A DNA stretch of 64,000 nucleotides, taken from a virus. Shown in pieces: positions 1-64,000 of this stretch. The notes under the pieces are model-generated. The model had not been told where the DNA came from. It did no database searches and saw only the letters and a list, made by a program, of their open reading frames with translations. How positions within the stretch are numbered: the first letter of the stretch is position 1; each line of letters opens with the position of its first letter. The position numbers and the translations under genes were made by a program. The stretch spans positions 1 to 64,000 of the IMG/VR virus record IMGVR_UViG_3300032893_000006. One strand, given 5' to 3'.

Positions 1-16
1 GGAAGCAAAAGTTGCG

Positions 17-487
17 ATGGAATTCGCAATTGCTAATCGCCCGATGTACCCTGCAGCTCTCCTTGAAAAACTTGGAGCATATATGGGTGGGGATGGTAAA
101 GACTGGAGAAGTTCGGCTCAGCCTGAATTTTGCCAATGGGTTTGGACTGTGGCCGGATGTCCCAACGGGTACATTCCAAACAATGTGGCGATACGTCTTG
201 ATGATGAAGACGGATTATCGCTGCCGTATTTAGAAACAGCCGACTTGTCAGATATTCGTTACTGCGGCATGTGGCGCGGTAGGACGCAGTCGCAAGAGTA
301 TATGTTGTACTGCATTGTGCCATCTCTTCAGCATGGTCGGATACGACCGGGGGCACCTATCGAAAATGTTGCCGAATTCAAACCGGGTCAGTGCACACAA
401 GAAGAGCTAGAAAATAAAGTTAAGGACGGTTGGGACATTATGCAGCGGATGATCGCCGAAGATGGCCCATATCAGCCAGAAAGCTAA
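17..487 (+). CDS. Hypothetical phage protein, frame open to the window edge so possibly 5'-truncated (possible exonuclease partner of Bet)
   Basis: 156-aa ORF directly upstream of Bet; no upstream in-frame stop within the window. Confidence 0.5.
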   Translation: MEFAIANRPMYPAALLEKLGAYMGGDGKDWRSSAQPEFCQWVWTVAGCPNGYIPNNVAIRLDDEDGLSLPYLETADLSDIRYCGMWRGRTQSQEYMLYCIVPSLQHGRIRPGAPIENVAEFKPGQCTQEELENKVKDGWDIMQRMIAEDGPYQPES

Positions 488-498
488 CGGAGGGGATA

Positions 499-1632
499 AT
501 GTCGGAGTCGAATCTTGCAGTGATGTCGTCACAGCCGACTGCGGTTGTGGTGAGCAACGAGTGGGAGAAACAGCTAGACCTGATCGCCCGGACAGTAGCG
601 CCGGGGCTCAGTCCGGAAGAGTTTCAACTCTTCTGTCACGTCGCACGTGTCCGACATCTGGACCCGCTGCAGCGTCAGATTCACGCAGTGAAGCGCCGCA
701 CTTGGAACAAGCAACTGAACGGCGGCAAGGGTGGCTACGACGAAATGATGACCATCCAGACCGGAATCGATGGGTATCGCGCCATCGCTAATCGAACCGG
801 AACCTACATGCCGTCCGACAAACCTGCCTTAATCGAAGATCAAGGCAAGGACACGATGCGCATCACGATGGGCGTGAAGAAGTTTCACGCGGCTTCTGGG
901 ACATGGCACGAGTTCTCGGCAACGGCCTACTATCGCGAGTTCGTGCAAACGCGCAAGACTGACGACGGCAAGTACGTTCCGAATGCGATGTGGGAGAAGA
1001 TGCCGGTCAACCAGTTGACCAAGTGCGCCGAGGCTCTTGCGCTCCGCAAGGGATGGCCGGAAGAGCTTGGCGGCATCTACGTCGACGAAGAGATGCAGCA
1101 CAACGACAGCCCACAGTACATGCCTCCCGACCCTGCAGCGCCGAAGCAGGACAAGACCAAGCGGGACCTTGGCACCATGAAGCCTTCAATTTCGCCCAAT
1201 CGCGGCCACGGCAACGAAGGAACGGTGCAGGTGGAGAACACGATCTGCGCCGAATGCAGAGGCGTGAACGGCCACAAGGAAGATTGCAAGAATCATCCGA
1301 AGAACAAGGCCAAGACCAGCAAAAAGCCTGAGGGGAAACAGGACCGGCGCGCGGCATGGGTGAATCAGCCGGGGCATGATCCGAAGATTCACATCGGCTT
1401 CGACGACGCGATCCAGTTGTTCGAGTTGCAGCGCGACCTCAAGATCAGCGATGAGGACATGAAGGCGTTTCTCGACAAGAACTTCGAGATTCAACACCGC
1501 TACCTGATTCGCCAAGCCGATTTTCAACTGGTCCTTGACGCACTGCGAAAGGAATACGGCCCGAAGGAGCCGGAGACGGAGACGGTAGCTGACGATGGCA
1601 GCGATCTGGCGGGAATGTTTGACACGCCATAA
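499..1632 (+). CDS. bet: Bet/RecT-family single-strand annealing recombinase
   Basis: Motifs LDPLQRQIH, IQTGIDGYRAIANRTG, WEKMP..QL.KCAEALALRKGWPEELGGIY.DEEM; SD GGAGGGG before ATG 499. Confidence 0.85.
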   Translation: MSESNLAVMSSQPTAVVVSNEWEKQLDLIARTVAPGLSPEEFQLFCHVARVRHLDPLQRQIHAVKRRTWNKQLNGGKGGYDEMMTIQTGIDGYRAIANRTGTYMPSDKPALIEDQGKDTMRITMGVKKFHAASGTWHEFSATAYYREFVQTRKTDDGKYVPNAMWEKMPVNQLTKCAEALALRKGWPEELGGIYVDEEMQHNDSPQYMPPDPAAPKQDKTKRDLGTMKPSISPNRGHGNEGTVQVENTICAECRGVNGHKEDCKNHPKNKAKTSKKPEGKQDRRAAWVNQPGHDPKIHIGFDDAIQLFELQRDLKISDEDMKAFLDKNFEIQHRYLIRQADFQLVLDALRKEYGPKEPETETVADDGSDLAGMFDTP

Positions 1633-1640
1633 GAAAGCAC

Positions 1641-2170
1641 ATGACACGCACACCAAAAACTTGGCTGATCTCCGATACCCACTTCAACCACGACATGCTG
1701 GTGAAACAGGGGTTCGGCCAGCCGACTACCAAGAGCAGATCATCCGGAACTGGCTGCGGCTCGTGCATCAGGATGATCTCGTTTACCACCTCGGCGACGT
1801 GATCTTCGCCAAGGCCGGGACGCTCGGCGAGATTCTGCGCTCCTTGCCGGGGAGAAAGATTCTCATCCGTGGCAATCACGACCGCGAGTCGAATAGCTGG
1901 TACATCCGCCATGGCTTCGATTTCGTCGCTCACGGCGTCTTGACCGGTGGGGTGTGGCTGACCCACGCCCCGCAGGCAACGCTGCCAGACGGGGCAATTG
2001 TGAACGTTCACGGCCATCTCCACGCAGGCACCCACAGGAGCCAGACGACCGCCGACCACTGCAAGCTACTGGCTCTCGAAGTCGACGGCTATTCGCCGGT
2101 CGAGCTTGATGAATTTGTCGGGTTTTCCTCAATGCAGCGGAAAATCCTGATGCCGTACGAGGCAGATTGA
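1641..2170 (+). CDS. Calcineurin-like metallophosphoesterase, split by a 1-nt frameshift at about 1712
   Basis: Frame from ATG 1641 gives WLISDTHFNH; the next frame gives YHLGDV, LIRGNHD, HGHLH. Confidence 0.8.
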
Positions 2171-2184
2171 GAATTTTTGGAGTC

Positions 2185-2213
2185 TTGACATTGCATACTT
2201 GTTGGCTTTCAAT
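2185..2213 (+). promoter_or_regulatory. Candidate sigma70-type promoter
   Basis: TTGACA (2185-2190), 17-nt spacer, TTCAAT (weak -10). Confidence 0.35.
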
Positions 2214-2214
2214 G

Positions 2215-2310
2215 GACTTGGCGTGTCCAGCGCCGGTTCGCTTCTTCCCTCCGAGGGTAAGCGACGATAAGGCCCGATCCACTCCCCCGGTGATCGGGCC
2301 TTTGATTTTT
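2215..2310 (+). ncRNA. Candidate small RNA containing the complement of early-gene ribosome-binding sites
   Basis: Short unit between a promoter-like element and a terminator; contains CCCTCCGAGGG at 2247-2257. Confidence 0.35.
2270..2310 (+). terminator. Rho-independent terminator
   Basis: AGGCCCGATC (2270-2279) pairs with GATCGGGCCT (2292-2301), followed by TTGATTTTT. Confidence 0.7.
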
Positions 2311-2403
2311 CCACAAAACGTGGTTACTTTTCCAATACCCTGCGCTTGAAATACCTCATTAAATGCGCTTTTTATGAACAATCTTTCGGCTATGATTGCG
2401 GAG

Positions 2404-2499
2404 TCGGGCTCGCTACCCGATACCACGCCCGTTGAAAAGTTCCGGGGCCGGTCACAAACTGGCCCCGCGAAACTTATAGGGTGGGGTAGATCAACGGGC
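2404..2499 (+). ncRNA. Structured leader RNA upstream of the replication genes
   Basis: Hairpin TCGGG/CCCGA; enclosing stem GCCCGTTGA (2427-2435)/TCAACGGGC (2491-2499); inner hairpin GGGGCCGGT/ACTGGCCCC. Confidence 0.4.
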
Positions 2500-2561
2500 A
2501 CTCTCCCAACGCAAAAAATGGTTCTTGCGCTGATGGGAAAGCTGCGCCTGTAGGGGGAAAA

Positions 2562-2852
2562 ATGGTGCTGCTAAGGCCAGAGTGTGGCCCCGTGTGTTGT
2601 TGGTATTGTGGCATGGTTCTGGACCTGTCGGTTGGCTGTGTTTGTGCGAAGAATCGGTGGACAAGAGATCATCGGATTCCGCGAAGCCGAGGCGGTGAAC
2701 ACCACGCGCGGAATATGGTTCATGCGTGTGTAGTGTGCAATTCCCGCAAAGGCAATCGAACTGTTGAGGAATATAGGGAGTTTATTGAATCCAAAATCCC
2801 TGCGGAATTGAGAGGTAGCACAAGATTCTCTTTCTGGGCGGAGACACCATAA
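2562..2852 (+). CDS. Small HNH endonuclease
   Basis: CWYC ... [12 protein letters not shown] ... N.VHAC..CN..KG. Confidence 0.8.
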
Positions 2853-3607
2853 TGGGGAGAATTCGAACTGTGAAACCAGAATTTTTTTCGAGCGAAGATT
2901 TATCTTCTCTCCCTGAGTCCACCCATCTACTCGCGGCGGGACTTCTTTGTTATGCCGACGACGACGGCTACTTCAACGCAAATCCGGGTCTCATTAAAGC
3001 GACAATTTTTCCACTTCGTGAGCCCTCAGTGAGTGTTCCGGAAATGCTCCTGCAACTCGCCAGAATAGACTATGTACTCCTCGGGAAAGGGTCGGATGGT
3101 AAGAGCTATGGAAGGATCACAACCTTCGCCCGACACCAAAGAGTGAGCCATCCAACTCCAAGCAAAATAAGAGGGATGGCGATTGAATGGGATTATTCTC
3201 TGAATACTCATCGAGGACTCATTGAGGGTTCCGTGAATAGTCAGGATATTTTCGTCCCTGAAGGGAAAGGAAAGGAACAGGGAATGGAAGGGAAGGGAGA
3301 GGAGATCACCCCGGGAATGGTCGCGAAAGGGGTGCTTGACGATCTCGCTTTAGCGGGGCGCGATCTTCTCCTGAATTTGGAAAGTGTGGCCGGTGCCGAA
3401 ATGCGTGCTGGCGCGACCGCAGAAAAAACCCGCGATGCGATGATCGCGGCGTGGCGAAAATATGAAAAGGCAAAGCCAAATCTTGAGTATTCAAAAGGGC
3501 CAGCGAAATTTTTTGGAGACGGCGATTGGAGAGACTCTTCGATCTGGCCATACAAAAAGAAAATCAAGGAAGACCCAATGAGCAAGATGAAATTTGTAAA
3601 CAGGTAA
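2852..3607 (+). CDS. Phage replication initiator protein
   Basis: N-terminus [12 protein letters not shown] typical of phage initiators; immediately upstream of DnaB. Confidence 0.7.
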   Translation: MGRIRTVKPEFFSSEDLSSLPESTHLLAAGLLCYADDDGYFNANPGLIKATIFPLREPSVSVPEMLLQLARIDYVLLGKGSDGKSYGRITTFARHQRVSHPTPSKIRGMAIEWDYSLNTHRGLIEGSVNSQDIFVPEGKGKEQGMEGKGEEITPGMVAKGVLDDLALAGRDLLLNLESVAGAEMRAGATAEKTRDAMIAAWRKYEKAKPNLEYSKGPAKFFGDGDWRDSSIWPYKKKIKEDPMSKMKFVNR

Positions 3608-3619
3608 ACGGGGGAAATA

Positions 3620-5068
3620 ATGGCAGACATCGACGACTTCATACTTCCGGACAGTGTGCCGGAGCGCAGAAACGAAAAACAACAAACACAGTCCCTGATG
3701 CTGGCATCTGGACCTCCAGCGAACGTGGATGCGGAGAGAACGATTCTCGGTGCGATTCTTCTGGACAACGAAGCGTACTTAGAAACCTCCGAGACGGTCA
3801 GACCGGACGATTTTTCACTCGATTCCCATCGCCGTATCTTTCTGCGAATGTCGAACCTGATGGATCAGAACCACGTCATCGACATCGTCACACTCGCGAA
3901 CGAACTTTCAAAAAACAAAGAGATCGAGTCGGTCGGTGGTGTCGCTTATCTCGCGTCACTCACCGAAGGTTTGCCACGCCGACCTGTAATAGACGAATAC
4001 ATTCGCATTGTCAAGGACAAATCAACGTTACGCCGGTTGATGGGCCTTGCGAATTCGACGATTGAAAAAGCTGCCGATCAGTCCGAAGATGCGCTGGCAA
4101 TTGCAACGTGGCACGCCGCCGAGCTACAGGAAATCATCGAAGGCGGAGTACATCACGGGCTTGTTCAAGCCTGTGATCTATCGGTCGAGGTTCTCGACCG
4201 ATTCATCGAACAATCAAAACTTCAACAATCTCCGGGGTTCAGCTACGGCATTTCTGACCTCGACGATCAAACCGGTGGTATTCAACCCGGAGAGCAATGC
4301 GTGATCGGTGCGTACTCTAGCGTCGGCAAGACAACGCTCCTCGCGCAGGTCGTCGCCGCCAATTGCCCGAAGGGTCACCCTATGGCACTGTTTCTCTATG
4401 AGCCGACGCGGCACGACTTCCTTCGTAGGCTCTGGTCTATTGTGTCCGGCGTCCGCTACTCTGCCGTGACCAAGCCTTGGACGGCAACCAAGGACGAGAT
4501 CGAAAGGCTCATACGCGCCCAGAGCGAGGTGGCGGAGTGGCCACTTTTCATCAACGACATCAGCAATACCTACCTTGACGAGCAGATTGCGCAGACACGA
4601 ATCGCCATGCATCGCGAGAAGATAGAGCTTACCGCTATCGACTACATCCAGCGGATGAAGATTCGCTCGACCGATAAGTTTGAAGACACAAGGCTCAAGA
4701 TCGGCAGAGCCAGCACCGAGAACGCGAACTTAGTAAAGAACACAAAAAATCGCACAGTGATTCTATCGCAACTGCGTCGCAGCAATCTTGAAGCGGTGCC
4801 GACCATGGACCTTCTGCGCGAGAGCGGACAGATCGAAAACGACGCGGCAACCGTCGTACTACTGCACCTGAAGTTCGATGCAGAGCAGGGCCACTTCACA
4901 AACGAAGGCGCTGCAATCGTCGCCAAGCAGCGGTTCGGAATTCCATGTAACGTTAGTCTTGTGAAAGACCCGCAGACGGCTCTCTGGTGCGCTCCAAAAA
5001 CAAGCTCGACAACATCATCAGAGGGCCTCGGCTACAAGCGGTACGATGACGACGAAGACGCAGCGTAG
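3620..5068 (+). CDS. dnaB: Replicative DNA helicase DnaB
   Basis: N-domain AERTILGAILLD, Walker A GAYSSVGKT, IDYIQ, LSQL, LRESGQIENDA. Confidence 0.9.
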   Translation: MADIDDFILPDSVPERRNEKQQTQSLMLASGPPANVDAERTILGAILLDNEAYLETSETVRPDDFSLDSHRRIFLRMSNLMDQNHVIDIVTLANELSKNKEIESVGGVAYLASLTEGLPRRPVIDEYIRIVKDKSTLRRLMGLANSTIEKAADQSEDALAIATWHAAELQEIIEGGVHHGLVQACDLSVEVLDRFIEQSKLQQSPGFSYGISDLDDQTGGIQPGEQCVIGAYSSVGKTTLLAQVVAANCPKGHPMALFLYEPTRHDFLRRLWSIVSGVRYSAVTKPWTATKDEIERLIRAQSEVAEWPLFINDISNTYLDEQIAQTRIAMHREKIELTAIDYIQRMKIRSTDKFEDTRLKIGRASTENANLVKNTKNRTVILSQLRRSNLEAVPTMDLLRESGQIENDAATVVLLHLKFDAEQGHFTNEGAAIVAKQRFGIPCNVSLVKDPQTALWCAPKTSSTTSSEGLGYKRYDDDEDAA

Positions 5069-5076
5069 GAGGTTTC

Positions 5077-5259
5077 GTGTTCCAGAAATGCAAGAAATGT
5101 GGAAGATGGTTTGGCGACGAAGTTTGCTCGACCATCTGCCCGCATCGCGGCATAGGTTTCTGCGCCGTGTGTGATTGCACAGTGTGTGTCTGCGAGAAAG
5201 AATATTCGCGAGACTGGGAACGAAGTAACAACAGCACGCGAGAAAAAGAGAATGACTAA
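5077..5259 (+). CDS. Small Cys-rich (metal-binding) protein
   Basis: 60 aa with CKKC, C..IC, CAVC, C.VC.C; SD AGGAGG. Confidence 0.6.
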   Translation: MFQKCKKCGRWFGDEVCSTICPHRGIGFCAVCDCTVCVCEKEYSRDWERSNNSTREKEND

Positions 5260-5836
5260 AAGAATTGCACTTACACAGCCAGAGCTTTTGTTCATCGCGA
5301 CAGATGGCTGTGTTGCGGAGTTTTCTTCTGATCGTGTTTATCGTTACACGCTGAGGCGGAGGTGGGAGGACCGCACCGAAAGACATCTCTCTATTGTCTG
5401 GCTGATGTTCAATCCATCAACTGCGGATGAAGTCGAGAACGATCCGACCATTCGCAAGTGCATCGGATTTTCGAGAAGATGGGGATATGAGAAGCTTGTG
5501 ATCTTAAATCTCTATGCGGTCCGAAATTCGGACCCGAGAGTGCTCCGATTCGTTGACGACCCTGTGGGTCCAGAGAATGACGAGTGGATAAGAAAAAGTC
5601 TCACAGAGGCGAGCGAGGTGGTTTGTGCATGGGGATGCGCGCAACACATGCCGACAATCGACGCGAGAATCAAAGATGTGCTGAAGATCGTTGCCGAAAG
5701 CGGTCGTCGGATGGTCTGCCTTGGATATCGCAAGGATCATCACCCACGCCACCCGTTGATGGTCAGCTACGACACACAGAGAATACCGTACAAGATCGTG
5801 AACCCTCCGGGAGAGGACCACAAGGAGGAGTCGTGA
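5252..5836 (+). CDS. DUF1643-family protein
   Basis: YRYTL.R.W, MFNPSTAD...DPTIRKC, NLYA, CAWG, PRHPL. Confidence 0.8.
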   Translation: MTKRIALTQPELLFIATDGCVAEFSSDRVYRYTLRRRWEDRTERHLSIVWLMFNPSTADEVENDPTIRKCIGFSRRWGYEKLVILNLYAVRNSDPRVLRFVDDPVGPENDEWIRKSLTEASEVVCAWGCAQHMPTIDARIKDVLKIVAESGRRMVCLGYRKDHHPRHPLMVSYDTQRIPYKIVNPPGEDHKEES

Positions 5837-6597
5837 ACAACGTTATCGAGATGGTGCCATCAATCGCCCTAGATGAAGCTCAGAGGGAAGAAGTGCTGGC
5901 TTGTGGCCGTCGTATCCGCACTGAAAAGATTGCCCTGCGAAAGTCCAGCATGGCTATCGGAAGAGACGGAGCGTTTATCGAAAACCTCGCTGATCGGGGC
6001 TCATGGGAAGTCTTCGGGTGCCGAAACCAGCACGAGTTCCGCATCGCCGAGGGAATCGGCAGATCGAACTGGTACCGGGTGATCGGGATAGGTCTCAAGT
6101 TCCTTGAGGTTGATCGCGAATCGTACATCGCAATGAGCCTTGAAAATGCCGAGCGTCTTGCCGCTGAGCCACCGGAGGTGCGACACGACAAAGACAATCT
6201 CCAGAAGGCTGCGGAGATGACTGCGGAAGCTTTCGACGACTACATGACAACGCTTGGTGCGCATCGCGAGGGTAGACCCAAGCGCGAGCAGTGGGTGCAG
6301 GTGAAATGGCGTATGAGGGCCGAGCAGCGCAAAGTCATTCAGAGTGCTTTGGAGACATGGAAACAAGAGCACGGGATCGAGGACGATGCGTTCGCGCTTG
6401 AAACGCTTGTCATGGAATATTCTGACCGTCCAACCTTGACTGGGTTTATTCTTGAATCCATTCCCCGGTTGACAGGAACGGTTCGCGAGACAAACGATAT
6501 CGAAACACTGAAAGCATCGCTCGTCGAGTACGTGCAGGAAATGGCAAACATTGTTCGCGTCTGCTGTGGGGAGGTAGAAGAGGAGGAAATTGCGTGA
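5833..6597 (+). CDS. Hypothetical protein
   Basis: GTG start after AGGAGGAG; overlaps both neighbours by 4 nt. Confidence 0.65.
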   Translation: MNNVIEMVPSIALDEAQREEVLACGRRIRTEKIALRKSSMAIGRDGAFIENLADRGSWEVFGCRNQHEFRIAEGIGRSNWYRVIGIGLKFLEVDRESYIAMSLENAERLAAEPPEVRHDKDNLQKAAEMTAEAFDDYMTTLGAHREGRPKREQWVQVKWRMRAEQRKVIQSALETWKQEHGIEDDAFALETLVMEYSDRPTLTGFILESIPRLTGTVRETNDIETLKASLVEYVQEMANIVRVCCGEVEEEEIA

Positions 6598-6857
6598 GTG
6601 AAACAAAAAAGGAAGAAGTGTTGCTGTTTACCGATCCACTCGTAGTCATAGGTGTCGAAAATACGCCGGACGGCAAGATGTTAACTCAAATCAAAGCGAA
6701 TGGATCGCTCACTCCTGCAGGCATGGCACTGATACTCGTTGATATTCTTCGCCACAGCGCAAAAATGTTCAACGTTGACGAAAGCGTTATTTGGGATTGG
6801 GTTGAGCGTGAGCACCTTCATCCGACAACTAAGATTCAAGAGGTCGTTCCGCAGTGA
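6594..6857 (+). CDS. Hypothetical protein
   Basis: 87-aa ORF, translationally coupled. Confidence 0.6.
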   Translation: MSETKKEEVLLFTDPLVVIGVENTPDGKMLTQIKANGSLTPAGMALILVDILRHSAKMFNVDESVIWDWVEREHLHPTTKIQEVVPQ

Positions 6858-6927
6858 GCAATGAAGTAGTCAAGCCGGTGCCTTGATTGCAGTCGGAGAT
6901 TGACAGGCTGCAGCGGAAAGGATAGTC

Positions 6928-7311
6928 GTGAAGATTTGCCAGACACACTGGGAAGAATTGATTAAGGCGCTTGAAGAGCGCGATCTGATGAAGTACGTGG
7001 CGAGCGATTCAAAGAGCGCGATCCAGAGACTTCAAGCGCAGCTTGGCGGCGATGATAGTGATAAAACATTCGAGCCGTTGCTCGGCGCTAACTTCGCCAT
7101 CAAGACGAACTTCCTCGGCGCGGTCGGCTTGGCGTGCTTTGCACCGGATGCACCATGCCCCCTTTGCTTTTTAGATGAAGGAATAAAGAAGGGCTGTGGC
7201 GATCCCAATTGCACACGGCACCATGACAGCGGCAGTGACTGGATACGTTATGCGGCAGACGACCAGCTTAATAAAGCGAGAGAATTAAAGCTCGTGCCAC
7301 CGGTTCAATGA
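6928..7311 (+). CDS. Hypothetical protein
   Basis: 127-aa ORF with CPLC and C...C.H motifs. Confidence 0.6.
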   Translation: MKICQTHWEELIKALEERDLMKYVASDSKSAIQRLQAQLGGDDSDKTFEPLLGANFAIKTNFLGAVGLACFAPDAPCPLCFLDEGIKKGCGDPNCTRHHDSGSDWIRYAADDQLNKARELKLVPPVQ

Positions 7312-7763
7312 GAAGAACTGCCATCAAGCGCAAAACACCATTGCGCTCTAAGAGTCCGAGTTGGATAAAGAAAATTGCCACCTCAAAAAAGAGGAAAACT
7401 ACAGTGAGAGTGGTTCCAAAGTTCCTATGCGATGACGGCGTGTATCGGTATCCAGACGGTCGAGAGGAATGCGAAACCAAGAGCAAGAAGGGCCGCGAGG
7501 AATACGCGCGACGGACTCGTGATATGTGGGAGCGCCAGCACCACATGTGTCGTCTCCAGATTTCGGATCAGTGCAAAGCAAAACGAGGACGGCTCCTGAT
7601 TACAGAGGCGGAGTTTGACCACGAAGATGGCCGGGGAATGGGCGGATCACATAGAGACGACAGGATAGAAGTCAATGGGAAGCCACAAAACGGCGCTGTC
7701 TGTCACTGGTGCAATACTCTCAAAGGATCACGCAGAATCCCTTACCTAGACAGCGTGGATTGA
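7308..7763 (+). CDS. HNH-like protein
   Basis: C.....C, EFDH, N.AVCHWCN..KG pattern. Confidence 0.55.
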   Translation: MRRTAIKRKTPLRSKSPSWIKKIATSKKRKTTVRVVPKFLCDDGVYRYPDGREECETKSKKGREEYARRTRDMWERQHHMCRLQISDQCKAKRGRLLITEAEFDHEDGRGMGGSHRDDRIEVNGKPQNGAVCHWCNTLKGSRRIPYLDSVD

Positions 7764-7777
7764 CGGGCGCAATTTCC

Positions 7778-7807
7778 TTGACACGTCGAGGGGGTCTAGC
7801 GCAGACT
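7778..7807 (+). promoter_or_regulatory. Promoter TTGACA-N18-CAGACT
   Basis: Perfect -35; same architecture and AGCGCAGACT motif at 34652-34681 on the minus strand. Confidence 0.55.
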
Positions 7808-7814
7808 ATCAAAC

Positions 7815-8063
7815 ATGGGCATAGTACCTGAGCAGATCAAGTGCGACCATCCGGGTTGCAACGTCACTCGGCAAGAGGTCAATCACTGGTTTGCAGTTGA
7901 AGTAGATGAGGGGAAAGCGGTGCACATCTACGAATGGGACTATGCTGTGGCGGCGAAGAGGCTGAAGCGTTGCAAACATTTCTGCGGCGCTGCTCACGCT
8001 GTGCATCATATCAGCATGTCGTTAGGTGTAAGGACGTCATCTTCGGAGGAGCAGATTTTATGA
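7815..8063 (+). CDS. Small zinc-binding hypothetical protein
   Basis: CDHPGC ... HFCG.AH. Confidence 0.6.
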   Translation: MGIVPEQIKCDHPGCNVTRQEVNHWFAVEVDEGKAVHIYEWDYAVAAKRLKRCKHFCGAAHAVHHISMSLGVRTSSSEEQIL

Positions 8064-8317
8064 TTATGGAACAAGAGCCTATTCTGGATGAAGGGCAAGT
8101 TCTTTGTGTGCTGGACGAGAGCGGCGACACGCGAATGCAGTGGGATAAAAACGACCCAGTGCAGGTTGCAAAGGCTGAGGCTCGGTTCAACGAACTCAAG
8201 GCCAAGGGCTATCTCGGCTACAGCGTCAACAAAAAAGGCGACATGGGAGAAGTGCTGAGCGCTTTCGATCCCAAGGCCGAGAGAATCATCATGCATACAC
8301 AAATGGTGGGGGGATAG
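8060..8317 (+). CDS. Small protein ending in Gly-Gly (candidate ubiquitin-like), paralog of 23287-23646
   Basis: C-terminus FDPKAERIIMHTQMVGG*; SD GGAGGAG. Confidence 0.65.
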   Translation: MIMEQEPILDEGQVLCVLDESGDTRMQWDKNDPVQVAKAEARFNELKAKGYLGYSVNKKGDMGEVLSAFDPKAERIIMHTQMVGG

Positions 8318-8318
8318 C

Positions 8319-8744
8319 ATGTGTCTTTCATCTGTCATCGAGACGTGCGATCATCCATCCGATGTCATCATCGACGGATGGAAAGAGATCGACGCGAAGA
8401 ATCCGCGCTTCATGTTTAAGCAGAACGGAAGCTACGACATCCCCTTCGATAAGTGGATTACAGCAACAGACGAGCACGCGCCGACTGGCATCAAGGCGAG
8501 CGATGGCCAAACGTACGATCCCGGTTTCCATGCCTACGCCGACGAGAAGGAAGTAGACACAAAGCGTATGCAGCGAGTATTTCTGCGCGGCGTCACCTGC
8601 ATCGGGAAGCAAGGTGGCAAGAGAGCGGTGATTGCTCGCCAGATGTATCTTCCCTCGAAAAATAACGGCTGGCCACCGAAGCCCGATGAGGAAAACAAAT
8701 CGCTCATGGACCGCGTGAAGAACGTCTTGCCGGGGAATGCCTGA
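8319..8744 (+). CDS. Hypothetical phage protein
   Basis: 141-aa ORF, tightly packed. Confidence 0.6.
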   Translation: MCLSSVIETCDHPSDVIIDGWKEIDAKNPRFMFKQNGSYDIPFDKWITATDEHAPTGIKASDGQTYDPGFHAYADEKEVDTKRMQRVFLRGVTCIGKQGGKRAVIARQMYLPSKNNGWPPKPDEENKSLMDRVKNVLPGNA

Positions 8745-9523
8745 TGCCGATCCTCGAAAAAGAAAAAGTCATCTCTCCGGTGATTGCACCCCTACCGGAT
8801 GACGGGGCCATGTATAGCCTCTTGGGAGGAGTGGACTACGCTACGAACGCGGGGATTACGGTGGGAGCCGTGATGACAGGGGGGAACTTATCGGCAACGG
8901 TCCTCACTCTCAGCGATTTAACTCGCATGGTAGATCAGTTCCAGCAAACTATCTATACTTCGAGTGGCGCTCAGACAGCGCTTGGCCAGTCCCTCCACTA
9001 TCCAACAATCATCCCGAATTCTTTTGGGGCTCAGACTCAATATCAGGTGGATGGTTGGTACACCAGCATCGGGAGCCTATATGGGGCGATGCAGTACCAG
9101 ATCAACCAAGTGTCCAATGTCTGGACGAACATTGTCACAGCGGGTTTTGGCTGGTCCAGTTTTGCGACTCCTGAGGAGCTTGCAGTTCATCAGGAAAGAG
9201 AGGCCGCACGTGCTGCAAAGTTCGCCGCCGCCGAATCCCGCGCCGAGCAATTGATGCTCTCGCTTCTGATGCCGGATCAGGTACAACAGTACAAAGATCA
9301 CGGCTATTTTGAAACTCTGGTGGACGACCGTGTATACCGCATCAAAAAAGGCAGGGCCGGAAACGTTGAGTTGATTGTCAAGGGGAAGCCAGCGATGCGT
9401 TACTGTGCCCATCCACTCGACTGGACACCAGCGCCGGATGCAATGATCGCGCAATTTTTGATGTTGAAAACCAACGAGAAAAAGTTCATCGAAACAGCAA
9501 ACAAGACTCAACTGGCAGCTTAG
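8744..9523 (+). CDS. CxHP-motif protein, paralog of 23646-24413
   Basis: C-terminal domain Q..Y...GYF...YRIKKGR...YCAHPL...P..D...A....E..F. Confidence 0.7.
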   Translation: MPILEKEKVISPVIAPLPDDGAMYSLLGGVDYATNAGITVGAVMTGGNLSATVLTLSDLTRMVDQFQQTIYTSSGAQTALGQSLHYPTIIPNSFGAQTQYQVDGWYTSIGSLYGAMQYQINQVSNVWTNIVTAGFGWSSFATPEELAVHQEREAARAAKFAAAESRAEQLMLSLLMPDQVQQYKDHGYFETLVDDRVYRIKKGRAGNVELIVKGKPAMRYCAHPLDWTPAPDAMIAQFLMLKTNEKKFIETANKTQLAA

Positions 9524-9555
9524 CAAGCTATCAAGTCTAAAATCCGGGGGGAACA

Positions 9556-10155
9556 ATGCACATTCCAGATAGCATCCGCAACGCATTATTTGAGGAAGAT
9601 GCGACACCAGCCAAGCAGGCTCCTGTTGCCGCTCCACACCCAATGCAGGCCGTTCCGCAGTCGCCAATGGACTTAGCGGCACCAGTCGCTTCGGCAACTT
9701 CCGATCCTCACGACGGAGATGCATACCAGAAGGTTCTTGTCAGAACCGACTATACTAAAGCACCGCTGTTTGCTGTGTTTCAAAAGTATCTTGCGCCCAT
9801 GGCCGACATGCCGATGGACGACAAGACGAAATTCAGCATCGCTCTCAAACAGGCTCAGGCGCAGGAGGGTCTCGACGTCAATGCGCTTCTGAAGTTGTTT
9901 GATGACGCAACAGATGCTCTCCAAAAGGCGGTCGATGGATTTGCACAAGCGACGGCTCAGTTTGTCGATGAGCAGGTGACGGCGCGCAACAAGAAAGCGG
10001 CTGACCTTGAGGCCCAAGCTCATCAACTCAAGGAAGATGCTTTTGCCGCGCAACAGAAGAGCGATCAAGCGAAGCACAACTTCGACGTCGCAGTTGCGAA
10101 ACGCTCGAACGAGATCGCTTCCGAAAAGTCAAAATATGCCAGCTTGCTGGTTTAA
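9556..10155 (+). CDS. Coiled-coil protein of the ABC/OmpA cassette
   Basis: Ala/Gln/Lys-rich helical C-half; SD GGGGGA. Confidence 0.7.
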   Translation: MHIPDSIRNALFEEDATPAKQAPVAAPHPMQAVPQSPMDLAAPVASATSDPHDGDAYQKVLVRTDYTKAPLFAVFQKYLAPMADMPMDDKTKFSIALKQAQAQEGLDVNALLKLFDDATDALQKAVDGFAQATAQFVDEQVTARNKKAADLEAQAHQLKEDAFAAQQKSDQAKHNFDVAVAKRSNEIASEKSKYASLLV

Positions 10156-10166
10156 GGAGTCCACCA

Positions 10167-11222
10167 GTGTCCACCAATATGTCACTTCCAAGCTCTGCAG
10201 ATTTGAAGTCCTTCTGGTCCCGTCCCGAAGGGAAGGTCGCAATCGGCATCTACGCAGCGGCTATCGGCGCGGTCGTCTACTTTTGGGGGCTGATCGTTCC
10301 ATTCATTGTCTCGATGCTTGAAGACACGCTACACATGGTGTATCTCGCCGGGATACTCGGTGCGGTCGCATACCTCGTGTTCGGCAAGCGTCCGCAGTTG
10401 ATGTTTCGAGTGCTCGTCAGGAAACTTACCAGCTTGTTTGTTGCCGTCTATCCTGTTGAAATTACCGAAGACAAGTTGCAGCAGATGAAAAAAGGACGCG
10501 ATAAAATGAACGGACAAATTTCGCTAGTAAAAGGAAATATCGTTCAATTGCAGCGGGTAATGCAGCAGAACCATGCCGACGCCGTTAAGGGATTCGGTAT
10601 GGCGCAACAGGCGCAAAAAATGGCGGCAGCTACCCATGACGAGAATGAGCAGTTGCGAATGCAACTGGCCATGAAAAAGGCCGCTCGTCAAGCTCAACGC
10701 CGGGAACAATCAAACATCGGCTATGCCAGCCTGCTCGAAAGACTCCAGAAGGTCTATAATTTCCTGACACGGTATGCGACCAACATCGACTTTTTTATTG
10801 ACGACACGCAGGACCAGATCGATCAAAAGAAACTTGAGTATAAGACCACCATGGCGGCGTCCAGCGCGATGAAACAGGCAATGGCGGTCATCAAGGGTAA
10901 TGCCACAGAAGAGGATATGTACGATCAGGCATTCGATTACATCGAGCAAAGCGTCAGCACGCAGCTTGGCATCATGGACGACCTGCAGCGCATCTCGCAG
11001 AACTTCATGGATGGCATGGATGTGCAAACCGGCGCTGTCGACGATGCGGCTCTTCAGGCATTGAACGCATTTGAACAGAAGGCGCTCACCTCAGGCGACA
11101 AGAGCTTTGATCTTGTCATGAGTGATGCGAAACCAAAAGCCGTTCCAGTACCCATTCGGGCAACGGGAACAACGGGGGAACTCGGCGCGTCGTCATCTGA
11201 TTGGGACGACATGCTGAAGTAG
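10167..11222 (+). CDS. Membrane-anchored PspA/ESCRT-III-like coiled-coil protein
   Basis: Two N-terminal hydrophobic segments then a long helical hairpin-like region with an acidic C-tail. Confidence 0.55.
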   Translation: MSTNMSLPSSADLKSFWSRPEGKVAIGIYAAAIGAVVYFWGLIVPFIVSMLEDTLHMVYLAGILGAVAYLVFGKRPQLMFRVLVRKLTSLFVAVYPVEITEDKLQQMKKGRDKMNGQISLVKGNIVQLQRVMQQNHADAVKGFGMAQQAQKMAAATHDENEQLRMQLAMKKAARQAQRREQSNIGYASLLERLQKVYNFLTRYATNIDFFIDDTQDQIDQKKLEYKTTMAASSAMKQAMAVIKGNATEEDMYDQAFDYIEQSVSTQLGIMDDLQRISQNFMDGMDVQTGAVDDAALQALNAFEQKALTSGDKSFDLVMSDAKPKAVPVPIRATGTTGELGASSSDWDDMLK

Positions 11223-11243
11223 CAAGACACGGAGGGAAGAAAT

Positions 11244-13058
11244 ATGGCAGGTTTGAAGAAGGGGCCACGGGTCGTACTTGCGGCCTTGGCTGTAGTTGGA
11301 GTTATCTTTGGTCTCCGCACTGCAATGCAGAAGGGACTGATCCCTACACCGGGAATTATGAAGTCATTGGTTGCGGCGCGGGTGACGTTGCCGCCACAGC
11401 AAGATGCAGAAGTTGCGAATGTCGTGGCTCTTCCGTATCCATCGTCAAGTCCTGCGAGCGTCTCCGCAAACCACATTCAGTTCGATGTGTGGGAGTGGAA
11501 TGCTATGTTCTCGCTGATCTACGCAAACGGCGGCGCGAACACAACCAAGGGCTCTTTGATGGAGAAGAACAACGTCAATCTCACTCTGCATCGCGAAGAC
11601 TCAAACGAGCAGATGAAGGCCGATCTGCTCGCCTGCGCAAAGCAACTTCACGATGGTGCGCAAAATTGTACGACTGGAGCCGAAGCGATTGTTGTTATGG
11701 GCGACAGCGGTGGGCAGTGGCTTGCCGATCTTAATCCGCAGTTAAAGAAGCTCGACAAGTCAGGTGCGTATGACGCTGAGATTATCGGTGCGGTAGGCCG
11801 GTCGAACGGCGAAGATGCCCTGCTTGGCCCTGCTGAGTGGAAGACCAATCCACAGAGCATGAGGGGCAAGACCGTCGTCGGTGTGATTCGCGATGGCGAC
11901 TGGAACATCGCGCTCAATTACGAGGGCTCGAACGGGCTCAAGAACAATCCCGATTTGAAGACCTACGATCCGGATGCGGTCAACTGGATAGCCGCTCCTG
12001 ACGAAGACTACATCAAGGCCGTAACCGAGGTTTATGTTCCAAACCGCTGCGAAGAGCGGCAGGTGGTCAAAGACGGCAAGATGACCGGGGAGACAAAGAA
12101 CGTATGCCCGGACGGAGTAGTTACATGGACTCCGGGAGACGAGCAGGCCGTTCATGGACGTCCGGGAACAACAAAGATCATCTCGTCGCACGAATACGCG
12201 TCGCAGATGCCAGCAGTAATCCTCGGCATCAAGAAGTTTTTCAATGACAATCGCGACGAGATCAACGGCCTGCTTGCTGCGTCGTTTCAGGCTGCGGATC
12301 AGGTGAAAGCATTCGATGCCGTCCGTCAGGCTGCAGGCAAGATGTCGGCACAGCTTTACAACGACCAGACAGGCGACTACTGGTATCGCTATTACAAAGG
12401 CTTCACCGATCCGACAGGCGTGCCATTGGGTGGTTCTGCCGTTTTCAATCTCCAAGACGATATCAATTATTTCGGCCTAGACGGTCAGCATAACAACAAC
12501 ATGCGTGCGACCTATGAGACGTTTGGGAAGATCGCAACCATGAATTACCCGGCGCTTTTCAAGGACAACCCCATCCCGCCATATCGCGAAGCCGTCGATC
12601 CGTCATTTATCAGTGGAGCACAAGCGCTGTTAAGTTCGAGCGATGCAGGGGGAGCGAGCGCTGAGACAGTTGATTATTCTGCACAGGCTCAAAGCGGCGA
12701 GGTTCGCGGCCATAAGGCCGTTTACATCAACTTTGCGACCGGCTCAGACGTACCTCTGCCCGACAGCATTCCTGCCTTGAACGAACTAAAGGACGCGCTG
12801 GCAATCAATTCACAGCTTGCCATTAAACTCGATGGTTATACCGACAACACGGGATCGGATACAGTGAACGTACCGCTCAGCAAGGCGCGTGCCGAGGCAG
12901 TGAAGCACTTTTTCCAGCAAGCTGCGCCGATGAGCTTCCCTGACTCGCGGTTTGTTTCTGTTGACGGTCACGGCTCCGCCGATCCGATTGCGGCCAATAC
13001 TTCAGCAAGCGGTAAGGCTCTCAACCGGCGTGTGGAGATCACGCAAATCGGGCAATAA
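11244..13058 (+). CDS. ABC-type substrate-binding protein fused to a C-terminal OmpA-like peptidoglycan-binding domain
   Basis: N-terminal signal/TM; C-terminal INFATGS, DGYTDNTG, N..LS..RA.AV, GHG...P...N...NRRVEI. Confidence 0.85.
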   Translation: MAGLKKGPRVVLAALAVVGVIFGLRTAMQKGLIPTPGIMKSLVAARVTLPPQQDAEVANVVALPYPSSSPASVSANHIQFDVWEWNAMFSLIYANGGANTTKGSLMEKNNVNLTLHREDSNEQMKADLLACAKQLHDGAQNCTTGAEAIVVMGDSGGQWLADLNPQLKKLDKSGAYDAEIIGAVGRSNGEDALLGPAEWKTNPQSMRGKTVVGVIRDGDWNIALNYEGSNGLKNNPDLKTYDPDAVNWIAAPDEDYIKAVTEVYVPNRCEERQVVKDGKMTGETKNVCPDGVVTWTPGDEQAVHGRPGTTKIISSHEYASQMPAVILGIKKFFNDNRDEINGLLAASFQAADQVKAFDAVRQAAGKMSAQLYNDQTGDYWYRYYKGFTDPTGVPLGGSAVFNLQDDINYFGLDGQHNNNMRATYETFGKIATMNYPALFKDNPIPPYREAVDPSFISGAQALLSSSDAGGASAETVDYSAQAQSGEVRGHKAVYINFATGSDVPLPDSIPALNELKDALAINSQLAIKLDGYTDNTGSDTVNVPLSKARAEAVKHFFQQAAPMSFPDSRFVSVDGHGSADPIAANTSASGKALNRRVEITQIGQ

Positions 13059-13060
13059 CA

Positions 13061-13234
13061 ATAACGTGGCCTGAGGCTATTTACAGAATCTTCACGGAAA
13101 TCGGCGGCGCGTTATTACTCGCCGCCGTCCTACTTGCCTTCTTTACAAACTTCTGGGCCGACTTATTCAGGTTCCTAGATCGAAACAGAAAAACAGAGTT
13201 TATTCCAACCAAAGACACCGAGGACGAGGAATGA
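13061..13234 (+). CDS. Small membrane protein with no canonical start (ATA), not in the ORF track
   Basis: 57 open codons filling the gap exactly, hydrophobic GGALLLAAVLLAFF, ATGA overlap with the permease. Confidence 0.5.
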   Translation: MTWPEAIYRIFTEIGGALLLAAVLLAFFTNFWADLFRFLDRNRKTEFIPTKDTEDEE

Positions 13235-14007
13235 AGGAAGCGTTCACACCAAATGCCGTTCTCGACAAGTCGGCGATGCGGACTCTTATTGGCATCGAGG
13301 TCATAACGGCGATGATCCTCTGGTTTGTCAGTCCGTCGCCATTGCTGCCAAAGCCGGGAGAGGTATGGTCGTCGTTCGCCGACCTCTGGCAGCAGGGCCT
13401 CGGTGCGGAACTGATTACCAGTCTCGTGCTCAACCTCGAAGCCATTCTCGCGGCGACGGTGGTATCGCTGCTGTTGTCCTATGCGAGCGTGATACCTGTG
13501 TTTCAGCCGATAGTCAGATTCATCGGCAAGCTCAGGTTTCTGTCTCTGGTTGGCCTCACCTTCGTGTTCACTCTCATGACGAGCAGTGGCCACGAATTGA
13601 AGCTGTCGATTCTGGCTTTTTCGGTGACTGTGTTTTTTGTGACGTCGATGGAGGACGTACTGGGATCGATCCCGAAAGAGGTCTACGATCTGGCGCGCGT
13701 GCTGCACATGGGCAAGTGGCGGATGGTGTGGGAGGTTGTTGTGCTTGGCCAGTTCGACAAGGTCTTCGATGTCATCCGGCAGAACGCGGCGATGAGTTGG
13801 ATGATGCTTACTCTTGTTGAAGGCATCGTGCGGTCGGAAGGTGGTATTGGTGCCGTGCTGCTCGACCAGAACCATCACTTCCGCTTGTCGGCAGTGCTCG
13901 CAATCCAGTTGACGATCTTGATGCTTGGCGTTGCGCAGGACTACGCTTTTGGCTTCGCAAAGAAGTTCTGCTGCCCCTATGCGTTTCTCACCGTGGAGGC
14001 ACGATGA
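13231..14007 (+). CDS. ABC transporter permease (SsuC/TauC-like)
   Basis: About six hydrophobic segments, LPKPGEVW, EAA-like loop SIPKEVYDLARVLH. Confidence 0.85.
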   Translation: MKEAFTPNAVLDKSAMRTLIGIEVITAMILWFVSPSPLLPKPGEVWSSFADLWQQGLGAELITSLVLNLEAILAATVVSLLLSYASVIPVFQPIVRFIGKLRFLSLVGLTFVFTLMTSSGHELKLSILAFSVTVFFVTSMEDVLGSIPKEVYDLARVLHMGKWRMVWEVVVLGQFDKVFDVIRQNAAMSWMMLTLVEGIVRSEGGIGAVLLDQNHHFRLSAVLAIQLTILMLGVAQDYAFGFAKKFCCPYAFLTVEAR

Positions 14008-14834
14008 ACGTTCCCTACGTGTACAAAGACGTCATCCTGAAGCTCGACAACATCTGCCTTGAGTACGACGGCAGGCCGATCCTCAAGAACATGTCTGCCG
14101 AGATACGGGATATTTACATCCCCGGAAGGGTAACAGGGCAGATCGTCGCAATCTTGGGTCCGAGCGGTGTGGGCAAGACGCAAACCTTCAGGATCATGGC
14201 CGGTCTGCATCGTCCAAGCTCTGGACAGGTGTTGCTTACTGACGGCACCGGCTTCCATCCCGTGCGAGCAGGGCAGGTCGGAGTCGTTGCGCAGAACTAT
14301 CCGTTGTTCAATCACCGCTCGATTTTCGGGAACCTGATGATCCCGGCGCTCGCTCACCAGAAGGACTATGCGGCAGCGAAGGAAGCTGTTGCCGATGGGC
14401 TGGAGAAGTTTGGCCTCTCGGACAAGGCTACTCTCTATCCGGCTCAGCTATCGGGCGGTCAGCGCCAGCGCGTGGCGATCCTGCAGATGTTGCTTTGTCA
14501 AGAGCAAGTTATTCTCATGGACGAACCATTTTCTGGTCTCGATCTGGTGATGCTTGAAAAGACGTGCGAGACGATCTCGGACGCGGCAAATCTTTCCGAA
14601 TTGAACACCATCGTGATTGTCACCCACGACGTCACGGCTGCTGTATCGATTGCAGATCATATTTGGCTCTTGGGCAGGGACCGCGCCGTCGATGGGAGCA
14701 TTATTCCCGGCGCTCGCATCGTCGAGACATACGACCTGTTAGCGCGCGGTTTGTGCTATGAAAAAGGCGCAATTACAAATCCACGTTTCATGGAAACGGT
14801 GCGCGAAATCAAAGACAAATTCCGGAATCTATAG
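14004..14834 (+). CDS. ABC transporter ATP-binding protein (SsuB/TauB-like)
   Basis: GPSGVGKT, Q-loop, LSGGQRQR, ILMDEPF, VTHD. Confidence 0.95.
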   Translation: MNVPYVYKDVILKLDNICLEYDGRPILKNMSAEIRDIYIPGRVTGQIVAILGPSGVGKTQTFRIMAGLHRPSSGQVLLTDGTGFHPVRAGQVGVVAQNYPLFNHRSIFGNLMIPALAHQKDYAAAKEAVADGLEKFGLSDKATLYPAQLSGGQRQRVAILQMLLCQEQVILMDEPFSGLDLVMLEKTCETISDAANLSELNTIVIVTHDVTAAVSIADHIWLLGRDRAVDGSIIPGARIVETYDLLARGLCYEKGAITNPRFMETVREIKDKFRNL

Positions 14835-14842
14835 GAGGCATT

Positions 14843-15223
14843 ATGGATGCATCGCAAGTAGCGGACAAAGCCATTACCGAACTGATGCAGCGCATTGATG
14901 GTTTAGCGATGAAACTGGGCACTACGGCAAACCACGTGTTCGATATCTATGTTGCACAAGCACGAGTTGAGGCGACTCGCGACGCAATGGTTTCTATCTT
15001 CTTCTTCATTGTGGGAATGGTGGCTGCAATAAGGGCACATTCCATCTACAAAAAAAGAGTTGAAGACGATGAGTTACCGGTTTTATTTGAATGCTTTATC
15101 TTTGTCGCGATTATCTCCTTCGTATTTACATTATTAAATGCCTACGCATCATTCGGCGAAGCGCTCAACCCGCAATATTGGGCATTGCATCAACTGGGAA
15201 CTGATATAAAATCTCTTTTCTAA
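14843..15223 (+). CDS. Two-TM hypothetical membrane protein
   Basis: Two hydrophobic segments; SD AGGAGG. Confidence 0.65.
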   Translation: MDASQVADKAITELMQRIDGLAMKLGTTANHVFDIYVAQARVEATRDAMVSIFFFIVGMVAAIRAHSIYKKRVEDDELPVLFECFIFVAIISFVFTLLNAYASFGEALNPQYWALHQLGTDIKSLF

Positions 15224-15278
15224 AAAGGAGGTCGCGGTAGACAAAGCAAGGAGAGATCAAGGAAATGGTTCGTACGCT

Positions 15279-15866
15279 ATGAGCTTGCCGTGTGCAACAT
15301 GTCATGCAGACTGTTGTGGTCCGGTTGTACTGACCAAGTTCAGACTGCAACGCATCAATGATTATCTTCGGTCTAAGCCGCGAGAGGAACTGGAAAGGCT
15401 AGCGGCCCAGAAGCGGGATTGGGTGACCTGCAAGTTCGTAGATACGCAAGATTTTTCATGCTCTGTGTATCCAGTAAGGCCACGGCAATGCGAACTGTAT
15501 GGACGTGTTGCCGGAATGAGGTGTCCTCATGTAAATGGGTTGGTAAACATCGTAACTCAATCTACCGCAGACCTGTGGATGGCGCTTGAGCTAGAAAGTG
15601 AAGTTGTTGGGTTGTCAAACGAATACAAATGGAGGGAAATCATGGGCGGAAATCAATACACCGTAGCAGAAGATACTGGGTCCAAGTTGGAACAGCCGGG
15701 ACCAACGCCACAACAGGTCGAGCTTCTTGTATGTAAGTGCGGAGACTGCACGCACTGGGAGATCGGCCATAACTTCATTATGTGCCGCACATGCGGCGAT
15801 AGCTTTAGCGCTGAGATAACGGTGCCTGACCACGATAAGCTTATCTGGCAGATACATCAGCGCTAA
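15279..15866 (+). CDS. YkgJ-like cysteine-cluster protein with a Zn-ribbon C-terminal part
   Basis: CATCHADCC, CKF, CSVY..RP.QC..Y; C-terminal CKC and CRTC. Confidence 0.6.
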   Translation: MSLPCATCHADCCGPVVLTKFRLQRINDYLRSKPREELERLAAQKRDWVTCKFVDTQDFSCSVYPVRPRQCELYGRVAGMRCPHVNGLVNIVTQSTADLWMALELESEVVGLSNEYKWREIMGGNQYTVAEDTGSKLEQPGPTPQQVELLVCKCGDCTHWEIGHNFIMCRTCGDSFSAEITVPDHDKLIWQIHQR

Positions 15867-15982
15867 ACAAGCTTCCCCGCAATGGGAAGGCGCGGGTCTT
15901 TAGAGATGGCCCGGGGAGGGGCCGAAAATGAAATTCTTGAACAAGGGACCCGCACACAATATTGAATCTAGGAAGCACGGCT

Positions 15983-16096
15983 ATGAGAATCGTCGCCATA
16001 ATGTTATCGATTGTGTTTGCGGTCACATCTGTATTAGCGATTGTATACGCTATTCGCCATCGGTCCGATAAAGACGGTGGTGGAAACGTGTTTTAA
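15983..16096 (+). CDS. 37-aa single-TM peptide
   Basis: MRIVAIMLSIVFAVTSVLAIVYAIRHR...; below the ORF-track length cutoff. Confidence 0.45.
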   Translation: MRIVAIMLSIVFAVTSVLAIVYAIRHRSDKDGGGNVF

Positions 16097-16111
16097 CGAA
16101 AGAGGTGGCAG

Positions 16112-16744
16112 ATGTTCGTCAGTGAGTTTCGTAAAGTTGGAGACTTGAAGCTCCCTCCGTACAGTGGAACTCGGGTTATGATGCTTCCAATCGTAATAGG
16201 TGACTGCGCCAGTATCCCAGACTTTTTATCCCATTACAGATGGACAGCATGGCGACTGGCTCACATGGCTGATCCTGAACATCTCGGCAAGGTCGGCTAT
16301 CTCACCATAGATGAAAAACATGTACTTGCTGGCACGACGCACAGGCGCGCAGGGATGCATGTTGATGGTGGCAAAGACAGAGGGTGGGGCGGCGGAGGCT
16401 GGGCAGGAAAAGACACTGGAATGTTGACTATCTCGTCTCATGTTGGATGCCGTGCTTGGGCTCAGACATTCGATGGAGAAGTTGGTGATGAGGGCGACTG
16501 CGAGGGCTTATTCGATGAGCTTCAATCGAGCGGAACTCTGCTCGCACCGGGCACTGTCTACTGGCTTGGAGGTCTGTGTGTTCACGAGTCTCTTGCTCAG
16601 CCCAGTGATGTGAAACGCCAGTTTGTTCGTCTCTCTCTACCATCAGAAGCGCCATGGTATGAAGGCTACACAGAGAATCCCTTGGGCGTTCTCCCAACAG
16701 GCCAAATTCTTCCGCGACGCAAATTTATGGACGAAGGTGCATGA
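16112..16744 (+). CDS. Fe(II)/2-oxoglutarate oxygenase-like protein
   Basis: MHVDG (HxD), VHES (distal His), RQFVRL. Confidence 0.55.
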   Translation: MFVSEFRKVGDLKLPPYSGTRVMMLPIVIGDCASIPDFLSHYRWTAWRLAHMADPEHLGKVGYLTIDEKHVLAGTTHRRAGMHVDGGKDRGWGGGGWAGKDTGMLTISSHVGCRAWAQTFDGEVGDEGDCEGLFDELQSSGTLLAPGTVYWLGGLCVHESLAQPSDVKRQFVRLSLPSEAPWYEGYTENPLGVLPTGQILPRRKFMDEGA

Positions 16745-17775
16745 GCGAACTGCAACTTATCTACGAACGCTTGGATCAGGCGTGCTGCCCAGAGGAAGTC
16801 TTCGGCGACGCGGCTGATATTTCTGCGAACTTTAAGCTACTTGCCCGTGCGTGCCATCCAGACTTTCACCCCGGTGATCCGTTAGCGAAGAAAGCGTTTC
16901 AAAAGCTCAATTCATTGAAAGTGGTCGCCGAGGAAAGGGTGAAGGCTGGCGAGTGGGGAAAGAAAATTCCCTTGCCGCACTGCACGCCGGTAAAGATCGG
17001 TGCATACGATGTCAACCGCGATCCGCAGATTGGAGACATTGCCGATGTATATCGCGTGCGCGGCGCGGATGCATACGTTAAAGTGGCGCGGAGTCACAAT
17101 GACAATGATTTGATCCGTGCTGAAGCTGAGGCGCTGAAGGTGCTTGAAGGTGTAAAGCCACCTATATGCGAAGGGATTCCAAAACTACGCTCAACCTTCC
17201 AGATTGACGGTCTGCGAAAGAGAGAAGTCAATGTAATCCTCGGATTTCCGGATTTTATTTCGCTTCTCAATGTACGCGGCAAAATGGACGTTGACGCTCG
17301 CACGTCGGTATGGATATTTAAGCGACTTCTTTCTGTTCTTAGTTGGGTACATCACTTTAAGATGATTCACGGGGCAATTCTCCCGCCGCACGTTCTCGTC
17401 TATCCAGACAACGACGGGAGGTCCGGATTTGATCCACGCAAACACACAGTGAGAGTGATCGACTGGTGTTATAGCGTGGATTACAAAAAACGCACGCGGC
17501 TTTCGGCGTGGGTTCCGGCGTGGAAAGATCATTATGCTCCGGAGCTACTCAATAAGACCGGCATCGGTCCATCGTCAGATATTTACATGGCGGCAAAGCT
17601 CATCCGCTATCTGTGCGGTAAATTGCCGCCTGCGATGGAAACAGTTCTCAACCGTTGCCTAGACCCCAATCCAAAGAAACGCTACCAGAAGGCTGGACAC
17701 GTTTTCGATGATTGGATGAAGGCGGCTGTGATGGAGTTCGGCTCTCCAAAATGGCATGAGTTCAACTTGCCGTGA
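16741..17775 (+). CDS. J-domain (HPD) fused to an atypical protein-kinase-like domain
   Basis: LARACHPD; YVKVAR, AEAEAL, HGAILPPHV, VIDW. Confidence 0.8.
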   Translation: MSELQLIYERLDQACCPEEVFGDAADISANFKLLARACHPDFHPGDPLAKKAFQKLNSLKVVAEERVKAGEWGKKIPLPHCTPVKIGAYDVNRDPQIGDIADVYRVRGADAYVKVARSHNDNDLIRAEAEALKVLEGVKPPICEGIPKLRSTFQIDGLRKREVNVILGFPDFISLLNVRGKMDVDARTSVWIFKRLLSVLSWVHHFKMIHGAILPPHVLVYPDNDGRSGFDPRKHTVRVIDWCYSVDYKKRTRLSAWVPAWKDHYAPELLNKTGIGPSSDIYMAAKLIRYLCGKLPPAMETVLNRCLDPNPKKRYQKAGHVFDDWMKAAVMEFGSPKWHEFNLP

Positions 17776-17785
17776 GCGAGGAATA

Positions 17786-17980
17786 ATGATGGAAGATTAT
17801 CAAGAACAAGTAATTCAGGAAAAGGCCGATCTCGATCTTAAAATCGAGAAGCTCAATCGATTTGTGAGCGGAGAGACTTTTCAATTACTGGACTCCGAAG
17901 AGCAGCAACGCATGACCGAGCAGCTATCGTACATGAATGCCTACTCGGAAGTGTTAGGACGACGCATCGTCGAGTTCTAA
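17786..17980 (+). CDS. Small conserved phage coiled-coil protein
   Basis: YQEQVIQEKADLDLKIEKL...QL.YM..YSEVL..RI. Confidence 0.65.
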   Translation: MMEDYQEQVIQEKADLDLKIEKLNRFVSGETFQLLDSEEQQRMTEQLSYMNAYSEVLGRRIVEF

Positions 17981-18006
17981 CTCCCAACTGTGGTAAATTT
18001 TTACCC

Positions 18007-18504
18007 ATGAAGCGGGTAAAGGTTGGAGAACATTGGGCAGAAGTAGATAATCGCGATTTTGCCCTAGTATCGCAATATAAATGGAGATCGACAAAAGGAG
18101 GCGATCCGGGCAAGAACGGAACGATATATGCGATAGCTCATACTTCGATGGTAAACGGCAAGCGAAATACAGTATCCATGCACCGTTTGATATTGAACGC
18201 TCCGAAAGGAGTTCAGGTAGATCACGACGACGGCAATGGGTTGAACAATAAACGGAGGAATATACGGCTGGCGACAAACCAGCAAAATCAGAGAAACAGG
18301 AAGCCCGGTTCAAATCAAAGCTCTAAATTCAAAGGAGTATCGCTCGATAAACGACACGGAACTTGGAAGGCGTACATCATTGTCGATGGAAAGAACATTT
18401 GGTTAGGGCAGCATAAAACTGAGGAAGATGCGGCCAAAGCCTATGATGTGGCTGCTCGCAGGTTGTTTGGCGAGTTTGCAAAATGCAATCTCAGCAACCC
18501 ATAA
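18007..18504 (+). CDS. HNH-AP2 homing endonuclease
   Basis: MHRLIL, VDHDDGNGLNN.R.N.R, SKFKGV, W.AYI, AA.AYD.AA..LFGEFA. Confidence 0.85.
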   Translation: MKRVKVGEHWAEVDNRDFALVSQYKWRSTKGGDPGKNGTIYAIAHTSMVNGKRNTVSMHRLILNAPKGVQVDHDDGNGLNNKRRNIRLATNQQNQRNRKPGSNQSSKFKGVSLDKRHGTWKAYIIVDGKNIWLGQHKTEEDAAKAYDVAARRLFGEFAKCNLSNP

Positions 18505-19359
18505 AGGAGGACACAATGGGGGGTGGATCATGGGACACTGGAACATATCGGAGCGCTGCATCAACGCGCAAGGCTACCGGCGTAGATGACTTCGCATTTA
18601 CCAAGACGGCGACATCGGCACATACGAATCTTGATCCGATGCGCATCAACACCAAGCCATTCAGCAAGCTGGAATCAAGGGATTCTGCAGACCATCCAGA
18701 ATCGAATCCCGTGCTGGTCTGCTTTGATGTGACAGGATCGAACATCGAGCGCGCTGTCGACGTGCAGAAGAAGCTCCCAACTTTAATGGAGCTTCTGAAT
18801 AAGTACCTGACAGACCCTCAGGTTGCAGTTGCCGCAAATGATGACTTCAAAGTTTCAGGAACAAACGCGATCCAAATTTCGGACTTTGAGAGCGACAATC
18901 GAGTTGACGATCACATCCGCAACATTTTTCTTGTAGGCAACGGCGGGGGCAACAACGGCGAATCATACGATTTATTGCTCTATGCTGCGGCGCGCAAGAT
19001 GGTGCTCGATTCTGTGGAGAAGCGCGGCAAGAAGGGATACATGTTCTTGTATGCCGATGAACTGATATTCCCCTCCGTTTTGAAGCACGAAGCGGAAGCT
19101 GTGTTCGGCGACAAAATCGAGTCCGACATTCCGATTGCCGAGATCATTGAGGAAGCAAAGCGCAACTTCAACATCTTTGTGATCTGGCCGCGCGGCGGCG
19201 AGGACCGCGCTCATGAGCAGTACAAGACGCTGTTCGGCGAGGAATTTGTTCTCGTCTCGCAACATCCAAATCTGCTCTGTGAATTGATCGTCTCGACCAT
19301 TGCCCTTTACGAACAGAAGCCTGCAGATGTTATCGTCAACGACCTGATCGCAATCGGTG

Positions 19360-19383
19360 GGTAATAATATACTTGACTAATGA
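19360..19383 (+). repeat. Left terminal inverted repeat of IS1595
   Basis: Exact reverse complement of 21962-21985. Confidence 0.92.
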
Positions 19384-19582
19384 TGCCAATTCGACCAAGA
19401 TTGAAACTGCCGTGACAGGGCGGCATGTCTCATTGATACTTGCCGAGCAAATAATTGCCATGTTTCAGGACTCTGGAGCCTGCGAGACGGAGAGATTCGC
19501 AGCCTTGGATATAGCTAGGGCATTGGTCCCAGTGCTTCCAAATGCTTCATGCTCGATTGAGAAAAACAGTGAAGAGAATTAG
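19373..19582 (+). CDS. IS passenger hypothetical protein
   Basis: 69-aa ORF; TTG start lies within the TIR, so the true start is uncertain. Confidence 0.4.
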   Translation: MTNDANSTKIETAVTGRHVSLILAEQIIAMFQDSGACETERFAALDIARALVPVLPNASCSIEKNSEEN

Positions 19583-19695
19583 CGCTCTTTTCCAGTGCGC
19601 GTAGCTATCGTTTGAAGCTGAACTCGAATTTGTTGAAGTTCTGAAGCGATCCGCGCGATGGCTGCTACTAATTGAGCCGCTGCTGCATCGGTCAT
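19579..19695 (-). CDS. 38-aa helical passenger peptide
   Basis: MTDAAAAQLVAAIARIASELQQIRVQLQTIATRTGKER*, SD AGGAGG. Confidence 0.5.
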   Translation of the reverse strand: MTDAAAAQLVAAIARIASELQQIRVQLQTIATRTGKER

Positions 19696-19935
19696 GATGT
19701 CCTCCTGAGATGGCAGCGATTATACTGCTGTGTGGAGAAGTGGACGGGCGATTCGGATGATTTCCTAGTTTGGCAACCTAATGAAATGGATTGCCTTATA
19801 CCACATAGTCTTTGGTTTTGTACCCATTTATGCACCACTATTGAACTAAATCCGTGGAAATCACGCCCGGTGGAGATATAATGAAAACGGGATATTCGCC
19901 AAAAGTTCGCTTTTTGCGAGGTGGAGGGACGGGTT

Positions 19936-20478
19936 ATGCTTCAATATTCAGCAAAAACGGACAAGTTTAAGTCGCTGGTTCACTACATCTGCTGGCGCTG
20001 CGCAAGTGATCCGTCCAAGCTCGGGGCAGTGAAGCTCAATAAGGCTCTATGGATTGCTGATTTGGCTGCTTACTATTACCTGGGAAAGCCAATCACCCGA
20101 TCACGCTATGTGAAGCGCCAGTTTGGACCAGCTCCGAAGGCGATTCTCCCAGTTCTGCGCGAGCTGCAAGCGGAAGGCAAGCTGGACATACGGGAAGGAG
20201 ATTTCTACGGGAAGAACAAAAGAACGTTTATTTGCCTTCAGGACCCTTCCACGGACTTCATGAGCAACGAGGAAAAGAATCTAGTCGATAAAGCGACCGA
20301 GCTTGTTTGCGACAAACACACCGCCAAATCGATCAGCAATAAGTCGCACGATCATATTTGGAAAGCGGCCGAAGATGGGGAAGAACTTCCTCTTTCTACC
20401 GTATTTGTTAGCCCCGAAGCGATCAGTGATGAAGATAGGGAATGGGCGCGGGAACAACTAGAAAAAAACGCGGCCTAA
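19936..20478 (+). CDS. Panacea/SocA (DUF4065)-like antitoxin
   Basis: KFKSLVHYI, KLNKALWIAD, GKPIT...Y....GP, I...SH...W. Confidence 0.75.
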   Translation: MLQYSAKTDKFKSLVHYICWRCASDPSKLGAVKLNKALWIADLAAYYYLGKPITRSRYVKRQFGPAPKAILPVLRELQAEGKLDIREGDFYGKNKRTFICLQDPSTDFMSNEEKNLVDKATELVCDKHTAKSISNKSHDHIWKAAEDGEELPLSTVFVSPEAISDEDREWAREQLEKNAA

Positions 20479-20502
20479 TGTCAAGATCTCAAGCGAGAAC
20501 TC

Positions 20503-20771
20503 ATGCTTCGAACTGTCGTTGAAGAGGCTATCGTCAGTGAAACAATCGACCGGCACGCAGAAACCTATCCGAGGCTCGGAGAGGCTTTTGATGGTCTCAA
20601 GTGGTTTTTGGCGCACAGTGCTGAGTCCGGAGAGATTCTAGATGACTTTCACTGGATATTTCGCAACCAAGCCATGACCTAAATATCCCAGCCATTTTAG
20701 TTATCTACACATTTGATGAGAATAAAGTCACCTTGAAATTCATAGCACTTCGAATGCCTTCAGTAGAATAG
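20503..20771 (+). pseudogene. RelE-like toxin candidate, frameshifted at about 20671
   Basis: Frame 1 to 20682; the shifted frame continues HDLNIPAILVIYTFDENKVTLKFIALR; lies directly after the antitoxin. Confidence 0.45.
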
Positions 20772-20783
20772 TGCGCTTAGGGG

Positions 20784-20969
20784 GTGCGAACGGTCATGAG
20801 AGCTAAACCGCAGTCCGAAGAGTACGAGAGGTTTGAAGGGCTTCTCGGAAAAGTTCTAGCAGTACCGAAAGCAGAGATAAGCAGACGAATAGAAGAGGAC
20901 AGGCGGGACAACCCTAAATCCTCTTCCCACGTCGCTGCCTCTCAAACCAAGAGGGCCGATCAAAGCTGA
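20784..20969 (+). CDS. Small protein convergent with the IS1595 transposase
   Basis: EEYERFEGLLGKVLAVPKAEI; overlaps the transposase stop. Confidence 0.55.
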   Translation: MRTVMRAKPQSEEYERFEGLLGKVLAVPKAEISRRIEEDRRDNPKSSSHVAASQTKRADQS

Positions 20970-21934
20970 CCACTCTGGGTTTTTCCGGTCAGTTCTGCAT
21001 AAGTCAATCTCTTGCCCTCAATTTGCGATACTGCCAGCGCGAAGCGATCTGCGTCGGTCAAAGGATTGTCTTTCGTGGCGCGGTTGTTGTAGCGGAAAAC
21101 CTGCTCACTCAAGTACTGATCGAGATGGAAAGGCTCAACTGCAACGTAAGTGCCTTTCAGAGTCCTCTTGAGCAGCGCCCAGAAGTTCTCGATTCCCTGA
21201 GTGTGAACCTGTCCGCGAACGTACTCTTGCGAGTGGTTAATGACCTTGTGAACGTAGTTCCTATCGAGTCCCTGATAGCCCACATGTTCATCGGTGTAGA
21301 CCTTGGCAAAGGGAGTCACGTTTTTGAGGATGGTGTCTTGCAAGGTTGCGCGGGTGACATTGGGAACCACCTTGGCGCGGACCTGGCGAAGTTCCCGATC
21401 CAAGATGCCATGAACCGCAGTCTTTGCGATGTAATGGCTCTTATTGCGGTCGATCGCATACTTCTGGCGCTGCTTGCGGTTCATCTTCACGGGATTGGGG
21501 CCGATGAAGGCCTCATCGGATTCAACCGGACCACCAAAGCCGAACTTATGCTTGCGGTCATCCTTCAATGCCTCTCTGAGGCGGTGCAGCATGAACCAAG
21601 CTGACTTCTGAGTGACGCCGATATCCTTCGCAAGCTCATAGGAGCTAATGCCGTTCTTGCAGTTCGCCAAGAGCCACATGGCAACCAGCCATTTATCGAG
21701 CGCGATGGCAGAATCTTCGAAGATGGTTCCAACCTTCACAGAGAACTGCTTGCCACAATCCCGGCACTGCCAGCGCTTCTGGTTGGCAAGCCAGTGCTGC
21801 CGATCCTTCTTGGCGTCACACTTGGGGCAAACGGGACCGTCGGACCATTTCAGACCGGCCACGGTATCGATGCACACTTGAGCGTCAGAGAAGTATCTGA
21901 TTGCATCTGCAAGAGTTTTCACTTGGTTTGCCAT
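20960..21934 (-). CDS. IS1595-family (ISXO2-like) transposase
   Basis: Zn-ribbon CPKC...CRDC, VESDEAFIG, YTDE..GY, INHS.EYV.G.VHTQGIENFW. Confidence 0.93.
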   Translation of the reverse strand: MANQVKTLADAIRYFSDAQVCIDTVAGLKWSDGPVCPKCDAKKDRQHWLANQKRWQCRDCGKQFSVKVGTIFEDSAIALDKWLVAMWLLANCKNGISSYELAKDIGVTQKSAWFMLHRLREALKDDRKHKFGFGGPVESDEAFIGPNPVKMNRKQRQKYAIDRNKSHYIAKTAVHGILDRELRQVRAKVVPNVTRATLQDTILKNVTPFAKVYTDEHVGYQGLDRNYVHKVINHSQEYVRGQVHTQGIENFWALLKRTLKGTYVAVEPFHLDQYLSEQVFRYNNRATKDNPLTDADRFALAVSQIEGKRLTYAELTGKTQSGQL

Positions 21935-21961
21935 AACAAAAACAGAATAGCGAAGAATTCG

Positions 21962-21985
21962 TCATTAGTCAAGTATATTATTACC
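21962..21985 (-). repeat. Right terminal inverted repeat of IS1595
   Basis: TCATTAGTCAAGTATATTATTACC followed by the TSD. Confidence 0.92.
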
Positions 21986-22137
21986 AATCGGTGTCGGCGA
22001 TAGCGAAGCCAAGGCTCTGGTAAAGAGAGCCGCAGTTAGTGCCTCGACGATCACACCGTCAAGCGCTGGCAGCGCAGCACGTCTATAACGCTCTATAGGA
22101 GGGGCCTTTGCGCCCCTCCGTGAGCCCGGGGGAATCG

Positions 22138-23271
22138 ATGAGCTACGCATTTTTGATTGCAGGTCTTGGCTTTGGGGACGAGTCGAAGGGGGCCACGGTC
22201 GATGCGCTCTGCCGTGCGCTCCCGGTCGACTTGATTGTGCGCTATAACGGAGGCTGTCAAGCGGCCCACCACGTGGTTCTGGAAGATGGCCGTTCACATT
22301 GTTTTTCTCAGTTCGGTGCCGGAATGCTGGCGCGGCCAAACATCAAAACGTTCCTATCGAAGTACATGTTGGTTGAACCGTATTCCATGATGAACGAGGC
22401 AGAAGCGCTGTCGACGATGACTCCAGACGTGTGGGGACGCGTCGCCGTCGACAAAAATGCTGTCGTGGTTACGTTCTTCCATCAGCACCTGAATAGGCTG
22501 AGAGAATGTGCGCGTGGCGCAGATCGTCATGGAAGCTGCGGTAGGGGTATAGGTGTCGCTCGCGAGATGCATCTAAAGCATGGAGACAAAGTTCTACTTG
22601 CGGGCGACTGCAAAAACGCGACCACAGTTTACGAGAAGTTGATGTTTACGATGGAAGAGTTAGAGCCAGAAATTAGTGAATTGCGCGACAAGGTTCGAAG
22701 CCGATACAACAGGCTGCACGATCTTGAAATGGTGGAGTCTTCCGCGCAAAAATATCTCGAATGGCCAGCAAACATCGTCGACGGATTCGAACCTCAAGAG
22801 ATGATGATATTCGAAGGCGCACAAGGCGTAATGCTGGATGAGAAGTATGGGACCGCACCGCACAACACGTGGACCAACACCACATTTGAGAATGCAGATG
22901 CGATGCTCGATGAGGCGGGGGTGAAGGAGCGCCACAGGATCGGATGCATTCGGACTTATCACACTCGCCATGGCCAAGGTCCATTCCCCACGGAAGATGC
23001 AAACCTCGATCTACCAGAGTTGCACAACGGCAACGAGGGATTCCAAGGTGTGTTCCGTGTAGGGCATCTGGACTTAAATCTCGCCAAGAGAGCTATCAGT
23101 GTGTGTGGAGGAATCGACACGCTCGCAATCAGCCACATGGACTATCTGCATCGTCTGGGATGGGCCGAGAGCGACTTCATAGCCTCGGTGAGCGCCAATC
23201 TCAGAACACACATTGGGATGCTTGGAAGAGGCCCTACCGCGCAAGACAGGACGGTCTCGGTTTCAGCGTAA
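22138..23271 (+). CDS. Divergent adenylosuccinate-synthetase-like (PurA fold) protein
   Basis: GFGDESKG, RYNGG...H, GSCGRGIG, FEGAQG..LD, TRHG.GPFPTE. Confidence 0.85.
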   Translation: MSYAFLIAGLGFGDESKGATVDALCRALPVDLIVRYNGGCQAAHHVVLEDGRSHCFSQFGAGMLARPNIKTFLSKYMLVEPYSMMNEAEALSTMTPDVWGRVAVDKNAVVVTFFHQHLNRLRECARGADRHGSCGRGIGVAREMHLKHGDKVLLAGDCKNATTVYEKLMFTMEELEPEISELRDKVRSRYNRLHDLEMVESSAQKYLEWPANIVDGFEPQEMMIFEGAQGVMLDEKYGTAPHNTWTNTTFENADAMLDEAGVKERHRIGCIRTYHTRHGQGPFPTEDANLDLPELHNGNEGFQGVFRVGHLDLNLAKRAISVCGGIDTLAISHMDYLHRLGWAESDFIASVSANLRTHIGMLGRGPTAQDRTVSVSA

Positions 23272-23286
23272 AGAAAGAGAGCAGCC

Positions 23287-23646
23287 GTGATAATCGAAAT
23301 CCTCAACAGCTTTTCTGGCGACGACAAGCACGAGATTGACACCGAGAAGGACGATGGCCGCGTACAGGCCGCGAAGCTAGTCGACGATCTGATTCGGTCG
23401 GGGTCGGCTGTTTTTCTCGAACGCGAGGTGAATGGCGAGACCTATACGTACCGGGTGACAGGTTACGATCCGGTAGCGAATAAGCTCACCATTCGTCTGG
23501 ACGCACAGCACGTAGAAGATGCTGCAATTGAACACGCGCCACGCAGGCGCGGCAGGCCGAAGGGAATACCGCGCGGCCAGTCGTATGGCAGAGTGAGTCC
23601 AGAGTCTGGACGTACGGTCGCTGTAGCTCCACGGAGCGGTGGCTAA
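23287..23646 (+). CDS. Small protein ending in Gly-Gly with an AT-hook-like insert
   Basis: SGD...D...V.A, YDP.A, PRRRGRPKG, C-terminus VAPRSGG*. Confidence 0.65.
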   Translation: MIIEILNSFSGDDKHEIDTEKDDGRVQAAKLVDDLIRSGSAVFLEREVNGETYTYRVTGYDPVANKLTIRLDAQHVEDAAIEHAPRRRGRPKGIPRGQSYGRVSPESGRTVAVAPRSGG

Positions 23647-24413
23647 TGGCGACGGTTCCTGCAATACCTGAAAAGCTTACGTGGGACGACGTCCGCGCCG
23701 GAGTCGCAATGCTAGCGAGGCAGCGCGGCTGGCACCATGGTGTCCCGATTATGAGTATCTTCGATCAGAGTCGTCGCATCATTCTGGCAAAGGGATGCCC
23801 ACTTTCTGACGTTCATGGCCACGACACGCCGATCTCGATGGACGGGCAAACACGGGTCCATGTCTGTCAAGTGAGCGACGTCGACGAGGCTCAAGACGAG
23901 CCATATGTCGTCAACATGTGGAAGACCACGCCCAAGACGATTGCAGTCGGGAAGTATTCGAAAGGCGCTGTCTGTTTCAAGAGTGACGGCACAAGAGAGC
24001 GACTCGAAATGTATCTCTCGTCGCTTCTCTGTCAGGCTGGCGCAGTCGACGCAGAAGCAGAACTGCACGCGATGGTCTCGTTGTTGAAGAGACTCAATCG
24101 CAATCAGCGTGACAGCTACATCCTTGGCGGCGCGTTTCCTGAAACGAGCAAGAGGTCCGGCGTGACATACATCTTCAGAAAGGGGAGGCCGACGCTTGCG
24201 TTGAAAATAGAAAAAGTGGAGGGCGGAGAGAAGCGCCATTTTCTAGCCGCGTTATGTTCGCATCCGCTTGCTTGGTTTGAGAACACGTTCGTAGGAGCTT
24301 ATCCGCCATCGGACGAGGTCTTGGCCAATCTTCTTTCGGTGCGAGCAGACGAGCACGCATTCTGGAAGAAGAGCCATCAGCATTCTCTCGATGATCCAGC
24401 AGCAGGAGTTTAA
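23646..24413 (+). CDS. CxHP-motif protein, paralog of 8744-9523
   Basis: Q.DSY...G.F, YIFRKGR, LCSHPL, PPSDEVLA.LL....E..F. Confidence 0.7.
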   Translation: MATVPAIPEKLTWDDVRAGVAMLARQRGWHHGVPIMSIFDQSRRIILAKGCPLSDVHGHDTPISMDGQTRVHVCQVSDVDEAQDEPYVVNMWKTTPKTIAVGKYSKGAVCFKSDGTRERLEMYLSSLLCQAGAVDAEAELHAMVSLLKRLNRNQRDSYILGGAFPETSKRSGVTYIFRKGRPTLALKIEKVEGGEKRHFLAALCSHPLAWFENTFVGAYPPSDEVLANLLSVRADEHAFWKKSHQHSLDDPAAGV

Positions 24414-24427
24414 CAAAGGGGACGAAT

Positions 24428-24676
24428 ATGAAGGTAAACAATTTCGATGTGCTTAAAGCAATGAGCGCTGAGAATAAAGACATTCGCATGGCCACAATGG
24501 ATAATTTCGCCTATATGCAAAAGACGAAGCACGGGACGCGTGTTTCTGTTGGTGTTGAAGGCGACGTTATTGTACCGATTACAACCGGAGAGCTTGTAGG
24601 ATGTTTGCTGCTGTGGAACAAAAAGCAGTTCGATGAAATGAAGAAGAAGTTGGAGACCGAAGCGGACGCGGTATGA
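24428..24676 (+). CDS. Hypothetical protein
   Basis: 82-aa ORF with SD. Confidence 0.6.
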   Translation: MKVNNFDVLKAMSAENKDIRMATMDNFAYMQKTKHGTRVSVGVEGDVIVPITTGELVGCLLLWNKKQFDEMKKKLETEADAV

Positions 24677-24693
24677 GTGCTTCTTGGTGATCT

Positions 24694-25215
24694 ATGTCAG
24701 AAAACGAATCGATCACGTACACGCCAGAACAGCAAGAGCAGATTCGGGTGGCTCGCGAGCGGCTGATGAAATCGGCTGGCATTCGGGACTTTGCGCCATT
24801 GATATTGGAATACATGAAGCCCGGAGTTGCCATTCATACGGATCGCGCAGCGGGAAAAACAGAAGCGCTTCTTGTTGCGGTTCGCGAGCGTTGCGACGGT
24901 CGAGCAGTTGTGGTAGCGAGAACTACCGATATGGTAGAAGCTCTTCGCAATAGATACAGGAAAAAATTCTGGACCTCTATGAATTCGGACATGCCATTTT
25001 TCAAGACTGCAGAAGCGGCGATCAGTTTTCTACCCGGACGGAAGCTACCGATCTACTGCGATGAATGGTGGAGCTTTTCCAAGACGGCTCAAGAGGCTCT
25101 TGCTAAAAGCGGTCTTGTCGCCGGAGCGGTCGGAACCATACCGGGTTTGGCTGGATGCATCGAACCGTTCCCGCTTTTGGGGCCAAAAGAGAGCGAGGAT
25201 GAATGGATTTTGTAG
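24694..25215 (+). CDS. Small P-loop-like hypothetical protein
   Basis: RAAGKTEALL and IYCDEW resemble degenerate Walker A/B motifs. Confidence 0.45.
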   Translation: MSENESITYTPEQQEQIRVARERLMKSAGIRDFAPLILEYMKPGVAIHTDRAAGKTEALLVAVRERCDGRAVVVARTTDMVEALRNRYRKKFWTSMNSDMPFFKTAEAAISFLPGRKLPIYCDEWWSFSKTAQEALAKSGLVAGAVGTIPGLAGCIEPFPLLGPKESEDEWIL

Positions 25216-25550
25216 GGACAATTCCGAAGTGGTTTTTCAATCAATGGGTCGCCGAAGGTGACGCTGCCGGTGATCCTCCGACCGGCCAAGAGTGGGGTTG
25301 GTTTACCCGCGATCGCCAAGCGGCCAATATTCATCCGGGCGACCGATTCTACGTCGTCGCCCATGGCAAGCTGCGGGGATGGGCACCTGTCACTCGGGTC
25401 TGTCGGGACGAGGGTGGCTGGATTATCTGCCGCCAAGGCGACGCCGTGGCTTGTACCTTAGACGAAAGCATTCCGGGTTTCAGGGGTCTCCGCAGGCGCT
25501 GGTGGAACCGAGAGCAAGAGAGGCCATTTCCGGGCTGGCAAAAGCCATAA
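25203..25550 (+). CDS. Possible ASCH/PUA-like protein
   Basis: PGDRFYVV and IPGFRGLR patterns. Confidence 0.4.
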   Translation: MDFVGTIPKWFFNQWVAEGDAAGDPPTGQEWGWFTRDRQAANIHPGDRFYVVAHGKLRGWAPVTRVCRDEGGWIICRQGDAVACTLDESIPGFRGLRRRWWNREQERPFPGWQKP

Positions 25551-25586
25551 AAAGGGCGTTTTGGGCACAAAAAAAGACGCCTTTTT
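25549..25586. terminator. Bidirectional terminator at the convergence of the two gene blocks
   Basis: AAAAAGGGCGTTTT...AAAGACGCCTTTTT stem flanked by A/T runs. Confidence 0.6.
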
Positions 25587-25753
25587 GGACGTCTAATTTT
25601 TGTGATGAAAATACACGGAAAATGCCGGGTTTCCACACCAACCAGTTTTGACCGATTTTCGTATCGAACCATCGTGGTATCAATTCGATAAGCCTTCATG
25701 AGCACAAACAGCCCAAAAGCCACTTTGAATCACTGATGGTGCAATATCTCGTT

Positions 25754-26452
25754 CTAAGTTGTGCCTGAGTTCATTTCGTTTTGGGACTGTTTTTGACGTG
25801 CAATGATCTTCGCGACTGTGCTGCGATGCCATGGCCCTCCTGAGCGCGTTTTAAGGCTCGTGGAATTCATCTGAGCAGCGATCTGTTGGCAGGTCATTCC
25901 CGATTGGAATTTGAGGCTGGTAATGAGGCTGAGCGCAACCTCTTCTCCCTCCTTTTCGCCGAACGCGCGACGGCCTTCGCACTTTCCATTCTTCCGGCGC
26001 AGGCGCTCCCGGGCTCCCCGGAGTTTGAGGACGGTTACGCAGCGATCAAATTCAGCGATTGCCGCGAGTATTTGCCGAATGAGCTTGGCGGTGGGGTTTA
26101 GGTCGTCACCTGCGGTAAGGTCTACGCCACCGGACGCCGCCACAACTCGAACGCCGATTTTTTGGAATTCTCGGACGATGACTTCGGCGACGATCATGTC
26201 GCGCGCTAGGCGGTCGCTCGACTCGACAATAACGAGCCCAATGCCGTTGGCTTGAATAAACTGCATACAAGCCGACAGCCCCTCCCGGTTTTCCAATTCC
26301 ATTTTTCCAGTAACGCCTTCATCGCGAAATTCAGAAACCACTTCGACGTCGTTGTTGGAGGCATATTTGATTATGACTTCTCGTTGTCTGTCCCACGTAT
26401 CGCCTAAAATCTGGCCATCGCCGGAGCATCGCATGTAGGTTGCAGCCTTCAT
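25754..26452 (-). CDS. Serine recombinase (resolvase-type with a short recombinase domain)
   Basis: YMRCS...Q, ESSDRLARD, C-terminal IA..MN...T..G..W..STV.KI. Confidence 0.85.
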   Translation of the reverse strand: MKAATYMRCSGDGQILGDTWDRQREVIIKYASNNDVEVVSEFRDEGVTGKMELENREGLSACMQFIQANGIGLVIVESSDRLARDMIVAEVIVREFQKIGVRVVAASGGVDLTAGDDLNPTAKLIRQILAAIAEFDRCVTVLKLRGARERLRRKNGKCEGRRAFGEKEGEEVALSLITSLKFQSGMTCQQIAAQMNSTSLKTRSGGPWHRSTVAKIIARQKQSQNEMNSGTT

Positions 26453-26895
26453 AGTTTGTTCCTCCTTTCACGAGCTTGCCTTGCTGTTGCGACACTATGA
26501 CAATGTGGAGAGCAGTACATCGCGCGCTGCATAATAGAGTTAAATTCCTTCTCACAAATAGCGCATGAATGGTGATACCGCTTGCGGCGTGGATGCCGGT
26601 TTCTTGCCTGCTCTTTCGGCGTTGCCCACCGGCAATTTCCCGGTTCGTAGTTGCCGTCTTTGTTTGGATAGCGGTCTATCGATGTTCCGGATGGAGGCTC
26701 CCCCATGTCGGCGAGAAAGTTTTCGAACCGATGCCATCGGCTGCAAACGCGAATGCCCTTCCCTCCCCAGTCCTCAAATCGAGTACAGGACGGCGTATAG
26801 CAACGCGCCAGCATCATTTGCCAGATGCGATAAATGCGAGTTGGCTTACCCCCTCGTTTATGGCCATGAATCAATCTGCCATTGGGGTTGCTCAT
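26449..26895 (-). CDS. HNH-type endonuclease
   Basis: YRIW..M.ARC, SIDR...DGNYEPGNCRWAT. Confidence 0.8.
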   Translation of the reverse strand: MSNPNGRLIHGHKRGGKPTRIYRIWQMMLARCYTPSCTRFEDWGGKGIRVCSRWHRFENFLADMGEPPSGTSIDRYPNKDGNYEPGNCRWATPKEQARNRHPRRKRYHHSCAICEKEFNSIMQRAMYCSPHCHSVATARQARERRNKL

Positions 26896-27194
26896 CGCTT
26901 CCCTCCGAGTATTCGCTTCGATGTTTCTTCGAACGCCGCGTCGGTCGGCTCTGGAATCCACCCCATTCTGTGCAGGATCGTCAACTGCTCATCTCGCGCG
27001 CCACGGCAAAGATGTGTCTGCTTTTTGCCGTGTAGAGCCGGATGGTGGCAAATCTGCGATGCCTGCAAAACGGTTCTGCTCATCACCCGGTTGCGCAGTT
27101 CGATGTCGCCGCCGTCGCGAAATGGGCAGCTTGCGCACTTCTCCGCCATCACTGGCCAGTTCTTAATGTTCTTCGGCATCGCGTACTTTCGCAT
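26892..27194 (-). CDS. Cys/His-rich hypothetical protein
   Basis: CASCPF, ICH, LCRG. Confidence 0.6.
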   Translation of the reverse strand: MRKYAMPKNIKNWPVMAEKCASCPFRDGGDIELRNRVMSRTVLQASQICHHPALHGKKQTHLCRGARDEQLTILHRMGWIPEPTDAAFEETSKRILGGKR

Positions 27195-27567
27195 CGAATT
27201 CGGCTTTCGGCATCTGCTTCACGAAAACAAAAGGGGCGTCCATGAATCTCTTTTGGAAGTCTCCAATCCCGTTTTCATTTAAAATCTCGTAAGTTTTTCC
27301 AACGGTTCCGGCAAGTTCCATCATGGCGGTAACAGCACGCATCACCGAGATGACGTAGTGACGAGTCCCCTGTACCGATCCCTCGTACCAACTCTTGCCA
27401 TCTTTTTCATCGAAAGGGTCGGTACTCTCTTTCGAGTAGTAGCGAAAGCGGTAGATTACCTCGTATGTTTTTTCTGGCTCTATTTCCCGGACCGCGCACA
27501 TCCAGTCCTCAGTACGGGTCGTAGCGAGGAACCATACGCCAACAAGCTTTTCATCAAACTTAATCAT
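27163..27567 (-). CDS. Hypothetical protein
   Basis: ORF with SD GAGGAGG before ATG 27567. Confidence 0.6.
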   Translation of the reverse strand: MIKFDEKLVGVWFLATTRTEDWMCAVREIEPEKTYEVIYRFRYYSKESTDPFDEKDGKSWYEGSVQGTRHYVISVMRAVTAMMELAGTVGKTYEILNENGIGDFQKRFMDAPFVFVKQMPKAEFDAKVRDAEEH

Positions 27568-28612
27568 CGGTTTCCTCCTCGATAAACTGCGTTTGTTTTT
27601 CCTGAAAGAATGGAGTGAGATGCTTCGTTCTTTTGCCGCTATTGATGTGTTCGACAATCAGGTTGGCGAGATGATTGATGCCGGTTCCGGTCGCAGTAGC
27701 GAGAACACGGATAGATGGATCGGTGGTTGGGAATGTGGCAATTTTTCTTTGCAGGTCTGCAGGCACCGAGAAGACAGCATCCTGCCAGAAGTCTTCGTGA
27801 CGCGCAAATACGCGCGCCAATGCCTGAAGAAAACCATGCCTCAGGACTGGAGATGATTCCTTGTAAACAACATCATGCAGGTTGAAGCACTTGTCGATGA
27901 CTTCCCAGAACTCTCGAACGTTACCCATCAAAGCGCCGCGCCCGATCTTATCGTGAATGATTCCCAATAACCGAACGGTTCGCGTCATCGAACGTTCAAA
28001 GCCACTGCTAATCAGCCTGTTATGCAGAACCGCAGCTATATAGATTAAAGTCATCGCGGAGATTAGCTCCTCGCGTTTCATGCGCTGTTGCCAGCAGACT
28101 TTTCTGTACATCACAAACTGGCTCATTGAGCAAAGCTGGTGGAGACATTGAATAGCAGGCGACTCGTGGCGAAAGTTGCGTAAGAGAATATTCGGGCTCA
28201 GCTTTACGCGAGTGACGTTCAAAGCACGGAAGCGTTTTCGTTCAACTTCTTCGGTTGTGTTGAAGCTGACAACGGCACCAAGACGCGGAGTGATTCCCTT
28301 GTCGAGCAGCTTCATTGCGGCAGTACGGCGCTGGAGACCGTCGATGATGTAGACAGGGTCTTGGACGTAGAAGGTACCATCTTCACGCTCAATATAATTA
28401 CCGCCGCGACATCCGAGTTGAATATCCGGAACGCCACCTTGCTGCAGGGCTGTCATCAAAGCCCCAATTTTACGGTCCGGAAGAATTTCTCGTTGATACT
28501 CAGCAACATTCAACAGCGAAAGGCTAGCAGCATCGATCACTCCACGAAGGACGATCTCCGCACCCTGCTCGTCAATTGCCGCACAGGTCATTTTGATAGA
28601 AGTACGTTCCAT
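27560..28612 (-). CDS. ParB/DGQHR-like domain protein
   Basis: YIIDGLQRRTAA followed by E...F..LN. Confidence 0.55.
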   Translation of the reverse strand: MERTSIKMTCAAIDEQGAEIVLRGVIDAASLSLLNVAEYQREILPDRKIGALMTALQQGGVPDIQLGCRGGNYIEREDGTFYVQDPVYIIDGLQRRTAAMKLLDKGITPRLGAVVSFNTTEEVERKRFRALNVTRVKLSPNILLRNFRHESPAIQCLHQLCSMSQFVMYRKVCWQQRMKREELISAMTLIYIAAVLHNRLISSGFERSMTRTVRLLGIIHDKIGRGALMGNVREFWEVIDKCFNLHDVVYKESSPVLRHGFLQALARVFARHEDFWQDAVFSVPADLQRKIATFPTTDPSIRVLATATGTGINHLANLIVEHINSGKRTKHLTPFFQEKQTQFIEEETDD

Positions 28613-28622
28613 AAATCCTCCG

Positions 28623-28808
28623 CTACTTTCTTCCGTCGTCGTGTGGCCATCCGGCGCGTTTCAACGTATCAACAATGACACGGGCCGGATCGGAACCGGT
28701 CTCTAGTTTGTGCGCTCGGTCTTTTCGCCGAACGGCTCCCGCAACAGAAGGAGCAATCACCGCAACCGCGAACGCAACGCCAAAGCAAAAGCACTGGAGC
28801 CCGCTCAT
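28623..28808 (-). CDS. Small membrane protein
   Basis: Hydrophobic N-terminal segment. Confidence 0.45.
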   Translation of the reverse strand: MSGLQCFCFGVAFAVAVIAPSVAGAVRRKDRAHKLETGSDPARVIVDTLKRAGWPHDDGRK

Positions 28809-29131
28809 TTCTTCTCCGAAGTTTGTCGCGCTTTGAGCATCGAATCCGCAATCTGATAGGCGACCTTGCATTTAGAGGTGAGCGTGGTGCCGCCTGTAGT
28901 TTCTAGGATGGCACTCAATGCCGCCATGGCAAACTGATCGCGCAAAGATATGTGCAAGCTCTCAATCTTAGCTGCAATTTCATAGAGGGCGACGAGCTTC
29001 ATCGAATTGACAGTGGACGTGAAAACAACGGCAGAATCTTGTTTTTTCACGTCACCGCTCGCGACGCGTTCTTCGACTTCCCGCCTAATAGCGTCGAGCA
29101 GCGCCACAGGGTTTTTCTCAGCAGTTGGCAT
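28805..29131 (-). CDS. Conserved phage hypothetical protein
   Basis: LRDQFAMAAL...AYQIADSMLKAR, a common phage motif. Confidence 0.65.
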   Translation of the reverse strand: MPTAEKNPVALLDAIRREVEERVASGDVKKQDSAVVFTSTVNSMKLVALYEIAAKIESLHISLRDQFAMAALSAILETTGGTTLTSKCKVAYQIADSMLKARQTSEKK

Positions 29132-29330
29132 CCTGTTGCCTCACTTTCGTCGGTAACGGCAGAGACAGCTTTTGCCGTGGTTGCGGCTTTCGCCTGATTT
29201 TGACGCCGTTCCATTCTCGGGTTCCACAACCGGGGCACTCAGCAGGCGGGGTTTTGGCGAGCGAGTGCCAAACATGGTGACACTTGGCGCACGTACATTT
29301 CTTTACCGGAATGGTGACGATCTCGATCAC
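29118..29330 (-). CDS. Small Zn-ribbon protein
   Basis: CAKC.H.W...P.ECPGC...W. Confidence 0.6.
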   Translation of the reverse strand: MIEIVTIPVKKCTCAKCHHVWHSLAKTPPAECPGCGTREWNGVKIRRKPQPRQKLSLPLPTKVRQQDANC

Positions 29331-29572
29331 AGGACCTCCTTTTTTCTGCGAGCCCGAGACTCGGCCTGCTTGGTTCTCAAATAAACGCGCCGGTCAGCCT
29401 TTCCGGTCTTGAAGCGCCGGTCAGGTGTCCCATTCCACGTTGTGCGTTTGCAGAATCTGCAAGCGCGCGGCGGATCAACTTTATGAGACACCCAAGTCTG
29501 TCCTTTCCCCGGGCAATCTAAAAGCTCACACCGGCAGAGCCAACCCTTCACTGTAATTTTCTTTGCGCTCAC
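29327..29572 (-). CDS. Small Zn-ribbon protein
   Basis: CRC...C...W...P.ACRFC...W; similar to the adjacent ORF. Confidence 0.6.
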   Translation of the reverse strand: MSAKKITVKGWLCRCELLDCPGKGQTWVSHKVDPPRACRFCKRTTWNGTPDRRFKTGKADRRVYLRTKQAESRARRKKEVL

Positions 29573-29586
29573 GGGTCTGTCTCCTT

Positions 29587-30396
29587 CTACTTGAGGTTGT
29601 CAACGAAGTTTGAGAGCTTCAGGAGCTTGATCCGGTTGACGTCGATGTAGACAAACTCTTCGTCAGTTAGCGCCTTCATCTCCACATCTTTCAGGAGCGA
29701 GCGAACCAGAGAGAGGAGGTCCACGGTTTTCTTCGGCGGCGCTATCGTTCGCTTGACTGTCTTGCGTCCCTTGGAACGCGCTTCCTCGACACGCTGCTTC
29801 AGGACGAGACTTGCTCCGCTGCCTGACTTCCGAATCTCGGACAAAGCGAGCGATGGCGTCACGGCCTGCTCAGAGAGCAGGAACTTGATATCGTCGGGAG
29901 CGTCGGATAACTCGATTGCCTCGGTAATGAAGCGAGCCTTGTATCCAGTCCTGACGGAGATTTCGTCGGGCGTCCATCCGTAGGCGGCGAATCTGCGGAA
30001 CGCGCCGCCTAATTCCCACTTGGAGAGCGGTTTGCCTGTGTTAGCGGTGATAGCCGTCAAAAGCCGGTCGGCTTCGTTGTTGCCGGGAACCTGAATGACA
30101 GGCACCCCCTTAATCTCGACTCCCTCCTTGATGAGTTCGCGGACAGCGCGTAGACGGCACTCACCGTCGACAAGAATTGCGGTTTTGGTCGCCGTATCAA
30201 AGCGCACCAGAAGGGGAACAAGGACACCGTTCGACTTGATGGAGTCCTTGAGTTCGTCGAGGTGCGCCCGGTTTTCTGGGAGCCGGTAGTTACGAGGGTT
30301 GAACTTGTCTTCCGTGACGATGACGGCAGGGTCGACGGTGAACATATCGCGTGCCCCGATCTTCAGATCACGAAGCCGGGTAATCTCATTTGCCAT
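29587..30396 (-). CDS. ParB N-terminal-domain protein
   Basis: EL..SI...GV.VPL, LVDGECRLRA, then an HTH-like segment. Confidence 0.8.
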   Translation of the reverse strand: MANEITRLRDLKIGARDMFTVDPAVIVTEDKFNPRNYRLPENRAHLDELKDSIKSNGVLVPLLVRFDTATKTAILVDGECRLRAVRELIKEGVEIKGVPVIQVPGNNEADRLLTAITANTGKPLSKWELGGAFRRFAAYGWTPDEISVRTGYKARFITEAIELSDAPDDIKFLLSEQAVTPSLALSEIRKSGSGASLVLKQRVEEARSKGRKTVKRTIAPPKKTVDLLSLVRSLLKDVEMKALTDEEFVYIDVNRIKLLKLSNFVDNLK

Positions 30397-30466
30397 GGGT
30401 AATCTCCTCCCGAAGTTGAGTTGTGCCGCCTGTACGGCGTTTTGTGGTGTCGTTTTACGAATGTTT

Positions 30467-31564
30467 TCAGATTCGCATCGGCATCACGACATAGCGGAAG
30501 CCGTCTACAGAAAGCTCCCCTGCGGCCTGGCTATCCTTCAACGCCAGAGTGAAAGGTTTTTCTCCAATCGCGACAAGAAAATCGATGAAGTATTCGTAAT
30601 TAAAGCTTATTTTCATCGGACTGACAGGACCGCCAACTTTGCACGCGACAGATGCCTTTGCCGATCCGTGCTCCGTGCTTTGTGCAGAGAGAACCACAGC
30701 ATCTGACAAGACTGAGATAGTGACCGCACCAGAGCGCTCATCGGAACATTTCGCAACCCGCTTCATCGTGTTTGCGAACTGTGTCGACGAATCAAACGAC
30801 AACCGGATTTTATTGTCGCGAGGCATCACCGCCTCAAAGTTGGGGAACTGGCCGGTAAGTTTGCGGCTGAGAATAGTGCAGGTCTTGGTGTGAAAGGTCT
30901 GAGTGTCATTGTCCTTGCCAATCCCCACATCTCCGCCACAGTTTCTACGCACCCATTCCATAGCTCGCCGAAGAACAATGGTCTCCTCCAGAGAGCCGTT
31001 TCCCGCAGCTAAGTTATAGGCCAAGCGATGGCCGTCTGTCGCTGCTGTAGTGACAGTGCCATTCTCGGACTTTATTAGCATTCCATTGATGGTGTAGCGG
31101 GACTCTTCGTGCAAGATAGCGAAGAGGCTGCGGTCGATCAAAGTCGCCATTGTCTTTCCATCAATAGTGAGTGTTGCTGCCGATGGCTCGGGAGTCTGCG
31201 GATAGTTCGCAACACTCAAAGTAGGAAACTGGAAAGCAATCTCGCCGCAGGTTACAGAGACGGAGCGGCTCACATCGTCTGTACCCTTGGAAGTGTCCTC
31301 AAGGTACTCAAGCGTGACGGGACCTTTCTCTCCCTTTAACGCATTGAGCACGGTTTTATGTGGAATTACGAAGTCCCCCGAACCTTTGGCTTCAAACGGA
31401 ACGATAGTAGCAATATCCAAGTCTGTCATGGTTCCATCCTTCACGCGCGCATAAGTAAGGATAGGGACCGTCGATTTTTTTGCGACATACGTGCTGTTCA
31501 GGGCATCGACGAAAGCCTTTACGGTCGTTGTGATTTTGTGAGGTTTCTTTTTGGCCATAGGCAC
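30467..31564 (-). CDS. dnaN: DNA polymerase III beta sliding clamp
   Basis: PIL, EESRYTING, ATDGHRLA, GQFPNFEAV, FNYEYFIDFL, YVVMPMRI. Confidence 0.9.
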   Translation of the reverse strand: MPMAKKKPHKITTTVKAFVDALNSTYVAKKSTVPILTYARVKDGTMTDLDIATIVPFEAKGSGDFVIPHKTVLNALKGEKGPVTLEYLEDTSKGTDDVSRSVSVTCGEIAFQFPTLSVANYPQTPEPSAATLTIDGKTMATLIDRSLFAILHEESRYTINGMLIKSENGTVTTAATDGHRLAYNLAAGNGSLEETIVLRRAMEWVRRNCGGDVGIGKDNDTQTFHTKTCTILSRKLTGQFPNFEAVMPRDNKIRLSFDSSTQFANTMKRVAKCSDERSGAVTISVLSDAVVLSAQSTEHGSAKASVACKVGGPVSPMKISFNYEYFIDFLVAIGEKPFTLALKDSQAAGELSVDGFRYVVMPMRI

Positions 31565-31608
31565 ACCGTCCTTTCAATTGAAGTGGGGGAGTTGAGGTTG
31601 GAGGCTGC

Positions 31609-31890
31609 TTACTTCGCAGCCTTCTTCTGTTCGGCGTGGTACTTCGCCCACCGCTTCTTCTGCGCGTCTGCGATCCGCTTGCGCGCTGCCGGACTCAGAG
31701 TGCGCTTGCCACGCGCGGTCTTGACCGGGCCGTTCTTGCTCTCCTTCTTCGTACCACGGAGGTCTTCAGCGATAAGGCGAATGCCTAGAGAGCTTCCGAG
31801 GACTTCCATAGCGGCCAAGGTTTTCAGAAACATAATGCGCTTGGCGATTTGGTCTTCGAGTTCGTGTACTACAGCTTTCAAATTGCTCAT
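31609..31890 (-). CDS. Small basic nucleoid-associated-like protein
   Basis: N-terminal coiled coil plus RTLSPAARKRIADAQKKRWAK. Confidence 0.6.
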   Translation of the reverse strand: MSNLKAVVHELEDQIAKRIMFLKTLAAMEVLGSSLGIRLIAEDLRGTKKESKNGPVKTARGKRTLSPAARKRIADAQKKRWAKYHAEQKKAAK

Positions 31891-31961
31891 AGTGGTTTCT
31901 CCCTTTGTGGTTGATGGTTATGGTTGTGGTTGACCGTCCAGAGTTCGGACAGGAATGAAAC

Positions 31962-32246
31962 TTACTTGGCGATAGTGGCCCAGTCTTCAGACGGAGATGT
32001 CTCGCTATCGCCGTCCATCCAACTACAAGCATCCCGTGCGCTCGTTCCGGTATGCTCACTCCATTCGCCAGACTCTTCATTGTCGAAGGTCTCGTCCTCA
32101 TCGACTTCACCGCGCAAGACAGCGATCTGTGCATCGATAGCCGCGTGGTTATCATCACCGAAAAACGTCCTAGCTGGAATCCGTGGCTTGAGTGCTTCAA
32201 GCGCTTCGATCTCAGCATCGATCTCTTCGCGTGTAGGTCTACTCAT
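31962..32246 (-). CDS. Acidic hypothetical protein
   Basis: 94-aa ORF with SD. Confidence 0.6.
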   Translation of the reverse strand: MSRPTREEIDAEIEALEALKPRIPARTFFGDDNHAAIDAQIAVLRGEVDEDETFDNEESGEWSEHTGTSARDACSWMDGDSETSPSEDWATIAK

Positions 32247-32266
32247 GCGTCTCCCTTCAGTGTGTG

Positions 32267-33190
32267 TTACAGGTTTTCCAGAACGTCAGTCACGCGCTCC
32301 CAGTTAGTGCTGCAACGCCTGAGTAGCTCACGGTGGTTCTCTTCTTCCTCTTCGACGCGCTTGTATGCATCGTCGTCGCGAATCTCAACCACTTTGCGAC
32401 GTATCAAGTCTGCAATGACCGTTGGGTCCAAAGCGTCAAGCTCCCAACTGTCATCACCATGCACGTCGGCATAGCTGCGGAACCGGCTATCGGTGCTCTT
32501 GGCCGGGTTCGGTGGCGGTTTGTACTGCCGAATCTGATTCATGTTGAGAGCAATCCGGGAGAATTCAAACTGCGAGGAATCCCCCAGATGGTGAGCCATG
32601 AACATGCGGATGCGATCTTCAATATCGCGGCTCATGTCCTGTCCGGAAGGGTCGTGGTCGCCGAGATGAATCACATGGGTGGCTTGACCTTTCCTTGCGT
32701 TCCTGATGAAGCGCTGCGCGGCTCCCCACATCTCAGACTGAGACGTGTATCCACGGCAGGAGAAGTACGAAACATCCTCGGTCCGGCAGACACCTTCGAT
32801 CACGCCGACCAGTGCGTCTTTTTCGATCCACACCTCAGGACGTACCGGGCAGTTCTCCCACTTGTCTTTGCGATATTGTTCGGCGATGGCGGCGATGATC
32901 TCTTCCGGGCTGTCCCAGTGAGACACACTGCGAACGTTCCGCGTGCGATCCTCAAGAGCATTCCAGTCGATCATGCCTGCCAGACGCGCGTCGTTGACGA
33001 TGCTGCCGACACGCTTGTACTCCTGCTGCTTGTTCGGGATGATGTCCCTACTCACTAGCTGGTAGTACAACTGTCGAAGCGTCAGAACGAATCCTTGCGC
33101 CTGATATTGGGCAATGATGGCGTTACAGGTAGCGATGAGTGAGCGGCTTGACTCTGAGAACCGCTTCTCTTGATATTCAATCTTTGGCAT
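32267..33190 (-). CDS. TopoVI-A/Spo11-like winged-helix plus toprim protein
   Basis: LTLRQLYY, VWIEKDA, CRGY.S, HLGDHDPSG, ELDAL. Confidence 0.75.
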   Translation of the reverse strand: MPKIEYQEKRFSESSRSLIATCNAIIAQYQAQGFVLTLRQLYYQLVSRDIIPNKQQEYKRVGSIVNDARLAGMIDWNALEDRTRNVRSVSHWDSPEEIIAAIAEQYRKDKWENCPVRPEVWIEKDALVGVIEGVCRTEDVSYFSCRGYTSQSEMWGAAQRFIRNARKGQATHVIHLGDHDPSGQDMSRDIEDRIRMFMAHHLGDSSQFEFSRIALNMNQIRQYKPPPNPAKSTDSRFRSYADVHGDDSWELDALDPTVIADLIRRKVVEIRDDDAYKRVEEEEENHRELLRRCSTNWERVTDVLENL

Positions 33191-33196
33191 CTATCC

Positions 33197-33977
33197 TCAC
33201 TTTCCAGCGCCAAGCATGAAGCTCGCTCGGCTCTCAATTGCTTTGAGTACGTTTGCAGGATCACCGAAGAACGATTCGATTTTGTCGGATAATTTACAGA
33301 TCGACAGCATCGCTTCGTAGAAAAACTTTGCTGCTTCCTCGGTGTAGGGAATTTCCTGCAAGTGATCGAGTTCTCTTTCCGCAAACCCACCGATGAAGGA
33401 GTTCAGTTTATCCAGATAGTTGTCAGGTTCAGAATGACAGTTATCGCCTGCGCGCTCCCACACGATCTGATCTCCCGACTTGCGATGAGCCGTGACCTTG
33501 ACATAAGCCCGTGCCATCAAGCCCACCGAATATGTGTGATCGTCACTTGGCCAGCGGTAGTCGTGGATGCCGTGCCACGATCCTTTGTTTTCGGAGTAGT
33601 TCTTGTCGTAGCCGCCATTCGGGACAATCTTTCCATCTGCTGTCTTCCAGTAATGGATATTGGCACGTGTTGTGTAGAGAATGACTGTCTCGCGTGTGAC
33701 CTCGCAGTTCACATAATCCTGTGCGGCGATGCGAAGAAACTCGATGCCCTCCGCTTTGGTTTTTGTCATGACGTAGTAATTCACGCGCATCTTGCCGACA
33801 GAGATATCGCGTTTCTTGGCAGCGTTCGCTTTCGCTGTTAGCTCAAGCTCTTCCGGGATGGTGAAGGTGAACCACCCATCCTTATCGACACTGATCTCAG
33901 TCCGAAAAGAGAATTGGGTCGCCGCCAGAGTAGTTCTCCGGTCGAACTTCGATCTTTTCCGTTCCCAGTGATGGCAT
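33197..33977 (-). CDS. Hypothetical protein, frameshifted at about 33905
   Basis: ATG 33977 overlaps the upstream stop; removing one base from the T4 run joins it to the 33197-33790 frame. Confidence 0.55.
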
Positions 33978-34387
33978 CAGGCCCCCAGTCTCTTCCGAAG
34001 TTTAGACCACTCTGCCCCAGTCAAAAGGTCGAGCGGATGGTTGTCAGGAGTCATCTCAGAGAGAAGGAACTGGATCGCGCTGGCATCCTTATAGTCGGGA
34101 CGCTCATGGAAGGCGCGATACTTTTCCTCGCGCTCGATACGCTCGCGATTCTTTTCTTCGTGCTCTCGAATCATTTCTGGCGTGGCGACGACAAAATGCG
34201 AGCGGCTGTACCCCTTGGTGCGTCCAGTGACCTTGTCGATCTGCGTAGTACCGACCCAGACACTTTTCGGAGTAACCTTTGTGATGGTGTGGATGACTCC
34301 AGACCATCGCGTTTCACCGGAAGCAATCGAGCGAATAATTGGGGCGATCTTATCGCCTGCCTTTACATCCATCAATGTCTTTTCCAT
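33977..34387 (-). CDS. Hypothetical protein
   Basis: 136-aa ORF, SD GGAGGTG. Confidence 0.6.
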   Translation of the reverse strand: MEKTLMDVKAGDKIAPIIRSIASGETRWSGVIHTITKVTPKSVWVGTTQIDKVTGRTKGYSRSHFVVATPEMIREHEEKNRERIEREEKYRAFHERPDYKDASAIQFLLSEMTPDNHPLDLLTGAEWSKLRKRLGA

Positions 34388-34651
34388 AACACCTCCGCGA
34401 TCTCCGATTGAGTTGCCCTCGAAACCGTGTAGCTTTTTTCAGGGAATGGCAACGGATCGGAGTCAAGGATCGTCACCGATCAGACGCACAGCGATACGTT
34501 ACCCAGTGCCCAGTGTCGATGGCGGCAAGAAGTTCAAGCGCCTCGGAGGAATCGCCCGATTCCTTGCCACCATCTACGCCGCCGCGATTTTCATGGCGGC
34601 AACTCAAGTTCTCCAATTGATCCCCCGATCAAGATAGAAAAGTTACTTGTT

Positions 34652-34681
34652 AGTCTGCGCTCAGAGGGAACGTCATGTCAA
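34652..34681 (-). promoter_or_regulatory. Promoter TTGACA-N18-CAGACT
   Basis: Same architecture as 7778-7807. Confidence 0.55.
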
Positions 34682-34705
34682 CAAGAATTTTACCGAAGTA
34701 AAAGG

Positions 34706-34918
34706 CTATGACTTGTCACGAGTCTTCAAGAGAAACAGCGGCCATAGACAAGCCACCTGTATCTTGGCCAAGAGATAGTAGAATTCGAAGCCCTCGAAGC
34801 GCTCGCGACTTCTGCGGTCTGCTTCCCGAGAGCTTTCTGTAGGTGTGAGAATCATGCCAGCGAAGATCACGGCGACACTCAGGACGTATGCCGTCGCGAT
34901 CACGATAAGCGCCCTCAC
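34706..34918 (-). CDS. Small membrane protein
   Basis: GTG start overlapping the upstream stop; hydrophobic N-terminus. Confidence 0.5.
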   Translation of the reverse strand: MRALIVIATAYVLSVAVIFAGMILTPTESSREADRRSRERFEGFEFYYLLAKIQVACLWPLFLLKTRDKS

Positions 34919-35121
34919 TGCGTGCTCCTGAAGCGAGCGTAAATCTTGTCGTTCGCTCTTGCGACAATCCCCGCTGGTCCGGGGACATTGAGCCTCACGC
35001 TCTCCGCCGCGCTCTTGCACTTCCTATGCCAGACGGTGGTGCCCCAATACTCACTGACCACCTTGCGATAGATGAAGTTGTAGCGCCGGACGTAGATATC
35101 GATTATCGGTCGTGGTTTCAT
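34915..35121 (-). CDS. Hypothetical protein
   Basis: 68-aa ORF with SD TCGGAGG. Confidence 0.55.
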   Translation of the reverse strand: MKPRPIIDIYVRRYNFIYRKVVSEYWGTTVWHRKCKSAAESVRLNVPGPAGIVARANDKIYARFRSTQ

Positions 35122-35156
35122 GCGTCCTCCGAATGTTGGTCGCCTATCAAGGCGGG

Positions 35157-35600
35157 TTACTTCGTTAGCTTGGCCACATACCGCTTGCAGGATTCGAGTG
35201 ATGGAAACGTTTCGCTCGGTTGCTCGCCGGTTGGTATGTAGCGCCAGCCGTCCGGCGTCTCTTCGATCTGGCCTTTAATCTGGCCGTTGATAGAGAGCAC
35301 GCAGGAACCATCCTTGAGGTGTTTGAATTCGATGTGCACGCCGCTCGCTATCACCAGATCGAGGCGCGAGGATACCATCTCCGGCGCGCGTCGCACAGAG
35401 GCGTGTTTCTGCTCTTCCACAACTTCCCACTTGCCTACATTGTTGCCGTTGCGGTCGCGGATATTTCCACTCTCGCCGCCAGCGGCAGGCTCCTGCGGCC
35501 ACTCACGCTTACTCTTGGCGTACAGTTCCGTCCACACGTCGTCCAGACTCTGCATGGCCTCGTTGCCGAGTTCAATTTCCAGTCTGAATTTCATAGTCAT
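35157..35600 (-). CDS. Hypothetical protein
   Basis: 147-aa ORF with SD TCGGAGG. Confidence 0.6.
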   Translation of the reverse strand: MTMKFRLEIELGNEAMQSLDDVWTELYAKSKREWPQEPAAGGESGNIRDRNGNNVGKWEVVEEQKHASVRRAPEMVSSRLDLVIASGVHIEFKHLKDGSCVLSINGQIKGQIEETPDGWRYIPTGEQPSETFPSLESCKRYVAKLTK

Positions 35601-35662
35601 TTCCTCCGATACTCACGCTGTGAGCCGTTGTGGTGCGTTGGTGTTTATCCAGACCTTGGACG

Positions 35663-35896
35663 CTAGCGCCGCACGGCGCGCACGTCGCAGAGGCTAGTGC
35701 GTCCCGGCGCGAAGCGTACGCGCAGAATAGGTTCGAGCCACGGCATCACATCTTCAACCGTGACGTTGCCTGCTGTCCAGAATCCTTCCGACTCTTGGCC
35801 GTGCGCAATACGCACTTGCGTCCTCCCCATGGACGGCGAGTAGTAACAGGTGACGCGCGGTGCCTCTGGTGTTGTGTTGGTCTCGCTCATAGGCAC
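35663..35896 (-). CDS. Hypothetical protein
   Basis: 77-aa ORF, coupled to the upstream gene. Confidence 0.5.
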   Translation of the reverse strand: MPMSETNTTPEAPRVTCYYSPSMGRTQVRIAHGQESEGFWTAGNVTVEDVMPWLEPILRVRFAPGRTSLCDVRAVRR

Positions 35897-36516
35897 TCCC
35901 CGTCCTCGTCGAATTCGTATTCGTTCGCTATGATGGTTTCGTCGACTGCCTCGTCACTGGTTTGGTAGTGATACTCCTCTTCAAGACTTCTGTATATCCA
36001 ATCTGCAAAGCTGCGCATGGAGTCTTGGAGTTCATTGGATACAACGAGACTTAATTCGTCTCCCTCATCGTCGGTGGCTGTGACGCTCATCATCCCCGAG
36101 TGACTATAGCGGTTGTCGTTCTGGCTGATTATGCCGTTCATCGACTTGCCTTCGAGAAGACGCAGGCGGCATTGCAGCGCCATGAGCGAGTCTGCGATCT
36201 CGTGCAACGTCGAGTCGGTAGGAAATTCTTTACGAATAGCTTCTGCGCATCCGGGCTCAAACTTATAGCTGCCGGTAAAGCACGCGCCGTCGCCCTGTGA
36301 CCAGAATCCAGACCACCAGATGTTTACCTCGTGGCGCGTTTTTCCGTTCATGAGCTTCACCTCATGCGTGTTGAACGTGATTCCAAGAATTTTCGCCGCC
36401 GTCTCGAATGATTCGTACTCTGGTTCAAACTCAAAGCCTTCGAGCCACCATTCGCGCGCACGTTGCTTTGCTTCATCCGACAACTGTTCGAACTGTAAAA
36501 CGGTCTCTGTCTCCAT
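35887..36516 (-). CDS. Conserved acidic phage protein
   Basis: F.QLSDEAKQRA, SGF.SQGDGACF, IYR.LE.EY, NEYEFDEDG. Confidence 0.7.
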   Translation of the reverse strand: METETVLQFEQLSDEAKQRAREWWLEGFEFEPEYESFETAAKILGITFNTHEVKLMNGKTRHEVNIWWSGFWSQGDGACFTGSYKFEPGCAEAIRKEFPTDSTLHEIADSLMALQCRLRLLEGKSMNGIISQNDNRYSHSGMMSVTATDDEGDELSLVVSNELQDSMRSFADWIYRSLEEEYHYQTSDEAVDETIIANEYEFDEDGECL

Positions 36517-36562
36517 AGTGTGTCCCCTCCGAGGGATTGTCAGTTCATATCGTGTTGGTTGT

Positions 36563-36757
36563 TTATCGATTGATCTTCTTCTTCATCACCAATTCAACGC
36601 AAACAGCGATGGAGAGAAACAGCGCAAGCGGACCTAAGAGAGCAATCAGCGCGACATCGGGATCAATTCTCCCTTGATCGTCTCGAACTATATCCAGTGC
36701 AATACGTGCGCCGAAAACTCCGGCGATAAACCATAACGCTACGATGATTCCTATCAT
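36563..36757 (-). CDS. Small two-TM membrane protein
   Basis: Two hydrophobic segments. Confidence 0.5.
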   Translation of the reverse strand: MIGIIVALWFIAGVFGARIALDIVRDDQGRIDPDVALIALLGPLALFLSIAVCVELVMKKKINR

Positions 36758-36807
36758 GTTGTTGTCCTTTCTGCCGGGAAACCGACCCGGCGCGGGTTGC
36801 GAGTTTA

Positions 36808-37128
36808 TCAGTCTGGTGGAAGCCCCCTCCATGTGTTTCGAATGAAGTCGCCAAAAGCGCCACTAATCATCACGATGCATTTATGGGTATAGAAAATTGA
36901 TGGTTGTGTGCGGACAGCGTAGGAAAGAAAATTCGCCGCGTCGGTTGTCCGGCCAGAATCGAAAAGGCGATTCAAATAAACCACTAATGCCCTGATCTGC
37001 TTTTGTGTTTGAGCAGTTGTCGCCGCCAGCCGCGCCACACGCTCAATAGCGGTATCACTGTCAGGGAATGGCGCGGTTGCCGGGGCAGATAGAATTGCGG
37101 TTACTAGGTCCGCTACTGAAATACTCAT
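36808..37128 (-). CDS. Hypothetical protein
   Basis: 106-aa ORF. Confidence 0.5.
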   Translation of the reverse strand: MSISVADLVTAILSAPATAPFPDSDTAIERVARLAATTAQTQKQIRALVVYLNRLFDSGRTTDAANFLSYAVRTQPSIFYTHKCIVMISGAFGDFIRNTWRGLPPD

Positions 37129-37174
37129 TGCCGGTCCAGTCTGCCGCGATACGCTCGCGGCCAGCGGTTACTGG

Positions 37175-38428
37175 CTAACGGTCAACGTACACTGTATCCC
37201 CGAATGGTGCCGTTTTGTTTTCGGTCGTGCTCAACCACAACACGGGGTACGGTGGCGGAACCTCAGGAAAGGTTCCGTACAGGTCCGTGATGCAGATGGC
37301 GCACACTGCTGTGCCGTCCTTCTCGATTGCCTCAAGCGCTGGCCGAAAGTTCGTGCCGCCGCCGCCTTTGGGTTTCCACTCCAACGGCTCGCCCTTGCCA
37401 AAATGATCGACGCCACACACGGCGGCATCCGCATAGATCACAGTCACGCCAGCCGGTGAGCACTCGTCGATGACGGACTCAATAATTCCACGCGCGTATT
37501 GCAGTGACGTGGCGTCGACTGATCCTGACGTGTCTACCATGATTGCGACTTCGCCCATCTCGTGCGAGTGAAGCGCTGGCAGGTAGATGCCATGCGAGAT
37601 GTAGCGGGTATTAGGCCGCGTCCATGAGTAGTCGCTATTAGTGCGCTCAGAAAAGAAACGGAGCAGTAGAGACCGCAGGTCGACGCGCGGCCTCATTGCC
37701 ACTTCCATGAAACGATTCATGCCAACCGGGAGGTTCCCCATCATCTTGGCTTGCGTCGCCGCCATGGTCGTGCGCTCTTTCCAGTCCTGCTCACTTGGAG
37801 CAGGCGCGCCGCCCTCGTCTGGCTGTGTAGGCGCGTCGCGGACTTCACCGAGCGGGTCAGGCTGTCCATCACCGCTAGCGCCGTCCTGAGGGGTTCCCTG
37901 CGCGTTTGATTGGCCCTGTGACGCGCTGTTCGATTGTTGCTGGCCCTTTCCACCCTGTTTCTGCTGCTGGCCATTGCTGCCGCCAGTTCCGGCCTGCTGT
38001 TGGCCAGACTTGCCGCTTTGCTGGCCCGGATTTTCACCAAGTCGCGCGTAGTACCATTCTGCCGACTTGCCCTCCTCTCCAGACTTCGGATAGAAAACAC
38101 CTTCTGGCAACTTAAAACCAGCCTCGCGCAGTTCGTGATTGATTGCCATGTCGCAGGCCATGTTCCATGGCGTCATGCCGCGCCCGTCACGCCGCCATGG
38201 ATGCCCCGCCGCGCAGTGCATGACTTCATGCGCGACTAGCGCCGTGCATACGTCATGCGATAGCGTCTCGATGAAGGCGGGATTGAAAGCCAGTACGCGT
38301 CCATCTGTCCACGCCGTCTGGCACGTTGAATCTTCGCGCAGTTCGAGATGCAGCGCGAGCGATCCAAAGAACGGGGATTCGAGGACCAAACTTGTACGGG
38401 CTGCGACCAGTTTACTTTTTGCGCTCAT
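37175..38428 (-). CDS. DUF2201-like metallopeptidase (HExxH) plus vWA-like domain
   Basis: TAWTDGR, AHEVMH, N.A.D.AIN, Q/G-rich linker, VDTSGS, GGGGTNF. Confidence 0.85.
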   Translation of the reverse strand: MSAKSKLVAARTSLVLESPFFGSLALHLELREDSTCQTAWTDGRVLAFNPAFIETLSHDVCTALVAHEVMHCAAGHPWRRDGRGMTPWNMACDMAINHELREAGFKLPEGVFYPKSGEEGKSAEWYYARLGENPGQQSGKSGQQQAGTGGSNGQQQKQGGKGQQQSNSASQGQSNAQGTPQDGASGDGQPDPLGEVRDAPTQPDEGGAPAPSEQDWKERTTMAATQAKMMGNLPVGMNRFMEVAMRPRVDLRSLLLRFFSERTNSDYSWTRPNTRYISHGIYLPALHSHEMGEVAIMVDTSGSVDATSLQYARGIIESVIDECSPAGVTVIYADAAVCGVDHFGKGEPLEWKPKGGGGTNFRPALEAIEKDGTAVCAICITDLYGTFPEVPPPYPVLWLSTTENKTAPFGDTVYVDR

Positions 38429-39053
38429 ATCTTTTTCTCCTCATCGTCAGCGATTTTTCTGTGCTGTGTTTGAGTAATCTCTCATGTAAAGTTCCCGGAG
38501 TGATGCCAAGTTTATTTGCCCATTCAGTCAGAGTCAGCGTCTCTCCGTTATGTGTGAGTCTGCGATTGTGCCGAGTATTATTCGCCTGCTCTTTAGCGCT
38601 CGCCCATCGGCAATTTCCCGGCTCGTAATTGCCATCGTTGTTGTTACGTTCGATGGACTGCCCACGTTCACGCTCGCCCATATCAGCAAAAAAGTTTTTG
38701 AAGTCTAACCAACGCTGGCAGATTGCAATGCTACGTGCGCCGTAGAGCGGATACTTCGGATCAAGCGGATTGGTGCATCGAGAAAGCATTCCTTTCCAAC
38801 TGGCATAGGCGCGCGTTTTGGACCGCCCATGCGTGGTTTTCAGTTCCTGCATTCTTGCCGACGTGCGATCTCGTTTGAGACATCCGCACGACTGTGTATT
38901 GCCGGTGATGAGACGGTAACCTAGAACAATTGCGACCGCTCCGCAATCGCACTGACATTCCCACTGTGTATTTCCAGCACGATTACTCGCTGCGCGCCTC
39001 ACTACTTGCAGGCGCGCAAACCGTTTACCAGTCAGATTGAGAGGGCTACTCAT
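38412..39053 (-). CDS. HNH-type homing endonuclease
   Basis: LTGKRF, WECQCDCG, SCGC, SIERNNNDGNYEPGNCRWA. Confidence 0.85.
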   Translation of the reverse strand: MSSPLNLTGKRFARLQVVRRAASNRAGNTQWECQCDCGAVAIVLGYRLITGNTQSCGCLKRDRTSARMQELKTTHGRSKTRAYASWKGMLSRCTNPLDPKYPLYGARSIAICQRWLDFKNFFADMGERERGQSIERNNNDGNYEPGNCRWASAKEQANNTRHNRRLTHNGETLTLTEWANKLGITPGTLHERLLKHSTEKSLTMRRKRYERKK

Positions 39054-39952
39054 TGTGCAACGATTTTCCCGTAAGTTGCCGCCATTGCGTCCAGAATGCT
39101 CTGTGCGCGTTTGGCTGTATCGACGCGTACGTTCATGTCCTCGCGCAGTACCTGAGGCTCAGCAACGGCCAGCGCTTCGGTTTGCTGGCGCAACTGTTCG
39201 AGCGTCGGATCATCGGCAAGGTTGATGCGCTTCAAAACGTCGCACACGTCACGAGCGTTCTGAATGAGAGAATCACGGAAGATTCCGGGCTTGATCTCGC
39301 CATCCTCGCCCTTGGTCGTCGCCGTCAGACGTTCGTGGATGCGTTGCACAACTTCATGCAAGCGCTTCACGGCGTCGTTTTGCGCGTCCTCAAATTCCGC
39401 CCTTGCGCGCTGCTCTGTTTTCTCTGCGAGTATCTTGATCTCCTCTTCGGAGAGTTCAACGCGCCAATCTCCGGCAGACGGCACAGGTTTGAATTGAATA
39501 TCAAAGCTGTAGCGCGAGCGAAGGTCGGTCGGGTAGTCCGTATCTTCAAACAGGCCATTAAAGCGCCGCTGCGCTTCGACGCGAAGTGCCGGATAGTCAG
39601 CGATGAATTCGTCAAGCAGCGTATCGAACTTGTGCCGCCCTTGCCGCATGAGGTCCATGTACGTGTGGTAGTTTTTGACGGGCAGAATGCGCCATCCGTC
39701 GTCGGACCATGGCAGCGTCTGTGCATCGTTCAACTGGCGCAGCGCGCCGATGTGCTGTACCAGTGCCTTGTACGTTACAGCGTCGGCAGGCAGAAGGTGC
39801 TTGTTATAGCGGCCTGCGTCCAGACTTGCGCCGTGCGCGTCGGCGACTTCTTGCGAGACCTTGCGGTCATATTTGCGCGCCGTCCATGCGGTGATGCGCA
39901 ACCCTGCGAGCATTGCACGCGTGTGAAGGTCTTTCTGTTGTGTTTTTGCCAT
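39050..39952 (-). CDS. DUF3150-like helical protein
   Basis: L.I..W...K.D, GWRILP, YP; typical position between the AAA and DUF2201 genes. Confidence 0.65.
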   Translation of the reverse strand: MAKTQQKDLHTRAMLAGLRITAWTARKYDRKVSQEVADAHGASLDAGRYNKHLLPADAVTYKALVQHIGALRQLNDAQTLPWSDDGWRILPVKNYHTYMDLMRQGRHKFDTLLDEFIADYPALRVEAQRRFNGLFEDTDYPTDLRSRYSFDIQFKPVPSAGDWRVELSEEEIKILAEKTEQRARAEFEDAQNDAVKRLHEVVQRIHERLTATTKGEDGEIKPGIFRDSLIQNARDVCDVLKRINLADDPTLEQLRQQTEALAVAEPQVLREDMNVRVDTAKRAQSILDAMAATYGKIVAQ

Positions 39953-39954
39953 GG

Positions 39955-40985
39955 CTATCGATTACCCCCCGAGATAAGTTGCCCCAATGGGCCAGCGTTG
40001 AGATTGTTGAAGGTTTGTGTATACGCAAGTTTGGGCGTGTGACGGATTGCATCACGAAAAGCCAAGACAGCGAATTCGCCGCGATCCTTCGTGAGCCGTG
40101 CAATGTACTTTCCAACATGCGCAAAGTTCTGTTCGTTGGCGCGTGCCGCAAGTCCAGTCGTCACCGCGTACAGTTCGTCGACCTTGGTTGGGATCGGTGA
40201 ATTAACTGGATCGGTAAGAATCTGATCGATGGTGACAAGACTTCCAGCGAGCTTGCGAAATGCAAGGTACTCGGTCGCTGCTGCGACTCCGACTGCGCCA
40301 GCGAAGGCGGCGGCTTCAATGTCGCGCGGCAGGTTCAACTGCTCAAGCTGTGCGACGCGCGCCCATGTGCGCGGTACCGGCGAGTTTACAAGGTCTGCCG
40401 ATGCTTCGAACTTTGAGAGCAGGTCTGGCCGGTAGCGAAGGAAGGCAATCAGAGTAACCGGGATGCCGGAATCAATCGCCCATCCTGACCAGTCGTCGAT
40501 GATTGCTTCGAGTTCGACGATAGCCGCGAACCGCGACTTGACGGGCTCAAGGATGCCAGTCACGCCAGCGCGATCTGTACGGCGGTTTGTTGCCGCGACG
40601 AACGTCACGCAATCGGGCAGCTTGTGACCGTTCACGCGACGCGCCAGCAGCAACTGCATAAAGCTGGCCTGCACTGCCGGTGGAGCTTGGCCAAGTCATC
40701 GAGAAACCACACGGTTGGCTTGGTGGCGTCGATTGCGTCGGCGAGTTCGCCGTACGGAAGAAAGGTTGCGCGCTTCGCGCTTTTCTCCGGCCACGGCAAG
40801 CCCTTTGCGTCGGTCGGGTCGGCGACGGCAGGATGCGAGATGATGAGTTCAGCTTTTGCCGCTTGCGTGGCTTGCAGCACGATATCTGTTTTGCCGATAC
40901 CGGGTGCGCCAGTGATGAGTAAGGGCAGGCGCGCGGGAATCATTGCCGCGAGCAGTTGAGTAAGTTGCGATGGACTGATTGCCAT
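39955..40985 (-). CDS. MoxR-like AAA+ ATPase, frameshifted at about 40691
   Basis: GAPGIGKT, WFLDD, then shifted frame QAPPAVQASFMQL, ATNR, SRF, PRTW. Confidence 0.85.
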
Positions 40986-41051
40986 GGTGTCCCCTCCGAG
41001 GGATGGTGTGTTGATGGTTGTGGTTGTGTCCAGATTCTGGACGGATGCATA

Positions 41052-41297
41052 TTACAGCGTGTCAATGTCGAAGTGAATGCGACCACGCAACACGCGTGCG
41101 CGTGTCTTGATGCGGTTGAGGTCGACAATCGCGCGGCTGTAGTTGCCGGTGATCTCGCGCCACTCGTCCTCGCTCATATCGTCTGTCTGGTTGCGGAAAT
41201 TTGCGCGTGCGGTTTCGAATGCGTGCTGCGCGTAGGATGCCTCGCCTTTCAGCGCGTGCAGTTCGCTAGCGCTTTGAATCAATCTGGTTATGCTCAT
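41052..41297 (-). CDS. Small early protein
   Basis: SD CTCGGAGGGG. Confidence 0.55.
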   Translation of the reverse strand: MSITRLIQSASELHALKGEASYAQHAFETARANFRNQTDDMSEDEWREITGNYSRAIVDLNRIKTRARVLRGRIHFDIDTL

Positions 41298-41332
41298 AAC
41301 CCCTCCGAGGGTTGGGTTGTGGTGCGTTGCGG

Positions 41333-41515
41333 TTATGCCAGCAGGTCGATGCGCTTGGTGCTTGTCATCAACTGCGCAGGTCGTGAGACGTAGCGCGCGA
41401 CCTCAAACACTGTCGCTGTGCTGTCAACGTCGCGTTGTATGGCCAGTGCCTTGCGTGCAGCGTCCTCTTCTGACTCTGCGTCGACTTCGATGGTCCACGT
41501 GACTCTGTATTCCAT
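41333..41515 (-). CDS. Small early protein
   Basis: MEYRVTWTIEVDAES.EDAARKA; SD GGGGAG. Confidence 0.6.
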   Translation of the reverse strand: MEYRVTWTIEVDAESEEDAARKALAIQRDVDSTATVFEVARYVSRPAQLMTSTKRIDLLA

Positions 41516-41554
41516 GTGATCTCCCCAATGATCTCAATGACAGTGCGTTGTGGT

Positions 41555-41680
41555 TTACTGCTTATTCTTGCGCTCCATTGAATTGGGCAGAACAAACAGC
41601 TTGATGATGGCCAGACCTGCGAACGTCCCGGCCACGATGATTCCGATGTACGAGAAAGCGAAAAACACTTGGTTGTGCAT
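41555..41680 (-). CDS. Single-TM peptide
   Basis: SD CTCGGAGGG; hydrophobic core. Confidence 0.5.
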   Translation of the reverse strand: MHNQVFFAFSYIGIIVAGTFAGLAIIKLFVLPNSMERKNKQ

Positions 41681-41724
41681 GGTGATTCCCTCCGAGTAGT
41701 GGTGTGCGGTGCGTGGTGGGTGAC

Positions 41725-41859
41725 TTACTCGTCGTCCTCGATCTCGCTGGCGTCGCAGTTGTAATCCATGCCGCAATCGCGGCAGCGAAGGTGCGCCAGT
41801 TTACCGAGAATGCCGAGCAGCGTTGCGTACAGTGATCCACATGCTGGACAAGACATCAT
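41725..41859 (-). CDS. 44-aa Zn-ribbon peptide
   Basis: CPAC...CRDC; SD CTCGGAGGG; below the ORF-track cutoff. Confidence 0.6.
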   Translation of the reverse strand: MMSCPACGSLYATLLGILGKLAHLRCRDCGMDYNCDASEIEDDE

Positions 41860-41898
41860 GTTTTCCCTCCGAGTTGAAGTGTGGTCGTGCTGGTGCGG

Positions 41899-42123
41899 TT
41901 ATGCGCTGCGGTGCTCGTGGCGCGCGTAGACGTTGGCAGGTTCGCCTGTGAAAGTTGGAAGAGTTTGAAGGTCTGGGAAGCCAGCTTGCTGCGCTTCGAG
42001 GTTGACGATTTTCTGCGCCCTGTCAATGATCGTCATAAAATCCCGATGCGTTCTTGGGTCCATTTCTGATCGATCTGTTCTTATAGCGATGCGTGTCAGC
42101 TTGCTATACGCTTCGAGGTACAT
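41899..42123 (-). CDS. Small early protein
   Basis: SD TCGGAGGG. Confidence 0.5.
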   Translation of the reverse strand: MYLEAYSKLTRIAIRTDRSEMDPRTHRDFMTIIDRAQKIVNLEAQQAGFPDLQTLPTFTGEPANVYARHEHRSA

Positions 42124-42272
42124 TGCGATTCCCTCCGATGCTCCATTAGTAGTTGCTCAGGCGCGCCGCGTGAAGGCTGGAGTTTTGCGCCCGGAGAATG
42201 CAGCGATGCATTCCCATACTCATACTCAAAATGCACTCTCAGGTACTTGTGCCATTCACCATCGGTTAGCGC

Positions 42273-42442
42273 GCGTCTCGCGACGTTGCCCGTTTGCGTG
42301 TCTCACGACATGAGGTGATCCGTCCGCTTCGCTGGAATAGCGTGTGCAGGGGTTTCACAGGTTTCAGCGTTGCCCGTGTTCGCTCTGAGTTTTCAATGAC
42401 CTTGAGTTGATTCCCCCTGAGGGGTTTGGGTGTCTCACGACA
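42273..42442. promoter_or_regulatory. Three palindromic operator-like sites
   Basis: GTGTCTCACGACA at 42298-42310 and 42430-42442; variant GCGTCTCGCGACG at 42273-42285. Confidence 0.5.
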
Positions 42443-42462
42443 GCCATCAACTTACAGAGACG

Positions 42463-42492
42463 ACTCTACAGAAGATACTCTGCGCCTGTCAA
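42463..42492 (-). promoter_or_regulatory. Leftward promoter for the early block
   Basis: TTGACA-N18-TAGAGT at the divergence point. Confidence 0.6.
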
Positions 42493-42606
42493 CAACAATT
42501 TTACGAGAGTAAAGAAACATCCCACGGAAGTGGTATGGAAGGGTGGTAGGTCTGAGTGGTAGGGGTGTGCGTCCGAAGTTTGGACGGGCGGGGTATGATC
42601 GTGAGC

Positions 42607-42831
42607 ATGAGCCAACCTGATTACGGCCTGCGTCTTGAACCGGGCATCTTGAATGTTGTGACGTTGCGTCTCGTTCTTGACCGCGAGCATAAACCGGAGA
42701 CGATCACGGTCGTCTGCCACACGTACTACCAAGGTTCCGGTGATGTGGAGTTGTGGAACGTTGAGGACGGTCGCCTTGTGCGTCGCGCGACGTACTATCG
42801 CGTACTCAGTTGCGAGCGAGTGGACGACTGA
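42607..42831 (+). CDS. Small protein, paralog of 43652-43855
   Basis: CH.Y ... GRLV...Y.RV; TATGAT shortly upstream. Confidence 0.55.
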   Translation: MSQPDYGLRLEPGILNVVTLRLVLDREHKPETITVVCHTYYQGSGDVELWNVEDGRLVRRATYYRVLSCERVDD

Positions 42832-43202
42832 TATCACTTCATCGGGTAGAGTTTCCAATGGTCGTGGCCGATACGGTTTCTCGTCGCGTAGCGCAACCAG
42901 TCTAGGCGTGGTACTCGCACAGTGCGACAAGACGTGGCGGTCGCATCTTCGGGATGATCTCCAGCCAGAACGTCGCCCCATTCGTGGTGATCTCTTCCAG
43001 TGTCTCGATCTCGCTCGTCGCCATGCTCAACCTCTGCGCTTTATGATACCCTGCGCTCATGAGTGATTCACGCGTGAAGTGCTACCAGTTGCGCCGGTAC
43101 CGTGCTCGCGATCTTTGACGTGATCTCGTTTGCCGTCTGCGCTGTCGTCGCCATCGTGATTATGTGTCTCGCGATCATTTCCAGACCTTGGACGGGTGGA
43201 CG

Positions 43203-43445
43203 ATGAAGCGCCGCAACTTTCTTCGCATGGTTGCCGGTGCCGCTGTTGCGCCAGCGCTGCCCGGTGTGGACGATCCCGTTTTTTCCCCGCTGCGCCCGGA
43301 TTCCTGTGCTGACGTTGCGCTTGCGCAACAACTGGCGATCACTCCCCGTGAAGCGCTATTCTTTTTGGGCTCCCCTGCGCTGCACGTCGTGTACCTCAAT
43401 TCTGTGACTATAGTGGTGGGCTTCAAGGGGGATAATTCCGAATGA
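43203..43445 (+). CDS. Small protein with a twin-arginine-like N-terminus
   Basis: MKRRNFLRMVAGAAVAPA. Confidence 0.5.
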   Translation: MKRRNFLRMVAGAAVAPALPGVDDPVFSPLRPDSCADVALAQQLAITPREALFFLGSPALHVVYLNSVTIVVGFKGDNSE

Positions 43446-43651
43446 CTCTTTCCCAAGCGAGACGTCATCTTTCACGCTGCGAATTCTTTCAATTGCGCCA
43501 TCGTGTTCGCTCCACTTTCCGCTGCACCGGCCTGCGCTTTCGCCTCATGGCCGAAGTTGACATCATCCTCTTCGACTTGTAACCCAAAAATCCGGTGTCT
43601 TGTGATGATCCCACCCAGTGGGCCATTCCACTCCTCGAAAGGAAACCAACC

Positions 43652-43855
43652 ATGAAACCTGAAACCATCAATCCCATCAAGCTCACCATCGACTGCGACG
43701 ACTCCAAGCCCATCGTCACCACATGCCACTTCTACACCTTCAGCCCATTGACGAAAGTTCTCGCACTCTACATCGTCATAAATGGTCGACTCGTCGAAGC
43801 TGGTTGCTATACCCGCGTCTCTCAGTACAGCGAGCACAGAACACAAGACAAGTAA
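43652..43855 (+). CDS. Small protein, paralog of 42607-42831
   Basis: CHFY ... NGRLVEAGCYTRV; SD AAAGGA. Confidence 0.55.
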   Translation: MKPETINPIKLTIDCDDSKPIVTTCHFYTFSPLTKVLALYIVINGRLVEAGCYTRVSQYSEHRTQDK

Positions 43856-44185
43856 CCCCACCTTACGTGCACCACGCGCGGAACCGTGCACACGCGATCC
43901 CTGCGCTTTTCTCCCCACCACTGCCCTCTGCGCAACTGCCCCGCGCTGCGCTCTCTCTTCGTGTCCACGTGCGAAACCTCCGCATCTATTTCCCACGTCG
44001 CCAGACTACAACCTCATCCCGCGCCCTCCACGCATCCCTCTCAACCCTCCCTGCACTTCATCTCTACCGCGACATCGCTTTGTGTCTCTTCCGTACTTCG
44101 CTCTCCCCGTAGTGGTGCTCTTCGATTCTTCCGCACTTCGCCAGCGTCACCGCGCGGCAGGCTAGAAACCCTTCCGGCCAGAATG

Positions 44186-44210
44186 AAGCGCTATCAAGCG
44201 CTATCAAGCG
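44186..44210 (+). repeat. Tandem 10-bp repeat, 2.5 copies
   Basis: AAGCGCTATC AAGCGCTATC AAGCG. Confidence 0.8.
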
Positions 44211-44613
44211 AAAACCGGCGCAGCATTCACGCTCGCGCATCGGTCGGCTGCGGTGCCGGTGGTGCCGTCTGGTGCCCGTTCTTGGCCCGGAATTGGCCCC
44301 CGGCGCGCCCTTGGTCCCTGTCTGCCGCCCATTCTGTAGAATCGGCGACCGGACCCCCACAAGTGCCCCACACGCGTGGATCGGTCGACCCGTTGCCCCT
44401 GTCAGATGACCCGGATGGGTGACGAAGGCGGAGCGAAAACGTTGTCCGGCCACCCCCCCACCGCCGCAGGCAGTGACGGCTTTCCGCCTTGGTCCTTTAT
44501 GCCCAAAAAAAATATAGAGCGCAGACTTTCATAGCGCATAATGAGCGCAGCGTTTCACGTGGAACGTTTGTTCTTGACGCAGATGTAGTTGATTGCGATA
44601 CAGTGTAGTGATT

Positions 44614-45354
44614 ATGAATACAAATTTACCGACATCGATTCGAATTCCGAAAGTGGTGATGGAGTTGGCGCGAAAGATGGCGCAGGCTGAAGAGCGCAGT
44701 GTTTCGTACATTCTGTTGCGGTGGATTCAGGTTGGTGCTCAGAATGAGGCGCAGGGTTTGAGTTCACATTCACCGGTTGGTTCTGGCGCGGGTGCGGATG
44801 AAAAAGCGCAGAAAAGTTCGGAAGTTGTTCCGTTCTCCGGCGCGTTGGCTGGTGAAGTCGCTTCTGTCGCTTTGGTCGCGGAATCCCCCCGAGAGGGGAG
44901 CAAGACGCCCGGAGCGCAGAGTATCCCGGGTGGCCCTCGCATTCGCGTCGGCTCCAGCCTTAATGGTGGCGAGGTCTTACGCCATCAGGCGCAGACTATC
45001 TCAGGAGCCCCCGCTTCCTCCATTGAAGACTTGCGTATCGATTCCGTCATCCGCGCAATCAACGCCACACCACCTCCAGAGAACTTTCCGGGCATGTCCG
45101 GCACTCCCATTAATACGGAACCATTTCACCCTGAACCGTCTACCTGTGCGATCAAGTACACTCCCGAGCCAGCGAAGGTCACCAGTAAACTCGGCAAGGC
45201 GCAGAAAAAACCGAAACCGATTCTCCCCCCACGCTCGATTCCCGGCGTCACCACCGCTGCAGAACTTCCCACACCTCCCAAGGAAAAACACTGCCCCTCC
45301 TGCGGAGCCATCAGGGGGATGCACCAGAAAGGCTGTAAGGAGAGCCGCAAATGA
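44614..45354 (+). CDS. Ribbon-helix-helix (Arc/CopG-like) protein with a long disordered tail and C-terminal CxxC
   Basis: TSIRIP...ELARKMA..EERSVSYI; C-terminal CPSC...H..GC. Confidence 0.6.
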   Translation: MNTNLPTSIRIPKVVMELARKMAQAEERSVSYILLRWIQVGAQNEAQGLSSHSPVGSGAGADEKAQKSSEVVPFSGALAGEVASVALVAESPREGSKTPGAQSIPGGPRIRVGSSLNGGEVLRHQAQTISGAPASSIEDLRIDSVIRAINATPPPENFPGMSGTPINTEPFHPEPSTCAIKYTPEPAKVTSKLGKAQKKPKPILPPRSIPGVTTAAELPTPPKEKHCPSCGAIRGMHQKGCKESRK

Positions 45355-45773
45355 AAGCGCAAGTATTTCCGATGGTGAATCCCGATGAGCAAGCGCGACG
45401 GAAGTTTGCGTCGCACGTCCAGAACGTCGCTTTCAACCTTACGCTCAGTCGAAGAATGATTGATCTTCTACAGGTCGTGCGGGACTACGGATTTCCATAT
45501 TACGTTGTAGGTTCTAAACAACAGCGAGAAGAATACGACCGCTTCAAAAGCGTGTGTGAGTACCAAAACGGCGCACACCAGTACATCAACATGGTTAACG
45601 CACTGGAGCGTCGCGGCCTCGTGATCCTCAAGCCGTTCACCAAGAAAACGAAAATCGGCGATAGGAATATTGTCCTGAGTCGTGCTGGTGAAATCGTTTG
45701 CGACATGCTTGTTGAATCGGGGCTGATGCCTTGCCGCAATGAAGCACAAACCAAAGCAGCGGGGTCCCGATGA
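45351..45773 (+). CDS. Hypothetical winged-helix-like protein
   Basis: VNALERRGLV, LS.AGE. Confidence 0.5.
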   Translation: MKAQVFPMVNPDEQARRKFASHVQNVAFNLTLSRRMIDLLQVVRDYGFPYYVVGSKQQREEYDRFKSVCEYQNGAHQYINMVNALERRGLVILKPFTKKTKIGDRNIVLSRAGEIVCDMLVESGLMPCRNEAQTKAAGSR

Positions 45774-46018
45774 GATTCGCCCGTCCCCGCAAGAGCGCCG
45801 TGCTGACGTACCTCAACGAGCAAAAGCAGAAGAAGTACGATGAGGAGCATTACAAGGACTGGCCTGCGGTCACCGGCAATGAGATCGGGAATAACTTCCG
45901 TTGTCTCTTCTGTGGCGCACCACCCGGAAAGCAGTGCATGAGAGCCGATGCAACTTTCAGAAACTACCCGCACCAGAAACGACGCGATATGGCCGCGGCC
46001 TATGAGGAGTTAAAATGA
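45770..46018 (+). CDS. Small zinc-finger protein
   Basis: CLFCGAPPGKQC...H..R. Confidence 0.6.
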   Translation: MRFARPRKSAVLTYLNEQKQKKYDEEHYKDWPAVTGNEIGNNFRCLFCGAPPGKQCMRADATFRNYPHQKRRDMAAAYEELK

Positions 46019-46395
46019 CACCGCGACAGCTTGAAATTCTTCAACACACGCTCGGCTGCGACAAGTACGGCCAGAACGCGCACCGGTATGTCCCCGCTCA
46101 CCCAGACTACTTTCCCTATCACCGCAATCACTTCTGCGCAGGCGCGTCCGATGAACCCGATTGTCGAGCCCTTGTCGAAATGGGCTTTATGCAACAGCAC
46201 CAGACGACGCAGTGGTTGCCCTACTTCAACTGCTCGGCGACCGAAGCTGGAATCAAAGCGATGCGCGAAGCGTCGCCTAAGCCACCACGCCTGACCAGAT
46301 CGCAAAAACGGTATCAGGATTTCCTCGACTGGGCTGATGCAACGAACGGCAACTTTCGGCAGTTTCTCCAGCAGATCAAGGAGCAGCGGCGATGA
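46015..46395 (+). CDS. Conserved phage hypothetical protein
   Basis: LQHTLG, RNHFCAG, LVEMGFM. Confidence 0.6.
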   Translation: MTPRQLEILQHTLGCDKYGQNAHRYVPAHPDYFPYHRNHFCAGASDEPDCRALVEMGFMQQHQTTQWLPYFNCSATEAGIKAMREASPKPPRLTRSQKRYQDFLDWADATNGNFRQFLQQIKEQRR

Positions 46396-46817
46396 AGGGA
46401 CACATTCACATTTGCTCCTTCTCGACCGGCATCGACGAGATGAGGCGACAAGACCAGCGCGATCCTGCCAAGGTGCTGGCCGTGCTCAAAGAGAACCCAC
46501 GCTTCAGCGCCTTCGAAGCCAGCGCAAATCAGGGGATCGCACGCACCATGACGCTGCTTTTCGAGCGTGGACTCGTCAAAGACGTCGGCGGCGAATACCC
46601 ATGGACCATCGTCGAGATTCTCCCTGCAGGCGAAGAAGTTCTCGCCGGAGGCCCTATGCCACCGAAGCGTGATCCATTGGTCGATGCGGTTCGGATCAGC
46701 AAGCGTACCTACGTCAGCAAGGAAATCGCGATCAAGTACAACTTGCCCGAATACATCCCGACCGAGCGAGAAAAGAACTCGGAAATTATTCTGCCCGTAG
46801 GAAGGAAGCGCAAATGA
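46392..46817 (+). CDS. Hypothetical protein
   Basis: 141-aa coupled ORF. Confidence 0.55.
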   Translation: MKGHIHICSFSTGIDEMRRQDQRDPAKVLAVLKENPRFSAFEASANQGIARTMTLLFERGLVKDVGGEYPWTIVEILPAGEEVLAGGPMPPKRDPLVDAVRISKRTYVSKEIAIKYNLPEYIPTEREKNSEIILPVGRKRK

Positions 46818-47041
46818 TACGCCGAAGATGGACAGCCGCGCGAGAGAAAGGTCTGATCGACGCCCTCTGCATCGTTGCCAGAGCTTTTGTCGAACAGATG
46901 ACATGGTGGGGGCATATTCCGCTACTAGGTCTCATTGTGGTCAAACGACGCGACAAGCTTTTGCGGATCGAAAAATACCTTCAAAAACAGATAACTGAAA
47001 ATCACTACGCGAAGTATTTTCCGCAGGAAGACGACAAATGA
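46814..47041 (+). CDS. Hypothetical protein
   Basis: 75-aa coupled ORF. Confidence 0.45.
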   Translation: MIRRRWTAAREKGLIDALCIVARAFVEQMTWWGHIPLLGLIVVKRRDKLLRIEKYLQKQITENHYAKYFPQEDDK

Positions 47042-47219
47042 AACACACCAACGTGGAAGTCTTAGAGTTGATCGGACCGCTAGACGATTGGCCCAGTACA
47101 CGGTTCATCATTCGCAGCAAAGACGAGCCCGGAAACTAATTGCAGATGCTTGGATAAAGTTTAGAAGACAAAAAATGAGTGCAACAAGAATTGCGATCAT
47201 TCAACAGCAACGCAACTGA
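47038..47219 (+). CDS. Small protein, frameshifted at about 47094
   Basis: Adding one C to the CCC run joins MKHTNVEVLELIGPLDDWP to QYTVHHSQQRRARKLIADAW... Confidence 0.4.
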
Positions 47220-47238
47220 TTAGTATTGAGGTGTGTCG

Positions 47239-47391
47239 ATGAAAGACTTTGATCCCAACGAGTGGCACAAGGAGAACGACAGAAAAATAGAATCCAAGAT
47301 CAATGCGGTATGGTTGCTGACTGTTTGTTTGATCCTCCAGTTGTTGAAAATCGCAGTGATCCTTGCAATGCTGGCTAAATTTTATCGGTGA
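47239..47391 (+). CDS. 50-aa single-TM protein
   Basis: SD GAGGTG; hydrophobic C-half. Confidence 0.5.
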   Translation: MKDFDPNEWHKENDRKIESKINAVWLLTVCLILQLLKIAVILAMLAKFYR

Positions 47392-47403
47392 TGCGGAGGG
47401 GTT

Positions 47404-47766
47404 ATGACGGCTGAAGAGGAAGTAAGAGCCGCGTGGGTGAATGCTCATTATGACGGCCATCGCATCATCGCGGACCACTATCTATCTGGGGCGCATTGGA
47501 TTCTCTCGGGGAATATCAACTATCCATTTGACCGGTCAAACCACCAGAATGAGCAAACCGCGTGGAAAGCGGCTCTTGAATACACGCGCTCCCGGCTGGC
47601 GGAGATTGCGGAGTTGGATGAGGAGATGAGTCTGCTGGCTTATTTGGCATCTCGGTGTTCCGCTGAAAAGCCTGCGCAGGCGGCTAATCGTATCCATTCG
47701 CGCCTGCAATCCATTCGCGCCGATCTCACTCGCGGCATGAACCCCGCGCAATTCACCAGCAAGTAG
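47404..47766 (+). CDS. Hypothetical protein
   Basis: SD GGAGGGG. Confidence 0.6.
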   Translation: MTAEEEVRAAWVNAHYDGHRIIADHYLSGAHWILSGNINYPFDRSNHQNEQTAWKAALEYTRSRLAEIAELDEEMSLLAYLASRCSAEKPAQAANRIHSRLQSIRADLTRGMNPAQFTSK

Positions 47767-47782
47767 CCGGAGGAGAAGGAAG

Positions 47783-48172
47783 ATGGAGCAGTTAATTTTG
47801 CATCTGTTTGGCGACTACGTGACGCAATCGGACTGGATGGCGCAGAACAAGACTAAGCGGGATTTGCCAGCCTTTACTCACGCGCTCGTCTATGCGCTAC
47901 CGTTCTTTTTGCTTACCAGAGATTCGGTACGCGGACAGATCGCGTGGGCAACCATCTTCCTGACCCATTTTGTCATTGACCGCTATCGGCTGGCGCGATA
48001 CGTGGTCTGGGCGAAGGAATGGCTATCACCGACGCGACCGTTGCCGTGGAAGGATTGCACTGGCACAGGCTACGATCCAGCGAAACCTGCATGGCTTGCG
48101 GTGTGGCTGATGATTGCGGCGGACAACACCTTACATTTGGCAATCAACTACGCAGCAATTCGCTGGCTGTGA
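47783..48172 (+). CDS. DUF3307-like membrane protein
   Basis: HLFGDY..Q..WMA, H..VY, THF.ID, DN..H. Confidence 0.75.
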   Translation: MEQLILHLFGDYVTQSDWMAQNKTKRDLPAFTHALVYALPFFLLTRDSVRGQIAWATIFLTHFVIDRYRLARYVVWAKEWLSPTRPLPWKDCTGTGYDPAKPAWLAVWLMIAADNTLHLAINYAAIRWL

Positions 48173-48206
48173 GCAAGTAACCGTCAGGACGCGGAGGGAG
48201 TGGGGG

Positions 48207-49229
48207 ATGATTCATTTGCTTCAGATCGATGGCAAGATACCGAACATCGCGTTGATGCGTCTTGCCGCGCATTATCGGTCTCGGGGCGAAGAAGTGAAGT
48301 ATCACCGCGCGGATTCCTTGGAGAGCGTGAAGCGGTGGTGGTTCGGCGATACAGACAAGATTTATGCCAGCGTCATCTTCTCGCGGTCCATGCCTGTCAT
48401 TAAGGAGTTGCTAGATGGTCGGCCTGATGCAATTGTCGGCGGCACGGGATCGGACGCTCCGCCGCTGCAAATCAGCAGTCTTGAGGCTCATGGAGTGACC
48501 ACACTAGAACAGGACTACTCCATTTATCCCAAATACGACAAGAGTATCGGATTCACGCAGCGCGGGTGCAGGCTCCAGTGTTCTTTCTGTGTAGTCCCCC
48601 AAAAGGAAGGCCGGGTTCGCGGAGAACATACCGTGTCCGAAATTTGGAGGGGCGATCCATGGCCGCGCGAGCTAGTTTTGCTCGACAACGACTTCTTTGG
48701 CCAGTCCGAATGGAAGGCGCGGATACAAGAGATTAGAGATGGCAATTTCAAAGTCAGCTTCAATCAGGGCATCAACGCTCGCTGCCTTACAGATGAAGCT
48801 GCTGAGGCGATTGCATCTGTGCGCTATTACGACGATGACATGAAGACACGGCGCATCTACACCGCGTGGGACAGCAAGAAGGATGAAGACCGGCTGTTCG
48901 CAGGTCTTGAGCGGCTTGTGCGCTATGGCGTGAAGCCGGATCACATCATGGTCTACATGCTCATCGGCTACTGGCCGGGAGAAACCTCGGAGGATCGAGA
49001 ATATCGACGTCGAAGGTTGCGTGAGTTTGGAGCGCGTCCATTTCCGATGGCGTACATTGGGCCTGATACATCGCCAGACCTCGCGCTTGAGTTGCGCGGC
49101 TTCCAACGGTGGGTAATCCGCCGTGCAGATGTAGGCAAGAATCGCTGCTCGTGGGAAGAGTTCAAGGCCGCAAAGTATCGGCCAGAGCGAATTGGAATGA
49201 AGTTAACCGCACCCGTAGGTGCAGAGTAA
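48207..49229 (+). CDS. Radical SAM protein
   Basis: GCRLQCSFC (CxxxCxxC), VP.KEG, LDNDF, FNQG.NAR. Confidence 0.85.
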   Translation: MIHLLQIDGKIPNIALMRLAAHYRSRGEEVKYHRADSLESVKRWWFGDTDKIYASVIFSRSMPVIKELLDGRPDAIVGGTGSDAPPLQISSLEAHGVTTLEQDYSIYPKYDKSIGFTQRGCRLQCSFCVVPQKEGRVRGEHTVSEIWRGDPWPRELVLLDNDFFGQSEWKARIQEIRDGNFKVSFNQGINARCLTDEAAEAIASVRYYDDDMKTRRIYTAWDSKKDEDRLFAGLERLVRYGVKPDHIMVYMLIGYWPGETSEDREYRRRRLREFGARPFPMAYIGPDTSPDLALELRGFQRWVIRRADVGKNRCSWEEFKAAKYRPERIGMKLTAPVGAE

Positions 49230-49254
49230 GCAGGGGAGGGGAACGGTGGCAAAG
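49204..49254 (+). repeat. Intergenic repeat A, copy 1 (hairpin, SD and start)
   Basis: 46/51 identical to 50002-50052. Confidence 0.85.
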
Positions 49255-49491
49255 TTTAGGAAGAAGCCGGTTGTGATCGAGGCAATTCAGTACCTTGGCG
49301 ATGAAGCAACCTTAAACCAGATCATTGCAATGGGTTGTCCAAGAGTTGAGCGAGAGGATGATTGGGCAATTCCTACGCTTGAAGGGGAAATGTCTGTCTC
49401 CGTCGGCGACTGGATTATCAAGGGTGTGATGGGTGAGTTTTATCCGTGCAAGCCGGATATTTTCGCTGCGACTTATGAGCGTGCTGATTAG
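49246..49491 (+). CDS. Conserved small phage protein
   Basis: FRKKPVVIEAIQ, TLEG...GDWIIKG..GEFYPCKPDIF..TYE. Confidence 0.75.
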   Translation: MAKFRKKPVVIEAIQYLGDEATLNQIIAMGCPRVEREDDWAIPTLEGEMSVSVGDWIIKGVMGEFYPCKPDIFAATYERAD

Positions 49492-49521
49492 CCCCTTGGG
49501 GCGGCGAGGAGGATGGGGATG
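49488..49521 (+). repeat. Intergenic repeat B, copy 1
   Basis: Identical to 50343-50377 except for one C. Confidence 0.85.
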
Positions 49522-50004
49522 GAAGACGAAGACGGAATCATCATCAGCAAGATCGAAGTGAGCTTTGCTCGTCCAGTTGAGTTGACTCAGCGGGAGATGC
49601 GGACGATCCACGAGATAGTCAGCAATGCTGCGCGACGTACCGAGACGCCAGAGTTCGTTCATTGGGCATCTGGCACCGGATCAAAGCCCAACTGGAGCAA
49701 GACGGATTGCCAGATATTCGGGTTTGAGCCTACGAAGGATTCTCTGGAAAGCGGCGAGCCAACGTTCGATGATTCTGTCTACTTCATCGAAACCTCAACG
49801 CGGGAGCGCTACGACACCGAGCCGTTCAAGCCGTACCAGAAGCCGAAGACGCCAGCGGATCGATTCTGCGAATTGCTCGAAGCGATTGACCAGCGCTGCG
49901 CGGCGGCTGATGGCCCCGTCACGCCGACGATCCAAGAAGCGACCACCGATGAGCTGCGTCGGCTATACCTGTTCGCAGACCGCATCAGGAAATCAGCAAT
50001 CTAA
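49513..50004 (+). CDS. Hypothetical protein
   Basis: Flanked by repeats B and A. Confidence 0.6.
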   Translation: MGMEDEDGIIISKIEVSFARPVELTQREMRTIHEIVSNAARRTETPEFVHWASGTGSKPNWSKTDCQIFGFEPTKDSLESGEPTFDDSVYFIETSTRERYDTEPFKPYQKPKTPADRFCELLEAIDQRCAAADGPVTPTIQEATTDELRRLYLFADRIRKSAI

Positions 50005-50052
50005 CCGCACCCACGGGTGCAGAGTAAGGAGGGGAGGGGAACAGTGGCAAAG
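50002..50052 (+). repeat. Intergenic repeat A, copy 2
   Basis: See 49204-49254. Confidence 0.85.
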
Positions 50053-50346
50053 CAACCGATGGTTAAAGGTAATCTCTATTCCATTACATGGACTGTAACG
50101 CCACGTAGATTTTGCGAAACTTGTCGCAGTCGAACTTTAGGCGGATATACGGAGCGGAGCCGCGTGGTTGCTCTTTCGATGAAAGATGCCATAGAGGTTA
50201 CTCGACCTCACGGATATTATCCCGACGCCGAACCTCTCGAAGCAAGGCTCTTGATAGCTGACTTCGCGGTGATCGTTGCTCCAAAGGCTGCGTGGGACGT
50301 GGCTAACAATCAGCCTTACAAGGATGTTGACTTGGAGTCTATTTAG
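50044..50346 (+). CDS. Hypothetical protein
   Basis: GTG start within repeat A. Confidence 0.55.
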   Translation: MAKQPMVKGNLYSITWTVTPRRFCETCRSRTLGGYTERSRVVALSMKDAIEVTRPHGYYPDAEPLEARLLIADFAVIVAPKAAWDVANNQPYKDVDLESI

Positions 50347-50377
50347 CCCCCTTGGGGCGGCGAGGAGGATGGGGATG
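50343..50377 (+). repeat. Intergenic repeat B, copy 2
   Basis: See 49488-49521. Confidence 0.85.
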
Positions 50378-50581
50378 ACGGACAGGCAGTTTGTGAGGAA
50401 GGCGCATCCAGATGCCAGAGTGGATAAGTTTGTGTGCGTAGAAGGTTGCAGCCACTATCGAGTCGTGCGCCCCCAAAAAAATGGGCGATCAATAATTTTG
50501 GGCCTTTATGAGGACACGCCCAAGCTAGCATGGACTTCCGCAGCCAACCGCCTCTGGGCGCAGAAGGGAGAAGGACGGTGA
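50369..50581 (+). CDS. Hypothetical protein
   Basis: ATG within repeat B. Confidence 0.55.
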   Translation: MGMTDRQFVRKAHPDARVDKFVCVEGCSHYRVVRPQKNGRSIILGLYEDTPKLAWTSAANRLWAQKGEGR

Positions 50582-50742
50582 CTGAAATTTTGTGCGATCT
50601 TCGCCGAATTGAAATCCTATGCTTTTTCGTTGGAGCATTCAGCACCTTTCCGTTTTCTTTCATATTGGGCATGGCTTACGCGGAGTCTGAATTTTATAAG
50701 CGTCGCAAGAAAGCGCAACCACCCGAGAGGAGCAGCAGATGA
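50578..50742 (+). CDS. Single-TM peptide
   Basis: GTG start, hydrophobic core. Confidence 0.45.
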   Translation: MTEILCDLRRIEILCFFVGAFSTFPFSFILGMAYAESEFYKRRKKAQPPERSSR

Positions 50743-52007
50743 ACGAGAAGCAGAGACAGCACATGCGCGACAGATTCCTGAATTGGACGCTGCCGAGCAA
50801 CTTCAACCCTGACGGCGGCATAACCTTCGAGCGGTCTAAGAGCGCCGTCAAATTCAACCATCCTTGGCCAACGGGAACGAACGTCTTGGACGCTTGTCAG
50901 GCAGAAGAAATGGTCAAGTACATAGTCGAAGGACTGCCCGCCTGTGACGCCGTTCTCGCGCATGAGCGCAAAGCGAACGAGGGGCTGAAGATTGCCGCGA
51001 GGAATGCGCTTGAGGCGTTGCGTGATGTGCTGCAAGGAAATGACATTGCATTTGAACGCGATCAACCAATCACGTCATGGAACGGTAGCCAATTTCGTCG
51101 CCGTGGGTATGACTGTATTTATGAACTACAAGCCGCCCTCGCCGTGTCAGCGCAACCCGCCAGCGAATCACCGATCGACAGGACCGATGACTGGGAAGCG
51201 CGGCAGGATACGAAGCAACCCGCCAGCGGGGGAGAGATGCAGAGGCCAGAGATGTGCAGCACCACCACGGTCAACTACCCGGCTGTGGTTTCCGAACACA
51301 AACATCAATGGATCGAGCGCATCGATGAGGACGATAAGTTATGCAGGACGTGTGAAACCTGTCCCGCCATTGAGTACTACAATCCATCCTCTCAACCAGC
51401 CGCGCCCACCGAGCAGCCCTCCGGTGATGTGGTGGAGCGGATGCTGGATGAATACCATAATTGGCCCGATAGATCGTCGCACTACTGCGCACGTGAGCGC
51501 GAGCGCATGTCCGCCGCTCTCAAGGTCGCCCGTGAAGGGATGTACTCGCTTGAGGAAATCGAGAAGGCTATCGCCTCAACAATGCAAGAGCACTGCGAAC
51601 TAAACGGCTACGAGGACTTCGTTAAGTATGGTGTCCGCCAGCGCCTCACCCGCCCGGAGCCGACTCCCAACACTCTCATACAGACGCAGCGGCTCGGCCT
51701 TGATAAGTTAATCGACCAGCGCAATCGCATCGTTGCCACCGAGATTCCAGACCCGGCTTGCGACCACCTGCGCGATGAAGTTGTCTTGGCTTTCGACATT
51801 CTCACGCAAATCCTTGGTGAGCATTTTCCTCTGATGCAGGAAAGCGCTGGCCTACGCGCTGAGTTGAAGGAGACGAGTGCAAAAGAGAAGATCGAGGCAG
51901 TTCTTTTCAGAAATCGTGACATGCTCGGATTTAAGGGTCAGACTGGTGAATCTCAAATTGATTCACTGGCCGCTGATATCGTGGCCGAGTTGAAGGAGAA
52001 GGCATGA
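50739..52007 (+). CDS. Mosaic multi-module phage protein
   Basis: 422-aa ORF of short modules joined by QPAS/QPAA linkers. Confidence 0.6.
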   Translation: MNEKQRQHMRDRFLNWTLPSNFNPDGGITFERSKSAVKFNHPWPTGTNVLDACQAEEMVKYIVEGLPACDAVLAHERKANEGLKIAARNALEALRDVLQGNDIAFERDQPITSWNGSQFRRRGYDCIYELQAALAVSAQPASESPIDRTDDWEARQDTKQPASGGEMQRPEMCSTTTVNYPAVVSEHKHQWIERIDEDDKLCRTCETCPAIEYYNPSSQPAAPTEQPSGDVVERMLDEYHNWPDRSSHYCARERERMSAALKVAREGMYSLEEIEKAIASTMQEHCELNGYEDFVKYGVRQRLTRPEPTPNTLIQTQRLGLDKLIDQRNRIVATEIPDPACDHLRDEVVLAFDILTQILGEHFPLMQESAGLRAELKETSAKEKIEAVLFRNRDMLGFKGQTGESQIDSLAADIVAELKEKA

Positions 52008-52180
52008 AAGCACTGAAGATCGTACTCTGTGTTTTTTGTTCGATTGCTTCGTCTTTTGAATCAGCATGGAGCTTTGTGCGATATCCAGATACGTGGTGGG
52101 CATTGTCTGCTGGAATGTGCGGAATGATTCTTGCCTTCGTATTTGGCATGATGGCAATTAAGGAGGCAGGCCGTGAGTGA
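52004..52180 (+). CDS. 58-aa two-TM protein
   Basis: Coupled by ATGA; hydrophobic. Confidence 0.5.
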   Translation: MKALKIVLCVFCSIASSFESAWSFVRYPDTWWALSAGMCGMILAFVFGMMAIKEAGRE

Positions 52181-52517
52181 CGCGAAGGTAAATGAAAGTG
52201 TGGCTGCCGTAGACGAACTTTTGGAGGCGTTAGAGGAGGGCATAGCGTCACTGAGAGGCAAGAACCTTGAGCTTAGCATTCAGGTGAAATCCCTGACCGC
52301 CGAGCGAGACGCGCTGAAGGCAGACAATGACAAGTTGAATGACGCTCTCAATATCATCGGAGAAAAAGAGTTTGCCAATAGCGGCTACAACCTTCCGCAG
52401 ATGGTGCGCCTGATAGATCAGCTTGTGACTCTCCGAGCGCAGGTGGAGGCCAGCCCTTCTCGACAACCATCCAGCACGCCATTGCAATCTATGCAAGATA
52501 AACGAGCGCGTCACTAA
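52173..52517 (+). CDS. Coiled-coil hypothetical protein
   Basis: SD AAGGAGG, heptad pattern. Confidence 0.55.
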   Translation: MSDAKVNESVAAVDELLEALEEGIASLRGKNLELSIQVKSLTAERDALKADNDKLNDALNIIGEKEFANSGYNLPQMVRLIDQLVTLRAQVEASPSRQPSSTPLQSMQDKRARH

Positions 52518-52588
52518 AGAAGATTTTTATGCGCAGTTTGGGAAAATGCCGCATAAAATTACTTGGTAGTCCAATTGAGGAGAAAGAA

Positions 52589-52813
52589 ATGTCTCTGTAC
52601 CCGTTAGAACTAAAGCGTGGCAGCAAGATTCACTACGAGGGCCGGGAATACAAAGTCAATTTGATTGACGCATGGCACGACTCACTGGGATTCTTCCGGA
52701 ATAAAGTCGGAATCGAAACAACAACTGGAGTCTACCTTTTGGTGCCGGTGTCGTTCCCGCTTGAAACGGAAGCACCATATGTGCCGGTAGCAATGATTAA
52801 GCCAAGAGACTGA
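52589..52813 (+). CDS. Hypothetical protein
   Basis: SD GAGGAG. Confidence 0.5.
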   Translation: MSLYPLELKRGSKIHYEGREYKVNLIDAWHDSLGFFRNKVGIETTTGVYLLVPVSFPLETEAPYVPVAMIKPRD

Positions 52814-52822
52814 GGAGCTATA

Positions 52823-53140
52823 GTGGAAGACCTCAAACCATGCCCATGGTGCGGCGAAGACCCGCAGTACATGGAACACGCGGCGAGCGGAGAGGCTTCT
52901 CTTGGCTGCATAAATAGCGCCTGCAAGTTCGAGCCAATGTGGGCATTCAAGATCGAACTTTCTCCTGAGTTTATCGCTGCTTGGAACAAGCGCGCCGACG
53001 ATGTAGCGTACCGCGAACTCGCGAAACTTTGCCGTAAACTCCTCTCAACCAAAACTATTCCAGAACTCGATAGCATCATTCTCGATGCGCGCATATTACT
53101 TAATCAGTTCAAGGAGAGAAATACACTATGGCCAGATTGA
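52823..53140 (+). CDS. Lar-like (restriction-alleviation-type) Zn-finger protein
   Basis: LKPCPWCG ... C....C ... AAWNKRA. Confidence 0.65.
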   Translation: MEDLKPCPWCGEDPQYMEHAASGEASLGCINSACKFEPMWAFKIELSPEFIAAWNKRADDVAYRELAKLCRKLLSTKTIPELDSIILDARILLNQFKERNTLWPD

Positions 53141-53382
53141 GAGACCTCGTCCAAGAAATGGACCGCGATGGCTACTCGCTTAATGAAGTGTTAGCTGCGA
53201 TTCGTCGAGAATGGTTCGTAATGGAACTACAAAAATACACTGGAAATCAGTGTCTTGTAGCTGCAAGACTCGGTATTCATCGGAACACCGTTAACAGAAA
53301 TCTTAGAAAATATTCCGTCGATCCAAAAATTGGCCGTGGACGTCAAACGAAATTTATGTACCAGAAAGGAACGGAGAAATGA
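53128..53382 (+). CDS. Fis-like HTH protein
   Basis: LQKYTGNQCLVAARLGIHRNTV. Confidence 0.75.
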   Translation: MARLRDLVQEMDRDGYSLNEVLAAIRREWFVMELQKYTGNQCLVAARLGIHRNTVNRNLRKYSVDPKIGRGRQTKFMYQKGTEK

Positions 53383-53651
53383 AAGGCACAGTGCAGTTCT
53401 TCAACAACAGCAAGGGATGGGGATTTATCAAGCGGGAAAATGAGGCTGACTTGTTTGTTCACTATACGGGCATCAAGTCGGAAGGCTATAAGACACTCAA
53501 CGAAGGTGACGTCGTAGAGTTCGATGTAGCACGCGGCCAGAAAGGTGAGCAGGCCGAAAACGTCACCGTCATCACCAAAGCTCAAATAAAGCCGGTTCAC
53601 CGGCACGCAAAGGCATCAAATGCGTCCGAAGCGTCTGATTCTGGTAATTGA
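53379..53651 (+). CDS. Cold-shock domain protein (CspA family)
   Basis: MKGTVQFFN..KGWGFI, DLFVHY..I..EGYKTL.EGD.VEF. Confidence 0.92.
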   Translation: MKGTVQFFNNSKGWGFIKRENEADLFVHYTGIKSEGYKTLNEGDVVEFDVARGQKGEQAENVTVITKAQIKPVHRHAKASNASEASDSGN

Positions 53652-53973
53652 AGCGAACGAAACGGCTCTTTCTACGTTGTTGTTGGCGATTTCGATCAAC
53701 GGATTTAGAGTAATTGGCGTCTGCGATAAAGATCAGGCGCTTAAAGCTCTATCCGAAAACGAGATCGACGCAGTGTTTATGCGTACACCGGTGGCTTGCT
53801 GGTTTGATGTACCGGTTGTCGTCTGCGACAGCATATCGCGCGCTATAGTACGGCTCCGCATAGCTACATGGGGAGCACCAAGGAAAAACAAATCGGATGC
53901 GAACTCCAGAGGAAAAACGAGCGCAGGTGAAAAAATCTCTGCAGAAGCGCAAGCAGAGGTTAAAAAAGGCTAA
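53620..53973 (+). CDS. Degenerate response-regulator receiver-like protein
   Basis: MRPKRLILVIEANE..L...GFRV...AL; acidic-pocket and phospho-Asp residues appear replaced. Confidence 0.5.
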   Translation: MRPKRLILVIEANETALSTLLLAISINGFRVIGVCDKDQALKALSENEIDAVFMRTPVACWFDVPVVVCDSISRAIVRLRIATWGAPRKNKSDANSRGKTSAGEKISAEAQAEVKKG

Positions 53974-54094
53974 TCTTTGCCAAGATTGTGGAAAAATGGA
54001 CCGTAAAGACGACAAGACCTTATGTCTATTCTGTCTCAACGCACGGCGGCGACGGCGCGCCACGGCAAAAATCGAGAAAGATGCTTACCCCTAA
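53897..54094 (+). CDS. Small basic Zn-finger protein
   Basis: LCQDCGK...TLCLFC. Confidence 0.55.
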   Translation: MRTPEEKRAQVKKSLQKRKQRLKKANLCQDCGKMDRKDDKTLCLFCLNARRRRRATAKIEKDAYP

Positions 54095-54098
54095 CCGC

Positions 54099-54126
54099 TT
54101 GACATTCAACAGAAACGCGTTATCGT
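54099..54126 (+). promoter_or_regulatory. Candidate sigma70 promoter
   Basis: TTGACA-N16-TATCGT upstream of the HTH gene. Confidence 0.4.
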
Positions 54127-54161
54127 AAGGCGCAGAGATGGATAAAATGGGAGGGCGATAA

Positions 54162-54401
54162 ATGCCGCGAAGAAAGCCGACACCTGAGGACCTTGATCGT
54201 CGCCAAGCGCGAGCGGAGGAAATGAAAGCTTTCATGGCTGACAATAATTTTACTGAGGTAAAATTAGCCGATGTTCTCGGCGTTTCGCGAAGAACTGTTC
54301 AAATGATGAAAGCTGGAAGGGTCACGCCATCGACAGAAACAATTCGAAAATGGGAGTCGCTTTTGAAGCAATACGGACTCAAGCCCACGCTGCCGCTGTA
54401 A
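54162..54401 (+). CDS. XRE-family HTH regulator
   Basis: FT...LADVLGVSRRTVQMM.AG..TPS. Confidence 0.8.
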   Translation: MPRRKPTPEDLDRRQARAEEMKAFMADNNFTEVKLADVLGVSRRTVQMMKAGRVTPSTETIRKWESLLKQYGLKPTLPL

Positions 54402-54436
54402 ATGATGTAATCTAGGAAATCATCAGGAGGAGATTT

Positions 54437-54901
54437 ATGCCATTGGAAGTAGACGAAGTAGTTGATATCCCCGGTTTGACGGGCGAAGAGATCATTGTCG
54501 ATCTTTGTGAGCAAATCAAAAACAAGCTCCGTCGCGATTGCAATCTCCGTCCTGCTGATTCATACATTAACGGATACAGTGCAGAGATTTCGGTGAAGAT
54601 TCAGTGCTACGGCATCGATACTGCGCAAGTGGAGACGACGATTTCTGCGACAAAAGAACCTCCGTCCGAAGCGGGAACAAAACCTGTTTTGGAAGTAACC
54701 GAGCAGGTGATTATTGCCCATGAACCCGATCTCGAAGCTGTTCGCGACCGCAGCGCACTAGAAGCCCCGCAGCTTGAGAAAAACGATACTCCGGCACCAT
54801 CTGCTCCAGAAGGAGAAAAAGCTCAAGAGCCAAGTCGTCGCCAATACGGTCAACGGACGCATCGTGTTGCAGGAGGCGGAGCCGGAAGCTTCGATAAGTA
54901 A
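54437..54901 (+). CDS. Hypothetical protein
   Basis: SD AGGAGGAG. Confidence 0.65.
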   Translation: MPLEVDEVVDIPGLTGEEIIVDLCEQIKNKLRRDCNLRPADSYINGYSAEISVKIQCYGIDTAQVETTISATKEPPSEAGTKPVLEVTEQVIIAHEPDLEAVRDRSALEAPQLEKNDTPAPSAPEGEKAQEPSRRQYGQRTHRVAGGGAGSFDK

Positions 54902-54919
54902 TACGCCACGAGAAAGGGC

Positions 54920-55213
54920 TTGTTTAGTCGTCTAGGCGTCGGCAAATCGAATGGAAAACCCCATCGTGTTTGTCGGAAATGCCGGGAAATTGTTCGTCGC
55001 CATGACAAATGGCGTCAGGTGAAACGACACGTTTTCGGGATATTCGGAACCGTGTACGAAATCGAGCACAAAGATTGTAGCGATCCGGAGCTTAAAATCG
55101 CGAAAATGCTGGCTCAGCCTGAGACGCCAATGTCGCAATGGCTCCGGGAGAACCAATTACCGGCGACGACGTGGACCGGCACTAGCGACAAAGTGTCGGA
55201 GACGATTCAATGA
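54920..55213 (+). CDS. Hypothetical Cys/His protein
   Basis: CRKC ... EH.DC. Confidence 0.5.
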   Translation: MFSRLGVGKSNGKPHRVCRKCREIVRRHDKWRQVKRHVFGIFGTVYEIEHKDCSDPELKIAKMLAQPETPMSQWLRENQLPATTWTGTSDKVSETIQ

Positions 55214-55569
55214 ACTCAGTTCAAGAAGACCAAATCATCAAAGCAGTGGCTATGTTTGCCGAGGCTTTTCGTAGCCTCGCCGACACAGCGCGGAGTGCCT
55301 ATGAGGAAGGGAAAAGGGTCTCAGAACGGCTCTGGCCCGAGCGACCAGAGAAACAGCGAGAAGCTAAAGTCTCCAGAGTCCCCACAGCCGAAGACAGGGC
55401 GAAAGAAGACCAAGGTGCAGCCGATACGCGCCCCATTAGTCAATGGCTCTCCCTCGACGAAGAACTCGCTGAGCCCCGCCTTGGACCAAGAGAGCGAGAA
55501 TGGCTTAGAGAGCACCCCGAAGAACAAGTCTATGCGCCGGGTACCAAAGCTGGCGGTAAAGCGGGATAG
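55210..55569 (+). CDS. Hypothetical protein overlapping the next gene
   Basis: Coupled by ATGA to the upstream gene. Confidence 0.55.
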   Translation: MNSVQEDQIIKAVAMFAEAFRSLADTARSAYEEGKRVSERLWPERPEKQREAKVSRVPTAEDRAKEDQGAADTRPISQWLSLDEELAEPRLGPREREWLREHPEEQVYAPGTKAGGKAG

Positions 55570-56179
55570 ACACGATGACGCACTTCGTCGTCTCGGTGTT
55601 CGCCAAACAGAAGTCGATCTTTGTCCGCCATTGACAACGATGATTCGTACCACAATTCGTGGCGGGACGAGAACTGCGCTGCGCGCTATGCGATTCGCAT
55701 CGAACGATCTATCGATCAAGGCTTTCCTCGACACATACAATTCAATTCCAGAAGGCGACCGCGAAAAACTGCCTTGGGAGGCCATCGCAATTGCTGCCAA
55801 AGTCGACGTTGAGCGTTTGTTAGGAGCGATACATTTCGCCCTTCAATCGGATTCAGTGATGCAGGTAAAATTCATTGCGCTGAGCCATTATCCGAGCGTG
55901 ATGAAGAAGATGATGAAATATGCGAAAGATAAAACTGGAGAACGCGACCGTGCGGCTATCAATCAAGCAATGGGATTCACGCCTTCTCCCAAGCCGCCTA
56001 CTTTTATAGGCAAAGCGATATTTGGAGCAGAATCGGTTTCCGATGATTCCGAAGAAGAAATAAAACAACCGGCATTTTCAATGGAAGATAACGTAAATTC
56101 TATTTTTCCATCTTCAACCGACATGCAAAATAAATTGATTCCGATACGTCAACGCCTCCTCGAAGAAGGCGATAAGTAA
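55301..56179 (+). CDS. Candidate terminase small subunit (start at 55301 or 55532)
   Basis: Position directly upstream of the large terminase; helical core. Confidence 0.45.
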   Translation: MRKGKGSQNGSGPSDQRNSEKLKSPESPQPKTGRKKTKVQPIRAPLVNGSPSTKNSLSPALDQESENGLESTPKNKSMRRVPKLAVKRDRHDDALRRLGVRQTEVDLCPPLTTMIRTTIRGGTRTALRAMRFASNDLSIKAFLDTYNSIPEGDREKLPWEAIAIAAKVDVERLLGAIHFALQSDSVMQVKFIALSHYPSVMKKMMKYAKDKTGERDRAAINQAMGFTPSPKPPTFIGKAIFGAESVSDDSEEEIKQPAFSMEDNVNSIFPSSTDMQNKLIPIRQRLLEEGDK

Positions 56180-56256
56180 ATAATTCCGAGCGCGGATGGC
56201 ATGTTCTCTTCACAGCCAGCGCCACGTGACAAGCAAGCTGGCTGACGGAGGCAGCT

Positions 56257-59200
56257 ATTTATTCCCCAAAAATCGTACAGGCAAATCTCGACGCTTTCGC
56301 GGCCAAAAATAAGTGGATGCCTATTCCACACTCGCAAGATGAGATCGACGACTTCAAAGAAGTAATTGCAAAAATCGTCGACATCGAAGAGACTAGCCGA
56401 TCCGCCTCTGTATCTCTTAAAGGCCCAATCAGTTCGAACGTCGCGACGGAGATCAGGCAGTTCATTCAAAACGAACAAGTCTTATGCGCCCTCGATAACA
56501 GCTATTGGGAGGCGCGCTACGCATACGTGTGTAACGAGAAGGGAGAGATTTCAAAATTTAGGAACAGAAAATCTCAGGAAGTCTTCGATCAAATTGTCGG
56601 CGACTTCGACGAGCGTCAGGTCTCAATTGAGGTTCTTTGCCTCGATCCGAACGCTAAGATACTGACTGCTGACCTCAAGTGGAAACGCCTCGATGACATT
56701 CAAATCGGCGAAGAACTGGTAGCTGTCGATGAAGGGCAAAGCATGAACGAGAGACGTGCTGAAGCAGCAAAGCGACAGCGCGAATTGAGGAGCGGCGTTC
56801 ACAGAGGAAAATCGACAAAACGCTTGCGTAAAGAACGTAAAATGCGAACGACTATTGTCGAAAATAAATGGGAATCTTGCAAAGAAGCATTGAAGTTTAC
56901 GTTTGAAGATGGGAGAACTTTAATCTGCTCGGCGGATCACCAGTGGTTGTGCAAGCAGCGCGGAGGATGCGAACCTATATGGCAAAAATCTGAAGAAATG
57001 CGGGTGGGAGATCAGGCCAGATATATAACGAAGCCGTGGAATGAGCAGACAACCGCTGATGCATGGATGGGGGGAATCATCGATGGAGAAGGATCGCTCG
57101 ACAGTGGATGTGGCATCGAAATAAATATCACTCAGGTGTTCAATGTAGTTTTCGACCGCGTAAAGGAATATCTTTCGATCTCCGGATATAACTTCCAACA
57201 GGGAATCGACAAAAGACAGCCGTCTAAGGATGGCAGGGGAAAACTGGGATCAAAGGACGTCGGGAGGTTATACGTTTCGCGGATGGATGAAGCATTTCGG
57301 ATCATCGGCCAGACGAGGCCATTCCGTTTTATCTCTAAAAAATGGTGGGAAGGGAAAAGTCTTCCCGGAAAGAAGACAGGAATTGGCTGGTCACGGATTG
57401 TAAAGATTGAAATCCTTCCAAAACAGCGCATGATTGACATCCAAACTTCGACAAGGACATTCATCGCGGAGGGTTTTGTATCTCACAATTGTCTTAAAGG
57501 TCGGCAGGTCGGAATCACGACCAAGACCGCCTTGAAGTTCATGCACCGTCTGATGTTCATCCCCCACACACAGGCTGTTATGGCTTCGGTACAAGCTGAG
57601 AAGTCGGAACTCATTGGCCGAATTCTGGACATTGCATATACCAAGTCGCCATGGTGGCTAGTGCCGATGCGCGGCTCCAAGGGACGGTTCGACAATGGCT
57701 CCGTCTTATCCATCCAGTCAGGTATGCAGGCGACCGGTATTGCTCAGGGATGGACGCCGACTTGCCTTCCGTACTTCTCAAAAATCCGAATGGCAAACGG
57801 ATTCCTCAAGGCGATTAGTGAAGTTAGTGTAGGTGAAAGAGTTCTCACACATCAAGGTAAAATCGCAACTGTAAAAAAGGCTTTCGAAACAAAACCTTTT
57901 GCGCAAACGAAAGTTTTACGACTATGGGGACACTATTCACCACTCGAATGCACAATCGAACACCGCGTCTCGACGCCGGATGGTTTTGTTGAGGCCGACC
58001 AGATTTCAGTGGGAGACTATGTATGCCATCCGCTGCGAGAGATTAAACACTCTCTCCTCAAGGCTCAGTTTACGCACTTCAGTCGTGGCAAGATCGCAGC
58101 AAACAAGGCGCATAATTTCGATGCTCCGTTCGATCTTCCATTTGGGTATTTGTGTGGCCTGTACCTCGCTGAAGGCAGCTTGCATAAGAGTGGAATTGGG
58201 AAGAAAAAGCCGTATCTGTCAGAAGTAATTTTTACGGTACATGAAAGAGAAGCAGAGGACCGTGTTCAGATGTTGCGTCGATTTCTCGGGAAGGAGCAGC
58301 ATATAAAAGTTAAGAAACACAACGAGCATGGCGCGCAGATTAAAATTTCAGCGGCTTGGCTGGCGCGGTGGATATCGGAAAATTTTGGAGAGAAAACAAA
58401 CAAGCAAATTCCAGACTGGATTTGGGATGCTGGCGAAGAATTTTGCAGGGGAATACTCTATGGATATTTAGATGGAGATGGCCATTGCGATACCAGCAGC
58501 AATAATGTGGTAGCTCCGACAATATGTTCGCAGATCGCTTATCAGATGCGCGACTTGGTCGCATCTTTGAAATACGGTTGGGCATCGATTTATTTCGTTG
58601 ACGAACATAGGCAAGGTTCCATGAAAAAGCGTCCAGTTTGGCGGCTGGTGTTGAGTGGCCCCGTTGGTGCGGGATATCGTCGGGATCGCGGACTGCCGTT
58701 CAGAAAACCGATGAAACATGCTCGCCATTGGCGCTATGGAGTCGACGGCAAAACAGTCGATGTGATGATTGAAAGCATTTCCCATAACTCGTCTGCTAGC
58801 CTTTGGGATTTGGAGGTTGATAGCGAAGACCATTCGTTCACTACAGATCAGTGTGCGGTACACAATTGCGTGCACATCTCCGAGCTTGCCGACATTCCAA
58901 AGCCAGAGAAGGTCATTGAAGAAGGTCTGCTCCGCGCCACCCACTCGTCTCGAAATCTATTCCTTGTTCTCGAAGGAACTGGCGGCGGCAATACAGGATG
59001 GCTTGCGGAGACTTGGCGTAACGCCAAGCGCGATTATCCACTCGGCAAGCACCGTCTCTGCCCGATCTTTCTGCCGTGGTTTACTGCCACCGATCTCTAT
59101 CCGGAAGCGGATTGGATTCGTAAATTCCCGATCCCCGGAAACTTCATGCGCGAGCGTCTCGATGCCACAGTCAAGCACGTCGCTCGGTGCGAGGCATTCG

Positions 59201-60384
59201 TCCGCAACACGCCGTACATGCGCAAGGTTTATGGTGCAGGATGGACGATGCCAATCGACCAGCAGTGGTTCTATGACTTCAATTATCGGCAGGCAGTCAA
59301 CAACCGCACACAGAGAGTGTGGATGGCGCAGATGCCTGCTGACGACTTCGAGGCGTTGACAGGAAAGCATGACTCCGTCTTCGAAGCGGATGTCATCGAG
59401 GACCTTGAGAGCAATATCTATGAGATCATCACGAATCGCGCTACAGGAGAAGAGACAAAGCTGCGCAAGCAGCCGGTGGATGCGTATGCGATCACCGGCC
59501 ACGATGTCGACCCGTCGTTTTACCCGAGCAAGGACCAGATCGATTTTAGCAAGCCGCCAATCAACGTTTATTGGAATTCGAGCCGAGGCCAAGAGTACGA
59601 GTGGCAGATGGTCCCTCTGATTTGGCTTCCCGAAGAAAACGAAGAAAACACGATGGATCGTCTTCTGATTTTTGAACACCCAGCCAAATGGAACGAGTAC
59701 ACTCTTGGTATCGATACAGCGGATGGTCTAGGCAAAGAAGACGAAGAAAGGACTGTGCTTTCGCTGGCGAAAAATCGCTATCATGGCGGCTACGATGAAC
59801 AGGTAGCCGAATTCACCTCGAACAGAGTTAATGCGGCGCAGGCTGTAGCATTCGCCGCCTGCATTGGAGCGTACTGGAGCCCTTGCGTTCAAGATAGTCG
59901 TGGCATCATGTATGCTATCGAACAGATTGGAAGGCCGGGAGAGACATGTCAGCACCAGCTAAAAATGATGGGATTTCATCGTCATTACCGTCCCAAAAGG
60001 TTCGATTCAAAAAAAATCAAAGATGAATTAGGAAAGAAAGAAGGATGGTGGTCAAGCGCTTGGGCAGTACCGATCCTGATGACGCGGTACGTTGAGGCGA
60101 TCAATGGGGGATGGTACGTTCCTCGTTCGCGTTGGCTGATTGAGGAATTGAAGACGTTGGAGCGCCGTCAAGCGGCAGGAAAGTCGAAGATGGTGCACAG
60201 AAGCGGCCAATTCGATGACAGAGTTCGAGCGTCGGCACAGTCGTTTTTCTGCGCGCACGACCTCGATGTTCTCGCAGACCGCGCCCAAAAGAGAAGAGTC
60301 GTGCCAAAGCAAATGAACGAACCTACGCCAATGCGGCGAGCGGGGCAAGTCTCAGTGAGCGACGGCGATGACGATTGGGGATAA
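56257..60384 (+). CDS. terL: Terminase large subunit containing two inteins (start ATT 56257 or ATG 56317)
   Basis: After splicing: LKGRQVGITT (Walker A), HISELAD (Walker B), EGTGGG, GID.ADG nuclease motif, FDDRV. Confidence 0.9.
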   Translation: MYSPKIVQANLDAFAAKNKWMPIPHSQDEIDDFKEVIAKIVDIEETSRSASVSLKGPISSNVATEIRQFIQNEQVLCALDNSYWEARYAYVCNEKGEISKFRNRKSQEVFDQIVGDFDERQVSIEVLCLDPNAKILTADLKWKRLDDIQIGEELVAVDEGQSMNERRAEAAKRQRELRSGVHRGKSTKRLRKERKMRTTIVENKWESCKEALKFTFEDGRTLICSADHQWLCKQRGGCEPIWQKSEEMRVGDQARYITKPWNEQTTADAWMGGIIDGEGSLDSGCGIEINITQVFNVVFDRVKEYLSISGYNFQQGIDKRQPSKDGRGKLGSKDVGRLYVSRMDEAFRIIGQTRPFRFISKKWWEGKSLPGKKTGIGWSRIVKIEILPKQRMIDIQTSTRTFIAEGFVSHNCLKGRQVGITTKTALKFMHRLMFIPHTQAVMASVQAEKSELIGRILDIAYTKSPWWLVPMRGSKGRFDNGSVLSIQSGMQATGIAQGWTPTCLPYFSKIRMANGFLKAISEVSVGERVLTHQGKIATVKKAFETKPFAQTKVLRLWGHYSPLECTIEHRVSTPDGFVEADQISVGDYVCHPLREIKHSLLKAQFTHFSRGKIAANKAHNFDAPFDLPFGYLCGLYLAEGSLHKSGIGKKKPYLSEVIFTVHEREAEDRVQMLRRFLGKEQHIKVKKHNEHGAQIKISAAWLARWISENFGEKTNKQIPDWIWDAGEEFCRGILYGYLDGDGHCDTSSNNVVAPTICSQIAYQMRDLVASLKYGWASIYFVDEHRQGSMKKRPVWRLVLSGPVGAGYRRDRGLPFRKPMKHARHWRYGVDGKTVDVMIESISHNSSASLWDLEVDSEDHSFTTDQCAVHNCVHISELADIPKPEKVIEEGLLRATHSSRNLFLVLEGTGGGNTGWLAETWRNAKRDYPLGKHRLCPIFLPWFTATDLYPEADWIRKFPIPGNFMRERLDATVKHVARCEAFVRNTPYMRKVYGAGWTMPIDQQWFYDFNYRQAVNNRTQRVWMAQMPADDFEALTGKHDSVFEADVIEDLESNIYEIITNRATGEETKLRKQPVDAYAITGHDVDPSFYPSKDQIDFSKPPINVYWNSSRGQEYEWQMVPLIWLPEENEENTMDRLLIFEHPAKWNEYTLGIDTADGLGKEDEERTVLSLAKNRYHGGYDEQVAEFTSNRVNAAQAVAFAACIGAYWSPCVQDSRGIMYAIEQIGRPGETCQHQLKMMGFHRHYRPKRFDSKKIKDELGKKEGWWSSAWAVPILMTRYVEAINGGWYVPRSRWLIEELKTLERRQAAGKSKMVHRSGQFDDRVRASAQSFFCAHDLDVLADRAQKRRVVPKQMNEPTPMRRAGQVSVSDGDDDWG
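56638..57489 (+). mobile_element. Intein 1 (284 aa) with a LAGLIDADG-like motif
   Basis: Starts CLDPNAKI, ends VSHN before Cys; WMGGIIDGEGS. Confidence 0.9.
57763..58866 (+). mobile_element. Intein 2 (368 aa) with a LAGLIDADG endonuclease
   Basis: Starts CLPYFSKI, ends AVHN before Cys; CGLYLAEGS and YGYLDGDG. Confidence 0.9.
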
Positions 60385-60402
60385 TTAAGAAAGGGAATAG
60401 AC

Positions 60403-60804
60403 ATGTCGAGAAATGCATATTTGACGACTCCGGTCGTGTTCTGGCTCGATACGTTGAATGGTACCGTCAAGATGGGGCTACCGGAACAGTATGAAGCACC
60501 GCCATTTCATGAAAAAATCGTCTGTAACACTGTGTGGGACGTCGAGAGATGGTCGCAAAAGATGCGCGAGCAGGATCGCATTCGGCAACAGATGGAAGAC
60601 GATAAACGTGGCGCTGAAGAAGAGCGCATCCGTGGCGAGATTCGTAGCCACATCCACCACCTGATCGCAAATTCCAAAAACAATCTCAATCGAGATTTTC
60701 TCAAAAAATACCTTGAAAAATCCGACAAACTGCCGAACGATCCGACGCGATGGAATCGCGAAAGCTATCTCCACATTGAAGGTTACGAGAAAAACCATGG
60801 ATAA
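60403..60804 (+). CDS. Hypothetical protein
   Basis: 133-aa ORF after terL. Confidence 0.65.
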   Translation: MSRNAYLTTPVVFWLDTLNGTVKMGLPEQYEAPPFHEKIVCNTVWDVERWSQKMREQDRIRQQMEDDKRGAEEERIRGEIRSHIHHLIANSKNNLNRDFLKKYLEKSDKLPNDPTRWNRESYLHIEGYEKNHG

Positions 60805-61390
60805 GATTAAGAGCGAAAATGCTAGACGCCAATGGGCTGCACGTAGGAAAGAACGTAGTAGCCACTGGCAAATAGAAGATGGCACAGTTCATATCTCAAT
60901 GACCAGAGGCTTAGAAGCCTTGATTGATTTTGACGATTTCGAACGTGTTCGGCTTTATACATGGGTTCCACGTTTTTCGCACACGCGAAAATCCGACGGT
61001 GTATCGGTCTATTACGCAGAGGCTGTGGTCCCAAACGAAACCGGAACTGAGAAGATATTTCTTCATAATCTAGTCATGCCGCCCACAGATGGAATGCGCG
61101 TGGATCACCGAGATCGTGATGGCTTAAATTGCAGAAAAGGCAATCTTCGTTTTGGAACAGAATCTCAAAATTCTGCAAATAAATCATCAGTGCGGACTAT
61201 TCGAAAATATAGAGGTGTTGTTAAGGACAACACCTCTAAGAATTGGATCGCGAAGATCATGGTCAATGGCAAATATATTTGCAAGTGCGGATTACCTACA
61301 GCAGAAGCCGCTGCTCGTGCCTACAATGATCTCGCGCTCTCCCACTTTGGAGAATTTGCCATGCTGAATACATTTTCGGGGGTCGTGTAG
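60797..61390 (+). CDS. HNH-AP2 homing endonuclease
   Basis: LHNLV, VDH.DRDGLN..K.NLR, KYRGV, W.AKI, AA.AYN. Confidence 0.85.
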   Translation: MDKIKSENARRQWAARRKERSSHWQIEDGTVHISMTRGLEALIDFDDFERVRLYTWVPRFSHTRKSDGVSVYYAEAVVPNETGTEKIFLHNLVMPPTDGMRVDHRDRDGLNCRKGNLRFGTESQNSANKSSVRTIRKYRGVVKDNTSKNWIAKIMVNGKYICKCGLPTAEAAARAYNDLALSHFGEFAMLNTFSGVV

Positions 61391-61611
61391 TGAAATCGCT
61401 ATCAGGAAAAGATTGTCCGGTGCCTTGTGATGAAAGTTGGTGTGATTGGCAGAGAGCAATCGGCTTCTACTGCTTTCAGGTCCGTATTTCTCAATGGAGA
61501 CAGCGGATATCTTTAACGCCAACGTTGATGCTCGATTGGGAAGGGCTTGAATATCTTTCATTGAGCGTCATTTGGGTATTCTGGGAATTAGCAATTGATT
61601 GGCGTCTTTGA
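61390..61611 (+). CDS. Trp-rich small hypothetical protein
   Basis: Coupled ORF. Confidence 0.4.
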   Translation: MKSLSGKDCPVPCDESWCDWQRAIGFYCFQVRISQWRQRISLTPTLMLDWEGLEYLSLSVIWVFWELAIDWRL

Positions 61612-61826
61612 TGCATATCACTCAATGCTTCATTCACGATCACGTTCTCCGGGAGGATGAAGTCTCATCGGCAACTGAGATCGGAAGAAAAACGTATGAC
61701 GGCGAAGGTTCTCATCGCCCAGAATTGAGTGTTTGGTTGTGGAGGGTCAGAAGGGACAACGGAAGAACTTGCTACGGCCACGGCAGCGACCCGAGCCATG
61801 GTGAAAAGCAATACATGGGGGAGTAA
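61599..61826 (+). CDS. Hypothetical protein
   Basis: Coupled ORF. Confidence 0.4.
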   Translation: MASLMHITQCFIHDHVLREDEVSSATEIGRKTYDGEGSHRPELSVWLWRVRRDNGRTCYGHGSDPSHGEKQYMGE

Positions 61827-62203
61827 TGCATAAAAAGTATCATGGAAAAAAGCACAGAAAGAGGGGCACCAGAGGAAGGGAACGCACCACGGAGGCTGTT
61901 CGTAAGAAACCAGAAAAGCCTGCCCAAGTTGCGACGATACCGAATCCGATGCATGTAAAGGGTCTTGATTCGTCCCCAGTCGGTCCTGTCCTACTTGAAC
62001 GCATTTGTGATAGCGGAAGGAAGGAACTGCCTGTTCTGGAAGTGGTAGAGCGATACAATGGCGCTCAGCCCTTTTGGGGATGCGGAATTAAGTTCCGGTG
62101 GTACTTCGGCTCTAGCTGTCAATGTCCGCAATGTTTTCGCATTTACTCTTTTACGAAAACCGATCTCGATGAAAAGAATGTTTGGATAGTCCCGCAAAAT
62201 TGA
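61826..62203 (+). CDS. Hypothetical protein with a C-terminal CxCxxC
   Basis: Basic N-terminus, CQCPQC. Confidence 0.5.
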   Translation: MHKKYHGKKHRKRGTRGRERTTEAVRKKPEKPAQVATIPNPMHVKGLDSSPVGPVLLERICDSGRKELPVLEVVERYNGAQPFWGCGIKFRWYFGSSCQCPQCFRIYSFTKTDLDEKNVWIVPQN

Positions 62204-62265
62204 TGTAAAGTGACTGAGAATACGTCGTCCAGATTCTGGATTTCCGGGGGGGAAACGGAAATGAA

Positions 62266-64000
62266 GTGCCTGTTCAACTGGAAGCCTATAACAGCCGGAA
62301 GGTAGACACGGTTCGTTGGCAGTGTCCTCCTTTCGAATCTTCTCCTGAATCAAGAGTCTCGTGGGTCGAGGACATGATTCAAGAGGGAGAGGGTTTCCTT
62401 GAGAATCAAAGTTGCTACAAGAATCTGAGCGAGAGCCTACGCATTTTCGACGCCGTTGTTCGTGCAGACAAGACCAAGTCGACGCTCCTCACGAACGAAC
62501 TCAAATACGACATCAGAAAATTCTGCGAGACGCTTGCCGAGGTCCGTGAGATTGCAGGATACGGATCAGATCATCCCGCCTACAAGCCAATCGCGGAGAT
62601 GCTGACCAAGGTTGCGAAAGCTGTCTATCTTGAGTCAGATTTTCCGTTCCAAATCCTGAAAGTTTTGCAGTACGCAGCCGTCATGGGTATCGGCTATCTC
62701 TGGCCGAAAGTGAAGGCAGATGAGTATGGCTATGGCGAGCGCAAGCTTGTGTTCGAGCCGCTCGGGCTGCTCGATGTCATTCCCGTGCAGATTCCCCGCA
62801 GCAATGATATTCAGGATGCATACTGCGTTACCATCTTCGACTACCTGCCGATTGCTGAAGCTTACGGACGTTTCCCGCTGTTTCAAAACCAGCTACAGGT
62901 AATCGGTCGATGGAACTACAAGAACCGAATTCAAGCGCGCCGTCAGGATTTTGCGGAGATGCATCGCTACGGAGATCAGAACCGCTCGTTCGGAAACCTA
63001 TACTGCGAGATTCGCTACACATTTGTTCGGGACATGCGCATCAACACAACCGGGCAAGAACTTCCTATGGGGGATGAAGGAACGACGTGGTTCTACCGCG
63101 TGCCAACGGTTGGCCAAACGATATTCGATGGCATTCACAATGGTCTGCCGTCGTTCCGTGCAGCGACGAAGGAAGATTGCCGCGTGTATCCGGGTTTGCG
63201 TTTAATCATCACGTCGACCGGCATCGAAAAGCCCTTGTACGATGGACCAGCATTCGACTGGGATACCAAGATGCCTGTCATTCAGTACACCGTCGACGAC
63301 TGGGCATGGGAGCCTCTTGGTCGGTCTCTCGTTGAAGACGTAGGCCGCATCGAGCAGACTCGCCGCAAGATCGAGAGGAAACTCGATCAGGTCATCACCG
63401 TCACCTTGAACCCGCCGCTTGGCTACAACATGACTGAAACTGGTGGTCCGAAGATCGAGCACTTCGACATCTTCGAAGAGGACGTCCGCATCGGTCTCGA
63501 CGGCAAGCCGAGCGAAACAATTCAGTCGGTGCTTCCGGACGAAGTGCGCCCAACAGAACTTCATTTCAAATTCCTTGAGTACCTGAAGAACGCTCTGCAG
63601 ACTCAGTTAGGATTGCTCGATCTCGGGAATCTCCAGAACATAAAGATGAATATTGCAAGTGATACTGCCGACAAGATGTTGGAATCGATAGGGCCTATCG
63701 CGAAAGGTATTGCCGCGCGCATCGAGAAAGCCAATAAATCTGTCGGTAACCGCGTGAAGTCGCTCATACTTCAGTGGTTCAATGTCCGGCGCATTATGGA
63801 GTACATCGGACCGACTGTGGCCCCGGAGATTTTCGATTTCAATCCCGATGATCTAATTCCGAGCCACCTTCCGGACGAGATGATCGGTAACGCTTTTCCA
63901 GAGAACGCCTCGATGTACTCGCGTCTGGAAAGAGCGCGGTGGTTTGCAAGAAATATTCGTCTGATCTCTGTTCCAAACACGCTTTTGCGGATCACCCAAA
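62266..64000 (+). CDS. Portal protein (partial, runs off the window end; not in the ORF track)
   Basis: Uninterrupted frame of over 570 codons downstream of terL, read manually to the edge; the call rests on size and position. Confidence 0.75.
   Translation, partial: MPVQLEAYNSRKVDTVRWQCPPFESSPESRVSWVEDMIQEGEGFLENQSCYKNLSESLRIFDAVVRADKTKSTLLTNELKYDIRKFCETLAEVREIAGYGSDHPAYKPIAEMLTKVAKAVYLESDFPFQILKVLQYAAVMGIGYLWPKVKADEYGYGERKLVFEPLGLLDVIPVQIPRSNDIQDAYCVTIFDYLPIAEAYGRFPLFQNQLQVIGRWNYKNRIQARRQDFAEMHRYGDQNRSFGNLYCEIRYTFVRDMRINTTGQELPMGDEGTTWFYRVPTVGQTIFDGIHNGLPSFRAATKEDCRVYPGLRLIITSTGIEKPLYDGPAFDWDTKMPVIQYTVDDWAWEPLGRSLVEDVGRIEQTRRKIERKLDQVITVTLNPPLGYNMTETGGPKIEHFDIFEEDVRIGLDGKPSETIQSVLPDEVRPTELHFKFLEYLKNALQTQLGLLDLGNLQNIKMNIASDTADKMLESIGPIAKGIAARIEKANKSVGNRVKSLILQWFNVRRIMEYIGPTVAPEIFDFNPDDLIPSHLPDEMIGNAFPENASMYSRLERARWFARNIRLISVPNTLLRITQ

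Follow-up and report, generated by a model that had tools for sequence, protein, structure and literature searches.

A candidate trans-acting small RNA with an anti-Shine-Dalgarno loop that may recognise an extended ribosome-binding tag on its own phage's genes

We describe in a phage genome a predicted small RNA of about 90 nt whose hairpin tip, UUCUUCCCUCCGAGGGU, is perfectly complementary over 10-12 nt to eight translation start regions of the same phage, seven of them leftward and one on the + strand (11244). Comparison with related phages suggests that the tip and the tag shared by these start regions probably interact as RNAs. By analogy with known loop RNAs, we put at roughly 0.55 the probability that such pairing lowers translation of the tagged genes, that is, translational repression.

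The predicted small RNA gene and its setting

The window, the whole stretch of DNA analysed, covers the first 64 kb of G000, a virus record of 134,337 bp that is rated complete. A search with the major capsid protein led to G006, an IMG/VR contig of 105 kb that is collinear with G000 (95 % capsid identity, 65-77 % nucleotide identity), and to the more distant relatives G007 and G008, while G012 (134 kb) was reached through a RecT alignment. As queries, RecT alone and a 209-aa target protein returned no relatives. With the phosphoesterase as bait about 170 loci were returned, none syntenic with this phage, the homologues lying in unrelated phages; the nearest of these loci (L011 and L012) have coding genes at the place expected for the small RNA unit. 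Exact-pattern scans for the unit over viral contigs and prokaryote genomes gave only G006 and chance matches in coding DNA, and the promoter pattern was absent from five more related contigs, all five being fragments. A hairpin at 29631 of G012, found by fuzzy search, was dropped as chance. The homologues of the unit are those of two related phage contigs, G006 and G012, which were aligned with that of G000 by segments; only these three genomes, with two tag types, carry it. Gene calls come from a crude home-made caller. The features of the unit are as follows.

2185..2190, +, −35 hexamer TTGACA of promoter P1, identical in the G006 and G012 units
2208..2213, +, −10-like hexamer TTCAAT (TCCAAT in G012), the 17-nt spacing kept in three genomes
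2220..2310, +, predicted small RNA, about 90 nt long, with its 5' end placed from the −10 and 3' end from the terminator
2220..2234, +, SL1, 5' hairpin GGCGU-GUCCA-GCGCC, arms GGCG(U/C) and GCGCCGG kept in G006 and G012
2238..2264, +, SL2, hairpin with the anti-Shine-Dalgarno tip, outer stem UCGCUU/AAGCGA, inner stem CCCU/AGGG
2242..2258, +, anti-Shine-Dalgarno core UUCUUCCCUCCGAGGGU, complement of the leader tags, upper part of SL2
2269..2310, +, intrinsic terminator, stem AAGGCCCGAUC / GAUCGGGCCUU and U-run, conserved in G006

A reading of this DNA from its letters alone (the sequence-only reading) had described a non-coding unit of about 95 nt running from a promoter-like element to a terminator. 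The sequence is as it described, and the predicted RNA folds as three hairpins, the last being the terminator (−42.5 kcal/mol; z = −3.1 against shuffled sequence). The terminator hairpin is G+C-rich and spans 2269-2302, the U-run then extending to 2310. By computation, a short unit is bounded by its own promoter and an intrinsic terminator, with an atypical −10: TTCAAT and TCCAAT are without the near-invariant A at position 2, which is why a consensus scan missed the element.

The pattern TTGACA-N17-TYCAAT followed by GGCG(Y)...GCGCCGG is common to G000, G006 and G012 and occurs once in each genome, although the 17-nt spacers are unrelated. SL2 is kept as a hairpin in G006 and G012 with wholly different stem sequences, UCGCUU/AAGCGA in G000, GCGCG../..UGCGC in G006 and GACGGGCCGGUC/GGCCGGCCUGUU in G012. 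The position downstream of RecT is conserved as well, the unit lying directly after RecT in G006 and 1.2 kb downstream of it in G012. In G000 the + strand neighbours are RecT and the phosphoesterase upstream and an HNH endonuclease, a replication initiator and the DnaB helicase downstream; the phosphoesterase gene is absent in G006, and the unit is therefore not the 3' UTR of that gene. We rejected a small protein gene because reading frames are not conserved: the ORFs of G000 and G006 are in different frames, no frame is common to the three units, and no ORF across the unit has a ribosome site. No Rfam family reached threshold for the unit, and no tRNA was found in the window. The second promoter-like element 3' of the terminator, with −10 elements TATGATTGC, TATCATTGC and AATGATTGC in the three genomes, is consistent with the unit not being a leader of the replication genes. 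The shared promoter, its spacing, SL1, the second promoter and the unconserved frames thus argue for an independent non-coding unit rather than a 3' UTR or leader. Judged by its sequence, 2185-2310 is very probably a genuine conserved small-RNA gene.

Lambdoid late promoters give rise to the PR'-tR' 6S RNA, a short terminated transcript under Q antitermination, and resemble the unit in having a promoter and a strong terminator within about 100-200 nt. Unlike PR'-tR', the unit separates recombination genes from replication genes and does not precede late genes, and a separate promoter-like element follows its terminator. No antiterminator alternative fold was seen in it. A lambda-type (Q-type) late leader would adjoin a Q-like gene and stand immediately 5' of a late (lysis or virion) operon; we ruled it out because of the gene neighbours, which are RecT, the phosphoesterase, the HNH endonuclease, the replication initiator and DnaB.

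Several observations concern the surrounding DNA. The interval 2311-2561 holds, besides the second promoter-like element, whose −10 is TATGAT (2391-2396), about 165 nt of non-coding leader that is conserved in G006 up to the start codon. This leader has hairpins with compensatory changes (CGGGGCC...GGCCCCG vs CGGGGCGG...CCGCCCCG) and a long-range CCGUUGA/UCAACGG stem, and has the appearance of a structured 5' UTR belonging to the replication operon. The HNH endonuclease ORF lies between the conserved leader and the replication initiator. The two genes adjoining the unit (2562-2852 and 1595-2170) are indels relative to G006. The N-terminus of the G000 phosphoesterase differs from all homologues and carries a 10-residue insertion.

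Complementarity to start regions of the phage's own genes

The motif CCCTCCGAGGG has four + strand copies in the whole 134,337-bp genome (2247, 36525, 40992 and 41301) and none on the − strand, where simple arithmetic gives about 0.06 copies of one 11-mer expected by chance. The count observed at up to 1 mismatch was reached in 0 of 100 shuffles. The three distant copies, which the sequence-only reading had given as full 11-mer complements just upstream of opposite-strand starts, indeed lie 3-8 nt before the ATG of − strand ORFs at 36516, 40985 and 41297. The copy at 2247 is the SL2 tip and, in the genome-wide count, the only + strand copy that is not a leader. A copy at genome position 81435, inside a coding frame, was set aside as chance. 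When the 5' flank of the tip is included, the complement ACCCTCGGAGGGAAGAAGC takes in a second leader type, CTCGGAGGGAA. The predicted targets are the following.

42129..42138, −, ribosome site UCGGAGGGAA, 10 nt, of the first ORF (41899-42123) after the leftward promoter
41863..41873, −, CUCGGAGGGAA, 11-nt match CTCGGAGGGAA, before ORF 41725-41859
41686..41696, −, CUCGGAGGGAA, 11-nt match CTCGGAGGGAA, before ORF 41555-41680
41301..41312, −, ACCCUCGGAGGG, before ORF 41052-41297, duplex −32.5 kcal/mol
40992..41002, −, CCCUCGGAGGG, before the AAA ATPase gene (40632-40985)
36525..36535, −, CCCUCGGAGGG, before ORF 35887-36516
26898..26909, −, CUCGGAGGGAAG, 12 nt, before ORF 26449-26892, net cofold −21.0 kcal/mol
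11230..11241, +, CGGAGGGAAGAA, 12 nt, before the OmpA-domain gene 11244-13058

This list modifies the earlier one in three respects. The sites at 41688, 41865 and 42131 stand, but their matches are longer than the 8-9 nt given for them, reaching 11, 11 and 10 nt with the 5' flank. All the sites named earlier are retained, but the set was incomplete, lacking the two 12-nt start regions at 26898-26909 (−) and 11230-11241 (+). A class of targets defined by the tag is upheld, but its description as leftward is not, since one target in G000 is on the + strand. The tagged genes are mostly small ORFs of unknown function, together with the AAA ATPase and the OmpA-domain protein. Behind the leftward promoter at 42492, five of the first six ORFs carry the tag.

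To ask how specific the tip is, we relied on three measures. Counts of 9-mer complements along the unit peak only at the SL2 tip (an 8-mer profile was also run). Cofolding the whole RNA with 182 start regions placed tagged leftward genes at five of the six best net energies; these five lie between −14 and −16 kcal/mol against a mean of −5.6 (sd 3.4; z about −3), the best in this set being the target at 41686..41696 (−16.0 kcal/mol). Finally, we ranked all CTCC-containing 25-mers of each genome that are not antisense to a ribosome site. The G000 tip is the unique best of 627, with 7 start regions against 3 for the next best, while the G006 tip is tied for the top of 588 and the G012 tip is the unique top of 908.

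Other sites in the genome resemble these elements. On the − strand, 34541-34555 holds AUUCCUCCGAGG in the 5' leader (about 250 nt) that separates gene 33977-34387 from a promoter at 34681. A possible partner in cis is the UCGGAG that immediately precedes the ribosome site of the same gene. This complement has no counterpart in the leftward arm of G006, and for that reason we did not count it as a second trans-acting RNA. At 42380-42440 (−), the long leader behind the leftward promoter has a CCCCUCAGGGGGAA hairpin that resembles the CCCUCGGAGGGG leaders, with no start codon behind it. Copies of CGGAGGG at genome positions 111737, 112808 and 128094 are the T-arm/acceptor ends of + strand tRNA genes, not ribosome sites. 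The AAA ATPase is encoded at 39955-40985 (−) by two ORFs of 117 aa and 234 aa that overlap in different frames, where G006 has one 344-aa gene; a frameshift, programmed slippage or an error of sequencing may account for the split.

Change of tip and tag among related genomes

The sequence-only reading had proposed a trans-acting RNA whose extended anti-Shine-Dalgarno loop is aimed at a class of the phage's own genes, with co-variation in related phages as a check. The co-variation supports the proposal: promoter and architecture are kept, and the loop follows the ribosome-site tag of each genome. In G000 and G006 a (C)UCGGAGG(G/A)AA tag faces a UUCUUYCCUCCGAGGG tip, and in the third genome, G012, the tag is CCACCGAGGAGA and the unit tip UCUCUCCUCGGUGG. 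The G012 tag takes the form (CCA)CCGAGGAG(A) at about ten genes, and that of G007 and G008 is (CA)ACCGGGAGG. Between G000 and G006 the tip is identical at 16 of 17 bases while the SL2 stem has been rebuilt. The table of tips against start-region sets is clearly diagonal. Counting start regions with a Watson-Crick match of at least 10 nt, the G000 tip finds 7 in G000, 2 in G006 and 0 in G012, the G006 tip finds 5 in G006, and the G012 tip finds 5 in G012 and 0 elsewhere.

UC is the commonest dinucleotide before GGAGG in G000 (9/42, p = 1e-3) and G006 (10/38, p = 8.5e-5), and it is found there in 0 of 30 cases in G012 and 1 of 38 in G008. The conserved 16S rRNA 3' tail would favour AA or an A-rich extension at this place, and pairing with 16S therefore does not explain UC, ACC or CCA extensions 5' of the core.

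The ATPase gene is the one well-conserved orthologous target. Its leader reads GGAGGG in G000 and GGAGGA in G006 (UCGGAGGAAA), and the tip base facing the change is C in G000 and U in G006. This single-base co-variation is partial because G006 keeps both the GGAGGG and the GGAGGA tags. Tags are rarely conserved at orthologous genes; the G006 orthologue of 41052-41297, for example, is without one. In G006 and G012 the tip lies inside a stable 12-bp hairpin with a 4-nt loop, so that pairing must open the hairpin or compete with it; the net cofold energies for G006, −5 to −13 kcal/mol, are modest. Taken together, these comparisons describe a seed that is complementary to targets elsewhere in the genome (8 start regions) and is kept by co-variation (G000/G006 vs G012).

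A second conserved C-rich-loop hairpin, GUCU-UCUCCCGG-AGAC, was seen at L172:5315-5385 (genome 69315-69385, +), after a late gene and right before an intrinsic terminator, with homologues in G006, G007 and G008. Its loop in G007 and G008, CCUCCCGGUUGC, is the 11-12 nt complement of the dominant tag CAACCGGGAGG and is the top anti-start-region sequence in G007; in G006 it is a second tag, UCCGGGAGAAGACA, that the hairpin matches, over as many as 14 nt. From these matches the hairpin is possibly a second anti-tag RNA. Comparable to the G000 leader hairpin at 42380-42440, which has no start codon behind it, is an orphan tag copy (CCGGGAGGGGG) of G008, at 126535 in the divergent control region of that genome.

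Proposed action, alternative explanations and meaning

In the mechanism that we propose, the RNA gene would stand alone as a promoter, a 5' hairpin, a hairpin with the anti-Shine-Dalgarno tip and an intrinsic terminator, some 90 nt in all. The tip and its 5' flank, UUCUUCCCUCCGAGGGU, would pair over 10-13 nt with the private extended ribosome-binding tag (CC)CUCGGAGGGAA, and the eight phage genes that bear this tag would hence form the target set. Pairing would mask the Shine-Dalgarno sequence, so that the 30S subunit would be kept from binding and translation of the whole tagged set would drop as the RNA accumulates. The targets would presumably be early genes that the RNA silences, as the sequence-only reading had it. 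What the sequences show is the unit, its conservation, its complementarity and the joint change of tip and tag; that the unit is transcribed, that its product meets the messages as a duplex in the cell and that the outcome is repression we infer. Repression as the outcome is taken from the analogy with C-rich-loop RNAs that occlude Shine-Dalgarno sites (PMC2790875, PMC6486639, PMC4615179) and with c4 of P1 (PMC12197685).

Because tip and tag changed together in two relatives, we favour RNA pairing with messages over a palindromic protein site. It is conceivable that the pairing is real and its outcome something other than plain repression: a shield against a GGAG-cutting nuclease (cf. T4 RegB), message processing, or the opening of the self-hairpin of the CCCUCGGAGGG leader. 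Complementarity and co-variation would fit equally, and three CCCUCGGAGGG leaders can self-fold as CCCU/AGGG. The duplex, however, covers the Shine-Dalgarno core, a geometry that blocks 30S binding in each case described (PMC2790875, PMC6486639), and duplexes of 10-13 bp are short for RNase III; we consider such outcomes unlikely. Alternatively, a sequence-specific DNA- or RNA-binding protein that co-evolves with its sites may read the motif, the unit being an operator or decoy. Co-variation alone does not distinguish an RNA from a protein partner, the G000 motif is nearly palindromic (CCCTC-C-GAGGG) and its four 11-mer copies share DNA orientation, and the sequence-only reading had offered a palindromic protein-binding site as its alternative. 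That site does not fit the relatives, where neither the G006 tag (UCGGAGGAAA) nor the G012 tag (CCACCGAGGAGA) is a palindrome and the DNA orientation of the unit's motif relative to the targets is not conserved. It is the same in G000 and opposite in G012, since in G012 the unit and most targets share a strand. What stays constant is complementarity to the mRNA sense only, taken relative to the direction in which the unit itself is transcribed. With their GGAGG and their distance of 3-8 nt from the start codon, the sites stand where an RNA-level signal belongs, and an RNA-binding protein would meet in the unit the complement and not a copy of the leader sequence. A protein reader thus appears improbable to us.

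The unit could also be a mere terminator or insulator between the recombination and replication operons, with a functionless tip match, for instance an inverted copy of an intergenic cassette. Its terminator would end the RecT operon too, the tagged ribosome sites do resemble a repeated cassette before unrelated genes, and the G-rich 3' arm of any hairpin implies a C-rich 5' arm. An insulator would not, however, lead one to expect that three genomes with unrelated spacers keep both promoter hexamers at a fixed distance, nor that 16 of 17 tip bases are common to G000 and G006 despite diverged stems. In the G000 fold the conserved UUCUU flank is unpaired but complementary to AAGAA after some tags, and in two independent tag lineages no anti-start-region sequence of the genome ranks above the tip. 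We give this explanation very little weight, and translational repression by RNA pairing remains the reading that we prefer.

Shut-off of a phage's own messages at their ribosome-binding sites is familiar from T4, where RegA is a translational repressor and the RegB endoribonuclease cuts GGAG in early Shine-Dalgarno sites. The likeness lies in a set of own early messages being shut off through these sites; the T4 effectors are proteins, whereas the effector proposed here is an RNA, selective by pairing with an extended tag. In bacteria, trans-acting RNAs with C-rich loops include RsaE and RNAIII of S. aureus with UCCC motif loops (PMC2790875), the actinobacterial 6C RNA with a C-rich anti-Shine-Dalgarno loop (PMC6486639) and the alphaproteobacterial cuckoo/CcsR/ar14 RNAs with CCUCCUCCC loops (PMC4615179). 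Like the phage unit, these are short RNAs with their own promoter and terminator, present a C-rich hairpin tip to the G-rich ribosome sites of several mRNAs, and keep the loop while the stems vary. Unlike them, the unit is phage-encoded and aimed at the phage's own genes, has one anti-Shine-Dalgarno hairpin instead of two to four, and changes its seed together with the tag from phage to phage. Its seed also extends past the Shine-Dalgarno core into a lineage-specific tag and would therefore select a private gene set.

At a relaxed threshold Rfam gave only weak matches to the unit, three of them to C-rich-loop families and all far below the cut-offs. The unit does not belong to 6C (RF01066; 19.1 bits vs 47, E = 4.2), having one C-rich hairpin where 6C has two. 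Nor does it belong to cuckoo/ar14 (RF02344; PMC4615179), which is recognised by two to four hairpins each showing CCUCCUCCC and a score at threshold; the unit scores 16.6 bits vs 58.8, with a single hairpin and a different motif. The betaproteobacteria toxic small RNA (RF02278) is likewise no match (14.2 bits vs 50). According to a review of phage small RNAs, the c4 antisense RNA of P1 and P7 has loops that pair around the ribosome-binding site of a phage mRNA and block translation (PMC12197685). As there described, c4 resembles the unit as a phage-encoded RNA with a loop pairing at a phage ribosome-binding site, but it acts on one transcript of its own operon (icd-ant) in temperate-phage immunity, whereas the unit has at least eight dispersed targets that share a tag. 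In the literature searched, including that review as searched by keyword, we found no phage RNA controlling a tagged set of the phage's own genes (PMC12197685); for the most part, the phage small RNAs covered in the review target either one phage message or genes of the host (PMC12197685). The mechanism class, an anti-Shine-Dalgarno loop RNA, is already known in bacteria.

The timing of phage gene expression is usually ascribed to promoters, sigma factors, antiterminators and a few protein repressors. The present case would be an RNA regulon in a lytic-type phage genome. Its members would be marked by an extension of the ribosome-binding site, and this tag changes in step with the RNA between relatives. 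If true, it would provide a simple and portable post-transcriptional off-switch for a chosen gene set, and it would explain oddly uniform phage ribosome sites that are unaccounted for by 16S pairing. The natural variants of tip and tag would then serve as ready-made compensatory mutants. More speculatively, and with doubt on our part, each lineage may possess a private system of translation addressing. It would consist of its own extended tag (CUCGGAGGGAA, CCACCGAGGAGA or CAACCGGGAGG) and of anti-tag hairpin RNAs to match it, two or more of them in each genome (the unit and the hairpin before the late-operon terminator), with tag and anti-tag evolving as lock and key and temporal classes of messages switched by RNA. 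If repression of the tagged set is true, finding the anti-tag hairpin would become a rule that predicts temporal gene classes in uncultured phages.

Follow-up and report, generated by a model that had tools for sequence, protein, structure and literature searches.

An uncultured phage with a genome of 134 kb encodes two copies of a two-gene unit, in which a small protein that ends in a free Gly-Gly is paired with a larger partner whose conserved domain is built around an invariant cysteine. The pairing of the two proteins is obligate, and the module is viral and present in many environmental phages. A possible explanation, which we favour while giving it somewhat less than an even chance, is that the pair constitutes a phage ubiquitin-like (Ubl)/E2-like unit relying on an activating enzyme of the host. 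Both copies lie in the window, i.e., the whole stretch of 64,000 nucleotides that was analysed, and the positions that a first-pass annotation had given for the two small ORFs and the two partners are correct (Table 1).

Table 1. Genes of the two module copies and subdivisions of the partner proteins, in window coordinates.
Feature	Coordinates	Strand	Description
GG-A	8060..8317	+	Small protein of 85 aa, tail ...IIMHTQMVGG; ORF with Shine-Dalgarno
MCL accessory protein	8319..8744	+	141 aa; found in a subset of modules only
Partner A	8744..9523	+	259 aa; variable N-terminal part and conserved UBC-like domain (model-based)
Partner A, N-terminal part	8744..9190		Variable, low-complexity
Partner A, UBC-like domain (model-based)	9191..9520		Cys221-x-His223-Pro224, Pro229, Asp232
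GG-B	23287..23646	+	119 aa; core of about 75 aa, basic Gly-Arg-Pro linker, tail ...VAVAPRSGG
Partner B	23646..24413	+	255 aa; N-terminal domain of its own and the same Cys-x-His-Pro domain
Partner B, N-terminal domain	23646..24044		Without known family
Partner B, Cys-x-His-Pro domain	24045..24410		C-terminal

The Gly-Gly end that had been read in both small ORFs is indeed present. The GG-A gene starts with ATG, carries a GGAGGA Shine-Dalgarno sequence 9 nt upstream and ends in ...MVGG-TAG, and the GG-B gene starts with GTG and ends in ...RSGG-TAA. The stop codon of GG-B overlaps the ATG of partner B (TAATG), as does that of the MCL gene with the ATG of partner A (TGATG), and the small-protein ORF and the partner are translationally coupled at each locus. 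The small ORF stands upstream of the partner in both cases, as had been described, but at the first locus the MCL gene separates them. GG-B is followed directly by partner B in four of four genomes.

Conservation of the Gly-Gly among homologues had been set beforehand as a test, and the pair of residues was found at the extreme C-terminus of 33 of 33 relatives of GG-A and within the longer signature VAP[RV][SA]GG in 51 of 51 relatives of GG-B, three of which carry extra residues after it. The tails of 47 further viral loci with GG-A end in GG in 46 cases and in AG in one. Rare variants of the family are GGSR and ...PG, and some members run past the Gly-Gly (GGSR, GGSYGD, GGHDGN and one extension of about 65 aa). 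Distant members share the tail E-[RK]-I-I-[LMF]-A-P-P-M-x-G-G. Of 1056 ORFs with a length of 40 aa or more in related loci, only 14 end in GG, most of them being the GG gene itself; given this rarity and the conservation just described, the ending is not due to chance. In Ubls the last Gly is fixed, the preceding residue is tolerant of change and some proteins are synthesised as precursors. The invariance of the terminal Gly and the near-invariance of the Gly-Gly in two barely related families thus count in favour of a Ubl-type reading.

The co-occurrence of the two families, which had been proposed on the basis of the two copies, holds well beyond them. Of the 47 viral loci found with GG-A, 46 extend far enough downstream, and in every one of these a Cys-domain gene comes next on the same strand, with the cysteine in place. 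When flanks of 3 kb are considered, no families other than those of the GG protein and the partner are common to all loci, and the converse search, starting from the partner, agrees on the pairing. No E1/ThiF or JAB gene had been noticed in the window, and none (ThiF, Prok-JAB) is found in the whole 134-kb genome either. Among 17 related records, three have a ThiF gene, which adjoins the Cys-domain gene in a single one (L007), at a locus that is without a GG gene and where Gln replaces the His of the motif. In turn, ThiF-family genes were detected in 14 of 14 control bacterial and archaeal genomes, so that an activating enzyme of the host would generally be on hand.

Other neighbours do not accompany the module in this way. 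A PurA-like gene, directly upstream of GG-B in two of four genomes, was considered as a substitute E1 and rejected, being found in no more than 5 of the 16 related records and absent from complete module-bearing genomes; a link to the downstream PspA-like cassette was likewise set aside, a PspA-looking gene having been seen, by eye, only in the close relative L002. The MCL gene is present in 7 of the 47 loci; in L002-L005 its homologues separate the GG gene from the partner, whereas in L021 the homologue comes after the partner. Its product has invariant residues at several places (a Cys as second residue, W21-K22, G69-F70-H71 and W118-P119-P120, in the numbering of the window protein); no family and no solved relative was found for it, and the ESM Atlas gave noise. 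None of the five proteins of the two loci was assigned to a family by Pfam, PHROGs, NCBIfam or PADLOC, nor did a sequence search of solved structures return anything.

The domain that both partners were thought to have in common is real: BLASTP aligns partner A with partner B at E = 1e-4, and one domain profile recovers from the genome both copies (E = 9e-48 and, for partner B, 1.5e-35) and nothing else. It is about 100 aa long, C-terminal in both partners, and represented by 7,879 clusters in metagenomes. The claim of an invariant Cys/His couple stood for the Cys, kept in 140 of 140 sequences, but not for the His, kept in 133 and otherwise replaced by Leu, Asn or Gln, which makes a Cys/His catalytic dyad unlikely. 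The Pro next to the His is found in 137 of the 140, and a Pro and an Asp located 8 and 11 residues after the Cys are, together with the Cys itself, the invariant residues of the domain (C-x-H-P-x4-P-x2-D). An HPN motif with a Cys about 8-10 residues later, the arrangement of classical E2s, is absent, the order in the partner being Cys-x-His-Pro with no Asn after the Pro. No Pfam family matched the 140 domain members. With E values of up to 10 allowed, the genome gave no match to the UQ_con, RWD and Prok-E2_B models; Prok-E2_B was also not found in the 268 Synergistota genomes searched or in any control genome. Searches with the partners against GenBank phages (tblastn) gave nothing.

From a structural perspective, the AF2 model of the partner A domain (pLDDT 96.9) points to a UBC-like fold, its best structural matches being E2/RWD/UEV-like domains, albeit with a low Z of at most 5.6. 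A UBC-like fold is characterised by an N-terminal helix and a meander of four strands, followed by a tightly turning loop and by helices at the C-terminal end. Ubc9, RWD and UEV domains occupy the top rows of VIA-align, and E2/RWD/UEV/FANCL-type domains make up about 33 of the best 50 rows listed, bacterial Cap2 among them; a second structural listing again matched BubB and several E2s. Foldseek against the PDB returned nothing at E up to 0.001. The matches of the domain in BFVD are two unnamed viral proteins, presumably the two Cys-x-His proteins of Virus Rctr197k, and a 397-aa protein of Agrobacterium phage Atu_ph07, which was not located by a profile search of the Atu_ph07 genome.

The small protein is less easily placed. 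GG-A has the predicted secondary structure beta-beta-alpha-beta-beta-beta followed by the tail, and its AF2 model has a pLDDT of 70.8. The beta-grasp fold that had been suspected was not confirmed, no ubiquitin, ThiS or MoaD chain being listed by Foldseek or VIA-align. In the hhalign comparison of GG-A with 26 ThiS/MoaD sequences the best probability was 2%, and only the 12-residue tail was matched; the ThiS model (PF02597) against the whole genome, and Pfam against the window proteins and 13 diverse GG-A members, gave no match even at E up to 10. Two weak matches, in Virus Rctr197k and in an uncultured phage, were all that tblastn of GG-A found in GenBank phages, the ESM Atlas returned unnamed viral clusters only, and in a mean-field coupling analysis of GG-A gaps prevailed before trimming, the signal being weak after it. 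The similarity claimed between GG-A and GG-B is itself weak: BLASTP gives E = 0.23, and hhalign a probability of 19% (E = 1.2e-3) over 30 columns running from SGD to the helix. With small proteins that can barely be aligned, and with separate orthologues of either pair in other phages, the copies represent old paralogous modules. They are not the product of a recent duplication, as the first-pass annotation could have been taken to mean.

Complex prediction was applied to the A pair, i.e., GG-A with the domain of partner A. The Gly-Gly tail, which had been expected at the CxHP site, is predicted to dock on the Cys loop with a score of 0.69, against 0.02 for the best of three controls. In a calibration that applies only roughly, our own alignments having been used here, this mark was attained by 58 of 80 solved complexes, as against 2 of 110 pairs that were mismatched. 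At least 98% of the contacts agree between runs, with a partner pLDDT of at least 79, and the predicted interface sets domain residues 72-80 (with Cys72, His74 and Pro75) and 83-91 against residues 77-85 of the GG-A tail.

Under the explanation that we favour, the small protein would be made with a free, occasionally trimmed, C-terminal Gly-Gly, and would bind the UBC-like domain of its partner in such a way that the flexible tail rests on the loop of the invariant Cys. We infer that the terminal Gly would then be adenylated by an enzyme for which the phage has no gene, most plausibly a ThiF/MoeB-type E1 of the host, that the partner Cys would take up the small protein as a thioester, and that the partner would hand it to an amine or thiol of a target picked by its variable N-terminal part. 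The obligate pairing and the translational coupling speak for such a tagging unit, as do the invariant Cys, the UBC-like model of the partner and the predicted docking of the Gly-Gly. Several features count against it: the activating enzyme is not linked, the beta-grasp fold is unconfirmed, the Cys lies two residues before His-Pro, unlike in classical E2s, and neither UQ_con, RWD, Prok-E2_B nor ThiS matches by sequence. Furthermore, the transfer of a free carboxylate requires ATP-dependent activation, and this need, with the use of the tail by a host E1 being conjectural, also weighs against tagging.

A fuller version of the same picture can be drawn more tentatively, and we consider it rather doubtful as a whole. 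Large environmental phages would widely practise protein tagging with two orphan proteins that do the work of Ubl and E2, hijacking for activation the E1 of the host's sulfur carriers; the E2-like protein would carry a built-in substrate selector in its variable N-terminal part; and, in the subset of modules with MCL, the tag would have a dedicated acceptor in the invariant N-terminal Cys of MCL, the two being joined by thioester exchange and a subsequent S-to-N shift, as in the chemistry of native chemical ligation.

Other explanations can be given for the same pair. The complex might be non-covalent, with the UBC-like domain acting as a catalytically silent reader that holds the Gly-Gly tail. 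Such a complex would have a regulatory role, or would serve as a decoy for E1/E2-based anti-phage defences of the host such as type II CBASS Cap2, Bil and Bub, for instance through a look-alike C-terminus. This is unlikely in our view, but it accords with the structural matches, in which the non-catalytic RWD and UEV domains score as well as true E2s, with the lack of a linked E1 or peptidase gene, and with the presence in L002 of a Tad2-like anti-defence gene (PF11195, E = 2.6e-20) directly after the partner. What binding alone would hardly explain is a lone Cys kept in 140 of 140 sequences amid varying neighbours. As for the decoy in particular, the 7,879 clusters of the module make it far more widespread in phages than would be expected for a counter to rare defences; no PADLOC model matches it either.

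The pair might also be a sulfur carrier with its enzyme, of the MoaD-MoaE or ThiS-ThiG kind, a reading that we regard as improbable. In that case the GG protein would be thiocarboxylated by the host MoeB/ThiF and a sulfurtransferase and would deliver sulfur in a pocket of the partner, whose Cys would form a persulfide or an acyl-disulfide, a nucleic acid or metabolite being modified. The tails of the distant members do bear a resemblance to those of the 26 extracted ThiS/MoaD sequences, which end in D-x-V-x-[IV]-F-P-P-[IV]-x-G-G, and the only local profile match between the families falls on this tail. A ThiF gene stands beside the Cys-domain gene at one locus; moaD and moaE, too, are adjacent genes, with their E1 (MoeB) encoded at another place. 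Nevertheless, the ThiS HMM and the profile comparison show no homology beyond the tail, and the partner is UBC-like in its model, unlike MoaE, ThiG or a PP-loop enzyme, with a hypervariable, low-complexity N-terminal part that would be unusual for a metabolic enzyme. Moreover, no cysteine desulfurase or rhodanese was seen linked to the module at the 47 loci. Least probable of all, and very improbable in itself, is a role of the partner as cysteine peptidase, in which it would trim precursors behind the Gly-Gly or strip the small protein from conjugates, the pair being enzyme and substrate. The closeness in sequence of Cys, His and Asp and the members that extend past the Gly-Gly would suit it, but in 7 of the 140 sequences, all with the Cys in place, the His gives way to Leu, Asn or Gln, and one matched locus, L101 (C-A-L-P), lacks the His while retaining both the Cys and the GG tail. 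The His therefore cannot be an essential base; furthermore, nearly all the small proteins already end in GG, leaving nothing to trim, and the fold matches are E2, RWD and UEV domains, none of them a peptidase.

No description of a unit formed by a GG protein and a Cys-domain partner was found in the literature. To our knowledge, bacterial Ubl conjugation has so far been shown to serve the host as an anti-phage weapon, as in CBASS Cap2, Bil and Bub, and in each case the E1 is encoded in the operon. The genes described here are on the viral side, limited to a modifier-like and an E2-shaped protein, in thousands of phage clusters without a name in the databases. Should the pair indeed tag proteins, phages would have their first system of this kind, an E2-like step would prove able to work with a housekeeping E1 that is borrowed, and the origin of E2 chemistry would gain a simple two-protein model; if the pair is a decoy or a reader, it would be a candidate for counter-defence.

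Among known systems, Bil (type 6d, PMC1779556), Bub (PMC11601596) and CBASS Cap2 likewise combine a small modifier that has a C-terminal Gly and a neighbouring UBC-fold protein in which a Cys is conserved, and Cap2 and BubB are among the structural matches of the partner domain. In the E2-like proteins of operon type 6d, a His is also conserved on the C-terminal side of the Cys (Iyer et al., 2006, Table 1; PMC1779556). These systems are, however, cellular and defensive, and their operons always include an E1 and usually a JAB or other peptidase, whereas the phage unit is viral, has neither, matches none of their sequence models and has a small protein that is not recognisable as a beta-grasp. 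The sulfur carriers and related proteins (ThiS/MoaD/CysO/TtuB/Urm1/SAMP, PF02597) are similar to the phage protein in being small, with a free Gly-Gly, a hydrophobic last strand and a Pro-rich tail that inserts into the product of the neighbouring gene, as is predicted for the phage pair, and their E1 may also be encoded elsewhere. Their partners (MoaE, ThiG, CysM) are, in contrast, synthases, while that of the phage is UBC-like with a variable N-terminal region, and no HMM or profile homology connects them with the phage small protein. Some eukaryotic viruses rely on the E1 of the host, as seen for the ubiquitin-conjugating enzyme of African swine fever virus, the ubiquitin of baculoviruses and the Ub/E2 of giant viruses. 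In these, too, the virus supplies the modifier and/or the E2 and the host activates, but their proteins are clear homologues captured from the host, whereas those of the phage are sequence orphans and the presumed E1 is of the ThiF/MoeB type. Finally, in phages lambda and T1 the tail assembly protein I, with a Ubl domain, adjoins protein K, with JAB and NlpC/P60 domains (PMC1779556). That couple belongs to a tail module and has a metallopeptidase as partner, whereas the unit described here, devoid of JAB, lies among early/accessory genes and has a UBC-like partner; in both cases a phage Ubl-type protein with a C-terminal Gly stands beside an enzyme predicted to act on it.

The small Gly-Gly-ended protein and its E2-like partner constitute an obligate module of two genes. 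The phage genome (134,337 bp, complete by CheckV, its first 64 kb being the window) carries it in two old paralogous versions 15 kb apart. This conclusion stems from the pairing found in a search from the partner domain, in a search from GG-A and in the clustering of every ORF up to 3 kb to either side. The partner-side search retrieved viral loci, 5 of them close and 16 more distant, where a GG-A-type gene lies directly upstream of the partner wherever upstream DNA is present, with the exception of a 933-aa fusion protein (two near-identical records) and a bacterial-MAG contig. Among the 47 viral loci found from GG-A, the next same-strand gene carries the Cys domain in 46, and the contig of the 47th stops 192 nt past the GG gene. 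GG-A and the Cys domain are the only families common to these loci; the Met-Cys-Leu protein follows (7 of 47), with no other coding-strand family in more than 7. In turn, GG-B adjoins partner B in 4/4 genomes carrying both. The co-occurrence put forward by the first-pass annotation is therefore observed at all 46 GG-A loci extending far enough, and for the B pair as well. In the related record L004 (G003), about 500 bp separate the A module from the B pair, which is downstream of it.

Genes of the two units and elements around the second one
Feature	Position (strand)	Length	Remarks
GG-A	8060-8317	85 aa	ATG start overlapping the stop of the preceding gene, GGAGGA ahead; end ...IIMHTQMVGG-TAG
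Met-Cys-Leu protein	8319-8744	141 aa	begins one base past GG-A end
Partner A	8744-9523	259 aa	ATG overlapped by the stop of the Met-Cys-Leu gene (TGATG)
IS1595-family transposase	20960-21934 (-)		PF12762, E = 4.6e-36
PurA-like (adenylosuccinate-synthetase-like)	22108-23271		15 nt upstream of GG-B; PF00709, E = 5e-52
GG-B	23287-23646	119 aa	end ...VAVAPRSGG-TAA
Partner B	23646-24413	255 aa	ATG overlapped by GG-B stop
Serine recombinase	25754-26452 (-)		Resolvase, E = 2.3e-22

The small ORFs had been correctly placed and their endings correctly read from the sequence; the ORFs of the first unit also stand, although a further gene, that of the Met-Cys-Leu protein, separates GG-A from partner A. 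The transposase and the recombinase bracket the block containing the PurA-like gene and the GG-B pair. In GG-B, a strongly basic linker (residues about 92-108, window 23560-23610) connects the core to the GG tail and includes Arg-Gly-Arg-Pro-Lys-Gly (PRRRGRPKGIPRG), which we take to resemble an AT-hook DNA-binding motif.

Partners A and B are alike over their last ~100 residues (BLASTP E = 1e-4), and the domain profile matches exactly two sites in the genome (E = 9e-48 and 1.5e-35), in agreement with the common domain initially proposed. GG-A and GG-B are barely alike (BLASTP E = 0.23): the columns "SGD ... helix" noticed at first do align (hhalign probability 19%, E = 1.2e-3, 30 columns), but homology is unproven, and we consider them probably the same kind of protein. 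Searched against 1.84 billion representatives, the partner-domain profile recovers 7,879 clusters (50% identity), of which 2,952 at E <= 1e-10, and no Pfam family spans the domain in any member checked. The unit looks viral: a narrow pattern scan gave 1 small contig in 185,579 species genomes versus 16 viral contigs, and the Atlas clusters closest to GG-A are about 82% viral. A 435-kb phage (L019:1493-4294, near-identical to L020) carries the domain at the C-terminal end of a 933-aa protein that matches no Pfam family and is not preceded by a small GG gene; this may represent a fused or alternative architecture.

The Gly-Gly terminus is kept among homologues, as anticipated. All 33 database relatives of GG-A (57-81% identity) stop exactly there, while VAP[RV][SA]GG is invariant across 51 relatives of GG-B, 48 of which stop at this point, whereas the other three run on past it (as GGSYGD, as GGHDGN and, in one case, by about 65 aa). 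Among the 47 viral loci, tails end in GG in 46 and in AG in one. As a background, 14 of 1056 ORFs (>=40 aa, related loci) end in GG, mostly the GG gene of the unit. The sole named record with the unit in the GenBank phage collection, Virus Rctr197k (KX853510; L024:2848-6019), has a GG-A-like protein with only one Gly at its end (...VPSTIPG); two Cys-x-His proteins without the Pro come next.

The AlphaFold2 model of the partner domain (pLDDT 96.9, 140-sequence alignment) opens with a long and then a short helix, continues with a meander of four strands and the Cys-x-His-Pro loop, and closes with two helices and a short strand. Foldseek returned no PDB match at E <= 0.001; by our count, about 33 of the best 50 structure-search rows are E2, RWD, UEV or FANCL-type domains, and the matches include E2S, UBE2E1, Ube2W, Tsg101, Vps23, VPS37A and the E2 part of bacterial Cap2. 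All 140 sequences have Cys72, Pro80 and Asp83 (domain numbering), and nearly all have Asn58, Gln88 and Asn104; the Cys is also kept at 46/46 loci of the GG-A search. The "invariant Cys/His" first described thus holds for the Cys (140/140) but not for His74, found in 133/140 and replaced by Leu (five), Asn (one) or Gln (one). Such a pattern is compatible with an E2-type protein, where the HPN His is structural. A His conserved on the C-terminal side of the Cys has already been tabulated for bacterial E2-like proteins (Iyer et al., 2006, PMC1779556). In their N-terminal halves, the partners are hypervariable, with an abundance of Ser, Thr, Asn, Gly, Trp and Tyr.

Furthermore, the predicted complex of the partner domain with GG-A scored 0.69 against 0.02 for the best control. 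Of 80 solved complexes, 58 score at least as high, as do 2 of 110 mismatched pairs; this calibration is only rough, since the prediction was run on our own alignments. The score expresses the confidence of a model and is no measurement. Three runs agreed in at least 98% of contacts, with partner pLDDT of at least 79. In this model, the domain, through its residues 72-80 (with Cys, His and Pro) and 83-91, would contact GG-A at the tail (residues 77-85) and at its conserved Gly-Asp turn, the GG tail being docked at the Cys-x-His-Pro loop as had been envisaged. Recall of a solved complex is unlikely to explain the score, since neither protein resembles one by sequence.

GG-A itself is modelled moderately (pLDDT 70.8), in the order beta-beta-alpha-beta-beta-beta plus tail, which is that of ThiS. 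Neither Foldseek nor VIA-align placed a ubiquitin-like chain among its structural matches, and Pfam ThiS matched none of 13 diverse members and nothing in the phage genome. Against 26 ThiS/MoaD sequences from bacterial genomes, only the 12-residue tail aligns (E-[RK]-I-I-x-A-P-P-M-x-G-G in the GG-A family, D-x-V-x-[IV]-F-P-P-[IV]-x-G-G in ThiS/MoaD). Coupling analysis (88 sequences, hence of little power) indicated b3-b5, b3-b4 and a weak b1-b5, pairs that a beta-grasp sheet would also yield.

The lack of E1/ThiF and JAB genes noticed in the window extends to the whole phage genome, where neither a ThiF-family nor a Prok-JAB gene was detected. The PurA-like gene (PHROG 1211, there named 2-aminooxy adenylosuccinate synthetase) was rejected as a constant neighbour of GG-B, as it adjoins in 2/4 genomes only. 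If the glycine is activated at all, this has to be done by the host or by an unseen source. ThiF occurs in 3/17 related records and is adjacent to the domain gene only in L007 (348-2109), a contig binned with a Synergistetes MAG: there a Cys-x-Gln-Pro version has a ThiF-family E1 (E = 5.5e-52) two genes downstream, and no GG-ended small gene is visible on the contig. The Met-Cys-Leu protein, located between GG gene and partner in its seven modules, yielded no family or fold; its homologues all start Met-Cys-Leu and keep W21-K22, G69-F70-H71 and W118-P119-P120 (window protein numbering), and the invariant N-terminal Cys suggests a nucleophile or dedicated acceptor. In the related phage L002 (5446-5742), the gene directly after the partner encodes a Tad2-like Thoeris anti-defence domain (PF11195, E = 2.6e-20), which situates the module in an accessory or anti-defence neighbourhood there.

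The simplest account using all the conserved features would be a Ubl-like/E2-like pair borrowing the host E1, to which we give slightly less than an even chance. The exposed terminal glycine of the small protein would be the Ubl-like end, activated by the host E1 and passed to a partner whose predicted E2-shaped fold bears a lone invariant Cys with the GG tail putatively docked on it; strict gene coupling would tie both proteins, and the variable N-terminal part of the partner could select targets. Viruses of eukaryotes carrying ubiquitin or E2 use the host E1. The predicted docking could otherwise reflect a non-covalent reader or decoy complex, which we regard as unlikely, and the tail shared with ThiS/MoaD a MoaD-MoaE-like sulfur-carrier pair, which seems more doubtful still. 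A trimming or deconjugating peptidase could employ the invariant Cys, but the variable His argues against a Cys-His dyad; this reading is the least probable of all.

Full-text literature searches turned up no paper that describes a phage protein ending in Gly-Gly together with an E2-like partner. The tail is common to the unit and the ThiS/MoaD carriers, but homology between them is not demonstrable. Unlike the bacterial Bil, Bub and CBASS Cap2 systems, the phage unit lacks both an E1 and a peptidase and does not match them by sequence, and the Cys of its partner occupies a non-canonical position. By analogy, the unit would function like these ubiquitination-like systems.

Follow-up and report, generated by a model that had tools for sequence, protein, structure and literature searches.

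A soil phage carries a copy of a sporadic bacterial operon predicted to link a wall-tethered ABC importer with a PspA-like membrane protein

Results

Gene content and genomic setting

A soil phage genome carries a gene cassette that also occurs sporadically as an accessory operon in bacterial chromosomes, and which we propose, with about even confidence, to couple maintenance of the inner membrane to the predicted uptake of a solute captured by a wall-tethered binding protein. The source record (IMG/VR virus IMGVR_UViG_3300032893_000006; 134,337 bp; CheckV completeness 100%) supplied its first 64,000 nucleotides as the window, in which genes for RecT, a replication initiator, DnaB, HNH, and a sliding clamp surround the cassette. 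Genes A, B, C, E, and F (Table 1) are co-oriented and, apart from the gap between C and E, closely spaced (A-B 11 nt, B-C 21 nt, C-E 172 nt, and a 4 nt ATGA overlap of E and F). Promoter and terminator scans of positions 8500–16500 gave sites no more numerous than in shuffled sequence, and a blastn search of 9000–16000 against GenBank phages returned zero matches. PHROGs matched only two of ten large ORFs at 62–100 kb, implying a very divergent virion module.

Table 1. Features of the cassette and its 3′ extension
Feature	Positions	Strand	Description	Family match
A	9556–10155	+	Helical protein, 199 aa	
B	10167–11222	+	Two-TM protein with remote PspA/ESCRT-III-like domain, 351 aa, GTG start	
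C	11244–13058	+	Anchored NrtA/TauA-class binding protein (predicted) fused to OmpA_C, 604 aa	
D	13067–13234	+	Short hydrophobic ORF between C and E, doubtful and not conserved with the cassette	
E	13231–14007	+	Probable ABC type-I importer permease, NitT/TauT-like, 258 aa	
F	14004–14834	+	ABC ATPase, 276 aa, catalytic motifs intact	
Inserted gene	14843–15223	+	Phage membrane-protein gene, 126 aa	phrog_1486
G-fusion	15279–15866	+	N-terminal CxxCxxCC domain and 4-Cys zinc ribbon (last ~48 residues)	

A preliminary description of this DNA had placed a complete six-gene cassette at 9556–14834. Five of those genes (A, B, C, E, and F) are upheld, but the sixth, a "small TM" gene (D), is not: it encodes a TM-like stretch lacking an ATG, GTG, or TTG start, and the bacterial copies, in which 0–134 nt separate C from E, contain no counterpart. 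Other short hydrophobic ORFs occupy this gap in loci L069 and L073; the RNA fold of the gap is not unusual (z −1.2), with a local GC hairpin inside the putative D ORF. The boundary also has to be moved, since a conserved zinc ribbon was overlooked and the cassette runs to 15866. The gene immediately after F matches phrog_1486, "membrane protein" (3.9e-12), and neither in the bacterial loci nor in L069 does a counterpart separate F from the zinc ribbon; it is a phage gene inserted ahead of the G-fusion, outside the bacterial operon. Residues 5–76 of the G-fusion match PF03692 (3.2e-08), and its C-terminus is 52%–62% identical to a 55-residue protein encoded directly after F in group-1 bacteria. 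A zinc-ribbon G HMM matches in 45 of 73 loci, and the 4-Cys zinc ribbon is a seventh conserved element of the cassette.

C joins a binding-protein fold to a peptidoglycan-binding OmpA domain

C comprises an N-terminal membrane anchor or hydrophobic helix, a binding domain (residues ~72–460), and an OmpA_C domain (~488–603), and its AF2 model has a pLDDT of 84.3 and a pTM of 0.81. The OmpA domain scores 47.2 bits with PF00691 (Pfam cut-off 27.2; E 2.9e-12; residues 500–595), gives PDB profile matches as low as 9e-25, and superimposes on the TagL domain with a Z of 18.6 and an rmsd of 1.3 over 113 residues, with the β-α-β-α-β-β fold in place. Residues T533, D534, G537, N542, L545, S546, R549, A550, and N594–V597 are invariant among 18 sequences, keeping the motifs TD..G..N..LS..RA..V and NRRV unchanged; the Asp and Arg residues of TD..G, LS..RA..V, and NRRV are presumably those that contact diaminopimelate in OmpA-like structures.

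Structural comparison of the modeled binding domain gave TauA (Z 23.3, 291 aa), CmpA (Z 22.9, 329 aa), NrtA (Z 21.7), and SsuA (Z 21.6), and Foldseek gave NrtA (E 1.9e-9); the alignments to solved members cover 285–339 residues at an identity of only 7%–13%. Language-model neighbors of C are NMT1 families, which we treat as a lead only. Pfam at E ≤ 0.01 returned OmpA alone, with no NMT1 or NMT1_2 match, and PDB sequence searches, whether started from C, from the family profile, or from the binding domain by itself, returned only OmpA domains or nothing, leaving the binding domain unmatched. C is thus assigned to the NrtA/CmpA/TauA/SsuA fold class by its predicted structure and not by sequence membership. 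The earlier proposal of a binding protein fused to a peptidoglycan-binding OmpA domain is borne out by the Pfam score and by the binding-protein fold (Z 21–23).

The C family numbers 232 clusters at E ≤ 1e-30; among the 150 listed, nearly all are ~600 residues long and match end to end, marking the predicted SBP-OmpA architecture as a conserved family trait. Arg58 is the sole invariant basic residue in the family alignment of the SBP domain, in which Asp, Trp, and Tyr are frequent, and to judge from this alignment the site may be unlike that for nitrate or bicarbonate.

A and B: a helical protein and a putative membrane-anchored relative of PspA

A is a cytoplasmic helical protein of a conserved family, with a disordered, Pro/Ala-rich N-terminus. 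It has zero matches in Pfam, PHROG, and NCBIfam, retrieved only hypothetical families in an Atlas search, and resembles neither PspA nor B; a distant relative (hhalign 77%) is encoded downstream of F in Myxococcales.

In B, two N-terminal TM helices precede a PspA/IM30/ESCRT-III-like helical hairpin domain, and the topology is probably N-in/C-in, placing the PspA-like domain in the cytoplasm. Alignment by hhalign of the B family with canonical PspA sequences, four in number and taken from host genomes, gave a probability of 82.6% (E 9.7e-6, 167 columns), in a register that pairs DPI.IL of B with EDPEKMI at the start of PspA helix 1. The top Foldseek matches are Vipp1/PspA (E 2.6e-3), for a model whose pLDDT is only 63, and E. 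coli PspA (4whe) is VIA rank 1 (Z 12.4), tied with unrelated generic helical hairpins. Among sub-threshold families PF04012 recurs most often, in 3/13 members (best E 0.0018, 18.4 bits versus 33.9); the window's own B matches neither PF04012 nor PF03357, and a PDB profile search with B gave chance coiled coils only. B is a putative relative of PspA/ESCRT-III, on remote, sub-threshold evidence. Host genomes encode an ordinary PspA elsewhere.

E and F: probable permease and ATPase

The window copy of E falls under the BPD_transp_1 cut-off (E 0.0026, 17.9 bits versus 26.4), and 10 of 13 members of its family match (best E 3.6e-8). E also matches the NCBIfam SaoP and NtrB permeases (~1e-5) and phrog_6743 (6.7e-9), and has a divergent EAA-type loop (DLARVLHMG). 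F matches PF00005 (3.8e-26, 92.7 bits), phrog_293 (6e-48), and importer-type NBDs of NCBIfam, and the ABC motifs reported for it as intact can all be read in the translation: Walker A (GPSGVGKT), Q-loop, LSGGQ, Walker B (ILMDEP), and H-loop (VTHD).

Distribution and evolution

The order A-B-C-E-F recurs in 56 of 66 bacterial loci, mostly from Acidobacteriota, and B-C-E-F in all seven other phage contigs examined, six of which have A; in Myxococcota and Chthonomonadales neither A nor B lies upstream of C. A lack of co-occurrence between the PspA-like genes and the transporter had been named as part of what would refute the earlier reading; with B directly upstream of C in 56/66 bacterial and 7/7 other phage loci, the PspA-like and coiled-coil genes are found together with it, which favors that reading and argues that the set is one unit and not a plain SsuABC/TauABC importer. 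A plain sulfonate/taurine importer was also rejected.

The bacterial copies are flanked by housekeeping genes that differ between genomes (CysS, Dus, an ECF sigma factor, SLT, a sigma-54 regulator), and one adjoins TPR-CHAT genes. No assimilation or other metabolic genes linked to the operon were found in the flanks examined, Pfam returned nothing for the regions flanking the cassette in Longimicrobium, Myxococcales, and Chthonomonadales, and no link to B was established for a TM protein downstream of F in Myxococcales. Only five of 301 sampled Acidobacteriota genomes carry the operon. The cassette was first described as a phage-encoded envelope machine; a phage does carry it, but it is not a phage invention, given that the same operon sits amid housekeeping genes in bacterial chromosomes and is of a type noted by Ravi et al. 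(2024).

Phage genomes or contigs that carry the cassette number at least eight and include the huge phage LR756500.1, which has a distant copy; the phage copies sit among replication and metabolic genes. In two related phage contigs (L072 and L073) the cassette, at about 50% identity, has the same vWA and AdSS-like neighbors. C has a dN of 0.14, with dS saturated against every relative and an omega of about 0.04 where computable; because of this saturation, dN/dS against the nearest relatives was mostly not computable. We conclude that the cassette is a patchy accessory operon that has resided long in phage lineages and is kept there under purifying selection.

The 76%–87% identity of C to proteins of Acidobacteriota MAGs, for example Terracidiphilus and Bryobacteraceae, could be taken to mean that the cassette is a functionless passenger, either host DNA captured recently by accident or host DNA misjoined to a viral contig. 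We consider this scarcely credible: synonymous sites have reached saturation relative to every bacterial copy, no ORF or motif is disrupted, the neighborhood is shared with related phages that retain the cassette, a phage gene is inserted within it, it lies 9 kb inside the 134-kb record between phage replication genes, and no bacterial flank matches the other window genes. On the grounds of dS saturation, intact ORFs, and phage neighborhood, recent host capture and assembly chimerism were rejected as largely refuted.

The direction of transfer may also be read the other way, with large phages, not bacteria, as the main reservoir and vector, and the cassette as a phage-adapted module for envelope takeover, in which a wall-tethered ABC engine and an ESCRT-III-like protein would remodel or mend the inner membrane of the infected host and the acidobacterial copies would be secondary, derived from phages. 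Phage copies do branch basally in both acidobacterial clades, exceed the bacterial copies in diversity, and include the recombinant B/C combinations; few Acidobacteriota (five of 301) have the gene; and the Terracidiphilus and Solibacteraceae copies are 77%–84% identical, whereas Dus and PspA are 54%–58% identical between the same genomes; even so, we regard this reading as unlikely. The chromosomal copies in Acidobacteriota are shallow and cross-order.

Discussion

Proposed function and alternatives

In the explanation that we favor, a phage-borne bacterial operon for import coupled to membrane maintenance, C would reside in the periplasm with one end tied to the inner membrane and the other to the cell wall, and would capture a small solute and deliver it to an E2F2 importer. 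A probable importer-type permease, an intact ATPase, and a binding protein of predicted NrtA/TauA fold make transport the simplest activity. The initial view that this is not a simple nutrient importer holds in that A and B co-occur with the transporter and the set behaves as a unit, but not to the exclusion of transport. B, held in the membrane by its hairpin with the PspA-like domain in the cytoplasm, may together with its helical partner A stabilize or reshape the inner membrane at the importer site, and the zinc-ribbon protein G may act as a cytoplasmic accessory or regulator. The phage could in this way provide the infected cell with uptake and membrane-maintenance capacity during replication of a large genome; as most of the sampled Acidobacteriota lack the operon, it would bring a complete system.

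A possible, though clearly less probable, alternative is an envelope-integrity device, in which tethered C would report on periplasmic conditions (the spacing of wall and membrane, or fragments of peptidoglycan) and the ABC cycle would serve signaling or mechanical work, bringing in B and A for repair or remodeling of the inner membrane. The strict synteny of A and B with C-E-F across phyla and phages, the anchoring of C at both ends, the lack of linked metabolic genes, and the stronger conservation of C than of its partners (dN 0.14; mean column identity 54% across phyla) are in keeping with such a device, as is the connection between membrane remodeling and transport proposed by Ravi et al. 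(PMC11237479). However, to judge from its family matches the permease is of the BPD_transp_1 importer type and not a MacB/FtsX-type mechanotransmitter, and the modeled binding-protein fold of C is complete and two-lobed; the Myxococcota and Chthonomonadales loci dispense with A and B upstream of C; and Archangium has an additional free paralogue of the binding protein, a frequent arrangement among solute importers. B types and C types have moreover been shuffled and recombined between cassettes, a pattern not expected of a B-C machine with tightly co-adapted parts.

Superinfection exclusion or anti-phage defense, whereby an altered envelope of the infected or lysogenic cell would block DNA injection by other phages, had also been suggested, and we find it unsupported and quite improbable. 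Its carriage by several phages, the OmpA/MotB-like wall anchor, as in ZorB, and the TPR-CHAT genes beside one bacterial copy would suit a defense role, but PADLOC produced no specific match: only generic MotB/ABC domain-level matches were obtained, of the OmpA part to ZorB (1e-8) and of the ABC NBD to mad3/AriA, with nothing for A, B, E, or G. Furthermore, the components are of transport and membrane-maintenance types, most bacterial copies lie among housekeeping genes lacking a conserved defense-island context, and the phage copies lie among replication and metabolic genes.

Significance

The operon type has already been noted by comparative genomics (Ravi et al., 2024; PMC11237479), and no experimental study of any such operon was found in the literature searched. 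The cassette raises the questions of which solute a peptidoglycan-tethered binding protein helps to transport and what keeps it in the company of an ESCRT-III-like membrane protein. As the whole set is under purifying selection in several large soil phage lineages, its benefit has to be realized in the course of one infection. The distribution also suggests that phages act as vehicles by which an envelope module passes among abundant soil bacteria of different orders and phyla. Should B prove to be a genuine membrane-anchored relative of PspA, it would offer a naturally tethered membrane-remodeling protein convenient for mechanistic work.

Comparison with known systems

Phage nutrient-uptake genes such as cyanophage pstS supply a periplasmic binding protein that boosts uptake during infection; phages of this type carry the binding protein only and use the host permease and ATPase, in contrast to the whole transporter with membrane partners carried here. 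The cassette shares with the NitT/TauT importers (NrtABCD/CmpABCD and TauABC/SsuABC) the predicted binding-domain fold, the probable permease type, weak NtrB similarity, and an importer-type ATPase. Unlike in these importers, C has an added OmpA_C domain and an apparently uncleaved anchor and lacks an NMT1 sequence match, and the cassette has neither an NrtC/CmpC-type regulatory fusion nor linked assimilation genes.

B resembles PspA, Vipp1 (IM30), and LiaH in its predicted long helical hairpin and its alignable DP-x-x-I/L motif, Vipp1 and PspA being its best structural matches, but at 351 residues it has a two-TM hairpin in place of the amphipathic helix α0 of PspA, and its Pfam matches are sub-threshold or absent. 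A recent preprint describes phage PspA adjacent to complete ABC transporters in huge phages, selected as PF04012-positive proteins of 200–300 residues in phages over 200 kb (10.64898/2026.10.24.761521, 2026). There, as here, a PspA-type gene adjoins genes for a binding protein, a permease, and an ATPase in a phage; the partner in our 134-kb phage is a larger TM protein that would escape that filter, and the passages of the preprint examined do not describe an OmpA fusion on the binding protein.

The closest description by architecture is that of Ravi et al. [quoted passage not shown] Compared by described architecture, the two share a TM-anchored divergent PspA/Snf7-like protein, an anchored binding protein-OmpA fusion, a permease, and an ABC ATPase. 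The order given by Ravi et al. is PspA, PBPB-OmpA, permease, ATPase, TM-Snf7, and double AAA+ ATPase, whereas here it is A, TM-PspA-like protein, SBP-OmpA, permease, ATPase, and zinc ribbon; an AAA+ gene was looked for in 8744–17775 and none was found. Relative to that operon, the present cassette thus lacks a canonical PspA and an AAA+ ATPase, but has the A family and a zinc ribbon in addition and is carried by a phage.

Organization of the Cassette

Five co-oriented genes make up the cassette, encoding a helical protein (A), a two-TM PspA-like protein (B), an SBP-OmpA protein (C), an ABC permease (E), and an ABC ATPase (F); they are separated by gaps of 11, 21, and, between C and E, 172 nt, with otherwise tight spacing and a 4-nt overlap between E and F. 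All five were described preliminarily and are present in the ORF listing. The sixth gene of that description, a small hydrophobic ORF (13067–13234) in the C-E gap, encodes a TM-like stretch and has no ATG, GTG, or TTG start. We rejected it as a cassette gene, given the lack of a canonical start and its absence from the bacterial copies, in which the C-E gap spans only 0–134 nt without such an ORF. Two phage relatives have other short hydrophobic ORFs in this gap. A GC-rich inverted repeat (GGCGGCG ... CGCCGCC, 13103–13128) lies inside the putative small ORF; the predicted fold of the C-E gap as a whole was not unusual.

Coordinates of the cassette genes and the two ORFs that follow them
Feature	Positions	Strand	Remark
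A	9556–10155	+	ORF listing
B	10167–11222	+	ORF listing
C	11244–13058	+	ORF listing
E	13231–14007	+	ORF listing
F	14004–14834	+	ORF listing
Inserted phage membrane-protein gene	14843–15223		126 aa; phrog_1486, category 'moron'
Zinc ribbon fused to CxxCxxCC domain (PF03692)	15279–15866		Ribbon is the C-terminus

In the closest-type bacterial copies, a free 55-aa four-cysteine zinc ribbon directly follows F. Among the copies inspected, its fusion to a CxxCxxCC domain is found only in the window's phage, where the inserted membrane-protein gene sits between F and the zinc-ribbon ORF and breaks the bacterial gene order. The zinc ribbon is a seventh cassette element, overlooked in the preliminary description.

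The window covers the opening 64 kb of its source record, a 134,337-bp IMG/VR virus that is complete according to CheckV. The cassette is flanked by genes for a RecT-like protein, a replication initiator, a DnaB helicase, an HNH endonuclease, and a sliding clamp. At 62–100 kb of the record, very large ORFs follow one another in the same orientation, the longest of 1535 aa; of ten large ORFs compared with PHROGs, two had matches, one virion-structural/head-closure and one to an unknown PHROG family. The virion module of this lineage is highly divergent and barely recognizable; with that reservation, we take the record to be a phage.

Binding Protein and Transporter

The OmpA domain of C scores above the Pfam cut-off and keeps its defining peptidoglycan-binding residues, which do not vary across 18 homologs. 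For residues 1–480 of C, no sequence method (Pfam, PDB sequence, and profile searches) returned an identity. From the family alignment, AlphaFold gave a confident model (pLDDT 84, pTM 0.81), whose residues ∼72–460 superpose on the solved binding proteins TauA (Z 23.3), CmpA (Z 22.9), NrtA (Z 21.7), and SsuA (Z 21.6). The proposed SBP-OmpA fusion is therefore correct. The N-terminus of C is a hydrophobic helix in which no lipobox or obvious cleavage site was found, and which we infer to be a signal anchor. A search through all 1.84 billion representatives places 232 clusters in the C family at E ≤ 1e-30; among the 150 clusters listed, nearly all have ∼600 aa and align over their full length, which makes the anchor-SBP-OmpA architecture a family hallmark and not an accident of this phage. 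In an Archangium sp. MAG (L059:4701–5948), the gene directly upstream of the SBP-OmpA gene encodes a 415-aa binding-domain paralog that has a signal peptide, lacks an OmpA domain, and shares 40% identity with the window's binding domain.

F matches Pfam ABC_tran (3.8e-26), its NCBIfam matches are importer-type ATPases, and the Walker A, Q-loop, LSGGQ, Walker B, and H-loop motifs, read in translation, are all intact, as previously claimed. The window's own E falls below the Pfam cut-off for BPD_transp_1, a family matched by 10 of 13 members of the E family (best E value 3.6e-8). E also shows a weak NCBIfam resemblance to nitrate-type permeases, and an EAA-type loop is present in divergent form.

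The Helical Partners B and A

The N-terminus of B comprises two hydrophobic helices with basic residues flanking both sides, the remainder being long helices; by the positive-inside rule, both termini are predicted to be cytoplasmic (N-in/C-in). In a profile-profile comparison with four canonical PspA proteins of carrier genomes, the B family aligned with 82.6% probability (E value 9.7e-6), in a register beginning at the PspA "EDPEKM" motif. The top Foldseek matches of B were Vipp1 and PspA, and an unfiltered structural scan ranked E. coli PspA first, tied with generic hairpins. PF04012 is the commonest sub-threshold Pfam family among B homologs. These three weak lines of remote evidence point toward PspA/IM30/ESCRT-III; since the window's own B has no Pfam match, we call B PspA-like rather than a demonstrated member. 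A represents a conserved family of its own, in which a helical body follows a disordered N-terminus; it resembled neither PspA nor B when compared with them.

Occurrence and Evolution

A related-locus search identified 66 bacterial loci, some on contigs of 1.3–5.4 Mb, in Acidobacteriota (Terracidiphilus, Bryobacterales, and other Terriglobales), Gemmatimonadota, Methylobacter, Myxococcota, and Chthonomonadales. HMMs place A and B immediately before C at 56 of these loci, the exceptions being truncated contigs and Myxococcota/Chthonomonadales copies; in one Myxococcales locus a distant A relative is located downstream instead. The bacterial flanks vary by genome, include housekeeping genes (CysS, Dus, an ECF sigma factor, SLT, and a sigma-54 regulator), and contain no match to any other window gene. 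In a Terracidiphilus MAG (L007:4359–7045), TPR and CHAT-domain genes of defense-type appearance lie just upstream of the cassette; no such neighborhood was seen in the other two genomes with flanks scanned. Carriage is sparse, with C in only 5 of 301 Acidobacteriota sampled evenly across the phylum.

Other phage carriers are six IMG/VR contigs (63–179 kb) and LR756500.1, a huge phage of 462 kb; in these, the cassette sits amid phage replication and auxiliary genes. In two relatives of the window's phage (L072 and L073, IMG/VR, 165 and 152 kb), vWA and adenylosuccinate-synthetase-like genes adjoin the cassette, as in the window, so that the surrounding region as a whole may form a conserved accessory block.

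A midpoint-rooted tree of C, made with a quick method that does not fix the direction of transfer, groups the window and the phage contig L069 next to a shallow sister clade, which comprises 41 bacterial copies from two orders; other phage copies lie at the base of a second acidobacterial clade. Bacterial cassettes are of two types: the window's C shares 76–81% identity with group 1 and 53% with group 2, and its B is closer to group 2 (47%) than to group 1 (26–28%). Compared across loci L003–L074, the window and L069 thus pair a group-2-like B with a C of group 1, and the converse pairing occurs in phage L070. Such mosaicism implies recombination between cassette types, the modules having separate histories. 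Cassette proteins of a Solibacteraceae and a Terracidiphilus genome are 77–84% identical to one another, as against 58% for Dus and 54% for PspA, which indicates movement of the cassette between orders. Synonymous sites are saturated between the window and every relative, and dN for C is 0.14, which marks the phage copy as an old one under purifying selection and not as newly captured.

Proposed Function and Comparison with Known Systems

The analysis shows the domain identities, the synteny, and purifying selection. In the most likely mechanism, C would span from inner membrane to wall and feed a small solute to an E2F2 transporter, and B and A would maintain or shape the inner membrane at its cytoplasmic face. 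The phage would bring the whole system because most hosts presumably lack the cassette. The main rival explanation would have the cassette act as an envelope sensor or a mechanical device rather than in transport. Superinfection exclusion, also raised preliminarily, gained no support from a PADLOC search.

In the literature searched, we found no experimental study of such cassettes. A link between membrane remodeling and solute transport was suggested by Ravi et al. (PMC11237479), and complete ABC systems adjoining 15 PspA genes of huge phages are reported in a 2026 preprint (10.64898/2026.10.24.761521). Compared with the example of Ravi et al., the window's cassette differs in gene order, is without a canonical PspA or an AAA+ ATPase, and has in addition the A family and the zinc ribbon.
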